31,760 bases of DNA from Candidatus Micrarchaeota archaeon (lineage in GTDB: Archaea; Micrarchaeota; Micrarchaeia; Norongarragalinales; SBBD01). The notes below the pieces were generated by a model. The model saw nothing but the letters and a program-made list of their open reading frames with translations, did no database searches and had not been told where the DNA came from. Below are positions 1-31,760 of this stretch, in pieces. Each line of letters starts with the position of its first letter. The stretch's first letter is position 1. The position numbers were made by a program, and so were the translations under genes. The stretch spans positions 1 through 31,760 of the forward strand of contig JBDRLB010000007.1 of NCBI GenBank assembly GCA_043813365.1, written 5' to 3'.

Positions 1-330
1 ATGGATGCCATAGCAAAAGCCATCAAGGAAGGCAGGCATGTTGAATATGAGGGGAAAACGATTGTATTCCCCAATTTGGACCTTCTTCGCCAGTTCCTCA
101 CGCCCCAACGGCTACGGATGCTCCATGCAATCAGGACCCAAAATCCCTCTTCTGTTTACGAGCTCGCAAAGATGCTCAAAAGGGACCGGAGGAATGTTCT
201 GAAGGACCTTCGTTCGCTGCAGGATCTCGGGCTTATAAAAATCAGGAAGGAAAACAAAAAAGCAGCCCCCCGGCGGAACCTCGTGCCGCAGGTTGATTTT
301 TCCAGGATAGTTGTCGGGATACCTATTTAG
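1..330 (+). CDS. Winged-HTH protein, HVO_A0114/COG4190-like predicted regulator or antitoxin; may start before the window
   Basis: LTPQRLRMLHAI...SVYELAKMLKRDRRNVLKDLRSLQDLGLI is a typical wHTH of this family. Confidence 0.7.
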   Translation: MDAIAKAIKEGRHVEYEGKTIVFPNLDLLRQFLTPQRLRMLHAIRTQNPSSVYELAKMLKRDRRNVLKDLRSLQDLGLIKIRKENKKAAPRRNLVPQVDFSRIVVGIPI

Positions 331-340
331 TGCGAAGAAT

Positions 341-1630
341 TTACATTATCGAATCCAATCCGATGCTCTCCTCCACTTTCTCCTCCGTAATCAGCATCGC
401 ACTCTCAGCAGCGGATGAGCCGTCCTCCTTCATGCCAGCAAGCACAGCCAGCACGCGTACCTCCCCTCCGGAAAGCTGCTTATCTATCGTAGCTCCCCAG
501 ATGATGTGCGCATCCTTTGCAATCCTCGTGCTAATTGCATTCACTGCAGCTTCCGCCTCGCCCAAAGTCAAATCTTCCCCTCCCATGATGTTGATGAGGC
601 ACTTGTTCGCCTGCCCCACATTCACATCTATGAGCGGCGATTTCAGGGATTTTTCAGCCGCAACGACAACGCGGTTCTTGTCCCTTACATTGGCGGTTTC
701 CCCGAGCCCGATCATCGCAATGCCCGAATTCTCAATTATCGTGCGTACATCCGCAAAATCCAAATTCACCAAACCAGGTTTGGTGATCAATTCCGTAATT
801 CCCTTCACCGAATTGGTGAGCACCAAATCTGCCGCCTTGAAAGCGGAATTCAGGGGCAAATCCGGAACGTAAAATAGCAATTTGTCATTCGGTATTGCAA
901 TCGTGGTATCCGCAATTGCGCGCAATTTCTTCAGTCCTTCCATCGCGTTGTCCATCCTTTTCGTGCCTTCGGATGTGAATGGCATGGTAACTATCCCAAT
1001 TACGAGTGCGCCATTCTCTTTGGCAGCTTTTGCTATTATAGCCGCACTTCCTGTTCCGGTGCCGCCGCCCATGCCGCAAGTGACAAACACAAGGTTCGCA
1101 TCCTTTAGCAGGTTCTTGATCTCCTCCGCGCTTTCCATTGCAGCAGCCTCTCCAACTTCGGGGTTGCTTCCTGCACCCAATCCCTTGGTTTTCTTCTTCC
1201 CCAAAAGCACCTTCTTTGGTGAGTGTATTTTCAGCAGGTGCTGCGCGTCCGTGTTCATCGCAATCATCCCCGCACCATAAATGCCAACGTCCACCATCCT
1301 ATTGACCGTATTGCAGCCGCTTCCCCCCGTTCCAATAACATAGATTTTCGGCACCGACTGCTCTATGAATTTCTTCAGCTCTGCATCATCCTCCGAAAGC
1401 ACTTCCTCTTCCTCCTCAACAACCGCCTCCACAACAGGTTTCAGCTCCTCGGAATTCCTTAACTCCTCCTCCAGCTCATTCTCCTTCTTCGAAGTTTCCA
1501 TTTCCCTCAATCGCTTCTCATTCTCCTGCTTGATTATCTCCGCGTGCTCCGAAGAGCCGTTCTCCGCCTCCTCGTCGAACTCGCCCTTCAAAAATTCGAT
1601 GTTCTCGTTGATCCTGTCCATCAATCCCAT
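341..1630 (-). CDS. ftsZ: Cell division GTPase FtsZ, archaeal FtsZ1-like, with long acidic N-terminal extension
   Basis: GTGGSG, GAGSNPEVG, GMGGGTGTG signature, T7 loop NLDFADV; DDAELKKFIE pre-core helix resembles FtsZ1. Confidence 0.95.
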   Translation of the reverse strand: MGLMDRINENIEFLKGEFDEEAENGSSEHAEIIKQENEKRLREMETSKKENELEEELRNSEELKPVVEAVVEEEEEVLSEDDAELKKFIEQSVPKIYVIGTGGSGCNTVNRMVDVGIYGAGMIAMNTDAQHLLKIHSPKKVLLGKKKTKGLGAGSNPEVGEAAAMESAEEIKNLLKDANLVFVTCGMGGGTGTGSAAIIAKAAKENGALVIGIVTMPFTSEGTKRMDNAMEGLKKLRAIADTTIAIPNDKLLFYVPDLPLNSAFKAADLVLTNSVKGITELITKPGLVNLDFADVRTIIENSGIAMIGLGETANVRDKNRVVVAAEKSLKSPLIDVNVGQANKCLINIMGGEDLTLGEAEAAVNAISTRIAKDAHIIWGATIDKQLSGGEVRVLAVLAGMKEDGSSAAESAMLITEEKVEESIGLDSIM

Positions 1631-1635
1631 GCGTC

Positions 1636-1875
1636 TCAGCCTTCAGTATGCGCTTCAAGCTTCTCCTCATCCAAAATCAGTTTGTAAACATATCCGATAA
1701 TCCCGACTTCAATGATCCCGAACGGCAGCACAAGCAGGTTGAGCGGTATTCCCAGGAATATGCCGTTGTAAAGCCCGCTGATGATCATGACCGAAATGAC
1801 CAGGAACACGAGCACGAGCAATGATACCCGGTTGAAAAGCTTCCTGCGTTTTTGCATGTTTTCCATTGTAATCAC
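1636..1875 (-). CDS. Small two-TM membrane protein, probably co-transcribed with ftsZ
   Basis: 79 aa, two hydrophobic helices, basic N-terminus; stop lies 5 nt upstream of the ftsZ start. Confidence 0.7.
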   Translation of the reverse strand: MITMENMQKRRKLFNRVSLLVLVFLVISVMIISGLYNGIFLGIPLNLLVLPFGIIEVGIIGYVYKLILDEEKLEAHTEG

Positions 1876-1973
1876 TAATTGAATGAAGGCGGCGATTTTA
1901 AGCCCTACCGGTCAATACAGAGCAAAAGAAACTTTAAATATCTAGTTATTATGGGGTATGTGGGGGTTTGATT

Positions 1974-2378
1974 ATGGAATTCCGGAAGGAAAACCAGCAT
2001 TTCGTCATCCGTTTGGAGAAGGGCGAAAAGGTGGTGGAAACACTGAACAATTTTGTTTCCGAAAAGAGCATTCTGGGAGGTTTTTTCCAGGCAATCGGCG
2101 CTGTTTCAGCAGCAGAAATCGGCTATTATGATCTGGAGAGAAAATCCTACTTGTGGAAATCGTTCCATGAGGAAATGGAAGTGGTTTCGATGATGGGCTC
2201 AATAACTGAAACCGGCATCCATGCGCACGTTGTTTTGGCGGACAAAACCTTCCACACTTACGGAGGCCACCTCAAGGAAGCGACTGTAGCAGCTACTTTA
2301 GAGGTTTTTCTCACTGAAATGAAAAAAATCAGGAGGAAGGAGCATCCGGAAGTCGGCTTGAAGCTGATGGAGCTCTGA
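1974..2378 (+). CDS. PPC/DUF296 domain protein
   Basis: IRLEKGE, AIGAV, HAHVVL..YGGHL motifs; TTTAAATA box upstream; ATG at 1974. Confidence 0.9.
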   Translation: MEFRKENQHFVIRLEKGEKVVETLNNFVSEKSILGGFFQAIGAVSAAEIGYYDLERKSYLWKSFHEEMEVVSMMGSITETGIHAHVVLADKTFHTYGGHLKEATVAATLEVFLTEMKKIRRKEHPEVGLKLMEL

Positions 2379-2434
2379 AAATGCGGATTTATAACTTATG
2401 GGCCTCTAATTTTTCAACAATTTGATGATTTATT

Positions 2435-3058
2435 ATGCTTGACCAGATTTCCGCTTTGATTTCCCAGATTTACGATGTGAAAGCAATAATACAATGGGGA
2501 GGCTACACTGCGCTGATCCTGATAGTTTTCGCCGAAACCGGCTTGTTTTTCGGGTTCTTCCTTCCCGGCGATTCCCTGCTCATTACTGCGGGAATTTTCG
2601 CATCTGCGGGCATCCTTGACATCTGGATGCTTAATCTTCTGCTCATCCCTGCTGCGATAATCGGCGATGCGGTCAATTATTTCATAGGGAAGCGCATGGG
2701 AACCGCGCTTTACCAAAGGGAGGATTCGCGGTTTTTCAAGAAGGCGCACCTGCTGAAGGCAAAGGCGTTCTACGATAAGCACGGCGGGAAAACAATCGTG
2801 CTCGCAAGGTTCGTCCCGGTTGTCCGGACATTCGCACCTACTGTTGCAGGCATTTCAGGCATGAGCTACCCCGCATTCGCAATGTATAATATTCTCGGAG
2901 GGATCCTCTGGGTTGCAAGCATGACCGGCATCGGCTATTTGCTCGGGAATGCGATCCCGGACATAGAGAAGAACATAATTCTAGTGATTCTAGTGGTTAT
3001 TTTCCTCTCATTCCTGCCCGCGATTTGGGAGCTTTGGAAGCACAGGAAAAAGCAGTAA
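2435..3058 (+). CDS. dedA: DedA family (VTT domain) membrane protein
   Basis: FAETGLFFGFFLPGDSLL, GDAVNY, ARFVPVVRTFAP motifs. Confidence 0.93.
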   Translation: MLDQISALISQIYDVKAIIQWGGYTALILIVFAETGLFFGFFLPGDSLLITAGIFASAGILDIWMLNLLLIPAAIIGDAVNYFIGKRMGTALYQREDSRFFKKAHLLKAKAFYDKHGGKTIVLARFVPVVRTFAPTVAGISGMSYPAFAMYNILGGILWVASMTGIGYLLGNAIPDIEKNIILVILVVIFLSFLPAIWELWKHRKKQ

Positions 3059-3105
3059 GGGAACGCTTTTAACTTTGAATGGCTAAATACCACGAGTGAT
3101 CAGAG

Positions 3106-3687
3106 TTGTTCAATTATCGTGAACTTGGCCGCATGTCTGCCGCATCCCGAAAGATGCTCGAGGAAGAAATAGGGCCACATTTTTCAAGCATACCCCCTAG
3201 CATGCACGCGCCGGTCGTGGATGCTTTCCGCTCGTTATTGATACCGCCGGAAACACGCAAAATGCCTAGAATGTGGAAAAAAAGGACTTTGGAGCAAGGT
3301 GACCCGGAATTTGAGCATCCACGGGATTTTGACCACCTTATGAGAATCGCAACCAAGCGGGGAGACGAAATACTGCAGGCATGGGCACACATTGCCGATT
3401 TAAAAAAAACTCCCGGCTTGGAGGCAATGATGGGGGAAATTGGCGCGCATTTACGCAGCGACAATCCCGACCCTATAAAGCTTACCGAGCTACAGGAAAA
3501 AATATTTCAGATGCGCGCCCTTAGGAGTCCCTCAGGATCTGAATTGACTGGTTTGGCTATTAAACAAAATGTGACCGAACAAGCGGATAGGGAGTTTTTG
3601 GCGAGCACTGCGGTGCAAAGCCTTGATGACCTGTATGCTTTGCTTTTCCTAAAGAAGATACAGGCTTCGAAAAAAAGGCATGATTAA
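3106..3687 (+). CDS. Hypothetical soluble protein
   Basis: 193-aa ORF filling the dedA-valS gap, stop 2 nt before the valS ATG; no recognisable motif; start codon uncertain. Confidence 0.6.
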   Translation: MFNYRELGRMSAASRKMLEEEIGPHFSSIPPSMHAPVVDAFRSLLIPPETRKMPRMWKKRTLEQGDPEFEHPRDFDHLMRIATKRGDEILQAWAHIADLKKTPGLEAMMGEIGAHLRSDNPDPIKLTELQEKIFQMRALRSPSGSELTGLAIKQNVTEQADREFLASTAVQSLDDLYALLFLKKIQASKKRHD

Positions 3688-3689
3688 CC

Positions 3690-6104
3690 ATGGAAAAACC
3701 CAACTTTCCGGAAATGGAGAAGAAGTGGAGGCACTACTGGGAGGAAAACAAGGTTTACAAGTTCCATGATGATGGGAAGGCGCAAATTTATGCAATTGAC
3801 ACGCCCCCTCCGTTCCCAACCGGGGAGTTCCATACCGGAAGCACCCTTAATTGGGGGTACATTGATTTTGCTGCAAGGTACCATCGCATGAAGGGGGAGG
3901 CGGTGCTCTTCCCGCAGGGCTGGGATTGCCATGGCTTCCCAACCGAAACAAAGGTGGAGGCGAAATTCGGCAAACTGCCAAGGGAGCAGTTCCGGGAGAA
4001 GTGTTTGGAATGGACGCACAACATGGTCGGAACTATCAAGGAGCAGATGCAGCAGATGGGCTTCTCAATTGATTGGGAGCACGAGTATTACACTATTGAC
4101 AAGGAATACCATCGCAAGGTGCAGCTATCCCTCCTTGAAATGTACGAAAAAGGGTATGTTTACAGGGGGAAGCATCCCGTGCTCTTCTGCACGAATTGCG
4201 GAAGTGCAATTGCTAAGGCCGAAACGGACGATTCGCAGCGGGAGGGGCTATTGAGCTATTTGAAATTCAAATTCGAGCCCGGCAAGGAGCTTGAAATAGC
4301 AACAAGCAGGCCAGAGCTCCTCCATGCGTGCGTAGGTTTGGCGTTCAACCCGGCTGATGCGCGCTACAAGGATTTTGAGGGAAAAATTGCGTTCACCCCC
4401 ATTTTCAACAAACCTGTCCGCATTTACGCTGACAACGCAGTTGACCCCGCATTCGGCTCGGGAATGGTGATGATCTGCACTTTCGGGGATAGCCAGGACA
4501 TAACTTGGATGTACAAATTCAGGCTTCCGATAATTGCCGCATTTGATGAGAAAGGGCTGGTCACCAATGCCGGTTCCCCCTATGACGGCCTCCACGTAAA
4601 CAAGATGAAGCCGAAAATATTGGAAGATCTTAAGGCGCATGGGCTCATTGTAAAACAGGAGAAGCTGCAGCAGGTTGTGAAGGTGCACGACCGCTGCAAG
4701 AAGCCAATAGAGCTGCTCGCGTCCTCGCAATGGTTCATCAAACTGAAGGAGCACAAAAAAATGATAGTTGAAAATGCGGAAAAGATGGTATGGCACCCGC
4801 CGCACGCACTGCAGCTTCTCAAGGATTGGGCGGAAGGGCTCGAATGGGACTGGGTGATTTCGCGCCAGCGCGTATTTGGCATTCCCATACCGTTCTATTA
4901 CTGCGAAAGCTGCGGGGAGATTTTCCTTCCGGATAAAAAGGATCTCCCGATTGACCCGAATGCAAAACCTTTTTCAAAATCCCACTGCCCCAAATGCGGC
5001 GCCGCAATTATAGGGGAGAAAAGTATCTGCGATGGATGGGTAGATAGCAGCATCACCCCGCTAATAATTTCAAAGTGGGCATCCGATGAAAAGCAATTCG
5101 GCCGCCTCTACCCTACCTCATTACGCCCCCAGGGGACGGACATCATCCGAACATGGGCGTTCTACACGATTTTCCGCTGCTCCGTCCTTACGGGGAAGCC
5201 GCCTTTCAAGGAGATGCTCATAAACGGGATGGTGCTCGGCTCAGATGGCAAGAAGATGAGCAAGAGTGCAGGCAACTACATCGAAGCGAAGGAAGTGATC
5301 TCCAAAGCGTCAGTGGATGCATTAAGGCAGTGGATAGCGCTCTCCGGCACTACGGGGAAGGACAACATTTTTTACTGGAAGGACGTGAATTACGCGCAAA
5401 GCTTCCTCACGAAATTATGGAATGTAAGCAATTTCGTGGAAATGAGCGCAAAGGGCTATTCCGCGAAAGGTTATGAGCATCACAAGCCGCATCTGCGCGC
5501 AACGGACAAGTGGATTTTATGCAGGCTGCACCGCACCATAAAGCTGGCAACCGCAGCGATGGAAAATTACGATTATTATGAGGCAATCATCCTGATGCAG
5601 TCCTTCTTCTGGAAGGAATTCGCGGACTACTATCTGGAGGAGGTGAAGTACCGCATCTACCAGCCGGAAATTTTCGGGGAGGAAAGCAGGGAGGCATGCC
5701 AGCACGTGCTTTTGGAGGTTTTGAACAAAACGCTGAAATTGCTTTCCCCATTCATCTGCTACGCCACCGAGGAAATTTACCATCACATGTTTGCGGAGGA
5801 GGCGAAAAAACAGAAAAGCATCCATCTTGCAGGATGGCCGGTTGCAGATGAGGGAATGATGCAAAATGACACAGAAATTGCGGCAAATTCCCTCCACCAG
5901 ATAATTGCGGAAATCAGGAAATTCAAGGCATCCAACCAGCTCTCCCTCAATACGGAACTCTCATCCGTTAAGCTTACCCTGAACGGCCGCATGGAGCATT
6001 ATTTCCCGCTTATTGAGGAGGAGATAACGGCGGTTGGGAAGGCGAAAAAAATAGAGCTGAATTTCATAAAGGAGGAAAAAACAATAGTGGAATGCTCAGT
6101 TTAG
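3690..6104 (+). CDS. valS: Valine--tRNA ligase, archaeal type
   Basis: IDTPPP, HIGH-equivalent HTGS, GWDCHG, WDWVISRQR, PQGTDIIRTW, KMSKS. Confidence 0.96.
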   Translation: MEKPNFPEMEKKWRHYWEENKVYKFHDDGKAQIYAIDTPPPFPTGEFHTGSTLNWGYIDFAARYHRMKGEAVLFPQGWDCHGFPTETKVEAKFGKLPREQFREKCLEWTHNMVGTIKEQMQQMGFSIDWEHEYYTIDKEYHRKVQLSLLEMYEKGYVYRGKHPVLFCTNCGSAIAKAETDDSQREGLLSYLKFKFEPGKELEIATSRPELLHACVGLAFNPADARYKDFEGKIAFTPIFNKPVRIYADNAVDPAFGSGMVMICTFGDSQDITWMYKFRLPIIAAFDEKGLVTNAGSPYDGLHVNKMKPKILEDLKAHGLIVKQEKLQQVVKVHDRCKKPIELLASSQWFIKLKEHKKMIVENAEKMVWHPPHALQLLKDWAEGLEWDWVISRQRVFGIPIPFYYCESCGEIFLPDKKDLPIDPNAKPFSKSHCPKCGAAIIGEKSICDGWVDSSITPLIISKWASDEKQFGRLYPTSLRPQGTDIIRTWAFYTIFRCSVLTGKPPFKEMLINGMVLGSDGKKMSKSAGNYIEAKEVISKASVDALRQWIALSGTTGKDNIFYWKDVNYAQSFLTKLWNVSNFVEMSAKGYSAKGYEHHKPHLRATDKWILCRLHRTIKLATAAMENYDYYEAIILMQSFFWKEFADYYLEEVKYRIYQPEIFGEESREACQHVLLEVLNKTLKLLSPFICYATEEIYHHMFAEEAKKQKSIHLAGWPVADEGMMQNDTEIAANSLHQIIAEIRKFKASNQLSLNTELSSVKLTLNGRMEHYFPLIEEEITAVGKAKKIELNFIKEEKTIVECSV

Positions 6105-6108
6105 TTTT

Positions 6109-8292
6109 TCACTCAAATAGGCCTACTTCGCCCTTCAGCTTCGCATGCTTCTTCTTCTCGTGGACGTCCTCCTCCTTGATTTCCACTTTCACTTCCTCAT
6201 CCCTCAGCTTGTGGTACCTTTCATGCTGCTTTTCCGCAAAGTTGATGTAGGAATAAACGCCTACACTGACGATCACGATGATCGCGATTACCAGCATCCA
6301 ATTCAGCCCGCCCTTGCTGGTTACGATCTGCAGTTCCGGTGCTATGGTCGCGCTCAGGTCCCTGAGCATCAGGTCCGCCTTTTCGCGCGCCTCTTGTGCG
6401 TATTTGAGCGCATTCGCATAATCGCCCTTCCTCTGGTATTCATTAGCGAGCTGCAGGAGCTGCTCCACTTCGGATACATCGACCCCTCCTGCCTTCAGCT
6501 TGGCGATCTCATCGGATGCGGCTGAAATCTGTGCCGCAGCCTGCGCAATTACAGGGTCCGGGGCGGGAGTCGGGGTTTCCACGATCGCCTTTTTCGCACT
6601 GGTTGCGGGCGTTGGGGTCGGCCGGGGAGTGGGAGTCGGTGTGGCTGTGCTGTAGACCGCATATTCCGGATACGGGGTGGAATATACGTATGTGTTGCCC
6701 GTAGAGCCCGACGTATCCGATGTCGGCGAAGGGGATGCAATTGCACTTGCAATTGTCACATTGGTTGCATTCGTTAGCCCTGCATAGCTTGAATTTATCA
6801 TCACAATTCCTGCTGCTGTTGATGTGAAGTATCCTGCTGATGTTATCGCGCCTGTGCCGGTTATTGATGTTGCGGAATAGCCTGCGGCCACCGTTGTGTT
6901 TTGGTTGCCATATGCATCATAAAGCAACCCATAAAACTGCAAGCCTGCGCCATATGCGATATTCGTGTTGCGGGGCGTAAGCCGCATCTGTGTAGCCGTG
7001 GACGCATTAACCAGCCATGTAGTGATGTTTGCAGCGGACGTGTTCAGCCGGCTCGTGACAGTAATTGTTATTGAACCAGCTGTTTTCAAGGTGAAATTGA
7101 TGTCCGTGCCGTTTCCATTCCCATTCGAGGGAAGTATCGCCTGCCCGTCTGATGATGAAAACGTGTACGAATCAACGATCGAATTGTTTTCCGCATCATA
7201 AGAGCTGATGTTCGCAAAGATCACCCTTCCTGCGATGGTGCTGAGGTTGCTGAAGGTTACCGTGACGGATGAGGTTGCATTGCCGTTCGCATGGAATGTG
7301 GTTGCATTTGCAATAGTCGAATTCCCGTTGCTGAAAACCGTAATGATCTCGTCTCCGACATCGTTTATGCTGAAGTTGTAATATGTCGTATTTACCGAAC
7401 CGTTGTCCGGCAAAGTGGAATTCACGCTTGTGAAGTTATACGTGTCCGCAATGGCATTCCCGAACGCGTCATAAGAGGAGAAGTTGCCCGAGAAATTCAC
7501 TCCCACAACCACGATCAGGTCGGGATAAGTTGCCTTTACGGTGGCGATGGAGGCGGAGTACACTGTAACATTGGTTGAATTCGTGATTGAGGTGTTCGAA
7601 TTGCTCCTTACTGAAATTGTGCCGATTCCCGCGGTTTTTAGGAGGAACCCCACATTCGTGTTGTTTGCAGTTATGTTCTGCGGCAGGTTCGCTGCGGAAT
7701 CCGAGCTTGAGAAGTTGTACGTATCATTCACAGGGTTGCCGTAGATGTCCAGGGAGGTGAAATTAATCGTGACATTGGTGCCCGCTATGCAGGATGTGTT
7801 CGTGGTATTTTGGATGATGATGTATGCGACGTAGGAGGGCCGTATTCCAATTGTGATTGCGCCATTGTCAAGTATACTGATCCCGTCCGAGAAAGTGCCG
7901 TTGAAGGTGACAATGCCAAGCGAATATGCGCCGGTAACATTGATGTTTGTGATGCCCGAAATAGTCAGATTGAAGGACTCATTCCCTATAAGGAGCGTCC
8001 CTTCGCTCAAGGTATAGGTTACGTTCTGCCCTGCAATGGTAGTGTTCCCGCCCGTTAGATTCGCCGTATTGGAGGATGCGCTGGCAGCACTGACATCGAA
8101 ACCAGTCGGGAATATTGCGGTGATGTTGATGAAGCTTGTGTGGCTGGAGGTGGTGTTCAATGAAAATAAGTATGTTGCGCTTGCGCCCGCCTGGTTATCG
8201 CTGATTGCTGCTGAGCCGTAGGTGGTGGCTGCGCCTACGCAAACACTTGCCATCATGAAAAGAAACAGTATTTTGCGGTGCACGTGGTGCAT
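6109..8292 (-). CDS. Cell-surface glycoprotein with Ig-like repeats, Pro/Thr linker, helical domain and C-terminal TM anchor
   Basis: Signal peptide from ATG 8292; four D-x-(Y/F/E)-(G/N)-N motifs spaced 93, 91 and 93 aa; many N-x-S/T sequons; TPTPTP linker; TM helix then charged tail. Confidence 0.8.
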   Translation of the reverse strand: MHHVHRKILFLFMMASVCVGAATTYGSAAISDNQAGASATYLFSLNTTSSHTSFINITAIFPTGFDVSAASASSNTANLTGGNTTIAGQNVTYTLSEGTLLIGNESFNLTISGITNINVTGAYSLGIVTFNGTFSDGISILDNGAITIGIRPSYVAYIIIQNTTNTSCIAGTNVTINFTSLDIYGNPVNDTYNFSSSDSAANLPQNITANNTNVGFLLKTAGIGTISVRSNSNTSITNSTNVTVYSASIATVKATYPDLIVVVGVNFSGNFSSYDAFGNAIADTYNFTSVNSTLPDNGSVNTTYYNFSINDVGDEIITVFSNGNSTIANATTFHANGNATSSVTVTFSNLSTIAGRVIFANISSYDAENNSIVDSYTFSSSDGQAILPSNGNGNGTDINFTLKTAGSITITVTSRLNTSAANITTWLVNASTATQMRLTPRNTNIAYGAGLQFYGLLYDAYGNQNTTVAAGYSATSITGTGAITSAGYFTSTAAGIVMINSSYAGLTNATNVTIASAIASPSPTSDTSGSTGNTYVYSTPYPEYAVYSTATPTPTPRPTPTPATSAKKAIVETPTPAPDPVIAQAAAQISAASDEIAKLKAGGVDVSEVEQLLQLANEYQRKGDYANALKYAQEAREKADLMLRDLSATIAPELQIVTSKGGLNWMLVIAIIVIVSVGVYSYINFAEKQHERYHKLRDEEVKVEIKEEDVHEKKKHAKLKGEVGLFE

Positions 8293-8340
8293 ATTTTCTC
8301 TCTCCGGCGGGCTGATTATAGACGTGCTTACGCTTTCCGA

Positions 8341-8407
8341 ATTTATAAATATTGCTATGGCCGATCGCTTCGGCCATGGCATGAATGCATGCAAAAAAAA
8401 GAAAAAA
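8341..8407 (-). promoter_or_regulatory. T-tract terminator after the DUF4139 gene, then an inverted repeat and TATA box for the surface-protein gene
   Basis: Minus strand TTTTTTCTTTTTTTT directly after the stop; IR 8354-8364/8370-8380 (10 of 11 match); ATTTATAAAT at 8341-8350. Confidence 0.5.
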
Positions 8408-9940
8408 TCAGCAGTAGCTCTGCTGGACTGTGTAGGTCAAGGTGGCGCTCCCATCCGCCTTCACCGGTATCGTCCATGAAAACTGCGTGCTGCTCTCCTT
8501 CACGCTCCTGAAGTTCTCACTGATAATGCTTGCCTCCCCATATGCGTTCTGCAAAACCACCACTTCGACGTCCGTCTTCTTGTGGTTCCTCAACTCGACG
8601 GAATACGAGTACTGCGAGGTGCATACCCCGAGCTCCTTCCTGTCGGTCTGCTTCTTCTCCGCAACGATGTCGAACGCATTCCCGATGAACAGCCTTATTT
8701 TCTCATTCTCAGGGGTGTGGTCAATCTGGTCTTCCCCCAAAAACTGCAGCTGGCCTTCGGAATCCGCCTTGTACACCCTTACCTTCCCTTTCGGCATCGG
8801 CAATCCCAGATTGTTTTCCTTCCTATTCTCGAAAATGAGCTTCGTCTTCACCTTCGTGCCATCCCCTTCATAAACGAACTGTTTTTGCACCGGCGTGTTC
8901 TTCGCATCGAACAGCGTTATCTGCTTATCCTCATTGTTCTTCAAAGTAGCAGGCCGCTGCAATGTGTACATGTGGTATTCGAACAGCGACTCCTCCGTAA
9001 ACTGAGGGGTGGGAGCAGCCTTGCCTGCGTATGCAACATCCACCATCTCATAATACCTCAAAGGCGCCGCCGCCTTTATCAGGTTGATGTCCCCTGCAAC
9101 AAGCTTCAATTTCGCATTCTCGAATGTCGCTCCCGCCAGGTTCTTGATGCTCACCCATCCGGTGATATCTAACAAATTGTCATCCTTGTTCGCAATTGCA
9201 ACGTAATCCGCCTTCCAATTCAGGCCAGACGCGAGGTAGGATATTTGCATTTCATGCATCCCTTCCTTGGAGTTCCTCAGCAGCCATTCCACTGTGGGGG
9301 ACGTGATCAGCCCTTCAGGCAGAACGGGGTAGTTGATCTTGTCGTAGGAATTCAGCGACACAACGCCAGTTGAGGTCTGCAGCACCAATCCGTCGGTGAA
9401 ACTAAGGAGCTTGCCCTTGATCTTTTCCCTCGCTCCCGTCGCCTCATCCTGCCCCAGCTCGACCTCTACCTCCTTATCCAGGTACTTTTCCATCAATTTT
9501 GAGCTGGTAACCAGGTCATATTGGAAATTCTGCTCTAGCACCTCGAGCCCCCCGCTGCCCAAATCCTTCAGGCTCAGGGAGGTGCTGTCAAGGTACTGCG
9601 CGGTGCCCTTCATCTGGAACCTTGTCAAGCCAGCAGGAAGTACCGCAGACCGCGTCTCCTTCACCAGGGAAACCCCGTTATTCGTATTGAATATGCTGTT
9701 AGAACTCCTGTAATCCGAGCTGTAATAATCATAGTAGTATGTAGGCTCCACCTGGTAAATCGTAAGCTCCACCGAAGTTGGTTTGTCGGAGCTGGCTGTT
9801 TTGGCCTCCTCCTTCAGGTTGAATTGCGCCTCAAGCTTGTATGTCTGCTCCTTCGGCTGGTTCATCGAAGAAAAGCCGATAAATCCCACTGCCATGACCA
9901 AAACCGCCGCTACCACCAACAATTTCATGTCCATATGCAT
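8408..9940 (-). CDS. DUF4139 domain protein with N-terminal signal or anchor
   Basis: VKETR, VLEQNFQYDL, GLNWKADY, LVAGDIN, FEYHMY, GLPMPKGKVRVY, GEDQIDHTP. Confidence 0.88.
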   Translation of the reverse strand: MHMDMKLLVVAAVLVMAVGFIGFSSMNQPKEQTYKLEAQFNLKEEAKTASSDKPTSVELTIYQVEPTYYYDYYSSDYRSSNSIFNTNNGVSLVKETRSAVLPAGLTRFQMKGTAQYLDSTSLSLKDLGSGGLEVLEQNFQYDLVTSSKLMEKYLDKEVEVELGQDEATGAREKIKGKLLSFTDGLVLQTSTGVVSLNSYDKINYPVLPEGLITSPTVEWLLRNSKEGMHEMQISYLASGLNWKADYVAIANKDDNLLDITGWVSIKNLAGATFENAKLKLVAGDINLIKAAAPLRYYEMVDVAYAGKAAPTPQFTEESLFEYHMYTLQRPATLKNNEDKQITLFDAKNTPVQKQFVYEGDGTKVKTKLIFENRKENNLGLPMPKGKVRVYKADSEGQLQFLGEDQIDHTPENEKIRLFIGNAFDIVAEKKQTDRKELGVCTSQYSYSVELRNHKKTDVEVVVLQNAYGEASIISENFRSVKESSTQFSWTIPVKADGSATLTYTVQQSYC

Positions 9941-10022
9941 CACTTTTTCCTTGCAGGCAAATTGCCGCATTACTAATTCTCACCGGGTTTATATATAGCC
10001 TGATTTTTCATTAAGCCAATGC

Positions 10023-11336
10023 TTAAGCTGGGATTTTAAACGAGAATGCCGCATACCCGTCGCTTTCCAATAATTTAGCATCCGCAACCCTCTCCTCGTA
10101 GGAATATTCCGCCTTTCGCTTCTCAAACATTCCCAATTCAATATTATATTTCCCAATCAAATCCGCTTTCAATCCCTCCTTCCCTCCCCCGAAATAATTT
10201 GCAAGCTCCTCCGTGCGCTGCTTCCCATCCGGCATCCCTTCCGCAAATGCGCCCACAATTATCCTCTTTTCCGCAACAAAGGGCAGCGCATAGTTGTTCT
10301 TGAAAGAGGCGATTGCGTTCCCTCCCCCATATTCCCCGACGCCCGCCATTGCAACCATCGCCTCAAAACCAAAGGGCGCCTCCCTCAACTGCACATTCTG
10401 CATCACCGTGAACGGGATTAGGAACATGAACGCGATCAGCACCTTCCTATCGATGCTCATTGCCTCCCCTGCAAAGACGGATAGCGGAAGAAGCATGAAA
10501 ATCGCATGCCTGAAAGGGAAAGGCAAAATTAAATACGAGGCAAGGAAAGCAAAGATTATGCCGGCGCTGAATGCATCGATGCCCCTCTTTTCCCTTGCCA
10601 ATGCAATTGCCCCCAATGCAACCTGCAATAAAACAGCAAACGGGAACATCTCCAAAACAGAAGGGACCGTCACTGCGGGGTTATTGAAGTCGGATGCATA
10701 AATCGGGAACGCCAGATGGAAAATCCCGAATGCCGCAATTCCGAAAACAGCCGACTTTGCGGTCGCGAACACATCCTTTCTCATCAATGAAATGATCCCG
10801 AGCGCAATTAGCGTGAAAACGAAGCTCCTTGAATGCGCAAACGGGAAAACTGCGAGCAAAAACGCCAGCACCTTGAAGCGGTTTTTCTGGTACGCAAGGA
10901 CGCAAGCAAGGAACATCATCAGCCCAAGCGTTTCCGCAATGGGCGTCACCAGCCTGTAAATTAGAATGGGCAGCGTGAAAGCAGCCAGCGCCCCCAAAGC
11001 CGCCTTCCTTTCATTTTGGAAAATGCCGCTCAAAATCAGGTAAAGCAAACCCACAACAAGGAAAACAAAAACATAGGAAAGGAAGTTTGAAGCAAACTCA
11101 TAGCCCGAATTCGAGAGCAATTTGAACTCCAGCAATGCGAGCGGATAAATGGGCGGATACACATACGGTCCCGCATCAATCGCAGCGCCCTCAACCGGAT
11201 AATTGCCGCCATTCTCAAGGTACTTTGCAATCCTGAAATTCTCGTACGCATCCGATGTTGCGGGAAACCCGTAATACGCCTGCGCAAACAGCACTGCAAT
11301 TGCGCCGAATAGCAGCACGACCTCGATGTTCCTCAT
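10023..11336 (-). CDS. Multi-pass membrane protein, GT-C/PMT-like glycosyltransferase
   Basis: N-terminal TM, D-x-Y loop, YPPIY motif, many TMs, C-terminal soluble domain. Confidence 0.6.
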   Translation of the reverse strand: MRNIEVVLLFGAIAVLFAQAYYGFPATSDAYENFRIAKYLENGGNYPVEGAAIDAGPYVYPPIYPLALLEFKLLSNSGYEFASNFLSYVFVFLVVGLLYLILSGIFQNERKAALGALAAFTLPILIYRLVTPIAETLGLMMFLACVLAYQKNRFKVLAFLLAVFPFAHSRSFVFTLIALGIISLMRKDVFATAKSAVFGIAAFGIFHLAFPIYASDFNNPAVTVPSVLEMFPFAVLLQVALGAIALAREKRGIDAFSAGIIFAFLASYLILPFPFRHAIFMLLPLSVFAGEAMSIDRKVLIAFMFLIPFTVMQNVQLREAPFGFEAMVAMAGVGEYGGGNAIASFKNNYALPFVAEKRIIVGAFAEGMPDGKQRTEELANYFGGGKEGLKADLIGKYNIELGMFEKRKAEYSYEERVADAKLLESDGYAAFSFKIPA

Positions 11337-11420
11337 GTTAAACCTAACAGGATAAAAATATTATAAATAGAGATATCCCAAAATAACGAGAAAAAATAGC
11401 CTTCCCTTCAAAATTCGAAC

Positions 11421-11777
11421 TTATCCGCCTGCGAACACCCTCAATTTATCCGGATCCTTCTTTATCTGCTTCACCAGATTGGAAGGCCCAACTATTGTCA
11501 TCCCGGTTGTCCTTCCGCCGAGCATTTTTATCAGCGACTGCCTCATCCCCGGCGATTGTTCACCAAACGATGAGATTTCTATTCCGGGAAAGTCCTTCGT
11601 GATGCTTTCCATTGTCATTTTGAAAAGCGTCCTCTCCTCCTCCCTGCTGAGTCCCTCCTCCAATATGAGGATTTTCTTCTCCCTCTTCACGACATTGAGT
11701 ATGTAATGCGCCTTCCCTTCCGCATCCTTGTTCTGCAAGGTTTTGGCCGATACGAATTCTATCTGAAGGCCCGCCAT
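11421..11777 (-). CDS. oapB: DUF2073 family protein (OapB/ArvB)
   Basis: ILILEEGLSREEE, TME, FPGIEI, GMTIVGPSN motifs; lies downstream of oapA. Confidence 0.85.
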   Translation of the reverse strand: MAGLQIEFVSAKTLQNKDAEGKAHYILNVVKREKKILILEEGLSREEERTLFKMTMESITKDFPGIEISSFGEQSPGMRQSLIKMLGGRTTGMTIVGPSNLVKQIKKDPDKLRVFAGG

Positions 11778-12095
11778 CTACTGTTCATCCTCGTTTTTTT
11801 CCAGCGCCCAGCTGATGAAGCATGCCGCAAGGTACCAATAAAGCAGGGACAGTACCAGCCCAGCGAACGACATGGCGTTCTGGCATTCACTCTCGTTCAG
11901 CCCGCACAATTGCACGAGCCCAAGAAGCGGCCATGCCAGTATTGTCATTATTGGCAAATACAGCCATTCGGGAATGTCTATCAGCAGCCCCAGGAATACT
12001 ATGAACAGCAGGAAGAATGCGAGTGAAATTTTCTCAAGGGTGGGCCTAAGGAAATCCGCCGCCTTTGCTATTGAATTTTCTGCCATTCCCATCAT
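11778..12095 (-). CDS. Small membrane protein, LRPTxxK...WYxxxCxI family
   Basis: Hydrophobic 105-aa ORF overlapping the oapA stop and abutting the oapB start; similar to 18220..18471. Confidence 0.75.
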   Translation of the reverse strand: MMGMAENSIAKAADFLRPTLEKISLAFFLLFIVFLGLLIDIPEWLYLPIMTILAWPLLGLVQLCGLNESECQNAMSFAGLVLSLLYWYLAACFISWALEKNEDEQ

Positions 12096-12715
12096 CTTGC
12101 ATGCTTTGCGATCATTTCATACAGGTGGTTCATGTTGTCGCCTGTTAACGCGGACACCTGCACCACATGATGCTGCGGGAAAGCCTCCTTCATCTTGTCC
12201 GGCTTCGCCTTCTTGCTGTCCGTCTTGTTTGCAACTATTATGACTGGTATTTTCCTCGCTTCCAAATTTCCCAAAATTGTGATATTTACTTGCGTGAACG
12301 GATCCTCCGTCGCATCCATCACAACAAGCGCGGCATCCACATTCTCCAACCACTTGATCGCTTCAATTATCCCCTTGGTTGCCTCCTTCGCACGCTGCTG
12401 CGCCTCGTCCTTCTTCAAGCCGTATGCGGTGAAATCCCTGTAATCCACCTTGGTTGCGATCCCGGGCATGTCCAGCAGGTTCATTATCAGCTCCCTCCCA
12501 TGGGATTTCACTACCACATGCTCCTTCTTTTGCACTTCACGCGTCTCGTGCGGAATTTCGCTCACTTTCCCTACAGGCTCCCCCAGCCAATCCATCGAAA
12601 TTCTGTTCGCAAGGCTGGTTTTTCCAGCATTAGGGGCACCGTAAAACCCGAGCCGGATAACTTTGCGCTTATTGAATAAATTCGACAGCCATCTTAGGAA
12701 TCTTCGGAAAGGCAT
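12092..12715 (-). CDS. oapA: Era-like small GTPase OapA/ArvA
   Basis: G1 GAPNAGKT, IPHETR, DMPG, ATKGIIEAIKWL, DPFTQVN, NKTD, SAL. Confidence 0.9.
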   Translation of the reverse strand: MPFRRFLRWLSNLFNKRKVIRLGFYGAPNAGKTSLANRISMDWLGEPVGKVSEIPHETREVQKKEHVVVKSHGRELIMNLLDMPGIATKVDYRDFTAYGLKKDEAQQRAKEATKGIIEAIKWLENVDAALVVMDATEDPFTQVNITILGNLEARKIPVIIVANKTDSKKAKPDKMKEAFPQHHVVQVSALTGDNMNHLYEMIAKHAR

Positions 12716-12784
12716 TTCTGCTCACGTGGGTATTTCTACAGTATTTCTGTTACAATAAGCCCATTAAAAAACTTAACTGCTAGC

Positions 12785-14557
12785 TCAGAACTCGAAGCTA
12801 ATTATCCCCTTTATGCGCTTGATCTCATTCAGCAGTTGCCTCTCGCCGTCGGAAAGCGATTTTACGTATTTCTTCTCAATAGCCTCGATCTCCTCCGCGC
12901 TGATATCCGTGAAAAGCTCCTGCTTCTCCCTTACCTGCCTTCCGTAAAACGGGCCGTCAACTGCAATTGCGACCTCCTGCCCCTTCTTCGCCTCATCAAC
13001 CGCATCCTTCTCAACCTGTATGCTCCTGATTTCGCCGATCACTTCGCCTTTCTCATTCATCAGCCGATTCTCCTTGCGGATGCGGCCTTCCAAAATCTGG
13101 ACGCCAAAAATGGCAGGGTTGCTTACCCTGAAGCAATGGCCGGGCATCAGGAATAGTTTTGCGGGAAGGGTAAGACTCGAGAAAGCCTCCTTCCTTTCCC
13201 TATCCTTTTCCTCATCCCTCCATCTCTTGTACCCTTCAACCAAATTATAGATTATTTTCTCCTCGAAAAGTTTCGCACCTTCCTTCTCCGCAATTTCCCT
13301 CACTTCCGGATCAATTGCGAGGTTGAATGAGAAAATAACCCCCAAATATTTGTCCGTTTTTGAAATGTTCGCCGCTTCCAGCACCTCCTGCCTGCTCACA
13401 ACCCCGATATTTGCCTTCCTTATGGGTATTTTCTCATTCTGGAATAGCCGGACAATCGCCTCCAAGCTCCCGAGGGCGTCCGCTTTGATGATAATGCCGT
13501 TGTTGGTGCTCTCGATTTCAATCTCCTCATATTCCTCCTTCAGCGCCTCCCCTGTTTTGCCTTCACTTCCCTCATCGTATTCGTACAGCGAGGAGCCCGC
13601 AATCGCTTGCTCTGCATTTTCGCATGCGATTTTAATTCCGCTCGCTGCAGTCACGGATTTTACTTTTACATATTTCTCTCCCGATTTTTTCGCCTCCTCG
13701 CTGTTGTTCGGCTTCAGCAGTGCTTTAATTCTGGATTTCAGCACCTCCCCCTGCTTGCTCAAAAAGACGATCGATTCCCCTTCCTCAAGAGTGCCCTCAT
13801 ACAAAATAACATCCAGCGTCATCCCCAGCCCCTTCTCCTCCTTAACCTCGAGGATGCTTCCTTTCGCAAGTGCATTTTCCTTTTTTTCCAGCTGCAACTC
13901 AAGGAAGCGCTGCGCAAGCCCCGCAACAAAAAGCAGCAATTCCGAAATCCCCTCGCCGTTCCTTCCGCTAACCGGAATTATCACAATCTGCTTCGTGAAG
14001 TCGCCAACCCGATCGTATCTCTCGGATGAAAATCCGTACTCCGAAAGTTGCCCCACAAGCTGGTACAATTTCTTGTCGAGGTATTCCTGCACATCCTTCC
14101 TTTGAAGGGGGAAAGAGTCCGCAAAGCACGAGTTTTCCCTCGGCTTCCATCCCGTCACCTGGTCTATTTTTGTTGCCGCAACCACGAACGGCGTCTTATA
14201 TTGCTTAAGAATGCCGATCGCCTCCCTCGTCTGGTTTTGAATCCCTTGATTTACATCCACCACCAAAATGGCAATGTCCGCAATGCTTCCCCCTCTTTTC
14301 CTGAGGTTCACGAACGCCTCGTGACCTGGCGTATCGATGAAGAGCAGCCCCGGCAGCGTGAGGTCGATTTTCATTTTTTGCAGCTGCTGGCCGCAATGCT
14401 CCTTTATCGCGGAAACCGGCACTTCGGATGCAGAAACATGCTGCGTAATGCCTCCCGCCTCCCTGCCCGCAACCGCTGTTTCCCGGATTGCATCCAGTAG
14501 CGTGGTTTTCCCATGGTCCACGTGCCCAAGAACGCACACGATCGGTTGCCTCAGCAT
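12785..14557 (-). CDS. infB: Translation initiation factor aIF5B (IF-2)
   Basis: LRQPIVCVLGHVDHGKTT, EAGGITQH, DTPGHEAF, KADALGSLEA; start at MLRQP. Confidence 0.97.
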   Translation of the reverse strand: MLRQPIVCVLGHVDHGKTTLLDAIRETAVAGREAGGITQHVSASEVPVSAIKEHCGQQLQKMKIDLTLPGLLFIDTPGHEAFVNLRKRGGSIADIAILVVDVNQGIQNQTREAIGILKQYKTPFVVAATKIDQVTGWKPRENSCFADSFPLQRKDVQEYLDKKLYQLVGQLSEYGFSSERYDRVGDFTKQIVIIPVSGRNGEGISELLLFVAGLAQRFLELQLEKKENALAKGSILEVKEEKGLGMTLDVILYEGTLEEGESIVFLSKQGEVLKSRIKALLKPNNSEEAKKSGEKYVKVKSVTAASGIKIACENAEQAIAGSSLYEYDEGSEGKTGEALKEEYEEIEIESTNNGIIIKADALGSLEAIVRLFQNEKIPIRKANIGVVSRQEVLEAANISKTDKYLGVIFSFNLAIDPEVREIAEKEGAKLFEEKIIYNLVEGYKRWRDEEKDRERKEAFSSLTLPAKLFLMPGHCFRVSNPAIFGVQILEGRIRKENRLMNEKGEVIGEIRSIQVEKDAVDEAKKGQEVAIAVDGPFYGRQVREKQELFTDISAEEIEAIEKKYVKSLSDGERQLLNEIKRIKGIISFEF

Positions 14558-14755
14558 ATTGATCAACAGAAATAGCCTGCTCTTCAATTATGCGATCACT
14601 AGAATATAAACTTATTAGGGAATGGCGGGTTTTGGCGCATCCAATTTCCAGAGCGTGCATTCCAATTGCCGCTTTACCTTTTATGATATTTTCCACTCAT
14701 TTCCGGTTCAAGGATATCGATTTTTAATCCAGCCGCTCCAAATCCCTTTCAACGC

Positions 14756-16747
14756 GTGTTCAAAATGCTTACCGGCCTACTCTACCTGCTTAGCAGCTTC
14801 CTCTTCGGGATCGCATGCAGCAATTTCCTCCATTTCCTGGATGATTGGTGGAAAAAATCCGCTTTTGCATTGGGTTTTGGCATCCTCTTCTCGAGCTGGC
14901 TCATTTTCATCCTAAGCTGGGCAACAGGAATGCTTGGCGACATTCCAATTTTCCTTTCATGTGCGGCAATGCTCGGCTTCTTTTTCCGCTTCTATAAGCA
15001 CAAGCAATTGAAAATCACGCATGACCGCACGGGCTTATTATTCGTTCTCGTAATTTTCGCCCTGCTTGCGTACCTGAATTTCCGCCTGCTTCCGCATGTC
15101 GAAAACGGCTCAATGATAGCAGGCAGCAACATCTGGGGCGATTACCCCTTCCATTTTGGCGTGACCAATTCCTTCGCGGAACGCCCGAATTACCCTCCCC
15201 AATACCCGATTCTTGTGGCAGCTCCGCTTGCATACCCTTTCATGGTGAACTTCCTTTCCGCAATTTTGCTACGGGGCGGCTTTGATTTGTTCAATTCGCT
15301 GCTCTTCCCCCATCTGCTCTCCTATTTCGTGATGCTCTCCTTCCTCTATTTCATCGGCGCCCTCCTCCTAAAGCGCAAATTGATCGGGATGCTCTTCATC
15401 CTCCTCTTCCTTTTCAACGGCAACTGGGGCATCTTTTACGCATTCAATGATGCCATGATGCCTTATTCGGATCCGGTTGATTTCCTCCTGCATTCCCGCG
15501 ATCCATTGCAGTCCCTTTCCAACACCTTCTTCCATCCGAAACAAGCGTACTCCCACATCGATGTAAAGCCGCAGCCTTTCGCAGCAGACCCCCATTACGG
15601 TCCCGACGGAATAGAGTTCATGAACCAGCTTTTCTCCACATTCCTTCCCCAAAGGGCAGCAATAATGGGAATTGCACTCTCCATCCTGTTCTACTATCTC
15701 ATTTTCATCTCCATGCGCAAACCCGAAAAGCACAACCTCCTTTTTGCGGGAGTGATTCTAGGGCTCCTTCCGCTGGTGCATGGCCATACTTTCCTCATAG
15801 CCGCATTCTTCTCTCCCTTCGCATTCGCATATTCCCTCTACAATTCGAAAAACCGGAAGGAAACCTTCAATCTGTGGCTTTACATGATCGTCCCTTCCCT
15901 CCTTCTCTCCATTCCGCAGCTGCTTTTCATGCGCTCCCAGCTATCATCCCCCGATTTCCTGCGCTACAGGTTCGGCTGGATGCAGGGCGGCCCGATTTCA
16001 ATTGCAGATTTCGTAATTTACTGGCTGCGGAATTTCGGAATCATACTTCCCCTCGCATTTGTTGGTTTGAAATTCACCCCGAATTACCTCCGCTTCTCCC
16101 TAGTCCCTGTTTTCATCGTTTTCATGGTGGGCAACCTCTACCAGCTCGCTCCCTGGGATTGGGACACAATCAAAGTGTTCGGCCCATTCTTCATGTTCCT
16201 TTGCCTTTTTGCCGCAATTGCATTGGAGAAATTGACCTGCATAAAAAAGCATTCCCTGCGGCGATTCGGCGGAATTGCCCTCCTTCTTCTAGTGCTTATC
16301 GCAACCTTTTCCGGCATCCTCACGCTTTTCTGGTGGCATGAGGACCGGCCCGTTCTGTACTCGAATAGGGATTTCATCCTCGCGGATTACGTGAAGGAAA
16401 ACACTCCTGCTGATGCGATCTGGATAACCAGCGATGCGCACACGCACGTCATCCCCTCCCTTACGGGAAGGCAAACAGTTCTCGGATTGAAATGGTACCT
16501 CTATTCTCATGGGCTGGAGAAGAGCAAATTGCCTGTTGAAGCGGACATCAACCGCTTCTTCCAGACTGCCGATTGCAGCATCCCCCTGAAATACGGTGCA
16601 ACTTATTTGTTCATCGGAGTGCAGGAGGACAACATCGAGCACGCGAACCGGCAGGTTTTTGAAAACAATCCGAATTACGAGCCGTTCTTCGATAAGGCAG
16701 TAGAGGGCTTCCGCACCACGATGTATAAAATCAACTGCAATGGATGA
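14756..16747 (+). CDS. Large multi-pass membrane protein, GT-C superfamily-like
   Basis: WGDYPFH loop, YPF motif, many TMs, C-terminal domain (ENTPADA..SLTGRQTVLG..LYSHG). Confidence 0.6.
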   Translation: MFKMLTGLLYLLSSFLFGIACSNFLHFLDDWWKKSAFALGFGILFSSWLIFILSWATGMLGDIPIFLSCAAMLGFFFRFYKHKQLKITHDRTGLLFVLVIFALLAYLNFRLLPHVENGSMIAGSNIWGDYPFHFGVTNSFAERPNYPPQYPILVAAPLAYPFMVNFLSAILLRGGFDLFNSLLFPHLLSYFVMLSFLYFIGALLLKRKLIGMLFILLFLFNGNWGIFYAFNDAMMPYSDPVDFLLHSRDPLQSLSNTFFHPKQAYSHIDVKPQPFAADPHYGPDGIEFMNQLFSTFLPQRAAIMGIALSILFYYLIFISMRKPEKHNLLFAGVILGLLPLVHGHTFLIAAFFSPFAFAYSLYNSKNRKETFNLWLYMIVPSLLLSIPQLLFMRSQLSSPDFLRYRFGWMQGGPISIADFVIYWLRNFGIILPLAFVGLKFTPNYLRFSLVPVFIVFMVGNLYQLAPWDWDTIKVFGPFFMFLCLFAAIALEKLTCIKKHSLRRFGGIALLLLVLIATFSGILTLFWWHEDRPVLYSNRDFILADYVKENTPADAIWITSDAHTHVIPSLTGRQTVLGLKWYLYSHGLEKSKLPVEADINRFFQTADCSIPLKYGATYLFIGVQEDNIEHANRQVFENNPNYEPFFDKAVEGFRTTMYKINCNG

Positions 16748-16751
16748 CTTT

Positions 16752-18182
16752 TCAGAATTCAGTGCCTTTCTTCATCGAAACCCTTTCGTGCTTCAGCTTA
16801 TCCTCTATAAGCTTGTCGAATTTTTCGCATTTGTCAATTGCATTCCCTATATGGAACCTCGTGTTGAAGGCGTCCTTTATTTCCGCCTCCTTCATGTATT
16901 TTGCGATCTGCTTGTTCTCGAGCGCAAGCGCCTTCAGCGGATTCTCCTTCCCCTCCTGCACCTGCCTCCAGGCCATCATGCTCATTTCCCTGATAAGCTC
17001 GTGCATCTTCTGCCTGTCCGCACCCTTCTTTGCGAGCTCGATCAGCAGCACCTCCGTCATTGCGAACGGTGCGAACCTATCCAGATTCTTCCTGATCTGC
17101 GCCTCATTCACCACCATTCCGTCCAAAATTCCGCCGGTGATTCTCAAACTCTCATCAAGCGCCAAAAACGCCTCTGGGATCACGATCCTCCGATTCGCGG
17201 AATCGTCCAGCGTCCTCTCGAGCAATGAATTAGCCGCATTGCTCCACATCACTGATGGAAGGGCGGAAATGAACCTGCTAAGTGAACAAACCCTCTCCGC
17301 CTTGATCGGATTCCTCTTGAAGGGCATCGCTGAACTTCCCACTTGCTTATCCCCGAACGGCTCTGCCATTTCGTAAATGAATGGAGATTGCAGAACTCTA
17401 AGATCAAAAGCGAATTTGTGCAAACTCGCAGCTACGCTTGCCAATGCGGAAATCACAAGAAAGTCAATTTTCCTAGGATACGTTTGCGTTGTCGCCTCGA
17501 ACGTATGCAGTTTCAGCTCATCCATCGCCAGCTTCTCCATCTCCTCCGGCCGCATTTTCCCCTTCAGCAGTTTTTCGTACGCAGCTGATGTTCCAACAGC
17601 TCCCTTGAATCCCTTCCCCTTCACCATTTTCTCTATTGCATCCAGTGTCTCCAAATCGAGCATCAGATCCTGCGCATATACCGCCAAACGATACCCCAAA
17701 GTGGATGGCTCGGCCGTTTGCAAATGCGTCTGCGCAATAATCTGCACATTCTTGTACTGCCTGATTTTCTTCTTGTAAATTTCAAGGCAGGTTGCAATCC
17801 CCCTCCTTATGATTTTTATCCCTTCCTGCATCTTCAGCGCTTCGGCATTGTCCTCTATATCCATGCTGGTTGCCCCCAGATGCAATTTCCCTCCTGCTTC
17901 CCCGCTCTGCTCCGCGAAAACGCGCAATTCCGCCATCAAATCGTGCTTAATTTCCCTCTCAATCTGATGTGCCTTCTGGATGTCTATTTTCTCCAGATTC
18001 TCCTCTATTTTCTGCAGCATTTTCTCATCAATCAACCCTGCTTTCCCCTGAGCCTTTGCGAGCGCCAGCCATACCCTCCTCCATTTCTTCCTATTTTCAA
18101 CTTCAGAAAACAGCTTCCTCATTTCCGGAGAGCCGTACCTCCATGAAAACACGCTCAAATAGCCCGAAAAATCACTATTCAT
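16752..18182 (-). CDS. purB: Adenylosuccinate lyase
   Basis: WRYGSPEM, HDLMA, HLGATS, THLQ, SSAMPFKRNP; GGAGGTG RBS precedes ATG 18182. Confidence 0.95.
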   Translation of the reverse strand: MNSDFSGYLSVFSWRYGSPEMRKLFSEVENRKKWRRVWLALAKAQGKAGLIDEKMLQKIEENLEKIDIQKAHQIEREIKHDLMAELRVFAEQSGEAGGKLHLGATSMDIEDNAEALKMQEGIKIIRRGIATCLEIYKKKIRQYKNVQIIAQTHLQTAEPSTLGYRLAVYAQDLMLDLETLDAIEKMVKGKGFKGAVGTSAAYEKLLKGKMRPEEMEKLAMDELKLHTFEATTQTYPRKIDFLVISALASVAASLHKFAFDLRVLQSPFIYEMAEPFGDKQVGSSAMPFKRNPIKAERVCSLSRFISALPSVMWSNAANSLLERTLDDSANRRIVIPEAFLALDESLRITGGILDGMVVNEAQIRKNLDRFAPFAMTEVLLIELAKKGADRQKMHELIREMSMMAWRQVQEGKENPLKALALENKQIAKYMKEAEIKDAFNTRFHIGNAIDKCEKFDKLIEDKLKHERVSMKKGTEF

Positions 18183-18219
18183 CGAAGACACCTCCTTTTT
18201 TTCCCTTTTTTGAACCGGT

Positions 18220-18471
18220 TTATTTTTTGCTTTTATTTTTGATTTTTTCATAACAGAACACGATTAGGCATGAAATAACGTACCAAATAATCAAGTCAAT
18301 GATTGTGGCCGTGAAATCGCCATAGAGGGGGAAGCCTATTTTATTGAATGCGATATCGTCCCAAATCTCCTTCCCCCAAATGAAAAAGAACGTGAAATAG
18401 CCCCCGAGAAGCAGAAATACGATTAGTTTTGCGGCTGTGGGCCTTAGAAGCTCCTTAAGGATGGAGAGCAT
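18220..18471 (-). CDS. Small membrane protein, LRPTxxK...WYxxxCxI family
   Basis: 83 aa, two hydrophobic segments, basic tail; similar to 11778..12095. Confidence 0.7.
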   Translation of the reverse strand: MLSILKELLRPTAAKLIVFLLLGGYFTFFFIWGKEIWDDIAFNKIGFPLYGDFTATIIDLIIWYVISCLIVFCYEKIKNKSKK

Positions 18472-18533
18472 CGGTTCAACCCTGAATTGGTTAGGGGGTG
18501 CACATTTAAAACGGTGATTTATTTACCCCTTAT

Positions 18534-19067
18534 ATGCTCTCGCGCTACCTCCTGCAGGTTTACATACTGTTTTTCGGCGCTTTCCTCTTCTACCCCGAAA
18601 TCGCCGAACCTCCGTTTTATTTCCTCTCCGCATTTTTCCTGATCCCCAATTTCTGGCTTTTCCTCCTGATCTGCATGTACCTCGTAATTTTGGAGGGGTT
18701 AGAGCGCGAAATTGGCACCAACCATTTCGCATTCATCTACATTTTAGGCGCAATTGCGGGCAACATCAGCCTCCTTTCCATATACTTCAACGCTCCCTCG
18801 GCGCTTCCCATTGTTGGTGCAATCAGCGGAGTAATGGCCGTATTCGGAGTATACATTGCCCGCCATCCTTATGATTTGGCGATTTTCGAAGGCCTTCCGA
18901 TGCTTGCGATAATCGGACTCATTCTCCTTACAGTTGGGCATATCGTGCTATTTGGGAAATTCGACTTCCTTCCGATACTCTGCGGAGTTGTTTACGGCTA
19001 TTACCTCCCCAAAGATCCCCTTCCTCCCCAGCAGCCCCCGAAGAGGCTTGCTGCTGGCAGGTATTGA
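18534..19067 (+). CDS. Rhomboid-like intramembrane protein, probably catalytically inactive
   Basis: LEREIG..F..IY..GAIAG and P.VGA pattern of rhomboids; GxSG reads GAISG and TM6 lacks His. Confidence 0.7.
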   Translation: MLSRYLLQVYILFFGAFLFYPEIAEPPFYFLSAFFLIPNFWLFLLICMYLVILEGLEREIGTNHFAFIYILGAIAGNISLLSIYFNAPSALPIVGAISGVMAVFGVYIARHPYDLAIFEGLPMLAIIGLILLTVGHIVLFGKFDFLPILCGVVYGYYLPKDPLPPQQPPKRLAAGRY

Positions 19068-19107
19068 TTGAAAATCGTATTTCCATCAAGCCTTCAAAAC
19101 GCTTAAA

Positions 19108-19121
19108 TATACTTAAGTATA
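19108..19121. promoter_or_regulatory. Perfect 14-bp palindrome, likely toxin-antitoxin operator
   Basis: TATACTTAAGTATA overlapping the end of TTAAATA and just upstream of the antitoxin start. Confidence 0.65.
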
Positions 19122-19131
19122 CCTAATGTAT

Positions 19132-19371
19132 ATGGAAGTCTCAACCGTACGATTGCACAAGCGCACAAAATCCTACCTCGACCGTTACCGGGAATATCGG
19201 AATGAGAGTTATGATGAGGTAGTGATGAAGCTCGTAGGCATCGCGGATCATCTTAAAAGCGATCCTGACCTGTCGAGGGAGGCGGTCGAACGGGTTGAAG
19301 CAGCACGGAAACGCATAAAAAATAACGAGTTCATTACTGAAACGGAGGCTAGGAAAAGGCTAGGCTTGTGA
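19132..19371 (+). CDS. Putative antitoxin with RHH-like N-terminus
   Basis: STVRL...ESYDEVVMKL N-terminus, ITETEARKRLGL tail; GTGA overlap with the relE-like gene. Confidence 0.8.
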   Translation: MEVSTVRLHKRTKSYLDRYREYRNESYDEVVMKLVGIADHLKSDPDLSREAVERVEAARKRIKNNEFITETEARKRLGL

Positions 19372-19625
19372 CGTACGAACTGATTTTTGATAAGAATGCA
19401 ATTAAATTTCTGGAAGGCCTCCCAACTGCAATCAGGGAGCGCATTTTCAACAAAATTTCCGCCGCAAAGGAAAATCCCAATCATTTTTTCGAGCGCTTGG
19501 AGAACAGGAGCGACTATAAGCTGCGCGTCGGCGATTACCGGGTCATTGCGGATATCGATCACAACCTGAAGAGGATAGAAATAACCCTGATTGACCATCG
19601 TAAACGGGTTTACAAGCGGATCTGA
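19368..19625 (+). CDS. relE: RelE/ParE family toxin
   Basis: YELIF..A.KFL, YKLRVGDYRVI, HRKRVY. Confidence 0.9.
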   Translation: MTYELIFDKNAIKFLEGLPTAIRERIFNKISAAKENPNHFFERLENRSDYKLRVGDYRVIADIDHNLKRIEITLIDHRKRVYKRI

Positions 19626-19651
19626 TCCCAAAAGCCAAGATTTAAAGCGTT

Positions 19652-19710
19652 GAGGCGCCAAAATTAGTTTTCTTTTAGTGAAGTTTTTCTTTCCCTAAAA
19701 GAAAAAGTTC
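19652..19710 (+). repeat. Hairpin repeat copy in the tRNA leader, ending at tRNA position -1
   Basis: GAGGCGC..TTTTCTTTTAGTGAAGTTTTTCTTTCCCTAAAAGAAAAAGTTC, an inverted homolog of intron 19751-19800. Confidence 0.7.
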
Positions 19711-19879
19711 GCAGGGATGCCGGAGCCTGGTCAAACGGGATGGACTCAAGGAACCTCTTTTCTTATGAAGAAAAGACGTTCACGAGAAAAGAAGCGCCTC
19801 GCAAACAAGTTGTTCGGCGCATTTTTTGGGAGATCCATTAGCCTCAGGGCTTGCGTGGGTTCAAATCCCTCTCCCTGCA
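19711..19879 (+). tRNA. tRNA-Leu(CAA) with 82-nt intron at canonical 37/38 (19751-19832); CCA not encoded
   Basis: Acceptor GCAGGGA/TCCCTGC plus A73; anticodon stem ATGGA/TCCAT; CAA at 19747-19749; variable arm AGCC/GGCT; TTCAAAT T-loop; BHB central helix CTCA/TGGG with AGA bulge. Confidence 0.93.
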
Positions 19880-19900
19880 TAATACTTCAACGGTGGATGA

Positions 19901-20383
19901 ATGTTATATATTTCAACAGGCAGGAAGCCCTCCGTCACAACAAGGAAACTCGCAAGACTGCTCTCGCTCATTCTAAATGCGAAATACGAGAACCGCGGGA
20001 AGCGCTCAGTTGATGATGTATGTGAAAGGGCGGAAAAATCCGGCTGCTCAAGGATCGCCTTCATCTATGAAAAGAAGGGCAACCCTTCCTCAATCCAATT
20101 TTTCGATTCGGAAAAGGGCTGGTTGAAGGAGGAGTTTATAATTGCCGGGGTGGTTGTTCCGGAATTTGAAAAACGGAAAAGGATTCCGCAGCAAATGGAA
20201 GTTAAATCTGATGATGAAAATGGCAAAAAAATAATCCGCCTTCTCGGTTTGGAGGAATCCGACGAATTCCCCTCCCCTCTTCATGGCATATTCTCGGGCA
20301 GGGGAATGGAATTCCTTCTGAACAATGAAAAAATCCTCTTCCTAAAGGGAAAACTAATCGAATCTCCTAAAACGCACGACTAG
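19901..20383 (+). CDS. Brix-domain ribosome biogenesis protein (archaeal Imp4-like)
   Basis: ISTGRKPSVTTR, NRGKRS, EKKGNPS motifs. Confidence 0.85.
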   Translation: MLYISTGRKPSVTTRKLARLLSLILNAKYENRGKRSVDDVCERAEKSGCSRIAFIYEKKGNPSSIQFFDSEKGWLKEEFIIAGVVVPEFEKRKRIPQQMEVKSDDENGKKIIRLLGLEESDEFPSPLHGIFSGRGMEFLLNNEKILFLKGKLIESPKTHD

Positions 20384-23300
20384 AACACTTCCCAAAATCA
20401 CAACAAACATCAGTACTGCATAATAACTGTTCTCTGGAAATGAGGGAATCGAAAGGTTGGTGCCTCCAGCCCCACCACCTGCTCCTGTTCTCGCATAAGT
20501 GTACAGATTGTCCGCAGGGATTCCCCTTGTCCCATCGGGCGTATTATACAGGCTCAGCCCCCTCTTCGCAAAGTCCTGGTTCCAGTTGATGTCCTGCCCA
20601 TTGAGCGCATACCACAATCCAGTGCGCGGATCAAATGCTATCATCCCTCCCATTCCTTTTGCCGCAATAAGGGCAGCAAGTTCCGCAAGCCCATTGGGGC
20701 CGTTCGCAGTAAGCCACGGCTGGCCGTTCTGCATATCTATTTTGAACCTGAACTCCCCTTGATCGGTCGGGACGATTATCTCATTCCCCTCCTTCCTTAC
20801 AGGCCCGTTAATCTTGTAATCATTCGATTCGCCGGTAGTCTTATCGAGCACGGTCAGAATTGGGTTTCCGTTCGCATCCGTCCCGAATGTGAATTTCTTG
20901 TTGTCCGTCTCAAGCACCTGGAAGCCGCCGAGGTTGCCATTCGCATCGGTTTGCACCTCCTTAAGCGCCTCCCTCATTTCCGCTCCCTCCTTCTCAGCGC
21001 CCACCTTCTCCTGCACATCCGTTATCGCAATTGCCGGCACAGAATTTCCATTGCTGTCCTTATTCGTCCTTACTGCAGTTGATATGCTCTTGATGGAATC
21101 TCCCGCCTTGTTCTTTGCAAGTATATAAAGCGCAACAACAAGCCGTTTCCCAGCTTCATCAAATTCGATTTTCCCTCTTTCAGTGATGATTGCAAGCAGC
21201 TTCCCTGCGCTGACGCTGTCCATATCCTCGCTGTTCTTGATGTTCCCCTTGATCTTCACTTCGCCGTTGCCCATTATGGAAATGTAGTTGTTTTTGAAAG
21301 CGCTCAAATCCTTCTCCTCCGTTGCCTCCAAACTCGGCGCTTGCACTTCTATCCCGATTGTATCATTCTCCCCTTCTTCCTCCGCAACTCCCCTGATGAA
21401 CCTTACTCTCCCGCCATCAGCAGAAATCCTCCCATCGGTAGTGTAAACCGCGAGCACATCCCCAAAACCAGATGCTGTAAGGTCATTCGTTGCGCTGATT
21501 TTCATCTGCTTCAGCTGCTGCCTTAAGCACTGGGTGGTTGTGCAACTGTCATCTGAAATTATAAGCGATCCGCCCCTTCTCCCTTTCTCCAAAGTGGGCT
21601 GCACCTGCAAAATCTCATTCTCGGAGCAAGTGTTGTCCAAACCTGCAGAAATGATCCTGTTGGGCACCAGCGTTCTTGCAAGGTCTTGCATCATCAATGA
21701 AAGCAATCCGCGGTCCTTGCTCGTTGATAATTTGATGCTCTTTCCACTCGTTTTGTCAGTGTAAGTTACCCCTGTTGCATCCGCGCAAACATACCCATCC
21801 TTCGAATCATAGCATTCCCTGAAGCAGCCATTCTTTGCCAATTTATCATAAACGCCAAACCATTGCGAGGTTGCACCATCCAGATGCAAATAATACAGAT
21901 CCTGCGGGCTTATTTGCCCGTAAGAGTTCTCCAAAAATGCCCTCAAATTAAGTAATTCGGAGAGCGACTTCTCCTCGATTTTCTCCCCGATCCCGCCAAT
22001 CAGGCCCGTAAGGTTCAGGTCTTTTCCCAGATTTTTCAGGTCGCTAAGTTTCTGATCCATATTCTGCCCGGAAGTCCCGCCTGCGATTTTCTGGTAAGCA
22101 ACTATTTTGTATTTCGTGTCCTTGCAAAGCGAAACATATTCCATTCCCTGAGAGGCAACAACTGTTTTTCCTAATTGAATGGGGTCGATCAGCACCATCG
22201 CCTGATAAAGGTTTCTTAGCGCTTTTTCACTCCCCGTAAGGCCTTTTTTTAAGAGACCGCTATCTTCCTTCACAGCCGTCTTGAGGCTATTGTATGTTTT
22301 TTCAACTTCCGTAAATTTTGGTGTCAATGCCTGCTCCGCCCTGACTGCCTGATTCCATTCCAATAGCGCTTGCTGGGCTTGGACTGACTGTGGGCTTAGC
22401 TGGGATTCCCTGGTATATGTGTTAAATTTGCTGAGGGTTAGCTTTTGTGCATCCTTGAAGGGTTCGCTGACTGCCTTAAGTTCCGTTTCAGCAAGGGTAA
22501 GTTCCTTCCTCATTGCCGGCGTCACCTTCCCGAACCAACTTTCAGTTTTTCCGGCAGCTGCCCCTTTTTCAACGAGCCTGATCAGGACCTTGTTCTTGAA
22601 TGCGGATCCGAGAAATTGCAGTAGTCCCTGCGACGGCATAAATACCGCTCCAGTCGACTGGAGAATTGAAACCCCCGTAAGAACTTTGAACCAGTCGAGA
22701 TAATTATCCACTTTTTCTTCATCGCACATCTCATCCTTCTTGAAATTCACCGGATCGACCAGATGAGTTACTGCAAGGTCGAATGTGCCTAGCCGGATGA
22801 GCGCCGCAATCGGAACCGTCAAATATTGTGAAGTTGTCCCCCTGAACACTACAAATCCTACTAACGGAGAGAGCACCTGAAGGGCACGGAAATAGTCGCC
22901 AAGGCTCTCCTTCGAATTCATCGTCGTACCCAAATCCAGGTTGTTGCTATACATTGCCAAACTGGTATACTCCGGCTGGTATTTCACGTCTTCAAACAAC
23001 GATGTCTCTGATCTGCCTTTCCAATCGATGTTGACATTCCATCTATCTGCCGCTTTTTGTATGCTGGTGACGCTGCTCGAAGGCGCCGTATCCTCCGATG
23101 CTTCCCTTGCAAGCATGTATACTTTTCCAACATCAAATGCTTTTCTGGGCGCTCCAGCTTCAAGGAAATTTGAAACCCAATCTGTGATAATTCCAGAGCC
23201 CATGAAATCAGTTGCCTTCCGGAAATCCTTCAGGTATGCGTTGTTGTTCACGTAAATTTGCAGGTAATTGTCCTTCAGCGCCTTGTCATTCGTTGCAAGG

Positions 23301-24553
23301 GAAGATAGCATTACTTGGTTGGACGCGGAAAGTGCTACCCTCGCGGCTCCCATCCAGCCAAGCCCGAAGATGAAAATTGACATCGGCCGCAATTTATAGA
23401 TGGATGTTTCGAATTCAAGGTTCCTGATATTAATGTCGTCCAGGGCGATTTTTTTATCGAGATCCAATCCCCTTTCCAATAATTCCTCGTTTTTCGCACT
23501 TGTTGAGCCAAACGATCCCTGCCTTAGCTGTGAAAGCCTGTTGTATTGCTGGTTGTTATCTCCGTGTGTCCTTATCAATCCCTGAACTCCTTCCTTTGAA
23601 AACATCACAGATACTGTGCCCGCAAGCGCAAAGAACATTTCCGCCTGCGACCATGAACCCACCGTGTTAATGTATTTCTCATACATGCTCGGTATTATCA
23701 TGGAACCGGAATAGCTGTTCAGGACGGCAAGCGTCTGAGTTGCGGTGATGTGCTGCGGCTTCTTCACAACCGTCTTGCTCTCATCGAACCCCACATATAG
23801 GTCGCTGTCGAGCAGCGCCTGGAACGACACTTTCCCTGCAATGAAATTCCTGTCCAGCATGCACGCATCCTTCTTGTCCTGCGGCTGCACCTTCATCAGC
23901 TCCGCAAGTGCAACGCTCTTCCCATTGGGAAGCACCACTTTGTAATTCTCATATTCCGGAGTTGGTATTTGGCCTGCAGTTGAAATTCCAAGCGACTTGA
24001 TCAGGTTGCTCCCCCCTCCGGGCTGCCTTGCTGCAATTGCCTTCACCTGCTCCATAGTCAATTTCCCATTATTGGGGTCAATATTGAACTCCTTCGCGAG
24101 CTCCTCCCTTTGCTCATCCTCATATTCCAGCAGGGACGCAACTGACCTAATGTCATATGTAGGCGGATCGTTCAGGTTGATGTTTATTTGTATCTGCTGC
24201 GCTGCCTTGTTGGTGGGATCGTTCTTCAATAACGCCTCATCACTCAATGTTGAAATCTGCTCCGCCTGGAATTTCGCTAATTTTTGCTGGTACGCCTCCA
24301 CTTCAGCTGCATCCATTGCAGATGCAGTGCAAGTGCCCTCATAATCGAATTCCGGCTCCGGAGAAGGGGAAGCATCCGCGAAATTGATTATATTGGGGGC
24401 CGTTCGGGCCTTTACCGCAATTGCACCCCTGCTTTCATCATCATTGTAGTAATTGTAATAGGAATACGCGTGGCTTAGCGGGATGAAAATCTGCACGAAG
24501 AGCAATGCAATGACCGCAATTGGAAAAACCTGCAGGGTGTTCTGGTTTTTCAT
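20354..24553 (-). CDS. 1399-aa secreted or surface protein with internal hydrophobic helices and C-terminal anchor
   Basis: Signal peptide ending SHA; internal hydrophobic segments; Cys-containing C-terminal half; Gly linker, IPSFPE, TM, RFRR. Confidence 0.8.
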   Translation of the reverse strand: MKNQNTLQVFPIAVIALLFVQIFIPLSHAYSYYNYYNDDESRGAIAVKARTAPNIINFADASPSPEPEFDYEGTCTASAMDAAEVEAYQQKLAKFQAEQISTLSDEALLKNDPTNKAAQQIQININLNDPPTYDIRSVASLLEYEDEQREELAKEFNIDPNNGKLTMEQVKAIAARQPGGGSNLIKSLGISTAGQIPTPEYENYKVVLPNGKSVALAELMKVQPQDKKDACMLDRNFIAGKVSFQALLDSDLYVGFDESKTVVKKPQHITATQTLAVLNSYSGSMIIPSMYEKYINTVGSWSQAEMFFALAGTVSVMFSKEGVQGLIRTHGDNNQQYNRLSQLRQGSFGSTSAKNEELLERGLDLDKKIALDDINIRNLEFETSIYKLRPMSIFIFGLGWMGAARVALSASNQVMLSSLATNDKALKDNYLQIYVNNNAYLKDFRKATDFMGSGIITDWVSNFLEAGAPRKAFDVGKVYMLAREASEDTAPSSSVTSIQKAADRWNVNIDWKGRSETSLFEDVKYQPEYTSLAMYSNNLDLGTTMNSKESLGDYFRALQVLSPLVGFVVFRGTTSQYLTVPIAALIRLGTFDLAVTHLVDPVNFKKDEMCDEEKVDNYLDWFKVLTGVSILQSTGAVFMPSQGLLQFLGSAFKNKVLIRLVEKGAAAGKTESWFGKVTPAMRKELTLAETELKAVSEPFKDAQKLTLSKFNTYTRESQLSPQSVQAQQALLEWNQAVRAEQALTPKFTEVEKTYNSLKTAVKEDSGLLKKGLTGSEKALRNLYQAMVLIDPIQLGKTVVASQGMEYVSLCKDTKYKIVAYQKIAGGTSGQNMDQKLSDLKNLGKDLNLTGLIGGIGEKIEEKSLSELLNLRAFLENSYGQISPQDLYYLHLDGATSQWFGVYDKLAKNGCFRECYDSKDGYVCADATGVTYTDKTSGKSIKLSTSKDRGLLSLMMQDLARTLVPNRIISAGLDNTCSENEILQVQPTLEKGRRGGSLIISDDSCTTTQCLRQQLKQMKISATNDLTASGFGDVLAVYTTDGRISADGGRVRFIRGVAEEEGENDTIGIEVQAPSLEATEEKDLSAFKNNYISIMGNGEVKIKGNIKNSEDMDSVSAGKLLAIITERGKIEFDEAGKRLVVALYILAKNKAGDSIKSISTAVRTNKDSNGNSVPAIAITDVQEKVGAEKEGAEMREALKEVQTDANGNLGGFQVLETDNKKFTFGTDANGNPILTVLDKTTGESNDYKINGPVRKEGNEIIVPTDQGEFRFKIDMQNGQPWLTANGPNGLAELAALIAAKGMGGMIAFDPRTGLWYALNGQDINWNQDFAKRGLSLYNTPDGTRGIPADNLYTYARTGAGGGAGGTNLSIPSFPENSYYAVLMFVVILGSVLVVRFRRFD

Positions 24554-24770
24554 GAGAAAAGATACCCTCTTTCACCTTAAAAATCTTAGTAGATGATGAA
24601 AATGGTTGAAAATAGCGATGCCCGCACGGTGAAATTCCGGAAAATCGCCGCATTTTGACTTTTGCGCCGGTTCCCCTCCTTGTGGAATATGCTTTTAAAA
24701 CCGTTTGTGCCTTTAATTAACGTCTAAAACTGCTGATTCTATTCGGCAATAAGTGGGTGGGTGAGTCACT

Positions 24771-25865
24771 ATGGAAAGTATCGTATCGGATGCCCTGAAG
24801 CATACAAACAAGAAGATCGAAGGCGAGGAGTTCTTTGAAACCCCGCGCATCATGGTCGTTGGGACCGGCGGAGGAGGATGCAATTCCGTCAACAGGCTTG
24901 CGCGTTCCGGCATCAAGGGCGCCGAACTCGTTGCAATCAACACCGACAGGATGCACCTTACGATGATCAGCGAATCAGTAAAGAAAATACTCATCGGAGC
25001 TTCCATCACTAGGGGGCTAGGGGCAGGCGGATACCCTGAAGTAGGCGCAAAATGCGCCGATGTTTCAAGGGATGCGTTGGACAAGCTCCTCTCCGGAGCA
25101 GATCTCGTATTCCTTACATGCGGAATGGGCGGCGGCACAGGAACCGGTTCTGCACCTATCATCGCTGAATTGGCGAAGAAGCAGGGCGCAATTGTCATTG
25201 CAATAGTCACCTACCCCTTCGCACTTGAGCGCGCGAGGCTGGAAAAGGCGGATGCCGGCTTGGAGGCCCTCAAGGCGCAGGCTGACACCATCATTGTAAT
25301 TGACAACAACCGCTTGGTGCAGATTGTCCCCAATTTGCCAATTGACCAGGCATTCAACGTCGCGGATGAGGTAATTGCACGTGCAGTGCGCGGAATTACA
25401 GAGACCATTACCACTCCCTCATTAATCAACCTCGATTTTGCGGATGTGCGCGCAATCATGAGCAACGGCGGAGTTTCAATGATCGCTGTCGGGGAAGCAA
25501 AAGGCACCGGACGCTCTGAAGAAGTTGTGAACAACACGCTCAACCATGCGCTTTTGGATGTTGATTACACCGGCGCAACCGGAGTGCTGCTCCACATTAC
25601 CGGAGGGCCCGACATGACCCTCGGGGAATGCAACCAGGTGGGAACCGCATTGACCGAAAGAGTCGATCCGAACGCAACTGTCATCTGGGGAGCAAGGCTT
25701 GACCCTGCTTTTGAAGGAAAAATCGAGGCCATTGCGATCTTCACGGGCATCCAGTCGCCATACGTTCTTGGAAAGTCAGGCTCCCAGAAGAACTGGAGCA
25801 TGGGCCCGGGCTCTTCCATGGGTTCCTCCTCAACAAGGCCGGTGGATGACATCGAGTTCATTTAG
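24771..25865 (+). CDS. ftsZ: Cell division GTPase FtsZ, archaeal FtsZ2-like
   Basis: GMGGGTGTG, NLDFADV; PFALERAR, DNNRL, LLDVDYTGATG, LHITGGPD are FtsZ2-type; GGTGAG RBS. Confidence 0.96.
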   Translation: MESIVSDALKHTNKKIEGEEFFETPRIMVVGTGGGGCNSVNRLARSGIKGAELVAINTDRMHLTMISESVKKILIGASITRGLGAGGYPEVGAKCADVSRDALDKLLSGADLVFLTCGMGGGTGTGSAPIIAELAKKQGAIVIAIVTYPFALERARLEKADAGLEALKAQADTIIVIDNNRLVQIVPNLPIDQAFNVADEVIARAVRGITETITTPSLINLDFADVRAIMSNGGVSMIAVGEAKGTGRSEEVVNNTLNHALLDVDYTGATGVLLHITGGPDMTLGECNQVGTALTERVDPNATVIWGARLDPAFEGKIEAIAIFTGIQSPYVLGKSGSQKNWSMGPGSSMGSSSTRPVDDIEFI

Positions 25866-25867
25866 AT

Positions 25868-25950
25868 GACCAACCCAAGGGGGTGACTCCCTTAGTTTGG
25901 TCGGATGCTCAAACCCCCCGAGCATATTTTTATCTTTTCATTCTTTTTTC
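25868..25950 (+). terminator. Two hairpins and a T-rich tract after ftsZ2
   Basis: Stem 25868-25902; ATGCTC/GAGCAT stem 25905-25925; then TTTTTATCTTTTCATTCTTTTTTC. Confidence 0.55.
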
Positions 25951-25971
25951 ATGTTGCCCAGAGGTTCTCCT

Positions 25972-26754
25972 ATGCGCAAGTACCTTAGAATTGACAGTTA
26001 CCGTTTGATGCTGATTGGCGGCTTTACGGGCTTCCTAAGCGCCCTTCTTGGCGTGGGCGGCGGCTTCATCCTGATCCCGCTCCTTATAGTTTATTCCGGC
26101 TACAAGATGACTTCCGTTGCGAAAGTCTCCCTTCTGGTGACGTTCTCAATTGCCTTCATGGGGGCTTTAACGAATTTCATCCTTAACGAGTTCCTGATCG
26201 ATCTCGACATAGTTGCATTTGTAATTATCGGCGCTTTGCCGGGCTCCTGGCTGGGCTCCAAACTGGCACATTCGCTCGACCACAAGTCGCTTGTAAGGCT
26301 TTTTTCAATTCTGCTTTTCTTCATGGGCGTGAAGATGCTCGGCCTGCTCTCCTTATCATTGCCCCTCTCCGTCCCTGCTAGCGGGATGTCGTTTGCCATT
26401 TTGGGTTTCTTTTCCGGAATGCTTTCGGGGCTTTTCGGCATAGGCGGAGGCGTAATACTCGTCCCCAGCCTCACTATCTTTTTCGGGCTGGGCATACATG
26501 CAGCCATTGCGACATCACTGGCTTCGATAATCCCAATAGTGCTTTTCAGCCTGTTTTTCCATAGGAAGGGAAACTGGCCCGGGTCTGCAGACCTCAAAAG
26601 GATCGTTCCTGCAGCAGTTCTCGGTGCAGCAACTGGCGCACTGGTTTCTACAAACCTCCAGCCCGGGCTTCTGGAGGCATTGTTCGGCGTGATCCTAATA
26701 GTATATTCCGGCAGGCTTTTCGTGCACGCGCCCGATGAAGAGAAAACCACCTGA
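25972..26754 (+). CDS. TauE/SafE (TSUP) family permease
   Basis: Duplicated GVGGGFILIP and GIGGGVILVP motifs, AIATSL; GAGGT RBS before ATG 25972. Confidence 0.9.
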   Translation: MRKYLRIDSYRLMLIGGFTGFLSALLGVGGGFILIPLLIVYSGYKMTSVAKVSLLVTFSIAFMGALTNFILNEFLIDLDIVAFVIIGALPGSWLGSKLAHSLDHKSLVRLFSILLFFMGVKMLGLLSLSLPLSVPASGMSFAILGFFSGMLSGLFGIGGGVILVPSLTIFFGLGIHAAIATSLASIIPIVLFSLFFHRKGNWPGSADLKRIVPAAVLGAATGALVSTNLQPGLLEALFGVILIVYSGRLFVHAPDEEKTT

Positions 26755-26777
26755 ACGCATGCCTGTGGATATTTAAT

Positions 26778-27491
26778 TTAACCGGGCCCATTTCCGCGCA
26801 TTCGCCTTGGCTGGGGCCTGTTTGCCGGCTCTTCCCTCACTCCATACCGTTTTTCCAGGAAATTCCTCATCGAATCTGCCGGCCTTTCCGTTGCAGGGAA
26901 AAAGTCGTATGGATTTAACGGCGGCAGCTTTGTCTCCCCCTTCCGTTCAGCATAGCTATGCGACCTCACAAGTTCGAGCATTTCCTCGTGGCGTTCCATC
27001 CGATTGAAAAATCTACTGATTTTCTCGTGCCATCTATCCTTCCGTATGACCCTGCTGATGGTTTCCGCATCCAATCCCTTAAATTGTTCTGACAATCCCC
27101 TGATCCGGAGTGCATGGTTGTAGGCTCTCAAATCCCTCTGGGCGGGCTCGATGGGAAGCCGCCTTAGGAGGTTCATACGATTTGCTGATGCCGGATGCTT
27201 CATGAGGCTGATCAACTCTTCAGGCGTGAGTGCCGTATCGGGAGTTTTCCCAAGCGCCAACAAGTGCCGCATCTGAAGTTCAGTGAGGCCGTATCGCAGC
27301 CCCACGCGGCCCGCACTTTGCCTTATCTTATCCGAGGAGAATTCAATTCCCCTGTTCTGGTAATAGTTGCGGACGAGCCTTTCGTATTTGGCATCCATCC
27401 GGTGATTGTAGAACATCTGATTGGCGGTCAGTAAAAGCAATGCCCCTGCCGCCCCTACCCCCACAGCCCGCTTGAATGTTTTCATCCTCAT
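26778..27491 (-). CDS. Hypothetical Arg-rich protein with N-terminal hydrophobic helix
   Basis: 237-aa ORF with ATGA overlap on the HAD gene stop; AVGVGAAGALLLLTA segment. Confidence 0.65.
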   Translation of the reverse strand: MRMKTFKRAVGVGAAGALLLLTANQMFYNHRMDAKYERLVRNYYQNRGIEFSSDKIRQSAGRVGLRYGLTELQMRHLLALGKTPDTALTPEELISLMKHPASANRMNLLRRLPIEPAQRDLRAYNHALRIRGLSEQFKGLDAETISRVIRKDRWHEKISRFFNRMERHEEMLELVRSHSYAERKGETKLPPLNPYDFFPATERPADSMRNFLEKRYGVREEPANRPQPRRMRGNGPG

Positions 27492-28129
27492 TTTTCGTTT
27501 ACCCTATTACTAAATTCGAGCAAATTATTAACTACCTTGCCCTTCCCGCCTTTGCAGCTCCTATCCAGGAAATATGCTTCAATCCCCACCTTCCTTGCAG
27601 CAATGTAATCGAATTCGTAATCATCCCCGATGTGGATCAAATCGGAAGGTTTTATTTTCATTTTCCTGCAAACCTCCAAATACCCTTTCGAATCGCCCTT
27701 TATGCACTTGAAATCAGTAGTGGTTGAAAAAACCGCATCGAAATACTTCTCCAAATGCTCAACTCTCAATTTGAAATCGATGAACTCCCTTGTTGCATTG
27801 GAGATCACGATCAGCCTGTATTTTTTCCTCAGTTTTTCGAGCGCAGGGATGGTGTCGGGGTAAAGCCTGATCAGGTGGCTGCTCCTCCGCAATATTTTAT
27901 TGTAATCCCTGTCCAATCCCAGCTCCCCCAGCCAGAATTTGATGTCGTACCATTTGGCATCCTTGTTCCCGACGTATTCGTAAGCGGAAAATACGGCTTT
28001 CTTAGCGGTTTCCAGACCCAGCCTGTTCTTTTCCGCAAACAATCGCGGGATCTCCTCCAGCCACACCGCCTTCTCGAAATTCAAATCGGCCAGAGTGCCG
28101 TCGAGGTCGAAGGAAATGGTTTTTTTCAT
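27488..28129 (-). CDS. HAD superfamily hydrolase
   Basis: FDLDGTL, ISN, K, HIGDDYEFD motifs; start at MKKTISF. Confidence 0.92.
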   Translation of the reverse strand: MKKTISFDLDGTLADLNFEKAVWLEEIPRLFAEKNRLGLETAKKAVFSAYEYVGNKDAKWYDIKFWLGELGLDRDYNKILRRSSHLIRLYPDTIPALEKLRKKYRLIVISNATREFIDFKLRVEHLEKYFDAVFSTTTDFKCIKGDSKGYLEVCRKMKIKPSDLIHIGDDYEFDYIAARKVGIEAYFLDRSCKGGKGKVVNNLLEFSNRVNEK

Positions 28130-28141
28130 GAATCCGCAACT

Positions 28142-28205
28142 CAAATTGTTTTCTTTCCGGCGGAGCCACCGCCGCTTTCTTTTCTGAAAAGAAAGGGGCA
28201 AGGCA
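28142..28205 (+). repeat. Hairpin repeat copy between pyrI and the HAD gene
   Basis: CAAATTGTTTTCTTT, CGGCGG/CCGCCG stem, CTTTCTTTT-CTG-AAAAGAAAG stem, GGGGCAAGGCA end. Confidence 0.65.
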
Positions 28206-28206
28206 T

Positions 28207-28668
28207 TCAAAACTTGAAATCCGCTTCGCCGTAAACTTTCTCGCAGAAATTGCATTGCAGCTTCAGGGGGTTCCGTTCCTTCACATGCAGCTTCGCAACT
28301 CCCTCCTTATTGGTGATGCAGTTCGGGTTCGGGCATTGCACCACTCCCTCAAGCACTTCCGGAAGCTTCACCTTGTACTTCTCAATCACTTCGAAATCCT
28401 TGATGATGTTGATGGTAGCTAAGGGCGCGATCAGGGCGATTTTCTCAAGCTCCTTCTTCCTCAGCTCCCTTCCCTCGATTTTGATGATGTCCTTCAGCCC
28501 TGACGAGCCCGAAGGCACGTTTATCAGCACCGAAACCGTGCCCTTGAACTCCTCGTTTATTCCGAGTATTGAAAGTAATTTCGTGGATTTCCCCTGAGGG
28601 ATATGGTCCACCACGATCCCACTTTCGATTTTCTTCACCTTCAGCATGTCCTTTTCAGTTTTTGCCAT
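28207..28668 (-). CDS. pyrI: Aspartate carbamoyltransferase regulatory chain
   Basis: GIVVDHI, KDIIKIE, ATINII, CPNPNCIT, CNFCE; GGTGA RBS. Confidence 0.96.
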   Translation of the reverse strand: MAKTEKDMLKVKKIESGIVVDHIPQGKSTKLLSILGINEEFKGTVSVLINVPSGSSGLKDIIKIEGRELRKKELEKIALIAPLATINIIKDFEVIEKYKVKLPEVLEGVVQCPNPNCITNKEGVAKLHVKERNPLKLQCNFCEKVYGEADFKF

Positions 28669-28885
28669 CTTCCTCACCTGCGGCCATCTCCATTTTTGTT
28701 GAAAGATAAACTGCAACGATCACAATCGCGATCCCGGCCATGCCCGCGACCTTCACATTCATCTCAAACCCCGACTGCGCAAGGCAAACTCCCGCGACTG
28801 CGCAAATGAGCAGGGTTGCGACCAGCACTTTCCGTGCATCCTTTGCCCTCCTCTCCCCTTCAGTTTTGTATGCGTACATTTTCAT
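28655..28885 (-). CDS. Small two-TM membrane protein between pyrB and pyrI
   Basis: 76 aa; ATGA overlap with the pyrB stop and 14-nt overlap with the pyrI start. Confidence 0.65.
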   Translation of the reverse strand: MKMYAYKTEGERRAKDARKVLVATLLICAVAGVCLAQSGFEMNVKVAGMAGIAIVIVAVYLSTKMEMAAGEEDGKN

Positions 28886-29793
28886 CCTTTCAGCATCAGC
28901 GACAGGATTGCCATCCTTGCCGGAATCCCGTTCGCCTCCTGCTCGAAATATTTCGCCCTCTTGTCCCTGTCAACTTCCGTTGCAATCTCATCCACCCTCG
29001 GAAGCGGGTGCATCAGGATCGCATCATCCTTGGCAGCCTTCATCATATTGTCATCAATTACGTATGCCGCTTTCTTGTATTCTTCCGGATCCTCTATCCT
29101 CTCCTTCTGTATCCTTGTAGCGTAGATCACGTCCGCCTTCGAAATGTCCAGGGAGGGCAGCTCCTCCACTTTGCAGCAGTTCCTCAAATCGTTCAGCATG
29201 GATGCCGGGAACCTGAGCTGTGCAGGCGAATAATATTGCAGCGTGACATTGTCGAATTTCGAGAGCGCAAATGAGAGCGAGTGGACCGTCCTCCCATATT
29301 TCAGGTCGCCGAGCATCAGCACCGTAAGCCCGTCCAGTTTCTTTTTTTCCTTCTTTATGGTGTACAAATCAAGCAGCGACTGGGAAGGATGCTGGTTGTT
29401 GCCATCCCCGGCATTTATTACGGGGACATCTGTGCAGGAAGCAGCCATTGCAGCCGCTCCCTCATTTGGGTGCCTTATCACGAACACATCCACCTGCGGC
29501 TCCATCGCCTTTATGGTGTCGTGCAGCGTCTCTCCTTTGCTGTGCGAAGTGCCCTTCGGGTCGGAGAATCCGAGTATGTCGCCGCCCTGCTTCCTCATTG
29601 CAGTAGTGAACGAGAACTGCGTCCTGGTTGATGGCTCGTAGAAAAGCGACGCCATCACCTTCCCCTTCAATTCGTTCGTTGTTTCCTTCTTCCTGAACTG
29701 GTGGTCCATTTTTTCTGCAAGCGAAAGCACTTCCTCTATCTCCTTCCTTTGCAGGTCAACTGACGTGATCAGGTCTCGGCCCTTCCAAACCAT
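28882..29793 (-). CDS. pyrB: Aspartate carbamoyltransferase catalytic chain
   Basis: FYEPSTRT, KGETL, NAGDG..HPSQ, GDLKYGRTVHS, RIQKER, MHPLPR. Confidence 0.97.
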   Translation of the reverse strand: MVWKGRDLITSVDLQRKEIEEVLSLAEKMDHQFRKKETTNELKGKVMASLFYEPSTRTQFSFTTAMRKQGGDILGFSDPKGTSHSKGETLHDTIKAMEPQVDVFVIRHPNEGAAAMAASCTDVPVINAGDGNNQHPSQSLLDLYTIKKEKKKLDGLTVLMLGDLKYGRTVHSLSFALSKFDNVTLQYYSPAQLRFPASMLNDLRNCCKVEELPSLDISKADVIYATRIQKERIEDPEEYKKAAYVIDDNMMKAAKDDAILMHPLPRVDEIATEVDRDKRAKYFEQEANGIPARMAILSLMLKG

Positions 29794-29957
29794 TGCAATC
29801 CCCTCTCTGCACTAGCAGATTAAGTTTCTGAAAGCATCAGGAAATATTATTCTACCTAAGGGTTTTTAAGAGGGCAGGATGGATTCACCACGCTGCTGTT
29901 TCGCAAAGTATATTAATTTGTCCATGTGTATGCTATCCTGGATTTTCTGGTGATCCC

Positions 29958-30119
29958 ATGGTCGTAAAAGAGGAGGCGTGCTGCCCGAAATGCTTCACAT
30001 TCAAATCATTTATAGTGCCCTTGATTTTCGACAATTCTGCAGCGACTTTCAGCTGCCCGCACGACAGCTTGCACATCTTCGTAGAGAACGAGGAAGGATT
30101 CCTACAGTCTAAGGACTAA
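29958..30119 (+). CDS. 53-aa putative zinc-ribbon microprotein (absent from the ORF track)
   Basis: MVVKEEACCPKCFTFKSFIVPLIFDNSAATFSCPHDSLHIFVENEEGFLQSKD; GGTGA RBS at 29949-29953; AT-rich box near 29909. Confidence 0.75.
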   Translation: MVVKEEACCPKCFTFKSFIVPLIFDNSAATFSCPHDSLHIFVENEEGFLQSKD

Positions 30120-30252
30120 CCGGACCTCTTTGATCACAGATTGCAATCCCCAAGCCCAAATTAAACTGATTGTTGATCCAAAATCAACCCAACTGATTTA
30201 TTCACTTGCCTAATCCCTATTTGCGGGTGCATCGGAACATTTATATTGCCTG

Positions 30253-30272
30253 AGTTATAATAAGTTATAACT
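30253..30272. promoter_or_regulatory. Inverted repeat, likely operator of the AbrB-VapC operon
   Basis: AGTTATAA-TAAG-TTATAACT between the TTTATA box and the RBS. Confidence 0.6.
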
Positions 30273-30282
30273 GGTGATTTGC

Positions 30283-30489
30283 ATGGAAACAGTCGAAGTG
30301 AAAGTAAGGCCAGTTGGAAACGCTCTCGGCCTGATACTGCCTGGGAAGCTCGTCAGGGAGGAAAAAATCAGGAGCGGCGAATCGGTGATGCTTACTGTGT
30401 TCAAGAGAAGGAAAGTGTCAATCGATTCCCTGCTGGGTTTGGCAAAAGGCGCGAAACCGTTCCAACGGGAGCACGGAGGCAGGAATTGA
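30283..30489 (+). CDS. AbrB/MazE-type antitoxin
   Basis: VKVRPVGNALGLILP..V..EKI..GE. Confidence 0.88.
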   Translation: METVEVKVRPVGNALGLILPGKLVREEKIRSGESVMLTVFKRRKVSIDSLLGLAKGAKPFQREHGGRN

Positions 30490-30497
30490 GGGATCAG

Positions 30498-30869
30498 ATG
30501 CTATTCGACACCTATGCCTGGGTTGAATTGCTTCTGGCAACCGAAAAAGGGAGCAGGGTTGCCGAATTGATGAAAGCGGAAAATCCCTCGATTTCGATCG
30601 CATCCATTCCCGAACTTGTTTCGTGGACATTGAGGAATGGCAAGGACCACGAGATGATACTGCACAAAGTCAAATCAGTTGCAGTGGTACTTCCGCTTAG
30701 CAATCAAATTGCCGAGTTAGCTGGGGAGATGCATTATCGGACCAAGCAAAGGATCCATGACTGGGGGATGGTGGATTCGATGATCTATTCCACTGCTCTT
30801 ACCTACGATTTGAAATTCGTGACCGGTGACCCCCATTTTGAAGGAATGCGGAACGTAATTTTCCTCTGA
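30498..30869 (+). CDS. vapC: PIN-domain toxin (VapC family)
   Basis: FDTYAWVE, E, GMVDSMI, VTGDPHF; alternative in-frame TTG at 30486. Confidence 0.9.
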   Translation: MLFDTYAWVELLLATEKGSRVAELMKAENPSISIASIPELVSWTLRNGKDHEMILHKVKSVAVVLPLSNQIAELAGEMHYRTKQRIHDWGMVDSMIYSTALTYDLKFVTGDPHFEGMRNVIFL

Positions 30870-30886
30870 GAACGCTCTTCCTGGCG

Positions 30887-30916
30887 TTAGCCTTTAATTA
30901 TTCCAATCGGAACCAC
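30887..30916 (-). pseudogene. Diverged duplicate of the rtcB 3' end (VVPIGIIKG-stop)
   Basis: 24 of 29 nt identical to 31018-31046; 4 of the 5 differences are at third codon positions. Confidence 0.8.
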
Positions 30917-31012
30917 TGCCTTGCCCCCTTTTTGGAAAAAAGGTTGCGTTGACAAAAAGTCAACTTATTGCGAGGCTAACGCCTCACAATGGCGATGGCC
31001 CCGCCGCCAAAA
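30917..31012 (-). repeat. Multi-hairpin cassette related to the tRNA intron and the pyrI-downstream repeat
   Basis: Minus strand: ATTGTGAGGC-GTTA-GCCTCGCAAT, GTTGAC/GTCAAC, CCTTTTT/AAAAAGG, then GGGGCAAGGCA. Confidence 0.65.
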
Positions 31013-31017
31013 AGCAT

Positions 31018-31760
31018 TTACCCTTTGATAACTCCAATCGGCACCATCTTCGCGACAATTTTCGAGATCCCGGCAAGTTCAACCGCTTTCACCACTTCAT
31101 CAACGTTCTTATAGGCGCCTCCGAATTCCTCCGCAAGCAGATCATAAGAGCCCGCCTGTATCGCCTGCCCCTTCTGCTCCATCTGCTTTACAATTTCCCT
31201 ACCGGAGAATTTCCTTGTCGCTTCATGCCTGCTCATGACCCTTCCTGCACCATGGCAGCTGCTGCCGAAAGTGACCGCAGCCCCGGGCAATCCGCACAGC
31301 AAGTAAGAGGCGGTATTCATCGAACCCGGAATTATCACAGGCTGCCCTACGTTCCTGTATGCCTGCGGCACCTCCTTCCTCCCCTTCCAGAATGCGCGCG
31401 TTGCGCCCTTCCTATGGACGCATACCTTTTTCGTTTTCCCCTGCACTTCATGCTCCTCGAATTTCGCGATATTGTGGCATACATCATAAACCAATGAAAG
31501 GTCATAATCCTCCCATTTCCCCCCGAACACCTGCTGGAAGGTTTCCCTGCACCAATGGGTCATCAACTGGCGGTTGTTGAATGCGAAATTAATTGCTGTG
31601 CGCATCGCCTGCAAATAATCCTGCGCTTCGGGGGCAGAAAGCGGCGCGTATGACAATTCCCTGTCAGGCAATTGCCAGTTGTTCCTCTGTATCGCGCCCA
31701 TCATCGTCCGGATGAAATCATCGCAAATTTGATGCCCGTATCCCCTGCTTCCGGAATGCA
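31018..31760 (-). CDS. rtcB: tRNA-splicing ligase RtcB, 5' part outside the window
   Basis: Frame is open to the window edge with HSGSRG; also HN, HRKGAT, PGSM, HGAGR, AYK. Confidence 0.96.
   Translation of the reverse strand, partial: HSGSRGYGHQICDDFIRTMMGAIQRNNWQLPDRELSYAPLSAPEAQDYLQAMRTAINFAFNNRQLMTHWCRETFQQVFGGKWEDYDLSLVYDVCHNIAKFEEHEVQGKTKKVCVHRKGATRAFWKGRKEVPQAYRNVGQPVIIPGSMNTASYLLCGLPGAAVTFGSSCHGAGRVMSRHEATRKFSGREIVKQMEQKGQAIQAGSYDLLAEEFGGAYKNVDEVVKAVELAGISKIVAKMVPIGVIKG

Follow-up and report, generated by a model that had tools for sequence, protein, structure and literature searches.

Two inverted copies of one hairpin module frame the 5′ exon of a tRNA-Leu(CAA) gene in a micrarchaeal genome

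Archaeal tRNA introns have been gained repeatedly, and the route by which they arrive is unsettled. Fujishima et al. reportedly described in 2010 "transposed" tRNA introns in Thermoproteales, near-identical across the tRNA genes and positions of one genome, which would imply copying. Split and permuted tRNA genes, as in Nanoarchaeum and Caldivirga, carry pairing flanks that build a BHB motif, and MITEs and REP/RAYT elements are small, non-coding, palindromic and present in multiple copies. In ARMAN-2 (Ca. Micrarchaeum), the available portions of two reports describe heavily disrupted tRNA genes with BHB introns that are cut by an epsilon2 endonuclease; this EndA, whose structure is PDB 4FZ2, has broad specificity and cuts relaxed motifs (PMC3239211, PMC3488258). 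The ITxF intrastrand triplex classes (BoxC/PIT) are, in the available text, bacterial and repetitive, linked with genomic rearrangement, and, in the example examined, G/C-rich (Holder et al. 2015, PMC4666352). The search reported there was limited to loops of 1-6 nt, and the word "tRNA" occurs 0 times in the main text of that paper (PMC4666352). A 2026 preprint on Asgard tRNA introns, in the part of its text that is available, calls intron arrival open (10.64898/2026.10.13.758758).

The locus described here lies in the window (the whole stretch of DNA that was analysed, 31,760 nt of a Candidatus Micrarchaeota archaeon), and consists of an intron-bearing tRNA gene with a copy of one hairpin module on either side of its 5′ exon. 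Its features are given below, together with a related half copy elsewhere in the window. R1 is a covariance model built from 31 copies of the module in 14 other genomes, with no sequence of the host genome included, and G005 is one of five congeners (G001 to G005) with an orthologous gene.

19640..19647, + strand: putative TATA-like box (ATTTAAAG), proposed from the sequence and from alignment with the box of the G005 ortholog
19668..19710, − strand: module copy in the leader, in inverted orientation to the tRNA (R1 match 19668-19711(-), 49.6 bits, E=3.6e-8)
19711-19879, + strand: intron-bearing tRNA-Leu(CAA) gene (ARAGORN with introns allowed, 82-nt intron)
19711..19750, + strand: tRNA-Leu(CAA) 5′ exon, positions 1-37, 40 nt (ARAGORN -i cloverleaf; BHB register from the sequence and orthologs)
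19751..19832, + strand: whole intron, 82 nt, at the canonical 37/38 site (length from ARAGORN; register read by hand)
19751..19794, + strand: intron copy of the module, sense (R1 match 19750-19794(+), 48.9 bits, E=5e-8)
19786..19827, + strand: second intron hairpin, as predicted in MFE folds
19833..19879, + strand: tRNA 3′ exon from A38 through discriminator A73, including a long variable arm (ARAGORN -i)
28140..28207, − strand: half copy of a type-2 module, directly after the PyrI stop codon (weak R1 match 28171-28199(-), 17.9 bits)

Neither default ARAGORN nor Rfam at gathering score reports a tRNA in the window. With introns allowed, ARAGORN names the gene Ser(cga), a name that we reject in favor of Leu(CAA) on the basis of the BHB register, the A73 discriminator and the likeness to Leu paralogs. 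As read from the sequence, the intron follows G37 (19750|19751 and 19832|19833), which gives the anticodon CAA and discriminator A73, and the exon-intron borders form a canonical hBHBh′ motif at the 37/38 site. The two 3-nt bulges consist of A36 G37 G19751 and A19831 G19832 A38, and in the 4-bp central helix C32 U33 C34 A35 pair with 19830-19827, with one G.U; in the G005 ortholog this helix is a perfect CUCA/UGAG. The energy-model fold prefers a slightly shifted register over the hand-read one. In MFE folds, the second intron hairpin pairs the module's third tract (R3) with the U-run at 19821-19827, and GCGCC (19795-19799) with GGCGC (19816-19820). Across the genome, ARAGORN with introns allowed gives 23 tRNA genes, 14 of them with introns (T-loop 59/60 sites included), and the Rfam tRNA model gives 25 matches at E<=1, from which the window's own tRNA gene is absent. 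A split-tRNA finder of our own was set aside because it returned only 18 matches, some of them false. The genome carries an RNase P RNA (C77:13338-13614, 103.5 bits) and encodes a splicing endonuclease, with PF01974 matches within one 392-codon open frame (C73); the 388-aa EndA ORF matches 4FZ2 end to end (E=2e-128, residues 12-388).

One module of ~44 nt accounts for both the leader segment and the intron start, which are copies of it in opposite orientation. R1 matches both, on opposite strands, and on the wrong strand at the same places it scores only 13 bits (leader) and 12 bits (intron), a strand asymmetry of ~36 bits; a scan of the 31.8-kb window gives no third full-length match. The pairwise similarity alone is marginal: the reverse complement of the leader aligns with the intron at a score of 24, against 16.3 +/- 2.9 for dinucleotide shuffles (42 of 2000 reach 24), and in direct orientation the score of 16 is noise. 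The decisive test of the relationship is the family model, not the pairwise score. The exon borders coincide with the ends of the copies, the leader copy stopping at −1 (19710) and the intron copy starting at the first intron base (19751). An earlier note on this DNA had proposed just such a framing of the 5′ exon by inverted copies that end at both processing sites, and had cautioned that low complexity weakens the alignment; the framing holds. That note extended the match outward to GAGGCGC (19652-19658) and GCGCCTC (19795-19801). These lie outside the module and are absent from the leader copies on C13 and C65 (see below) and from the orthologous introns, and this extension is coincidental. 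The GAGGCGC on the leader side sits between the TATA-like box and the predicted transcription start.

The module is a polypyrimidine/polypurine hairpin of 9-11 bp with a 3-4 bp foot behind a C.C mismatch; after a short spacer comes a third tract, a mirror image of the purine arm. In the intron copy (hairpin arms 19751-19764/19768-19781, −11.0 kcal/mol in the energy-model fold), the foot is 19751-19754/19778-19781, the C.C mismatch 19755/19777, the Y arm 19756-19764, the loop 19765-19767, the R arm 19768-19776, the spacer 19782-19784 and R3 19785-19794. As transcribed, the leader copy (hairpin arms 19680-19692/19698-19710) begins with its distal part, Y3 (19668-19676) and a linker (19677-19679), and continues with the foot (19680-19683/19707-19710, including a G.G mismatch at 19683/19707), Y arm (19684-19692), loop (19693-19697) and R arm (19698-19706). 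The C.C mismatch of the sense copies thus becomes G.G in the leader RNA, which inversion of the DNA is expected to yield, unlike selection on RNA shape. In folds of the leader, Y3 and the Y arm compete for the same R arm (the folding tools consider Watson-Crick pairing only). Loop 1 has 2-9 nt, and the second loop or spacer has 6-9 nt, partly paired in the foot. Among 65 distinct copies, the third tract fits its own purine arm better as a mirror in 46, equally well in 11, and better as a direct repeat in 8, a test with little power per copy (1-2 G per arm) and on copies that share descent. Its identity is 0.94 to its own arm and 0.84 to the arms of other copies. The type-2 half copy has a related layout (an GCCTTGCC end, a Y/R hairpin, a GC mini-hairpin and a mirror purine tract), and TIR-like ends, GCCTTGCC...GGCAAGGC, are seen only in the dimeric type-2 form.

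Pure Y/R hairpins number 55 in the host genome, as compared with 1, 0 and 2 in three shuffled genomes. Of these, 41 are family-like, and 20 of the 41 lie within 150 nt of listed tRNA evidence, a space that makes up 0.9% of the genome; location inside an open frame of at least 100 codons is an uninformative measure, as such frames cover 95.5% of the genome. R1 gives at least 8 matches in the host genome from the 150 of 1179 first-look candidates that were scored. The family is widespread in this small-genome DPANN order, with an R1 match at E<=0.001 in 42 of 67 genomes. The bare Y/R hairpin pattern gives at least 118 loci, mostly bacterial, and is so swamped by bacterial hairpins that it yields no taxonomic distribution; the archaeal loci of use are L061 and L064.

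The placement of the copies follows a rule: the foot points toward the exon and the third tract away from it. Trailers and the 5′ ends of introns thus carry sense copies, and leaders and the 3′ ends of dimeric introns carry inverted ones. The exon framed by inverted copies is the result of this rule applied twice. The sample consists of the best 40 R1 matches in other genomes, which were not drawn at random and are related by descent, so that the counts are not independent. It contains 29 sense intron copies beside the 5′ exon (8 classified by Rfam tRNA coordinates, 1 by an Rfam SSU match and eye, and 20 by eye), 3 trailer copies, all sense (Rfam coordinates), 3 leader copies, all inverted (one classified by Rfam coordinates and two by eye), 1 copy that forms the inverted right half of a dimeric LSU rRNA insert, and 4 other or unclassified loci. 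In all 36 classified copies the foot faces the exon, and the sample includes no case against the rule; further trailer copies outside the sample are also sense. In leaders and trailers, no more than 0-2 nt separate the foot from the exon helix. Sense copies also occur inside the 16S and 23S genes of relatives; the rRNA copies could be studied only there, as no rRNA genes were found in the host assembly (88.6% complete). Some copies follow ORF stops, and one context is inside an ORF 5′ end. Within the host genome, leader copies that end at tRNA +1 are also found at tRNA-Leu(CAG) (C13) and tRNA-Ser(GGA) (C65), and many other tRNAs have plain leaders (e.g., C11). Pairing of leader and trailer at tRNA-Ser(GGA) was ruled out, because the gene has no trailer copy to pair with its leader copy. 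A tentative explanation for the inversion of leader copies is mimicry: trailer copies follow the 3′ acceptor strand, which the 5′ acceptor strand resembles when reverse-complemented. The junction offsets, with the discriminator missing, give no simple fit to this idea.

The two copies of the tRNA-Leu(CAA) gene differ in age. The intron module is kept in four of the five congener orthologs (G001, G003, G004 and G005), and the fifth (G002) has a type-2 half at the same site, so that module content at one orthologous site turns over among congeners. By this comparison, the intron copy dates back to the ancestor of the genus. All five orthologs lack the leader copy, and a metagenome contig from run X3 that is 98% identical over 19711-19821 (111 nt with 2 differences) departs from the host sequence precisely at the border upstream of 19711 (+1). 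The alignments thus point to the leader copy as a recent gain of 43 nt between the transcription start and +1. Its source is probably another leader copy in the same genome. The leader copy is 90.5% identical over 42 nt to the C13 leader copy and 88.4% identical over 43 nt to the C65 leader copy. The C13 leader copy is likewise absent from its five congener orthologs, and its tRNA has no intron. The Ser(GGA) leader copy, on the other hand, is present in G002, G003, G004 and G005, where it persists even with nested inserts of ~60 nt in the loop, and a conserved TATA lies ~75-80 nt upstream of it in the congeners. At the Leu(CAA) gene, the TTTAAAG box (19641) aligns with a TTTAAGG box ~30 nt before +1 in the leaderless G005 ortholog. 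This would place the transcription start at ~19668-19672, where the leader module begins, and makes it plausible that the leader is transcribed.

Several observations bear on how the module moves. Introns of different tRNA genes and positions in the host genome are highly similar, with C3 and C17 carrying copies that match perfectly over ~55 nt in different flanking sequence. Duplications of host sequence of 17-63 nt (17/17, 61/63, 39/46, 30/35, 38/39 and 24 nt) flank some copies, as compared with best flank matches of 7-16 nt at 7 control loci. Most copies have no such duplication, and the lengths are not fixed where one is present. The one Y1_Tnp gene (IS200-type transposase, C8:179-523) was rejected as a mobilizer, since the GC-rich hairpins on either side of it bear no relation to the module. 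No member of the TnpB-type family PF07282 was found, and our analysis found no enzyme or mechanism for the spread of the module.

We consider it likely that the module is a mobile or duplicative element that is tolerated at processed sites. The family would spread by copying at the DNA level, and copies would settle at tRNA and rRNA exon borders with the foot toward the exon and the third tract away. In the tRNA-Leu(CAA) gene, a new leader copy would have been inserted between the transcription start and +1. The leader and intron copies would each fold locally and then be discarded, the leader through RNase P and the intron through the epsilon2-type splicing endonuclease at its canonical BHB. 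The earlier note had offered that the element survives only where RNA processing removes it. The presence of the family in tRNA introns, leaders, trailers and rRNA insertions bears this out in part, but the note's version leaves the exact abutment and polarity unexplained, and some copies follow ORF stops. The same abutment and fixed polarity also exceed what "tolerated where removed" predicts, and may mean a cleavage function or targeted insertion. In addition, the genus-wide persistence of the Ser(GGA) leader copy could reflect selection, RNase P would not obviously act on a hairpin whose pairing reaches −1, and the classification is largely by eye (20 of 29 introns, 2 of 3 leaders).

Other readings of the locus fit the evidence to different degrees. 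A chance resemblance of two low-complexity, A/T-rich hairpins is hardly credible at all. The marginal pairwise alignment and the abundance of bare Y/R hairpins in bacteria would allow for it, but it is refuted by the independent R1 matches to both copies, with their strand asymmetry and no other full-length match in the window, and by the excess of hairpins over shuffled genomes. Also very unlikely is the earlier note's alternative, a switch in which pairing of leader and intron loops out the 5′ exon and delays the cloverleaf, RNase P cleavage or splicing until it is resolved. The two modules are indeed complementary over most of their length, both end exactly at the processing sites, and the isolated leader-intron duplex is estimated at −21.3 kcal/mol as compared with −22.8 kcal/mol for the two local folds together. 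In the predicted ensemble of the full precursor, however, each copy folds locally and the expected number of leader-intron pairs is 0; forcing the helix gives −58.5 kcal/mol versus −79.4 kcal/mol unforced, a loss of 20.9 kcal/mol. Moreover, the leader hairpin would be formed first during transcription, and the leader copy is missing from all five congeners and the near-identical X3 contig. The C13 and C65 leader copies have no matching module at an intron start, and leader copies in other genomes stand beside intron-less tRNAs (L222).

It is extremely unlikely that the module is a transcription signal, with the leader copy acting as a promoter element or as an oligo-T terminator of ParE, the trailer copies as tRNA terminators, and the likeness to the intron being incidental. 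Oligo-T does lead to termination by archaeal polymerases, the Y tracts are runs of 4-6 T, and the copies in trailers and after ORFs open with a T-run right behind the gene. However, the same T-runs lie within introns and rRNA genes, where termination would be harmful, and at the CTTTTAGT stretch of the leader copy the conserved Ser(GGA) copies have TTTTGGTG, which does not resemble a TATA box. The ParE gene ends 43 nt upstream, but the foot of the leader copy faces the tRNA instead. A cis-acting processing helper, in which a stable helix stacked on its foot beside the cleavage site aids the enzymes, we regard as rather unlikely. The helix would act as h′, on the intron side, in a relaxed BHB cut by epsilon2, and possibly help RNase P and RNase Z, or epsilon2 itself, to define 5′ and 3′ ends, with the third tract stabilizing the hairpin or binding a protein. 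The uniform orientation of the foot, the 0-2 nt gap, the retention of the Ser(GGA) leader copy in four congeners, the mirroring of its own purine arm by the third tract, and the relaxed motifs cut by epsilon2 EndA in the available accounts (PMC3239211, PMC3488258) all argue for a helper. Arguing against it, the Leu(CAA) and Leu(CAG) leaders of all five congeners manage without the module, as do the many plain leaders of the host genome; modules turn over at one site among congeners; and copies also occur after ORF stops and inside an ORF 5′ end.

The tRNA-Leu(CAA) locus is a dated snapshot, in which an old intron copy and a fresh leader copy of the same module are present in one tRNA gene, with the break at +1. 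The foot-to-exon rule, the turnover of modules and the occasional long duplications point to a process sensitive to structure as well as position. A bolder reading, which is possible though doubtful, takes the module as a self-propagating seed of archaeal introns: a triplex-prone hairpin, copied as DNA and sometimes accompanied by a duplicate of its target, which comes to lie foot-first at exon borders of stable-RNA genes and whose own hairpin there supplies the intron-side helix for the broad-specificity epsilon2. New BHB introns, leaders and trailers would then all arise from a single element family, which might also allow tRNA ends to be trimmed by the endonuclease and would offer a concrete route by which tRNA and rRNA introns arrive in archaea. 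Should the module aid or exploit epsilon2, the spread of introns would be linked to the broadening of the enzyme's specificity, and if the third tract forms a triplex, archaea would offer a rare natural case of a three-stranded RNA or DNA element. In annotation, the modules account for the failure of standard tools to detect many tRNA genes of such genomes. No description of such modules was found in the literature that we searched, with subscription-only papers and supplements outside the search.

Among described systems, the module resembles MITEs and REP elements in being small, non-coding, palindromic and multi-copy, with terminal inverted repeats in the dimeric type-2 form. Unlike MITEs, it has no target duplication of fixed length, and unlike REP/RAYT, no partner transposase was found in the host genome, where the single Y1_Tnp gene is flanked by unrelated hairpins. 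As in split tRNA genes, complementary sequences flank a piece of the tRNA, but here the flanks are unpaired in the predicted ensemble, the gene is in one piece, and relatives do without the leader copy. The module shares with ITxF class II the presence of a Y arm, an R arm and a mirror R tract on one strand, and its reverse complement has the pyrimidine-motif layout; its second loop of 6-9 nt with a foot helix extends beyond the 1-6 nt limit given in the available text (PMC4666352). Near-identical introns occur at different tRNA genes and positions of the host genome, as in the transposed introns of Thermoproteales, but the host is of a DPANN lineage, and the copied unit is a ~44-nt hairpin with a mirror tract and a polarity rule, which also has copies outside introns, some of them with host duplications. 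With ARMAN-2, the host shares the canonical 37/38 intron with a 4-bp helix and 3-nt bulges, the many intron-bearing tRNA genes, and an EndA that is a full-length homolog of 4FZ2. The available portions of the ARMAN-2 accounts deal with intron positions and motifs only (PMC3239211, PMC3488258), whereas the introns of the present host are built from one repeat family that is also found in leaders, trailers, rRNA genes and gene ends.

The inverted repeat copies described in the earlier note, ending at tRNA +1 (the first tRNA base, 19711) and at the 37/38 border, are confirmed by a covariance model of the repeat (R1), which was trained on an alignment (A2) of 31 module copies from 14 genomes other than the source genome. 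The module is a hairpin repeat of ~44 nt, and consists of a foot, a pyrimidine (Y) arm, a loop, a purine (R) arm, a spacer and a third tract (R3, or Y3 when inverted). When run on the window with filters off, R1 gives two full-length matches only, and as these lie on opposite strands and score weakly in reverse, the two copies are genuine and mutually inverted, each ending at an exon border:

19668-19711, minus strand: leader copy (R1 49.6 bits, E=3.6e-8; opposite strand 13 bits)
19680-19692/19698-19710: arms of the leader hairpin
19750-19794, plus strand: intron copy (R1 48.9 bits, E=5e-8; opposite strand 12 bits)
19751-19764/19768-19781: arms of the intron hairpin
28140-28207, minus strand: apart from these two copies, a half type-2 module, directly after the TGA stop of the PyrI (aspartate carbamoyltransferase regulatory chain) gene

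The pairwise similarity between the reverse complement of the leader and the intron is marginal when taken alone (score 24; 16.3 +/- 2.9 in dinucleotide shuffles, with 42 of 2000 shuffles scoring at least 24). The direct orientation aligns at noise level, and the family-based test is much stronger. The outer GAGGCGC/GCGCCTC, which the earlier note had counted with the repeat, does not belong to it, being absent from other leader copies and from the orthologous introns; in the predicted fold of the window intron, GCGCC pairs locally with GGCGC. The hairpin itself was checked in A2, where 78.2% of cells are paired (72.0 +/- 1.1 in shuffles; 52-69% with slid partners), and where 45 cells have changes on both sides, compared with 22.5 +/- 4.0 in shuffles, none of 500 being as high.

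The host gene is the one tRNA that ARAGORN with introns allowed finds in the window (19711-19879, with an 82-nt intron); neither default ARAGORN nor Rfam at gathering score reports a tRNA there. ARAGORN's name for it, Ser(cga), was replaced by Leu(CAA) on the basis of the bulge-helix-bulge (BHB) register, the discriminator A73, and the likeness of the tRNA body to the genome's own Leu(CAG) and Leu(UAA) genes. In the BHB as we read it, C32-A35 pair with 19830-19827, and the bulges are A36 G37 G19751 and A19831 G19832 A38; this register places the intron at 19751-19832, at position 37/38, and so gives the anticodon CAA. The central helix is a perfect CUCA/UGAG in the ortholog of the congener G005, and, judged by its sequence, the intron is of the ordinary BHB kind; disrupted tRNA genes are a known trait of the lineage (PMC3239211). 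On the 5' side are two small overlapping ORFs (19126-19625, plus strand), which encode an 81-aa DUF7557 protein and an 85-aa ParE_toxin-family protein, the latter ending at 19625, and which look like a type II toxin-antitoxin pair. On the 3' side is a 1399-aa ORF (20354-24553, minus strand) with a hydrophobic N-terminal segment and a hydrophobic C-terminal tail.

The window pair belongs, as judged from the sequences, to a repeat family and is not a private pair. The source genome is 1.34 Mb in 78 contigs (88.6% complete; the window is contig C7), and the scan of other leaders and introns proposed in the earlier note bore fruit there: by blastn, the leader's 43 nt recur, ending exactly at +1, in two more places, at tRNA-Leu(CAG) on C13 (90.5% identity over 42 nt) and at a tRNA on C65 that we read as Ser(GGA) (88.4% over 43 nt), and related copies occur in introns on C3, C19 and elsewhere. 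Pure pyrimidine/purine hairpins number 55 in the genome, versus 1, 0 and 2 in three shuffles, and a third tract or a GCCTTGC-type end is present in 41. Twenty of these are no more than 150 nt from listed tRNA evidence, which covers 0.9% of the genome, and several of the remainder are inside tRNAs missed by the tools. The layout of the window copies, with a short spacer and a third purine tract after the R arm, is that of type 1. Type 2, with the ends GCCTTGCC...GGCAAGGC, is a palindromic dimer some 125-136 nt long, often found in T-loop 59/60 introns, and its half copies occur 3' of ORF stops. At the PyrI end, the junction of TTTTGAAT with GCCTTGCC resembles the T-loop junction of TTCGAAT with GCCTTGCC at tRNA introns.

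Across the order, R1 matches are found in 42 of 67 genomes at E<=0.001, a count obtained with stricter filters and only 93 candidates scored per genome. A named Ca. Micrarchaeota MAG has the module in a T-loop intron, another archaeal MAG has it directly after a tRNA 3' end, and in relatives it occurs as tandem arrays inside introns and also within 16S and 23S rRNA genes. The rRNA insertions comprise 1-4 modules per gene (L162 and L163 on G004:C4 and G002:C5; L012, L142 and L143 on G011:C63; L229 on G048:C38), and full-length SSU matches of relatives span 1616-1647 nt, against a 1478-position model. At two loci of G019 (L145 on C19, L146 on C5), three head-to-tail modules spaced ~39 nt apart accompany a minus-strand tRNA, in what looks like a T-loop intron.

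Placement was assessed in 40 of the best R1 matches from other genomes, using Rfam annotation, re-scoring of the module strand and otherwise reading by eye. Intron copies account for 29 (8 called from Rfam tRNA coordinates, one from an SSU match plus eye, 20 by eye); all are sense with respect to the host gene, and their foot lies no more than a few bases from the 5' exon. Three trailer copies, all sense, start 0-2 nt past the tRNA end, and five further trailer cases outside this sample are also sense. Three leader copies, all inverted, end at -1 (Rfam coordinates for L222, reading by eye for L192 and L207). In one LSU gene the copy is inverted: it forms the right half of a dimeric insert and points its foot at the 3' exon. 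The other four are unclassified or beside ORFs. No copy among the 40 loci breaks the polarity rule, by which the foot is turned toward the neighbouring exon, but since the matches are top-scoring, were largely read by eye and are kin by descent, the counts outline a pattern and should not be taken as independent trials.

The earlier note had offered two readings of this arrangement: that the element survives where RNA processing removes it, or that leader and intron pair in an alternative fold that gates tRNA maturation. The second is rejected. In the predicted fold of the precursor from 19668 (-79.4 kcal/mol, z = -4.85), the leader pairs within itself and the intron forms two local hairpins; the ensemble is expected to contain 0.0 leader-intron pairs, and forcing that helix raises the energy to -58.5 kcal/mol. 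Within the leader, Y3 and the Y arm are rivals for one purine arm (-11.8 with the full leader, -8.4 with just the hairpin). As for removal, the source genome encodes RNase P RNA and an epsilon2-type EndA, and by these established pathways the leader copy would be removed by RNase P and the intron copy by EndA.

The two copies seem to differ in age. In the five congeners (G001-G005), the tRNA-Leu(CAA) orthologs have plain leaders, which lack the module and carry a TATA-like box ~30 nt 5' of +1. The TTTAAAG box of the window (19641), together with the next bases, aligns with the TTTAAGG box of G005. This alignment is most simply read as a 43-nt insertion lying between the start site and +1 of the window tRNA. 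Contigs of two public sequencing runs agree with such an insertion: X2 spans 19584-19795 with zero differences, and X3, a single low-depth contig, matches 19711-19821 with two differences, both in the hairpin loop, and has unrelated sequence 5' of 19711. At the intron start, four of the five orthologs have a type-1 module, with concerted changes in Y arm, R arm and third tract, and G002 carries a type-2 half instead (L006, G002:C6) at the orthologous 37/38 site, so that one module replaced another while the intron position stayed fixed. In all five congeners the Leu(CAG) orthologs likewise lack the leader copy; they have T-loop introns, which are absent from the C13 gene. At Ser(GGA) the leader copy is found in G002, G003, G004 and G005, with no match in the 84% complete assembly of G001, and genes with this copy have a conserved TATA 75-80 nt 5' of +1. 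From this presence and absence among orthologs, the Ser(GGA) copy appears to be old, and a likely source, and both Leu leader copies recent. In two Ser(GGA) leader modules (L167, G004:C58; L168, G003:C62), the loop contains a structured insert of ~60 nt, with the module ends kept. The particular value of the window locus is its apparently recent leader gain, with a clean breakpoint at tRNA +1.

Several facts point to copying of the module at the DNA level: inverted copies have G.G where sense copies have C.C, unrelated hosts hold near-identical copies, orthologous sites show turnover, and duplicated host sequence lies on both sides of some copies. The duplications are 17/17 nt (tRNA 5' end), 61/63 nt (promoter plus tRNA 5' end), 39/46 and 30/35 nt (ORF ends), 38/39 nt (ORF start) and 24 nt (tRNA 3' end), compared with best matches of 7-16 nt in seven control loci. 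At L155 (source genome, C50:18230-18520), a perfect 17-nt copy of the tRNA 5' end is followed by the module, ~75 nt of other sequence and the complete tRNA gene, and L136 (G005:C14) has a similar layout with a 63-nt duplicate. At L230 (G047:C10:8937-9480), a protein gene has the module at its 5' end and encodes a product that starts with MVRIAINGFGRIG, and the 39-nt duplicate of the gene start on the module's far side (38 identical) leaves the ORF intact. No mobilising enzyme was identified in the source genome, which yielded no TnpB-type gene; its sole IS200-type Y1 transposase gene (C8:179-523, 95.7 bits, at the contig start) was considered and set aside, its flanking hairpins being GC-rich and unrelated to the module.

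The third tract was compared with the purine arm of its own module in 65 distinct copies: the mirror repeat is the better match in 46, the two are tied in 11, and the direct repeat is better in 8 (mean identity 0.94 as mirror, 0.85 as direct repeat, 0.84 to arms of other copies); this test is weak per copy, with one or two G per arm. We offer triplex formation by this tract as a hypothesis only, because G residues are so few, the third tracts of both halves of dimeric introns can simply pair together, and in the predicted fold of the window intron R3 pairs with a downstream U-run. The leader RNA, as reverse complement, would read as a U.A-U / C+.G-C layout, with C19672 over G19701. The literature searched yielded no description of the module family, its leader and trailer occurrence or the polarity rule. 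Intrastrand triplex motifs have been described for bacteria (PMC4666352), and their layout is the same as that of the module, with sense copies corresponding to class II. We would class the locus as a variant of copied archaeal introns and of repeats of the intrastrand-triplex type.

Follow-up and report, generated by a model that had tools for sequence, protein, structure and literature searches.

Transposition of tRNA introns has been described in the Thermoproteales. Intron gains in this group were inferred from comparisons of close relatives, and the host splicing endonuclease has broad specificity (available sections of PMC4090602 and PMC3239211). According to the available part of the 2014 review, the mechanism of this transposition is unknown and is thought to act on DNA (PMC4090602). 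A second relevant system is ARMAN-2 (Candidatus Micrarchaeum acidiphilum), whose epsilon2 splicing endonuclease (EndA) cuts both strict and relaxed bulge-helix-bulge (BHB) motifs. The tRNAs of this host are heavily interrupted, and they contain T-loop introns at 59/60-like positions and relaxed BHB motifs (available sections of PMC3239211). Shared intron sequence modules are not reported in those sections, supplementary tRNA tables aside. In the portion available of a 2026 preprint on Asgard archaea, no general route of tRNA intron arrival was found. Among bacteria, the PIT/BoxC/TM_ECO repeats are dispersed elements tied to local instability and rearrangements (Holder et al. 2015, PMC4666352, in the part available).

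The DNA analysed here, referred to as the window, is a contiguous stretch of 31,760 nucleotides from a Candidatus Micrarchaeota archaeon. The assembly comprises 1.34 Mb in 78 contigs with 49% G+C and is 88.6% complete. The window probably contains a functional tRNA-Leu(CAA) gene with a relaxed BHB intron, the 5' 45 nt of which would be an old copy of a cassette that has been copied throughout the order; we hold this combined reading with good confidence. What is new relative to known intron transposition is a variant with a defined cassette in a lineage carrying epsilon2 EndA. No description of such a cassette was found in a literature search whose scope excluded the 2010 Thermoproteales paper and the ARMAN supplements.

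The tRNA-Leu(CAA) gene was read by hand at positions 19711-19879 (+) and has a 7-bp acceptor stem and a long variable arm. Exon 1 (tRNA positions 1-37) lies at 19711-19750 (+), with the anticodon CAA at 19747-19749; it was read by hand and from ARAGORN on the spliced sequence, and is the same in five of five same-genus genomes. The intron (19751-19832, +) interrupts the gene at position 37/38, is 82 nt long and is of the relaxed BHB type. Exon 2 (19833-19879, +) extends from position 38 to the discriminator A. The unspliced gene was missed by ARAGORN with and without its intron option and by Rfam, both at the gathering threshold and at E<=10, and tRNA-Leu(caa) was called by ARAGORN only with the 82 nt taken out. 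The intron recognised in the initial annotation is real, as its excision restores a tRNA that ARAGORN accepts. A U.U pair in the T stem is common to all orthologues and is thus not a mark of a pseudogene.

The surroundings of the gene contain several further features. A DUF7557 ORF and a ParE-like toxin ORF (19126-19625, +) overlap by 4 nt, lie directly upstream of the tRNA-Leu promoter region and look like a toxin-antitoxin pair; the ParE-like gene ends at 19625. A TTTAAA sequence at 19642-19647 (+) was read as a possible TATA box. On the other side, an ORF of 1399 aa (20354-24553, -) adjoins the tRNA and has no Pfam match at E<=0.001.

The intron begins with a unit termed module A (19751-19795, +), which is the best match of covariance model R1 (E 1e-7). 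Module A consists of an outer helix GAAC/GUUC of 4 bp (19751-54/19778-81), which covaries, a C.C mismatch (19755/19777) and a 9-bp stem formed by a pyrimidine strand (19756-64), a loop (19765-67) and purine strand 1 (19768-76). These are followed by purine tract 2 (19784-94), which is the mirror of purine strand 1. Hairpin B (19794-19820; GCGCC 19794-98, GGCGC 19816-20) is a shortened homologue of hairpin B of the orthologues. In folds, pairing is possible between a U tract (19822-19827) and the 3' portion of purine tract 2, which would extend hairpin B to the central helix of the splice motif. Both hairpins had been described in the initial annotation and both are present, hairpin A with its outer helix, C.C mismatch and 9-bp all-pyrimidine/all-purine stem, and hairpin B at the same position.

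Functional modules can reside in tRNA introns, as with the C/D box sRNA of the archaeal tRNA-Trp intron. The tRNA-Leu intron differs in that neither the C box (RUGAUGA) nor the D box (CUGA) occurs in 19751-19832 and no Rfam match at E<=10 lies within it. A C/D box sRNA in this intron was ruled out, as the boxes are absent. Elsewhere in the genome, a tRNA-Trp(CCA) gene cut by a contig end (C46:39087-39283, -; L054) contains a long canonical intron; C/D-like boxes are visible in this intron by eye, and its last element, immediately ahead of the 3' splice site, is a reverse module A.

The splice motif contains a central helix of 4 bp, CUCA (19745-48) with UGGG (19827-30), and a 3' bulge of 3 nt (AGA, 19831-33) that holds the 3' splice site between G and A. 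On the 5' side, hairpin A follows A36 and G37 without a gap and the junction is branched. The strict hBHBh' form, with a 3-nt 5' bulge and an outer helix made with the 3' part of the intron, is absent, and the branched 5' junction makes the motif a relaxed one. The earlier description of a preserved central helix and 3' bulge, with a 5' bulge opening into a branched structure directly before hairpin A, agrees with this structure. The BHB-constrained fold has a free energy of -29.9 kcal/mol versus -33.6 kcal/mol for the unconstrained minimum, so that the BHB form is 3.7 kcal/mol higher; the unconstrained fold pairs CUC with GAG instead. Across seven Leu introns from related genes, the central helix varies in step with the anticodon, CUCA occurring with UGGG or UGAG and CUUA with UAGG or UAAG, and compensatory changes were found in 13 of 37 predicted pairs.

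EndA of this genome is encoded by a single ORF of 388 aa with two catalytic-domain matches, and aligns over its full length to the three-unit epsilon2 EndA of ARMAN-2 (PDB 4fz2_A, E 2e-128). By analogy with the ARMAN-2 enzyme, it would have broad specificity (PMC3239211). The gene for the RtcB tRNA-splicing ligase (31018-31758, -; Pfam PF01139, E 7.4e-85) is partial and runs off the contig end, and RNase P RNA is present in the genome. As EndA, RtcB and RNase P RNA are all present, a pathway for splicing the tRNA-Leu intron is encoded. Most likely, the epsilon2-type EndA cuts the relaxed BHB intron of tRNA-Leu(CAA) and RtcB rejoins the exons, splicing itself being predicted from gene content and structure. 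Leader removal without RNase P was considered and is needless given the RNase P RNA. Sampling across the phylum detected an epsilon2-like EndA of full length in 60 of 61 genomes (one, G066, is flagged as unpublished). EndA type was rejected as the explanation of the cassette distribution: the enzyme is widespread, R1 at E<=1e-6, under strict filters and with 59 candidates per genome, matched in none of 94 genomes sampled outside the order, and a permissive enzyme alone does not explain where the cassette occurs.

The hairpin of module A belongs to a large family in this genome. Perfect all-pyrimidine/all-purine hairpins of at least 8 bp were scanned for on both strands of the whole genome, which yielded 74 strand matches (39 loci) versus 0-8 in 10 Markov-shuffled genomes, a ~26-fold excess; as the sequences are of low complexity and mutually related, these shuffle statistics overstate independence. 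Most of the loci (23/39) are located inside tRNA introns, which are canonical, D-region and above all T-loop introns. Three loci lie directly before tRNA 5' ends, three lie beside a complete tRNA and are followed by a duplicated tRNA end fragment of 17-22 nt, and six lie beside protein genes or are otherwise intergenic. Two loci, on C42 and C45, are unclassified and have no Rfam identity, and the remaining two are of different composition and probably unrelated. With predicted T-loop introns (97 and 146 nt) taken out, ARAGORN calls tRNA-Arg(tct) and tRNA-Asn(gtt), and removal of a T-loop intron also gives a tRNA-Leu call.

Two kinds of modules can be recognised in these introns. Module A contains a helix of 3-4 bp beginning with the first base of the intron, a C.C or CC.CC mismatch, a pyrimidine/purine stem of 9-11 bp, 5-9 nt and a second purine tract. 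Class 1 contains a G+C-rich 5' clamp, the stem, a small G+C-rich hairpin and a purine tract, and is often paired with an inverted copy; the intron is then bipartite, and its two ends make up the outer helix of the BHB. Together, module A and class 1 make up most tRNA introns of the genome, whether canonical, D-loop or T-loop. The tRNA set is difficult to detect with standard programs, ARAGORN with the intron option reporting 10 tRNA genes (two with implausible introns of >1 kb) and the Rfam tRNA model 18 genes above cut-off. Long or multiple introns conceal most tRNAs of the genome from standard tRNA finders, and annotation of such genomes consequently under-counts tRNAs.

An alignment (A1) of 36 module A copies, taken from the present genome and from those of relatives, was used to build covariance model R1. 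Three outer-helix pairs covary, and one of these pairs occurs as GC (12 copies), UA (9), AU (6) and CG (3). Pairing was found in 80.4% of the outer-helix cells of A1 versus 70.7% of shuffled cells, none of 500 shuffles reached the observed score, and shifting the partner columns lowered every pairing measure. At E<=0.01, R1 detected 14 copies in this genome, 13 of which were training sequences; further genomic copies, which the initial annotation had made a test of its proposal, thus exist. In a search of 40 genomes of the same order, with 150 candidates scored per genome, R1 matched in 21 at E<=1e-4, with 0-31 matches per genome. The positive genomes are distributed patchily among families (f1 7/9, f2 1/6, f7 2/6, f9 2/6 and f11 5/6). 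Outside the order, no match at E<=1e-6 was obtained in 94 genomes of the same phylum, under strict filters and with 59 candidates per genome. On this comparative evidence, module A is an order-wide cassette of 45 nt and not a chance hairpin.

It is extremely improbable that the similarity arose by chance among low-complexity A/G- and C/T-rich hairpins of an ordinary intron. The motifs are indeed of low complexity, and blastn-short of the Leu module A against this genome gave nothing better than 13 nt, so no near-identical second copy accompanies it; its family membership rests on architecture and on a model partly trained on copies of its own genome. A chance origin is opposed by the excess over shuffled genomes, by covariance-model E-values down to 1e-7, by 93%-identical copies in other families and by the covariation of both the outer helix and the mirror tract.

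For hairpin B, the resemblance is at chance level. The initial annotation had matched this hairpin to the minus strand at 30961-30976. The match exists as a 17-mer with 2 edits but is of a quality to be expected by chance, as two such matches occur in the window and at least two were obtained with 5 of 40 shuffled versions of hairpin B. A blastn-short search of the whole genome gave a best exact match of 13 nt (E 0.5). Hairpin B as a dispersed module was rejected on both counts. In alignment A2 and its consensus fold, it aligns with a longer conserved hairpin of the orthologues, with a 10-column deletion in the copy of the window, and it is therefore inherited and not a dispersed module. The proposal that the intron is built of dispersed modules accordingly holds for the 5' 45 nt, which belong to the module A family, and fails for hairpin B, a vertical homologue.

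Several copies have been identified outside introns, some of them within the window. A reverse module A (19666-19711, -; R1, E 5.6e-6) ends 4 nt before the 5' end of tRNA-Leu(CAA); on the + strand it reads as a pyrimidine tail (19667-78) and a perfect 9-bp hairpin (19684-92/19698-19706). If the TTTAAA at 19642-19647 acts as a TATA box, this copy would be inside the transcribed 5' leader. Reverse copies also precede tRNA-Leu(CAG) (C13:21247-21292) and a possible tRNA-Ser recognised by eye (C65:5723-5768), both ending 4 nt before the mature 5' end. The fixed 4-nt distance of the three leader copies suggests a leader function or a preferred insertion point.

The other two copies of the window lie beside protein genes. 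A class-1 half element (28148-28204, -) is located between the stop codon of pyrI (28207) and the start of the next gene (28129), beginning right after the stop codon. It contains a 5' clamp, a perfect 9-bp pyrimidine/purine hairpin (28175-28195), a G+C-rich hairpin and a mirrored purine tail. A class-1-like element with extra internal hairpins (30918-31014, +) lies between a PIN-domain gene and the rtcB stop codon and begins 4 nt past the latter. The likeness that had been noted between hairpin A and the hairpins at 19684-19710 and 28171-28199 is borne out, all being perfect 9-bp pyrimidine/purine hairpins of the same kind. Class-1 halves at or within a few bases of protein-gene stops were found at pyrI, at C44:20843-20890 and at C74:3830-3900, and may be terminators or insertion scars. 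At C74, a second copy of ~36 nt from the 3' end of the gene, stop codon included, lies beyond the element.

Comparison of related genomes revealed extensive turnover of these introns. In G004, a close relative, the tRNA-Leu(CAA) gene contains an extra T-loop intron of 66 nt that the other five orthologues lack. This intron is 85% identical over 48 nt to the intron at the same position of another tRNA of G004, and the two share a further 9-nt motif. The tRNA-Pro(CGG) gene of G004 contains a D-loop module A intron that is absent from its orthologue in the present genome. Three genomes of family f7 have an intron-less tRNA-Leu(CAA) and no R1 match. The Leu(CAA) intron of G029 is 54 nt long and based on module A, and that of G035 is 35 nt long and lacks the module. 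T-loop introns of two tRNAs from a genome of another family show 93% and 89% identity to the cassette of the window over 42-46 nt, and the same cassette occurs in a D-loop intron of a third family. Its presence is not confined to separate tRNA genes. The 16S rRNA gene of G004 (C4:4350-5200; L091) contains two module A copies in sense orientation, suggesting that this cassette also builds rRNA introns, and the spacer tRNA-Ala of G019 also carries it. A further variant was observed in the tRNA-Leu(UAA) gene of G023 (contig C1; L022), where a canonical intron of 127 nt contains a tandemly repeated purine tract and spacer after one module A; this looks like a slippage-type expansion.

Near-identical introns at different positions of different tRNAs, and differences in presence and absence between orthologous tRNAs of close relatives, are the marks of Thermoproteales-type transposition, and both were found here. 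As read from these sequence comparisons, the cassette family is copied between sites and is gained, swapped and lost between close relatives. The system differs from that of the Thermoproteales in three respects. The hosts are relatives of Micrarchaeum with epsilon2 EndA, whereas the crenarchaeal enzyme is of the (alpha-beta)2 type; what is shared is a cassette of defined structure that includes a mirrored purine tract; and copies also occur in leaders, in rRNA-gene insertions and beside protein genes. Because cassette introns differ between close relatives, such a cassette is a plausible vehicle of intron gain. The suggestion in the initial annotation of a route for archaeal intron gain stands to this extent, with the extra introns of G004 as examples, but it is not supported for the tRNA-Leu intron itself.

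The Leu(CAA) intron is present at position 37/38 in five of five same-genus species and is therefore old and not recently founded by insertion. Module A occupies it from the first intron base in four of these five species, with compensatory changes in the outer helix and stem, and a class-1 module occurs in the fifth (G002). In the tRNA-Leu(UAA) gene, module A is found at the first intron base in four of five same-genus species; the Leu(UAA) intron of the present genome is bipartite class-1 where its relatives have module A. By comparison of the orthologues, the Leu(CAA) copy of module A is old and vertically inherited within the genus, and only hairpin B has decayed.

These observations bear directly on the earlier proposal that a MITE/REP-like DNA element founded or expanded the intron. 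Taken as a recent insertion into tRNA-Leu, this is a reading that we regard as quite unlikely. Some features of the family do resemble an inserted element. MITEs and REP/BIME elements are likewise short, non-coding, hairpin-forming and dispersed, and the two inverted halves of bipartite class-1 introns are reminiscent of terminal inverted repeats. Copies outside introns include the three in tRNA leaders and the six beside protein genes or in intergenic regions, three of which begin at a stop codon or only a few bases from one. Assemblies break at modules, and contigs from two DNA runs end at modules in the region. Target duplications of 17-36 nt flank four copies, namely tRNA ends on C2, C42 and C50 and the protein-gene 3' end on C74. 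The three tRNA cases (C2:28676-28800, C42:10260-10400 and C50:18250-18500; L051) each comprise a complete tRNA gene, the repeat element on one or the other side of it and, beyond the element, a second copy of the tRNA's own end (17-22 nt), and owing to this duplication the spliced and unspliced readings give the same tRNA.

Against a recent insertion are the shared position of the Leu(CAA) intron in the whole genus, the parallel presence of module A in Leu(UAA) and the vertical inheritance of hairpin B; a recent founding of this intron by an element is not upheld. The MITE/REP-like label is not retained either. Neither a consistent short target-site duplication nor an autonomous partner was detected for the modules, and inverted halves are limited to bipartite class-1 introns, so that the terminal inverted repeats, short fixed duplication and autonomous transposon of a MITE are lacking. 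A single, solitary Y1_Tnp gene of the IS200/IS605 type was identified (C8:179-523). It is flanked by unrelated G+C-rich hairpins (C8:14-600) and not by modules as in a RAYT arrangement, and a link between the Y1 transposase and the modules was rejected on this ground. A reverse transcriptase gene (PF00078) was not found in the 88.6%-complete genome. Unlike MITE and REP/BIME elements, the modules have neither a consistent target-site duplication nor a linked transposase or RAYT, and most copies are inside tRNA genes at spliceable sites. Two gene-adjacent copies are preceded by T-loop-like bases, which weakly hints at movement from introns to intergenic sites.

An old, vertically inherited copy could also be explained by function. 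The cassette would then be a conserved RNA domain that, for example, presents the splice site, binds a protein or stabilises the intron after excision, and it would be inherited vertically, selected and non-mobile. Its sequence and structure are strongly conserved with compensatory changes, its start is invariably at or adjacent to the 5' splice site, seven of eight intron-borne module A copies of this genome are in forward orientation, and the purine tract is unpaired in the consensus fold. A non-mobile domain is difficult to reconcile with a cassette that occurs at varied positions of unrelated tRNAs, in the 16S rRNA gene, in reverse orientation in leaders and beside protein genes, that differs in presence between orthologous tRNAs of close relatives, and that varies from 0 to 31 copies per genome with a patchy distribution across families. 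We consider this explanation improbable, if slightly less so than recent insertion. Function and mobility are not mutually exclusive, and the conservation of a copied cassette could reflect function.

In almost all copies, purine tract 2 mirrors purine strand 1 and does not repeat it directly. In 77 modules with a tail match of at least 7, the match of purine tract 2 to purine strand 1 was longer in mirror orientation in 54, tied in 21 and longer in direct orientation in 2; in asymmetric stems only, the corresponding numbers were 43, 8 and 1. The mean mirror run was 9.13 versus 7.69 +/- 0.09 with tails exchanged among modules; because the copies are related, this figure is not a probability. 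A number of different G spacings vary in concert across the three strands. Purine tract 2 is unpaired in the consensus fold of the seven Leu introns, and in the window it can partly pair with 19822-27.

The strand order of pyrimidine stem, purine stem and mirrored purine stem is the intrastrand-triplex pattern of the PIT/BoxC repeats. As in the PIT/BoxC/TM_ECO family, pyrimidine stem, loop, purine stem, loop and purine stem follow each other on one strand in many dispersed copies. The bacterial motif is G/C-rich and intergenic, whereas the motif described here is A/T-rich. Module A furthermore contains an extra outer helix with a C.C mismatch and is mostly found inside archaeal tRNA introns that are predicted to be spliced. 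From this pattern, a triplex may be predicted for module A. Purine-motif triplexes form in DNA and not in RNA, and pyrimidine-type triplexes form in RNA (PMC4666352, in the part available). A triplex of the forward module A would thus be a feature of DNA, and reverse copies, such as the leader copy (19667-19706), as well as the right halves of bipartite introns, could form U.A-U triples in RNA.

The flanking duplications and the expansion in G023 may point to DNA-level recombination or slippage. Module A would be copied between tRNA sites at the DNA level, probably by recombination between tRNA genes or through instability at triplex-prone DNA. The Leu(CAA) copy would then have been passed down vertically within the genus while hairpin B was shortened. 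More tentatively, and with a lower likelihood than the reading of the locus itself, module A and class 1 can be viewed as a mobile triplex-prone cassette whose mirror architecture drives its own copying, for instance by triplex-induced breakage or slippage combined with recombination between tRNAs. The built-in helix by the splice site would make insertions spliceable by a permissive epsilon2 EndA, and triplex-induced breakage or slippage with recombination would explain the flanking duplications of 17-36 nt.

The recognisable cassette marks related introns across tRNAs, positions and genomes, and it marks gains and swaps within one genus. As it can be recognised, with gains, swaps and copies outside introns, the donors, targets and timing of intron movement become traceable. 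The triplex hypothesis for the mirrored purine tract, if true, would tie the spread of introns to non-B DNA or to RNA triple helices. If the modules do form a mobile triplex-prone cassette, it would represent a concrete DNA-level route of tRNA and rRNA intron gain in archaea.

What the first reader, a model, noticed from the sequence alone, without database searches (positions are those of the whole stretch)
30887..31046. Second, synonymously diverged copy of the rtcB C-terminus 131 bp past the stop
rtcB ends ATG GTG CCG ATT GGA GTT ATC AAA GGG TAA (MVPIGVIKG). Downstream is GTG GTT CCG ATT GGA ATA ATT AAA GGC TAA (VVPIGIIKG). Identity is 24 of 29 nt, with 4 of 5 changes at third positions, so both copies look shaped by coding selection. 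Similarity begins where the repeat end GGCAAGGCA stops. Inference: a scar of an element that integrates in the rtcB 3' end and supplies a replacement tail, or of allele replacement. This would make rtcB an integration site.
Basis: partly seen in the sequence, partly recalled or inferred. Interest (0 to 1): 0.72.

Follow-up and report, generated by a model that had tools for sequence, protein, structure and literature searches.

The report
Displaced rtcB tail behind hairpin repeat
The last ten codons of the RNA-ligase gene rtcB of a tiny archaeon are present twice, on either side of a small hairpin repeat, likely because incoming DNA from a relative replaced the gene's end and pushed the old end aside, and the same gene end is also duplicated in several related archaea, which marks it as a recurrent landing place for foreign DNA.

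Summary
The duplicate is real: 24 of 29 nt, 131 nt apart, both junctions bridged by contigs from other public runs. The 101-nt spacer is one copy of a dispersed, gene-less hairpin repeat. At least eight other gene tails in this genome and about eight in a congener show the same layout: tail, repeat, then a second tail starting at the repeat's end. Pooled, the copies differ like working orthologues (79 synonymous against 10 non-synonymous codons); rtcB alone is not significant (p=0.19). rtcB is a hotspot: a second tail occurs in 7 of 29 genomes of the order against 0 of 79 other rtcB loci, around repeats, toxin-antitoxin pairs or almost nothing, with breakpoints 26 to 209 nt before the stop. 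That spread, and no integrase in the insert, argue against an att site. Best reading: one-sided homologous replacement of the gene end by DNA from a diverged relative, with the free joint set by the repeat's end; enzyme and direction unproven. Earlier scan notes already describe this repeat and such duplicated ends on other DNA; the rtcB hotspot and the pooled tests are added here.

The parts
31018..31758 (-). 3' part of rtcB (RNA ligase), cut by the contig end
   Evidence: Pfam RtcB, E 4.8e-96; 90-92% identical in five congeners
31018..31047 (-). Working rtcB tail, MVPIGVIKG plus stop (copy 1)
30917..31013 (-). Dispersed gene-less hairpin repeat, family A: T-rich left end, GC stem, terminal hairpin, precise purine-rich right end
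   Evidence: profile hits; 28 copies with both ends among 31 pattern matches in this genome; 15-34 end-pattern matches in each of five congeners; fold z -4.9
30948..30990 (-). Two extra hairpins nested inside this copy of the repeat
   Evidence: predicted fold; absent from the short family members
30887..30916 (-). Orphan second rtcB tail, VVPIGIIKG plus stop (copy 2), starting at the repeat's right end
30498..30869 (+). VapC-type PIN toxin gene, cargo in the variable slot behind rtcB
   Evidence: Pfam PIN, E 3.7e-10
30283..30489 (+). Likely AbrB/MazE-type antitoxin gene
   Evidence: ORF; no Pfam hit; label recalled from its N-terminal pattern and its position before vapC
29958..30119 (+). Conserved 53-aa ORF that closes the variable slot on the far side
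   Evidence: 65-83% identical and syntenic in all five congeners; no Pfam hit

Best explanation
The second tail is likely the displaced old end of rtcB, left behind when DNA from a diverged relative, carrying its own rtcB end plus the hairpin repeat, likely recombined into the gene on one side only. Shown: two tails around a dispersed repeat; the second starts at the repeat's right end; the layout recurs at other genes and in relatives; pooled copies differ like working orthologues. Inferred: the left joint is a homologous crossover inside rtcB, which keeps the gene whole; the right joint is a non-homologous join between the repeat's structured end (where copying or trimming of a single strand would stall) and a point some 30 nt before the old stop. 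Inferred: once made, the orphan tail would give a second stretch of homology, so the unit could pass into other strains whatever lies downstream, renewing the orphan from a working allele each time. The same one-sided route, without the repeat, would bring toxin-antitoxin pairs and other small cargo in behind rtcB in other families. Host recombination is assumed; no dedicated enzyme was found.
For: Layout repeated at rtcB in G004 with another second tail and the repeat starting 4 nt after the stop in both; G000 and G004 are not sisters and three of the genomes grouping between or beside them (G001, G003, G005) and G002 lack it. Second rtcB tail in 7 of 29 loci of the order against 0 of 79 other GTDB loci (without G000 6 of 28, p=2e-4, and p=3e-6 against 13 of 1074 tails genome-wide; kin are not independent). 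Breakpoints vary from about 26 to 209 nt. 9 true tail duplicates among 1074 ORFs of G000, each with a hairpin repeat in the spacer; about 8 among 982 ORFs of G002. Of 53 repeat copies with a flanking duplicate among 188 examined, 44 have the second copy within 8 nt of the repeat's right end (my count; overlapping loci not removed). Twenty coding duplicates found without regard to frame: 79 of 103 differences at third positions (p=2.5e-8 against 50%), 79 synonymous against 10 non-synonymous codons. The synonymous to non-synonymous ratio between copies (58:15) matches that between orthologues (97:34), p=0.49. The slot behind rtcB holds unrelated cargo in all six congeners.
Against: At this site alone the bias is not significant (p=0.19) and both orphans carry two non-synonymous transitions, as neutral decay would give. 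Direction is not shown: codon usage does not tell the copies apart (p=0.40), and outgroups are closer to the working copy at 12 of 16 loci and to the orphan at 3, which does not favour a foreign working copy. At trmJ, dtd and fen1 both copies share residues seen in no sampled congener, and trmJ has 14 synonymous and 0 non-synonymous differences in 18 codons, so the donor must be an unsampled close lineage or another force is at work. Several pairs differ at both ends and are identical in the middle (dtd, G016), which fits a circle better. At fen1 the orphan lies on the other side of the repeat. No empty allele of this species was seen. The model does not explain how a repeat first reaches a new gene.
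Confidence: 0.55

Rival explanations
1. The unit (tail plus repeat, or tail plus cargo) pops out as a small circle between the two tails and re-enters by a single crossover, or is the stripped remnant of a virus or plasmid that carried a replacement rtcB end, as prophage e14 does at icd.
For: Pairs diverged at both ends and identical in the middle, for example G016 with 4 differences in the first 12 nt, 1 in the next 120 or so and 13 in the last 77; repeats also sit beside duplicated tRNA 3' ends; integrase-family hits in 13 of 20 relatives.
Against: Breakpoints vary from 26 to 209 nt; the insert is 101 nt with no gene; G000 has one partial integrase hit, on another contig; neither repeat family matched a viral contig (0); two repeat families and many unrelated target genes are involved.
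Confidence: 0.2
2. The repeat inserted with an exact 30-nt target duplication; since then the working copy changed silently and the orphan decayed at random. No foreign allele is needed at this site.
For: p=0.19 at this site; exact or near-exact duplicates exist (dhs 99 nt with 1 difference, one G002 tail and one G004 start identical); precedent for insertion with long target duplication (PMC2853133, section 10).
Against: Pooled data reject it (79 of 89 changed codons synonymous against about 34% expected); the G004 rtcB pair has 8 third-position differences in 12 codons; similarity mostly stops at the gene boundary.
Confidence: 0.15
3. Both tails are translated, the first copy and the repeat being cut out of part of the mRNA as an archaeal bulge-helix-bulge intron and rejoined by RtcB, which would keep both under coding selection.
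For: The same repeats lie inside tRNA genes at intron-like positions; residues private to the lineage are kept in both copies at trmJ.
Against: Seamless bulge-helix-bulge pairings were found at 6 of 18 cases, none at G000 rtcB, against about 14 hits expected by chance for identical copies; both rtcB orphans carry changes at conserved residues. The test was strict and its tRNA control did not give a clean motif, so relaxed motifs are not excluded.
Confidence: 0.05
4. The arrangement is an assembly chimera of two strains.
For: The genome is a 78-contig metagenome assembly and no single contig of another run spans the whole unit.
Against: Two overlapping contigs from two other studies match both junctions with 0 differences; the layout recurs in G004 with other sequence and at many genes.
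Confidence: 0.02

Closest known systems
WHO homing elements at yeast FBA1 (Coughlan et al. 2020, PMC7282813; passages found by term search)
   Same: The gene's 3' end is replaced by a diverged allele, the old end is pushed downstream as a fragment, and the fragment is proposed to act as the second region of homology.
   Different: WHO carries an endonuclease gene and many fragments begin at about one position; here the insert has no gene, breakpoints vary, and many genes are hit.
C-terminal displacement by homology-facilitated illegitimate recombination (Rhs, CDI, V. cholerae T6SS arrays; PMC5361080, passages)
   Same: A homologous anchor on one side, an illegitimate joint on the other, and an orphaned 3' end behind the new one.
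   Different: There the swapped ends are different toxins under diversifying selection; here the protein end is unchanged, and the free joint is set by a short structured repeat.
Prophage e14 at E. coli icd with the icdC fragment (PMC13626634, passages)
   Same: A working gene end and a fragment of it, differing mostly silently, flank an insert.
   Different: e14 is a 15-kb prophage that excises; here 101 nt, no integrase, no fixed site.
Insertion with long target duplication (Furuta et al. 2010, PMC2853133; abstract and section 10)
   Same: Insert between long duplicates without mobility genes.
   Different: Those duplicates are 44 of 46 identical or better and the cargo is restriction-modification genes; here copies are silently diverged and end at gene boundaries.
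BoxC / PIT intrastrand triplex repeats of bacteria (Holder et al. 2015, PMC4666352; passages)
   Same: Short dispersed repeats with a hairpin plus a purine- or pyrimidine-rich tract, tied to unstable loci; reported to block DNA polymerase in vitro.
   Different: The word stem 'duplicat' does not occur in that paper's main text; no sequence relation was tested, and triplex formation here is untested.

Membership tests
Site-specific integrative element (e14 / attL-attR type) | Integrase gene in or beside the insert | tested here: not met
   Insert is 101 nt; the only PF00589 hit in G000 is a partial one at the end of another contig; genome 88.6% complete
Site-specific integrative element (e14 / attL-attR type) | Fixed crossover point in the target gene | tested here: not met
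   Second rtcB copies begin about 26, 30, 36, 36, 55, 63 and 209 nt before the stop
Site-specific integrative element (e14 / attL-attR type) | Target gene kept whole by a duplicated 3' end | tested here: met
WHO-type homing element | Endonuclease gene between the gene and its fragment | tested here: not met
   No ORF in the spacer; cargo in relatives is a ParE-type pair or ORFs without Pfam hit
WHO-type homing element | Diverged replacement 3' end with the old end left downstream | tested here: inconclusive
   Two diverged ends are shown; which is old was not shown
WHO-type homing element | Allele-specific cleavage of empty alleles | not testable with these tools
   needs an enzyme and empty alleles
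Homology-facilitated illegitimate recombination / C-terminal displacement | Homology on one side, non-homologous joint on the other, variable breakpoints | tested here: met
   inferred from final structures, not from filled and empty alleles of one species
Homology-facilitated illegitimate recombination / C-terminal displacement | Uptake of donor DNA and RecA/RadA dependence | not testable with these tools
   uncultured organism; competence genes not searched
MITE / insertion sequence | Terminal inverted repeats and a short, fixed-length, identical target duplication | tested here: not met
   Repeat ends are unlike each other; duplicates run from about 15 to 99 nt and are mostly diverged
MITE / insertion sequence | Cognate transposase bounded by the same ends | tested here: inconclusive
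   Y1 transposase found in 2 of 6 genomes of the genus; no repeat bounds it in G000, and in G003 the nearest repeats lie over 1 kb away at a tRNA
Retroelement (target-primed reverse transcription) | Reverse transcriptase in the host | tested here: not met
   PF00078 not found in the 10 genomes of the family searched; 3 of 60 in the order; genomes incomplete
BoxC / PIT triplex repeats | Hairpin plus mirror tract forming a triplex | not tested
   pattern seen by eye; no mirror-symmetry count or biophysics here
Bulge-helix-bulge mRNA intron | Motif at the junctions whose excision restores the frame | tested here: inconclusive
   no enrichment, none at G000 rtcB; control unclean

The most novel reading that the evidence does not exclude
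These archaea carry gene-less homing cassettes: a structured single-strand end that a host or trans-acting enzyme recognises drives replacement of essential gene ends and tRNA ends by silently different alleles across species, and the rtcB end is an order-wide docking point where the same route stacks toxin-antitoxin RNase modules next to the RNA-repair ligase.
Probability: 0.25. Interest if true: 0.78.

Novelty: new variant of a known kind. Interest (0 to 1): 0.5.

Why it matters
It shows a route by which tiny archaea take in foreign DNA at the ends of essential genes without an integrase and without breaking the gene, and names rtcB as a place where this happens again and again in one order. 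The many paired copies give a testable record of exchange between diverged lineages, and the same repeats sit in tRNA genes, so the mechanism bears on how archaeal tRNA introns arrive. I found no paper on rtcB as an insertion hotspot or on these repeats in eight searches of the held library; subscription papers and supplements were not searched. The scan itself has noted the repeat and similar duplicated ends many times, so the kind of event is not rare.

Tried and rejected
Viral source of the repeats: 0 matches for each of two patterns. Metagenome scan for more rtcB loci of the genus gave no new layout. No RNA holder listed; this says nothing on expression. Runs X2, X3, X4, X6, X10, X12 do not cover the junctions. 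Rfam: one weak hit inside the antitoxin ORF, far below its gathering score. ARAGORN at a relaxed score gave mostly noise and its output was cut. Screen for duplicated gene starts was swamped by internal repeats; proS was the only clear case. Nucleotide-level near-repeat scan was dominated by surface-protein repeats. Codon-usage test for donor versus host: no signal. Test for differences lying nearer the stop: 46 against 35, p=0.27, and it held one mis-registered row (G004 rtcB, wrong period), so that test and the 57/24 totals are not used; the row is correct. Splice-motif test: no enrichment. Integron attC reading of the GTTAGCC/GGCTAAC words (motif recalled): rejected because the order of the two words is wrong on both strands. 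Adenine-specific mutation as in diversity-generating retroelements (recalled): rejected, differences are of all kinds. Rows dropped before counts: 4 of 24 (false frames at tRNA loci: L093, L048, L105, L046) and four codons before the start in L043; 1 of 30 order loci, 1 of 80 GTDB loci and 2 of 80 viral loci (too little downstream DNA or no C-terminus); one paralogous neighbour gene (C9) among the 10 top hits.

Full report
Observation. The rtcB gene (Pfam RtcB) runs off the contig end and stops at 31018 on the minus strand. A 29-nt direct repeat, 83% identical, joins 31018-31046 and 30887-30915. The two read MVPIGVIKG* and VVPIGIIKG*. No shuffle of 1000 reached the match. Contigs of two other studies cover the right junction (X1, 30729-30972) and the left junction (X5, 30951-31101) with no differences; each is a single piece of depth about 2. 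The host is likely a Micrarchaeota archaeon: the three best named RtcB relatives in GTDB are Micrarchaeota at 58-61%, and earlier scan notes say the same.

The spacer. The 101 nt between the stop and the second tail fold into four hairpins (z -4.9) and belong to a dispersed repeat (family A) with a T-rich left end and a precise purine-rich right end: 28 copies with both ends among 31 pattern matches in this genome, and 15 to 34 end matches in each of five congeners against 1 to 3 for the reversed pattern. Copies lie in or beside tRNA genes and at gene ends. This copy holds two extra hairpins. A second repeat family (B) turned up in other spacers: 15 copies in G000 and 14 in the 1.17 Mb of G002 that I fetched. 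No Rfam family fits and neither repeat matched a viral contig.

Not unique to rtcB. A screen of 1074 ORF tails of G000 against the next kilobase gave 10 hits at score 30 or more (0.33 expected); one is a paralogous neighbour, nine are short tail duplicates. All nine have a hairpin repeat in the spacer: family A at rtcB and trmJ, family B at five by profile and at two by eye only. Targets include deoxyhypusine synthase, D-aminoacyl-tRNA deacylase, TatD and an RNA polymerase subunit; fen1, proS (start) and a ribosomal-protein tail (label recalled) were found from the repeat side. G002 gave 12 hits of 982 at score 30 or more (1.0 expected), and eight listed hits with a family-B-like spacer, one scoring 29. 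Starting from the repeats and ignoring frame, 53 of 188 copies had a flanking duplicate, and in 44 of the 53 the second copy starts within 8 nt of the repeat's right end, while the gap on the left is variable (my count; overlapping loci and two-ended inserts are counted more than once).

Coding selection. At rtcB alone 4 of 5 differences are at third positions, p=0.19 against the 50% expected if an exact duplicate decayed. Pooled over 20 coding duplicates (24 rows less four false frames at tRNA loci and four codons before a start), 79 of 103 differences are at third positions (p=2.5e-8) and 79 of 89 changed codons are synonymous. In 16 tail cases the ratio between copies (58 synonymous, 15 not) equals that between orthologues in the closest congener (97, 34), p=0.49. 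So the copies differ as two working alleles do, at about 60% of the distance between species. Against a simple cross-species donor: trmJ, dtd and fen1 copies share residues absent from all sampled congeners, and trmJ shows 14 silent and no amino-acid differences in 18 codons. Which copy came in is open: codon usage is uninformative; outgroups favour the working copy at 12 of 16 loci and the orphan at 3, with the RNA polymerase subunit and TatD the clearest cases of an ancestral-looking orphan.

rtcB as a hotspot. RtcB was found in 55 of 60 relatives, and the best 30 loci were fetched. G004 has the same stop-repeat-tail layout with another orphan (AKMVSIGAIKG*), the repeat starting 4 nt after the stop as here; G000 and G004 are not sisters in a six-gene unrooted tree, and the other four congeners lack the layout. 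With one scoring rule, 7 of 29 order loci have a second tail (score 25 or more; five at 30 or more) against 0 of 79 rtcB loci from other lineages and 1 of 78 viral ones; without G000, 6 of 28, p=2e-4 against the outside set and 3e-6 against 13 of 1074 tails in G000 (genomes are kin, so p-values overstate). G016 has a 209-nt second copy behind a ParE-type toxin pair, G011 a 63-nt copy behind a 76-aa ORF, G042 and G008 copies directly after the stop, G038 a weak one after 729 nt. These five lack the two repeats. In all six congeners rtcB faces the same 53-aa ORF and pyrB, with 421 to 1244 nt of unrelated cargo between. Here the cargo is a vapC pair; among 29 other loci, toxin families passed the cut-off in five (PIN twice, ParE, PemK twice), with a nucleotidyltransferase in a sixth and a weak hit in a seventh (68 of 124 candidate ORFs were scanned), against 0 to 8 PIN matches per genome in five genomes.

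Mechanism. Variable breakpoints and a gene-less insert argue against an att site. No reverse transcriptase was found in the ten genomes of the family (3 of 60 in the order); a Y1 transposase occurs in two of six congeners but is not bounded by the repeats; G000 has one partial integrase hit elsewhere. The best fit (0.55) is one-sided homologous replacement: donor DNA pairs inside rtcB, supplies its own tail and what follows, and is joined at its free end to a point just upstream in the old gene. Where the donor carries a repeat, the joint falls at the repeat's structured end; related bacterial repeats are reported to block polymerase in vitro (PMC4666352, passages), which makes a stall plausible but untested here. 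The orphan would then serve as a second anchor, as proposed for FBA1 fragments in WHO elements (PMC7282813, passages). Rivals: a pop-out circle or stripped integrative element (0.2), favoured by pairs that are identical in the middle; exact duplication with decay at this one site (0.15); splicing that uses both tails (0.05), for which a strict motif test found no enrichment; chimera (0.02).

Comparison and novelty. It works like C-terminal displacement by homology-facilitated illegitimate recombination (PMC5361080, passages) and like WHO homing, and resembles icd/icdC (PMC13626634, passages) and insertion with long target duplication (PMC2853133, abstract and section 10). It fails the defining tests for integrase-driven elements, WHO elements and MITEs. 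A tRNA-gene disruption model by a mobile element exists for another archaeon (PMC3293823, abstract only). Eight searches of the held library listed no paper on these repeats or on rtcB as a hotspot (listings and abstract starts only; two returned nothing). Earlier scan notes already report this repeat, its duplicated proS start, and like structures in other DPANN, CPR and proteobacterial genomes; these are unchecked AI notes and were used as leads only. Verdict: real, a new variant of a known kind, interest 0.5.

Noticed in passing
G000 C53, C57, C63, C71, C72, C76, C43, C19 (L201, L202, L204-L208, L211): A second gene-less repeat family (purine tract, then a stem, bulge and G/C hairpin) sits between duplicated tails of many housekeeping genes; at C53 the tail is duplicated almost exactly and each copy is followed by a different variant of the repeat.
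   Followed up: yes
L052, L059, L104, L105: At tRNA 3' ends the two repeat families occur back to back as one insert, each pointing outward, between two copies of the tRNA end.
   Followed up: partly
G000 C47 about 11900-12080 (L203): trmJ tail copies differ at 15 of 19 codons (stop included), all silently, although congeners differ there in 5-8 of 18 residues: more silent change than a clock explains.
   Followed up: partly
G000 C75, L043, L069: proS start is duplicated around the repeat in three species at apparently the same junction; the G003 orphan is closer to the G004 working start than to its own (by eye).
   Followed up: partly
window 28148-28205: Another family A copy lies 2 nt behind the pyrI stop in the opposite orientation, without a detectable duplicate; G004 has a family B copy with a silently diverged duplicate at the pyrI tail (L136).
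   Followed up: partly
L006, L013, L014, L015, L019, L027, L029; window 30283-30869: Toxin-antitoxin-type genes often lie just behind rtcB across the order, placing RNases next to an RNA ligase; no formal background test.
   Followed up: partly
L369, about 3630-3900: A virus-contig rtcB also has a second tail 206 nt after its stop, behind a short ORF.
   Followed up: no
window 29958-30119: A conserved 53-aa cysteine-containing ORF without Pfam hit faces rtcB in all six congeners.
   Followed up: partly
G002 C5 about 104940-104990: Nucleoside-diphosphate-kinase-like gene (label recalled) has its last 24 nt duplicated after only 2 nt, with no repeat.
   Followed up: no
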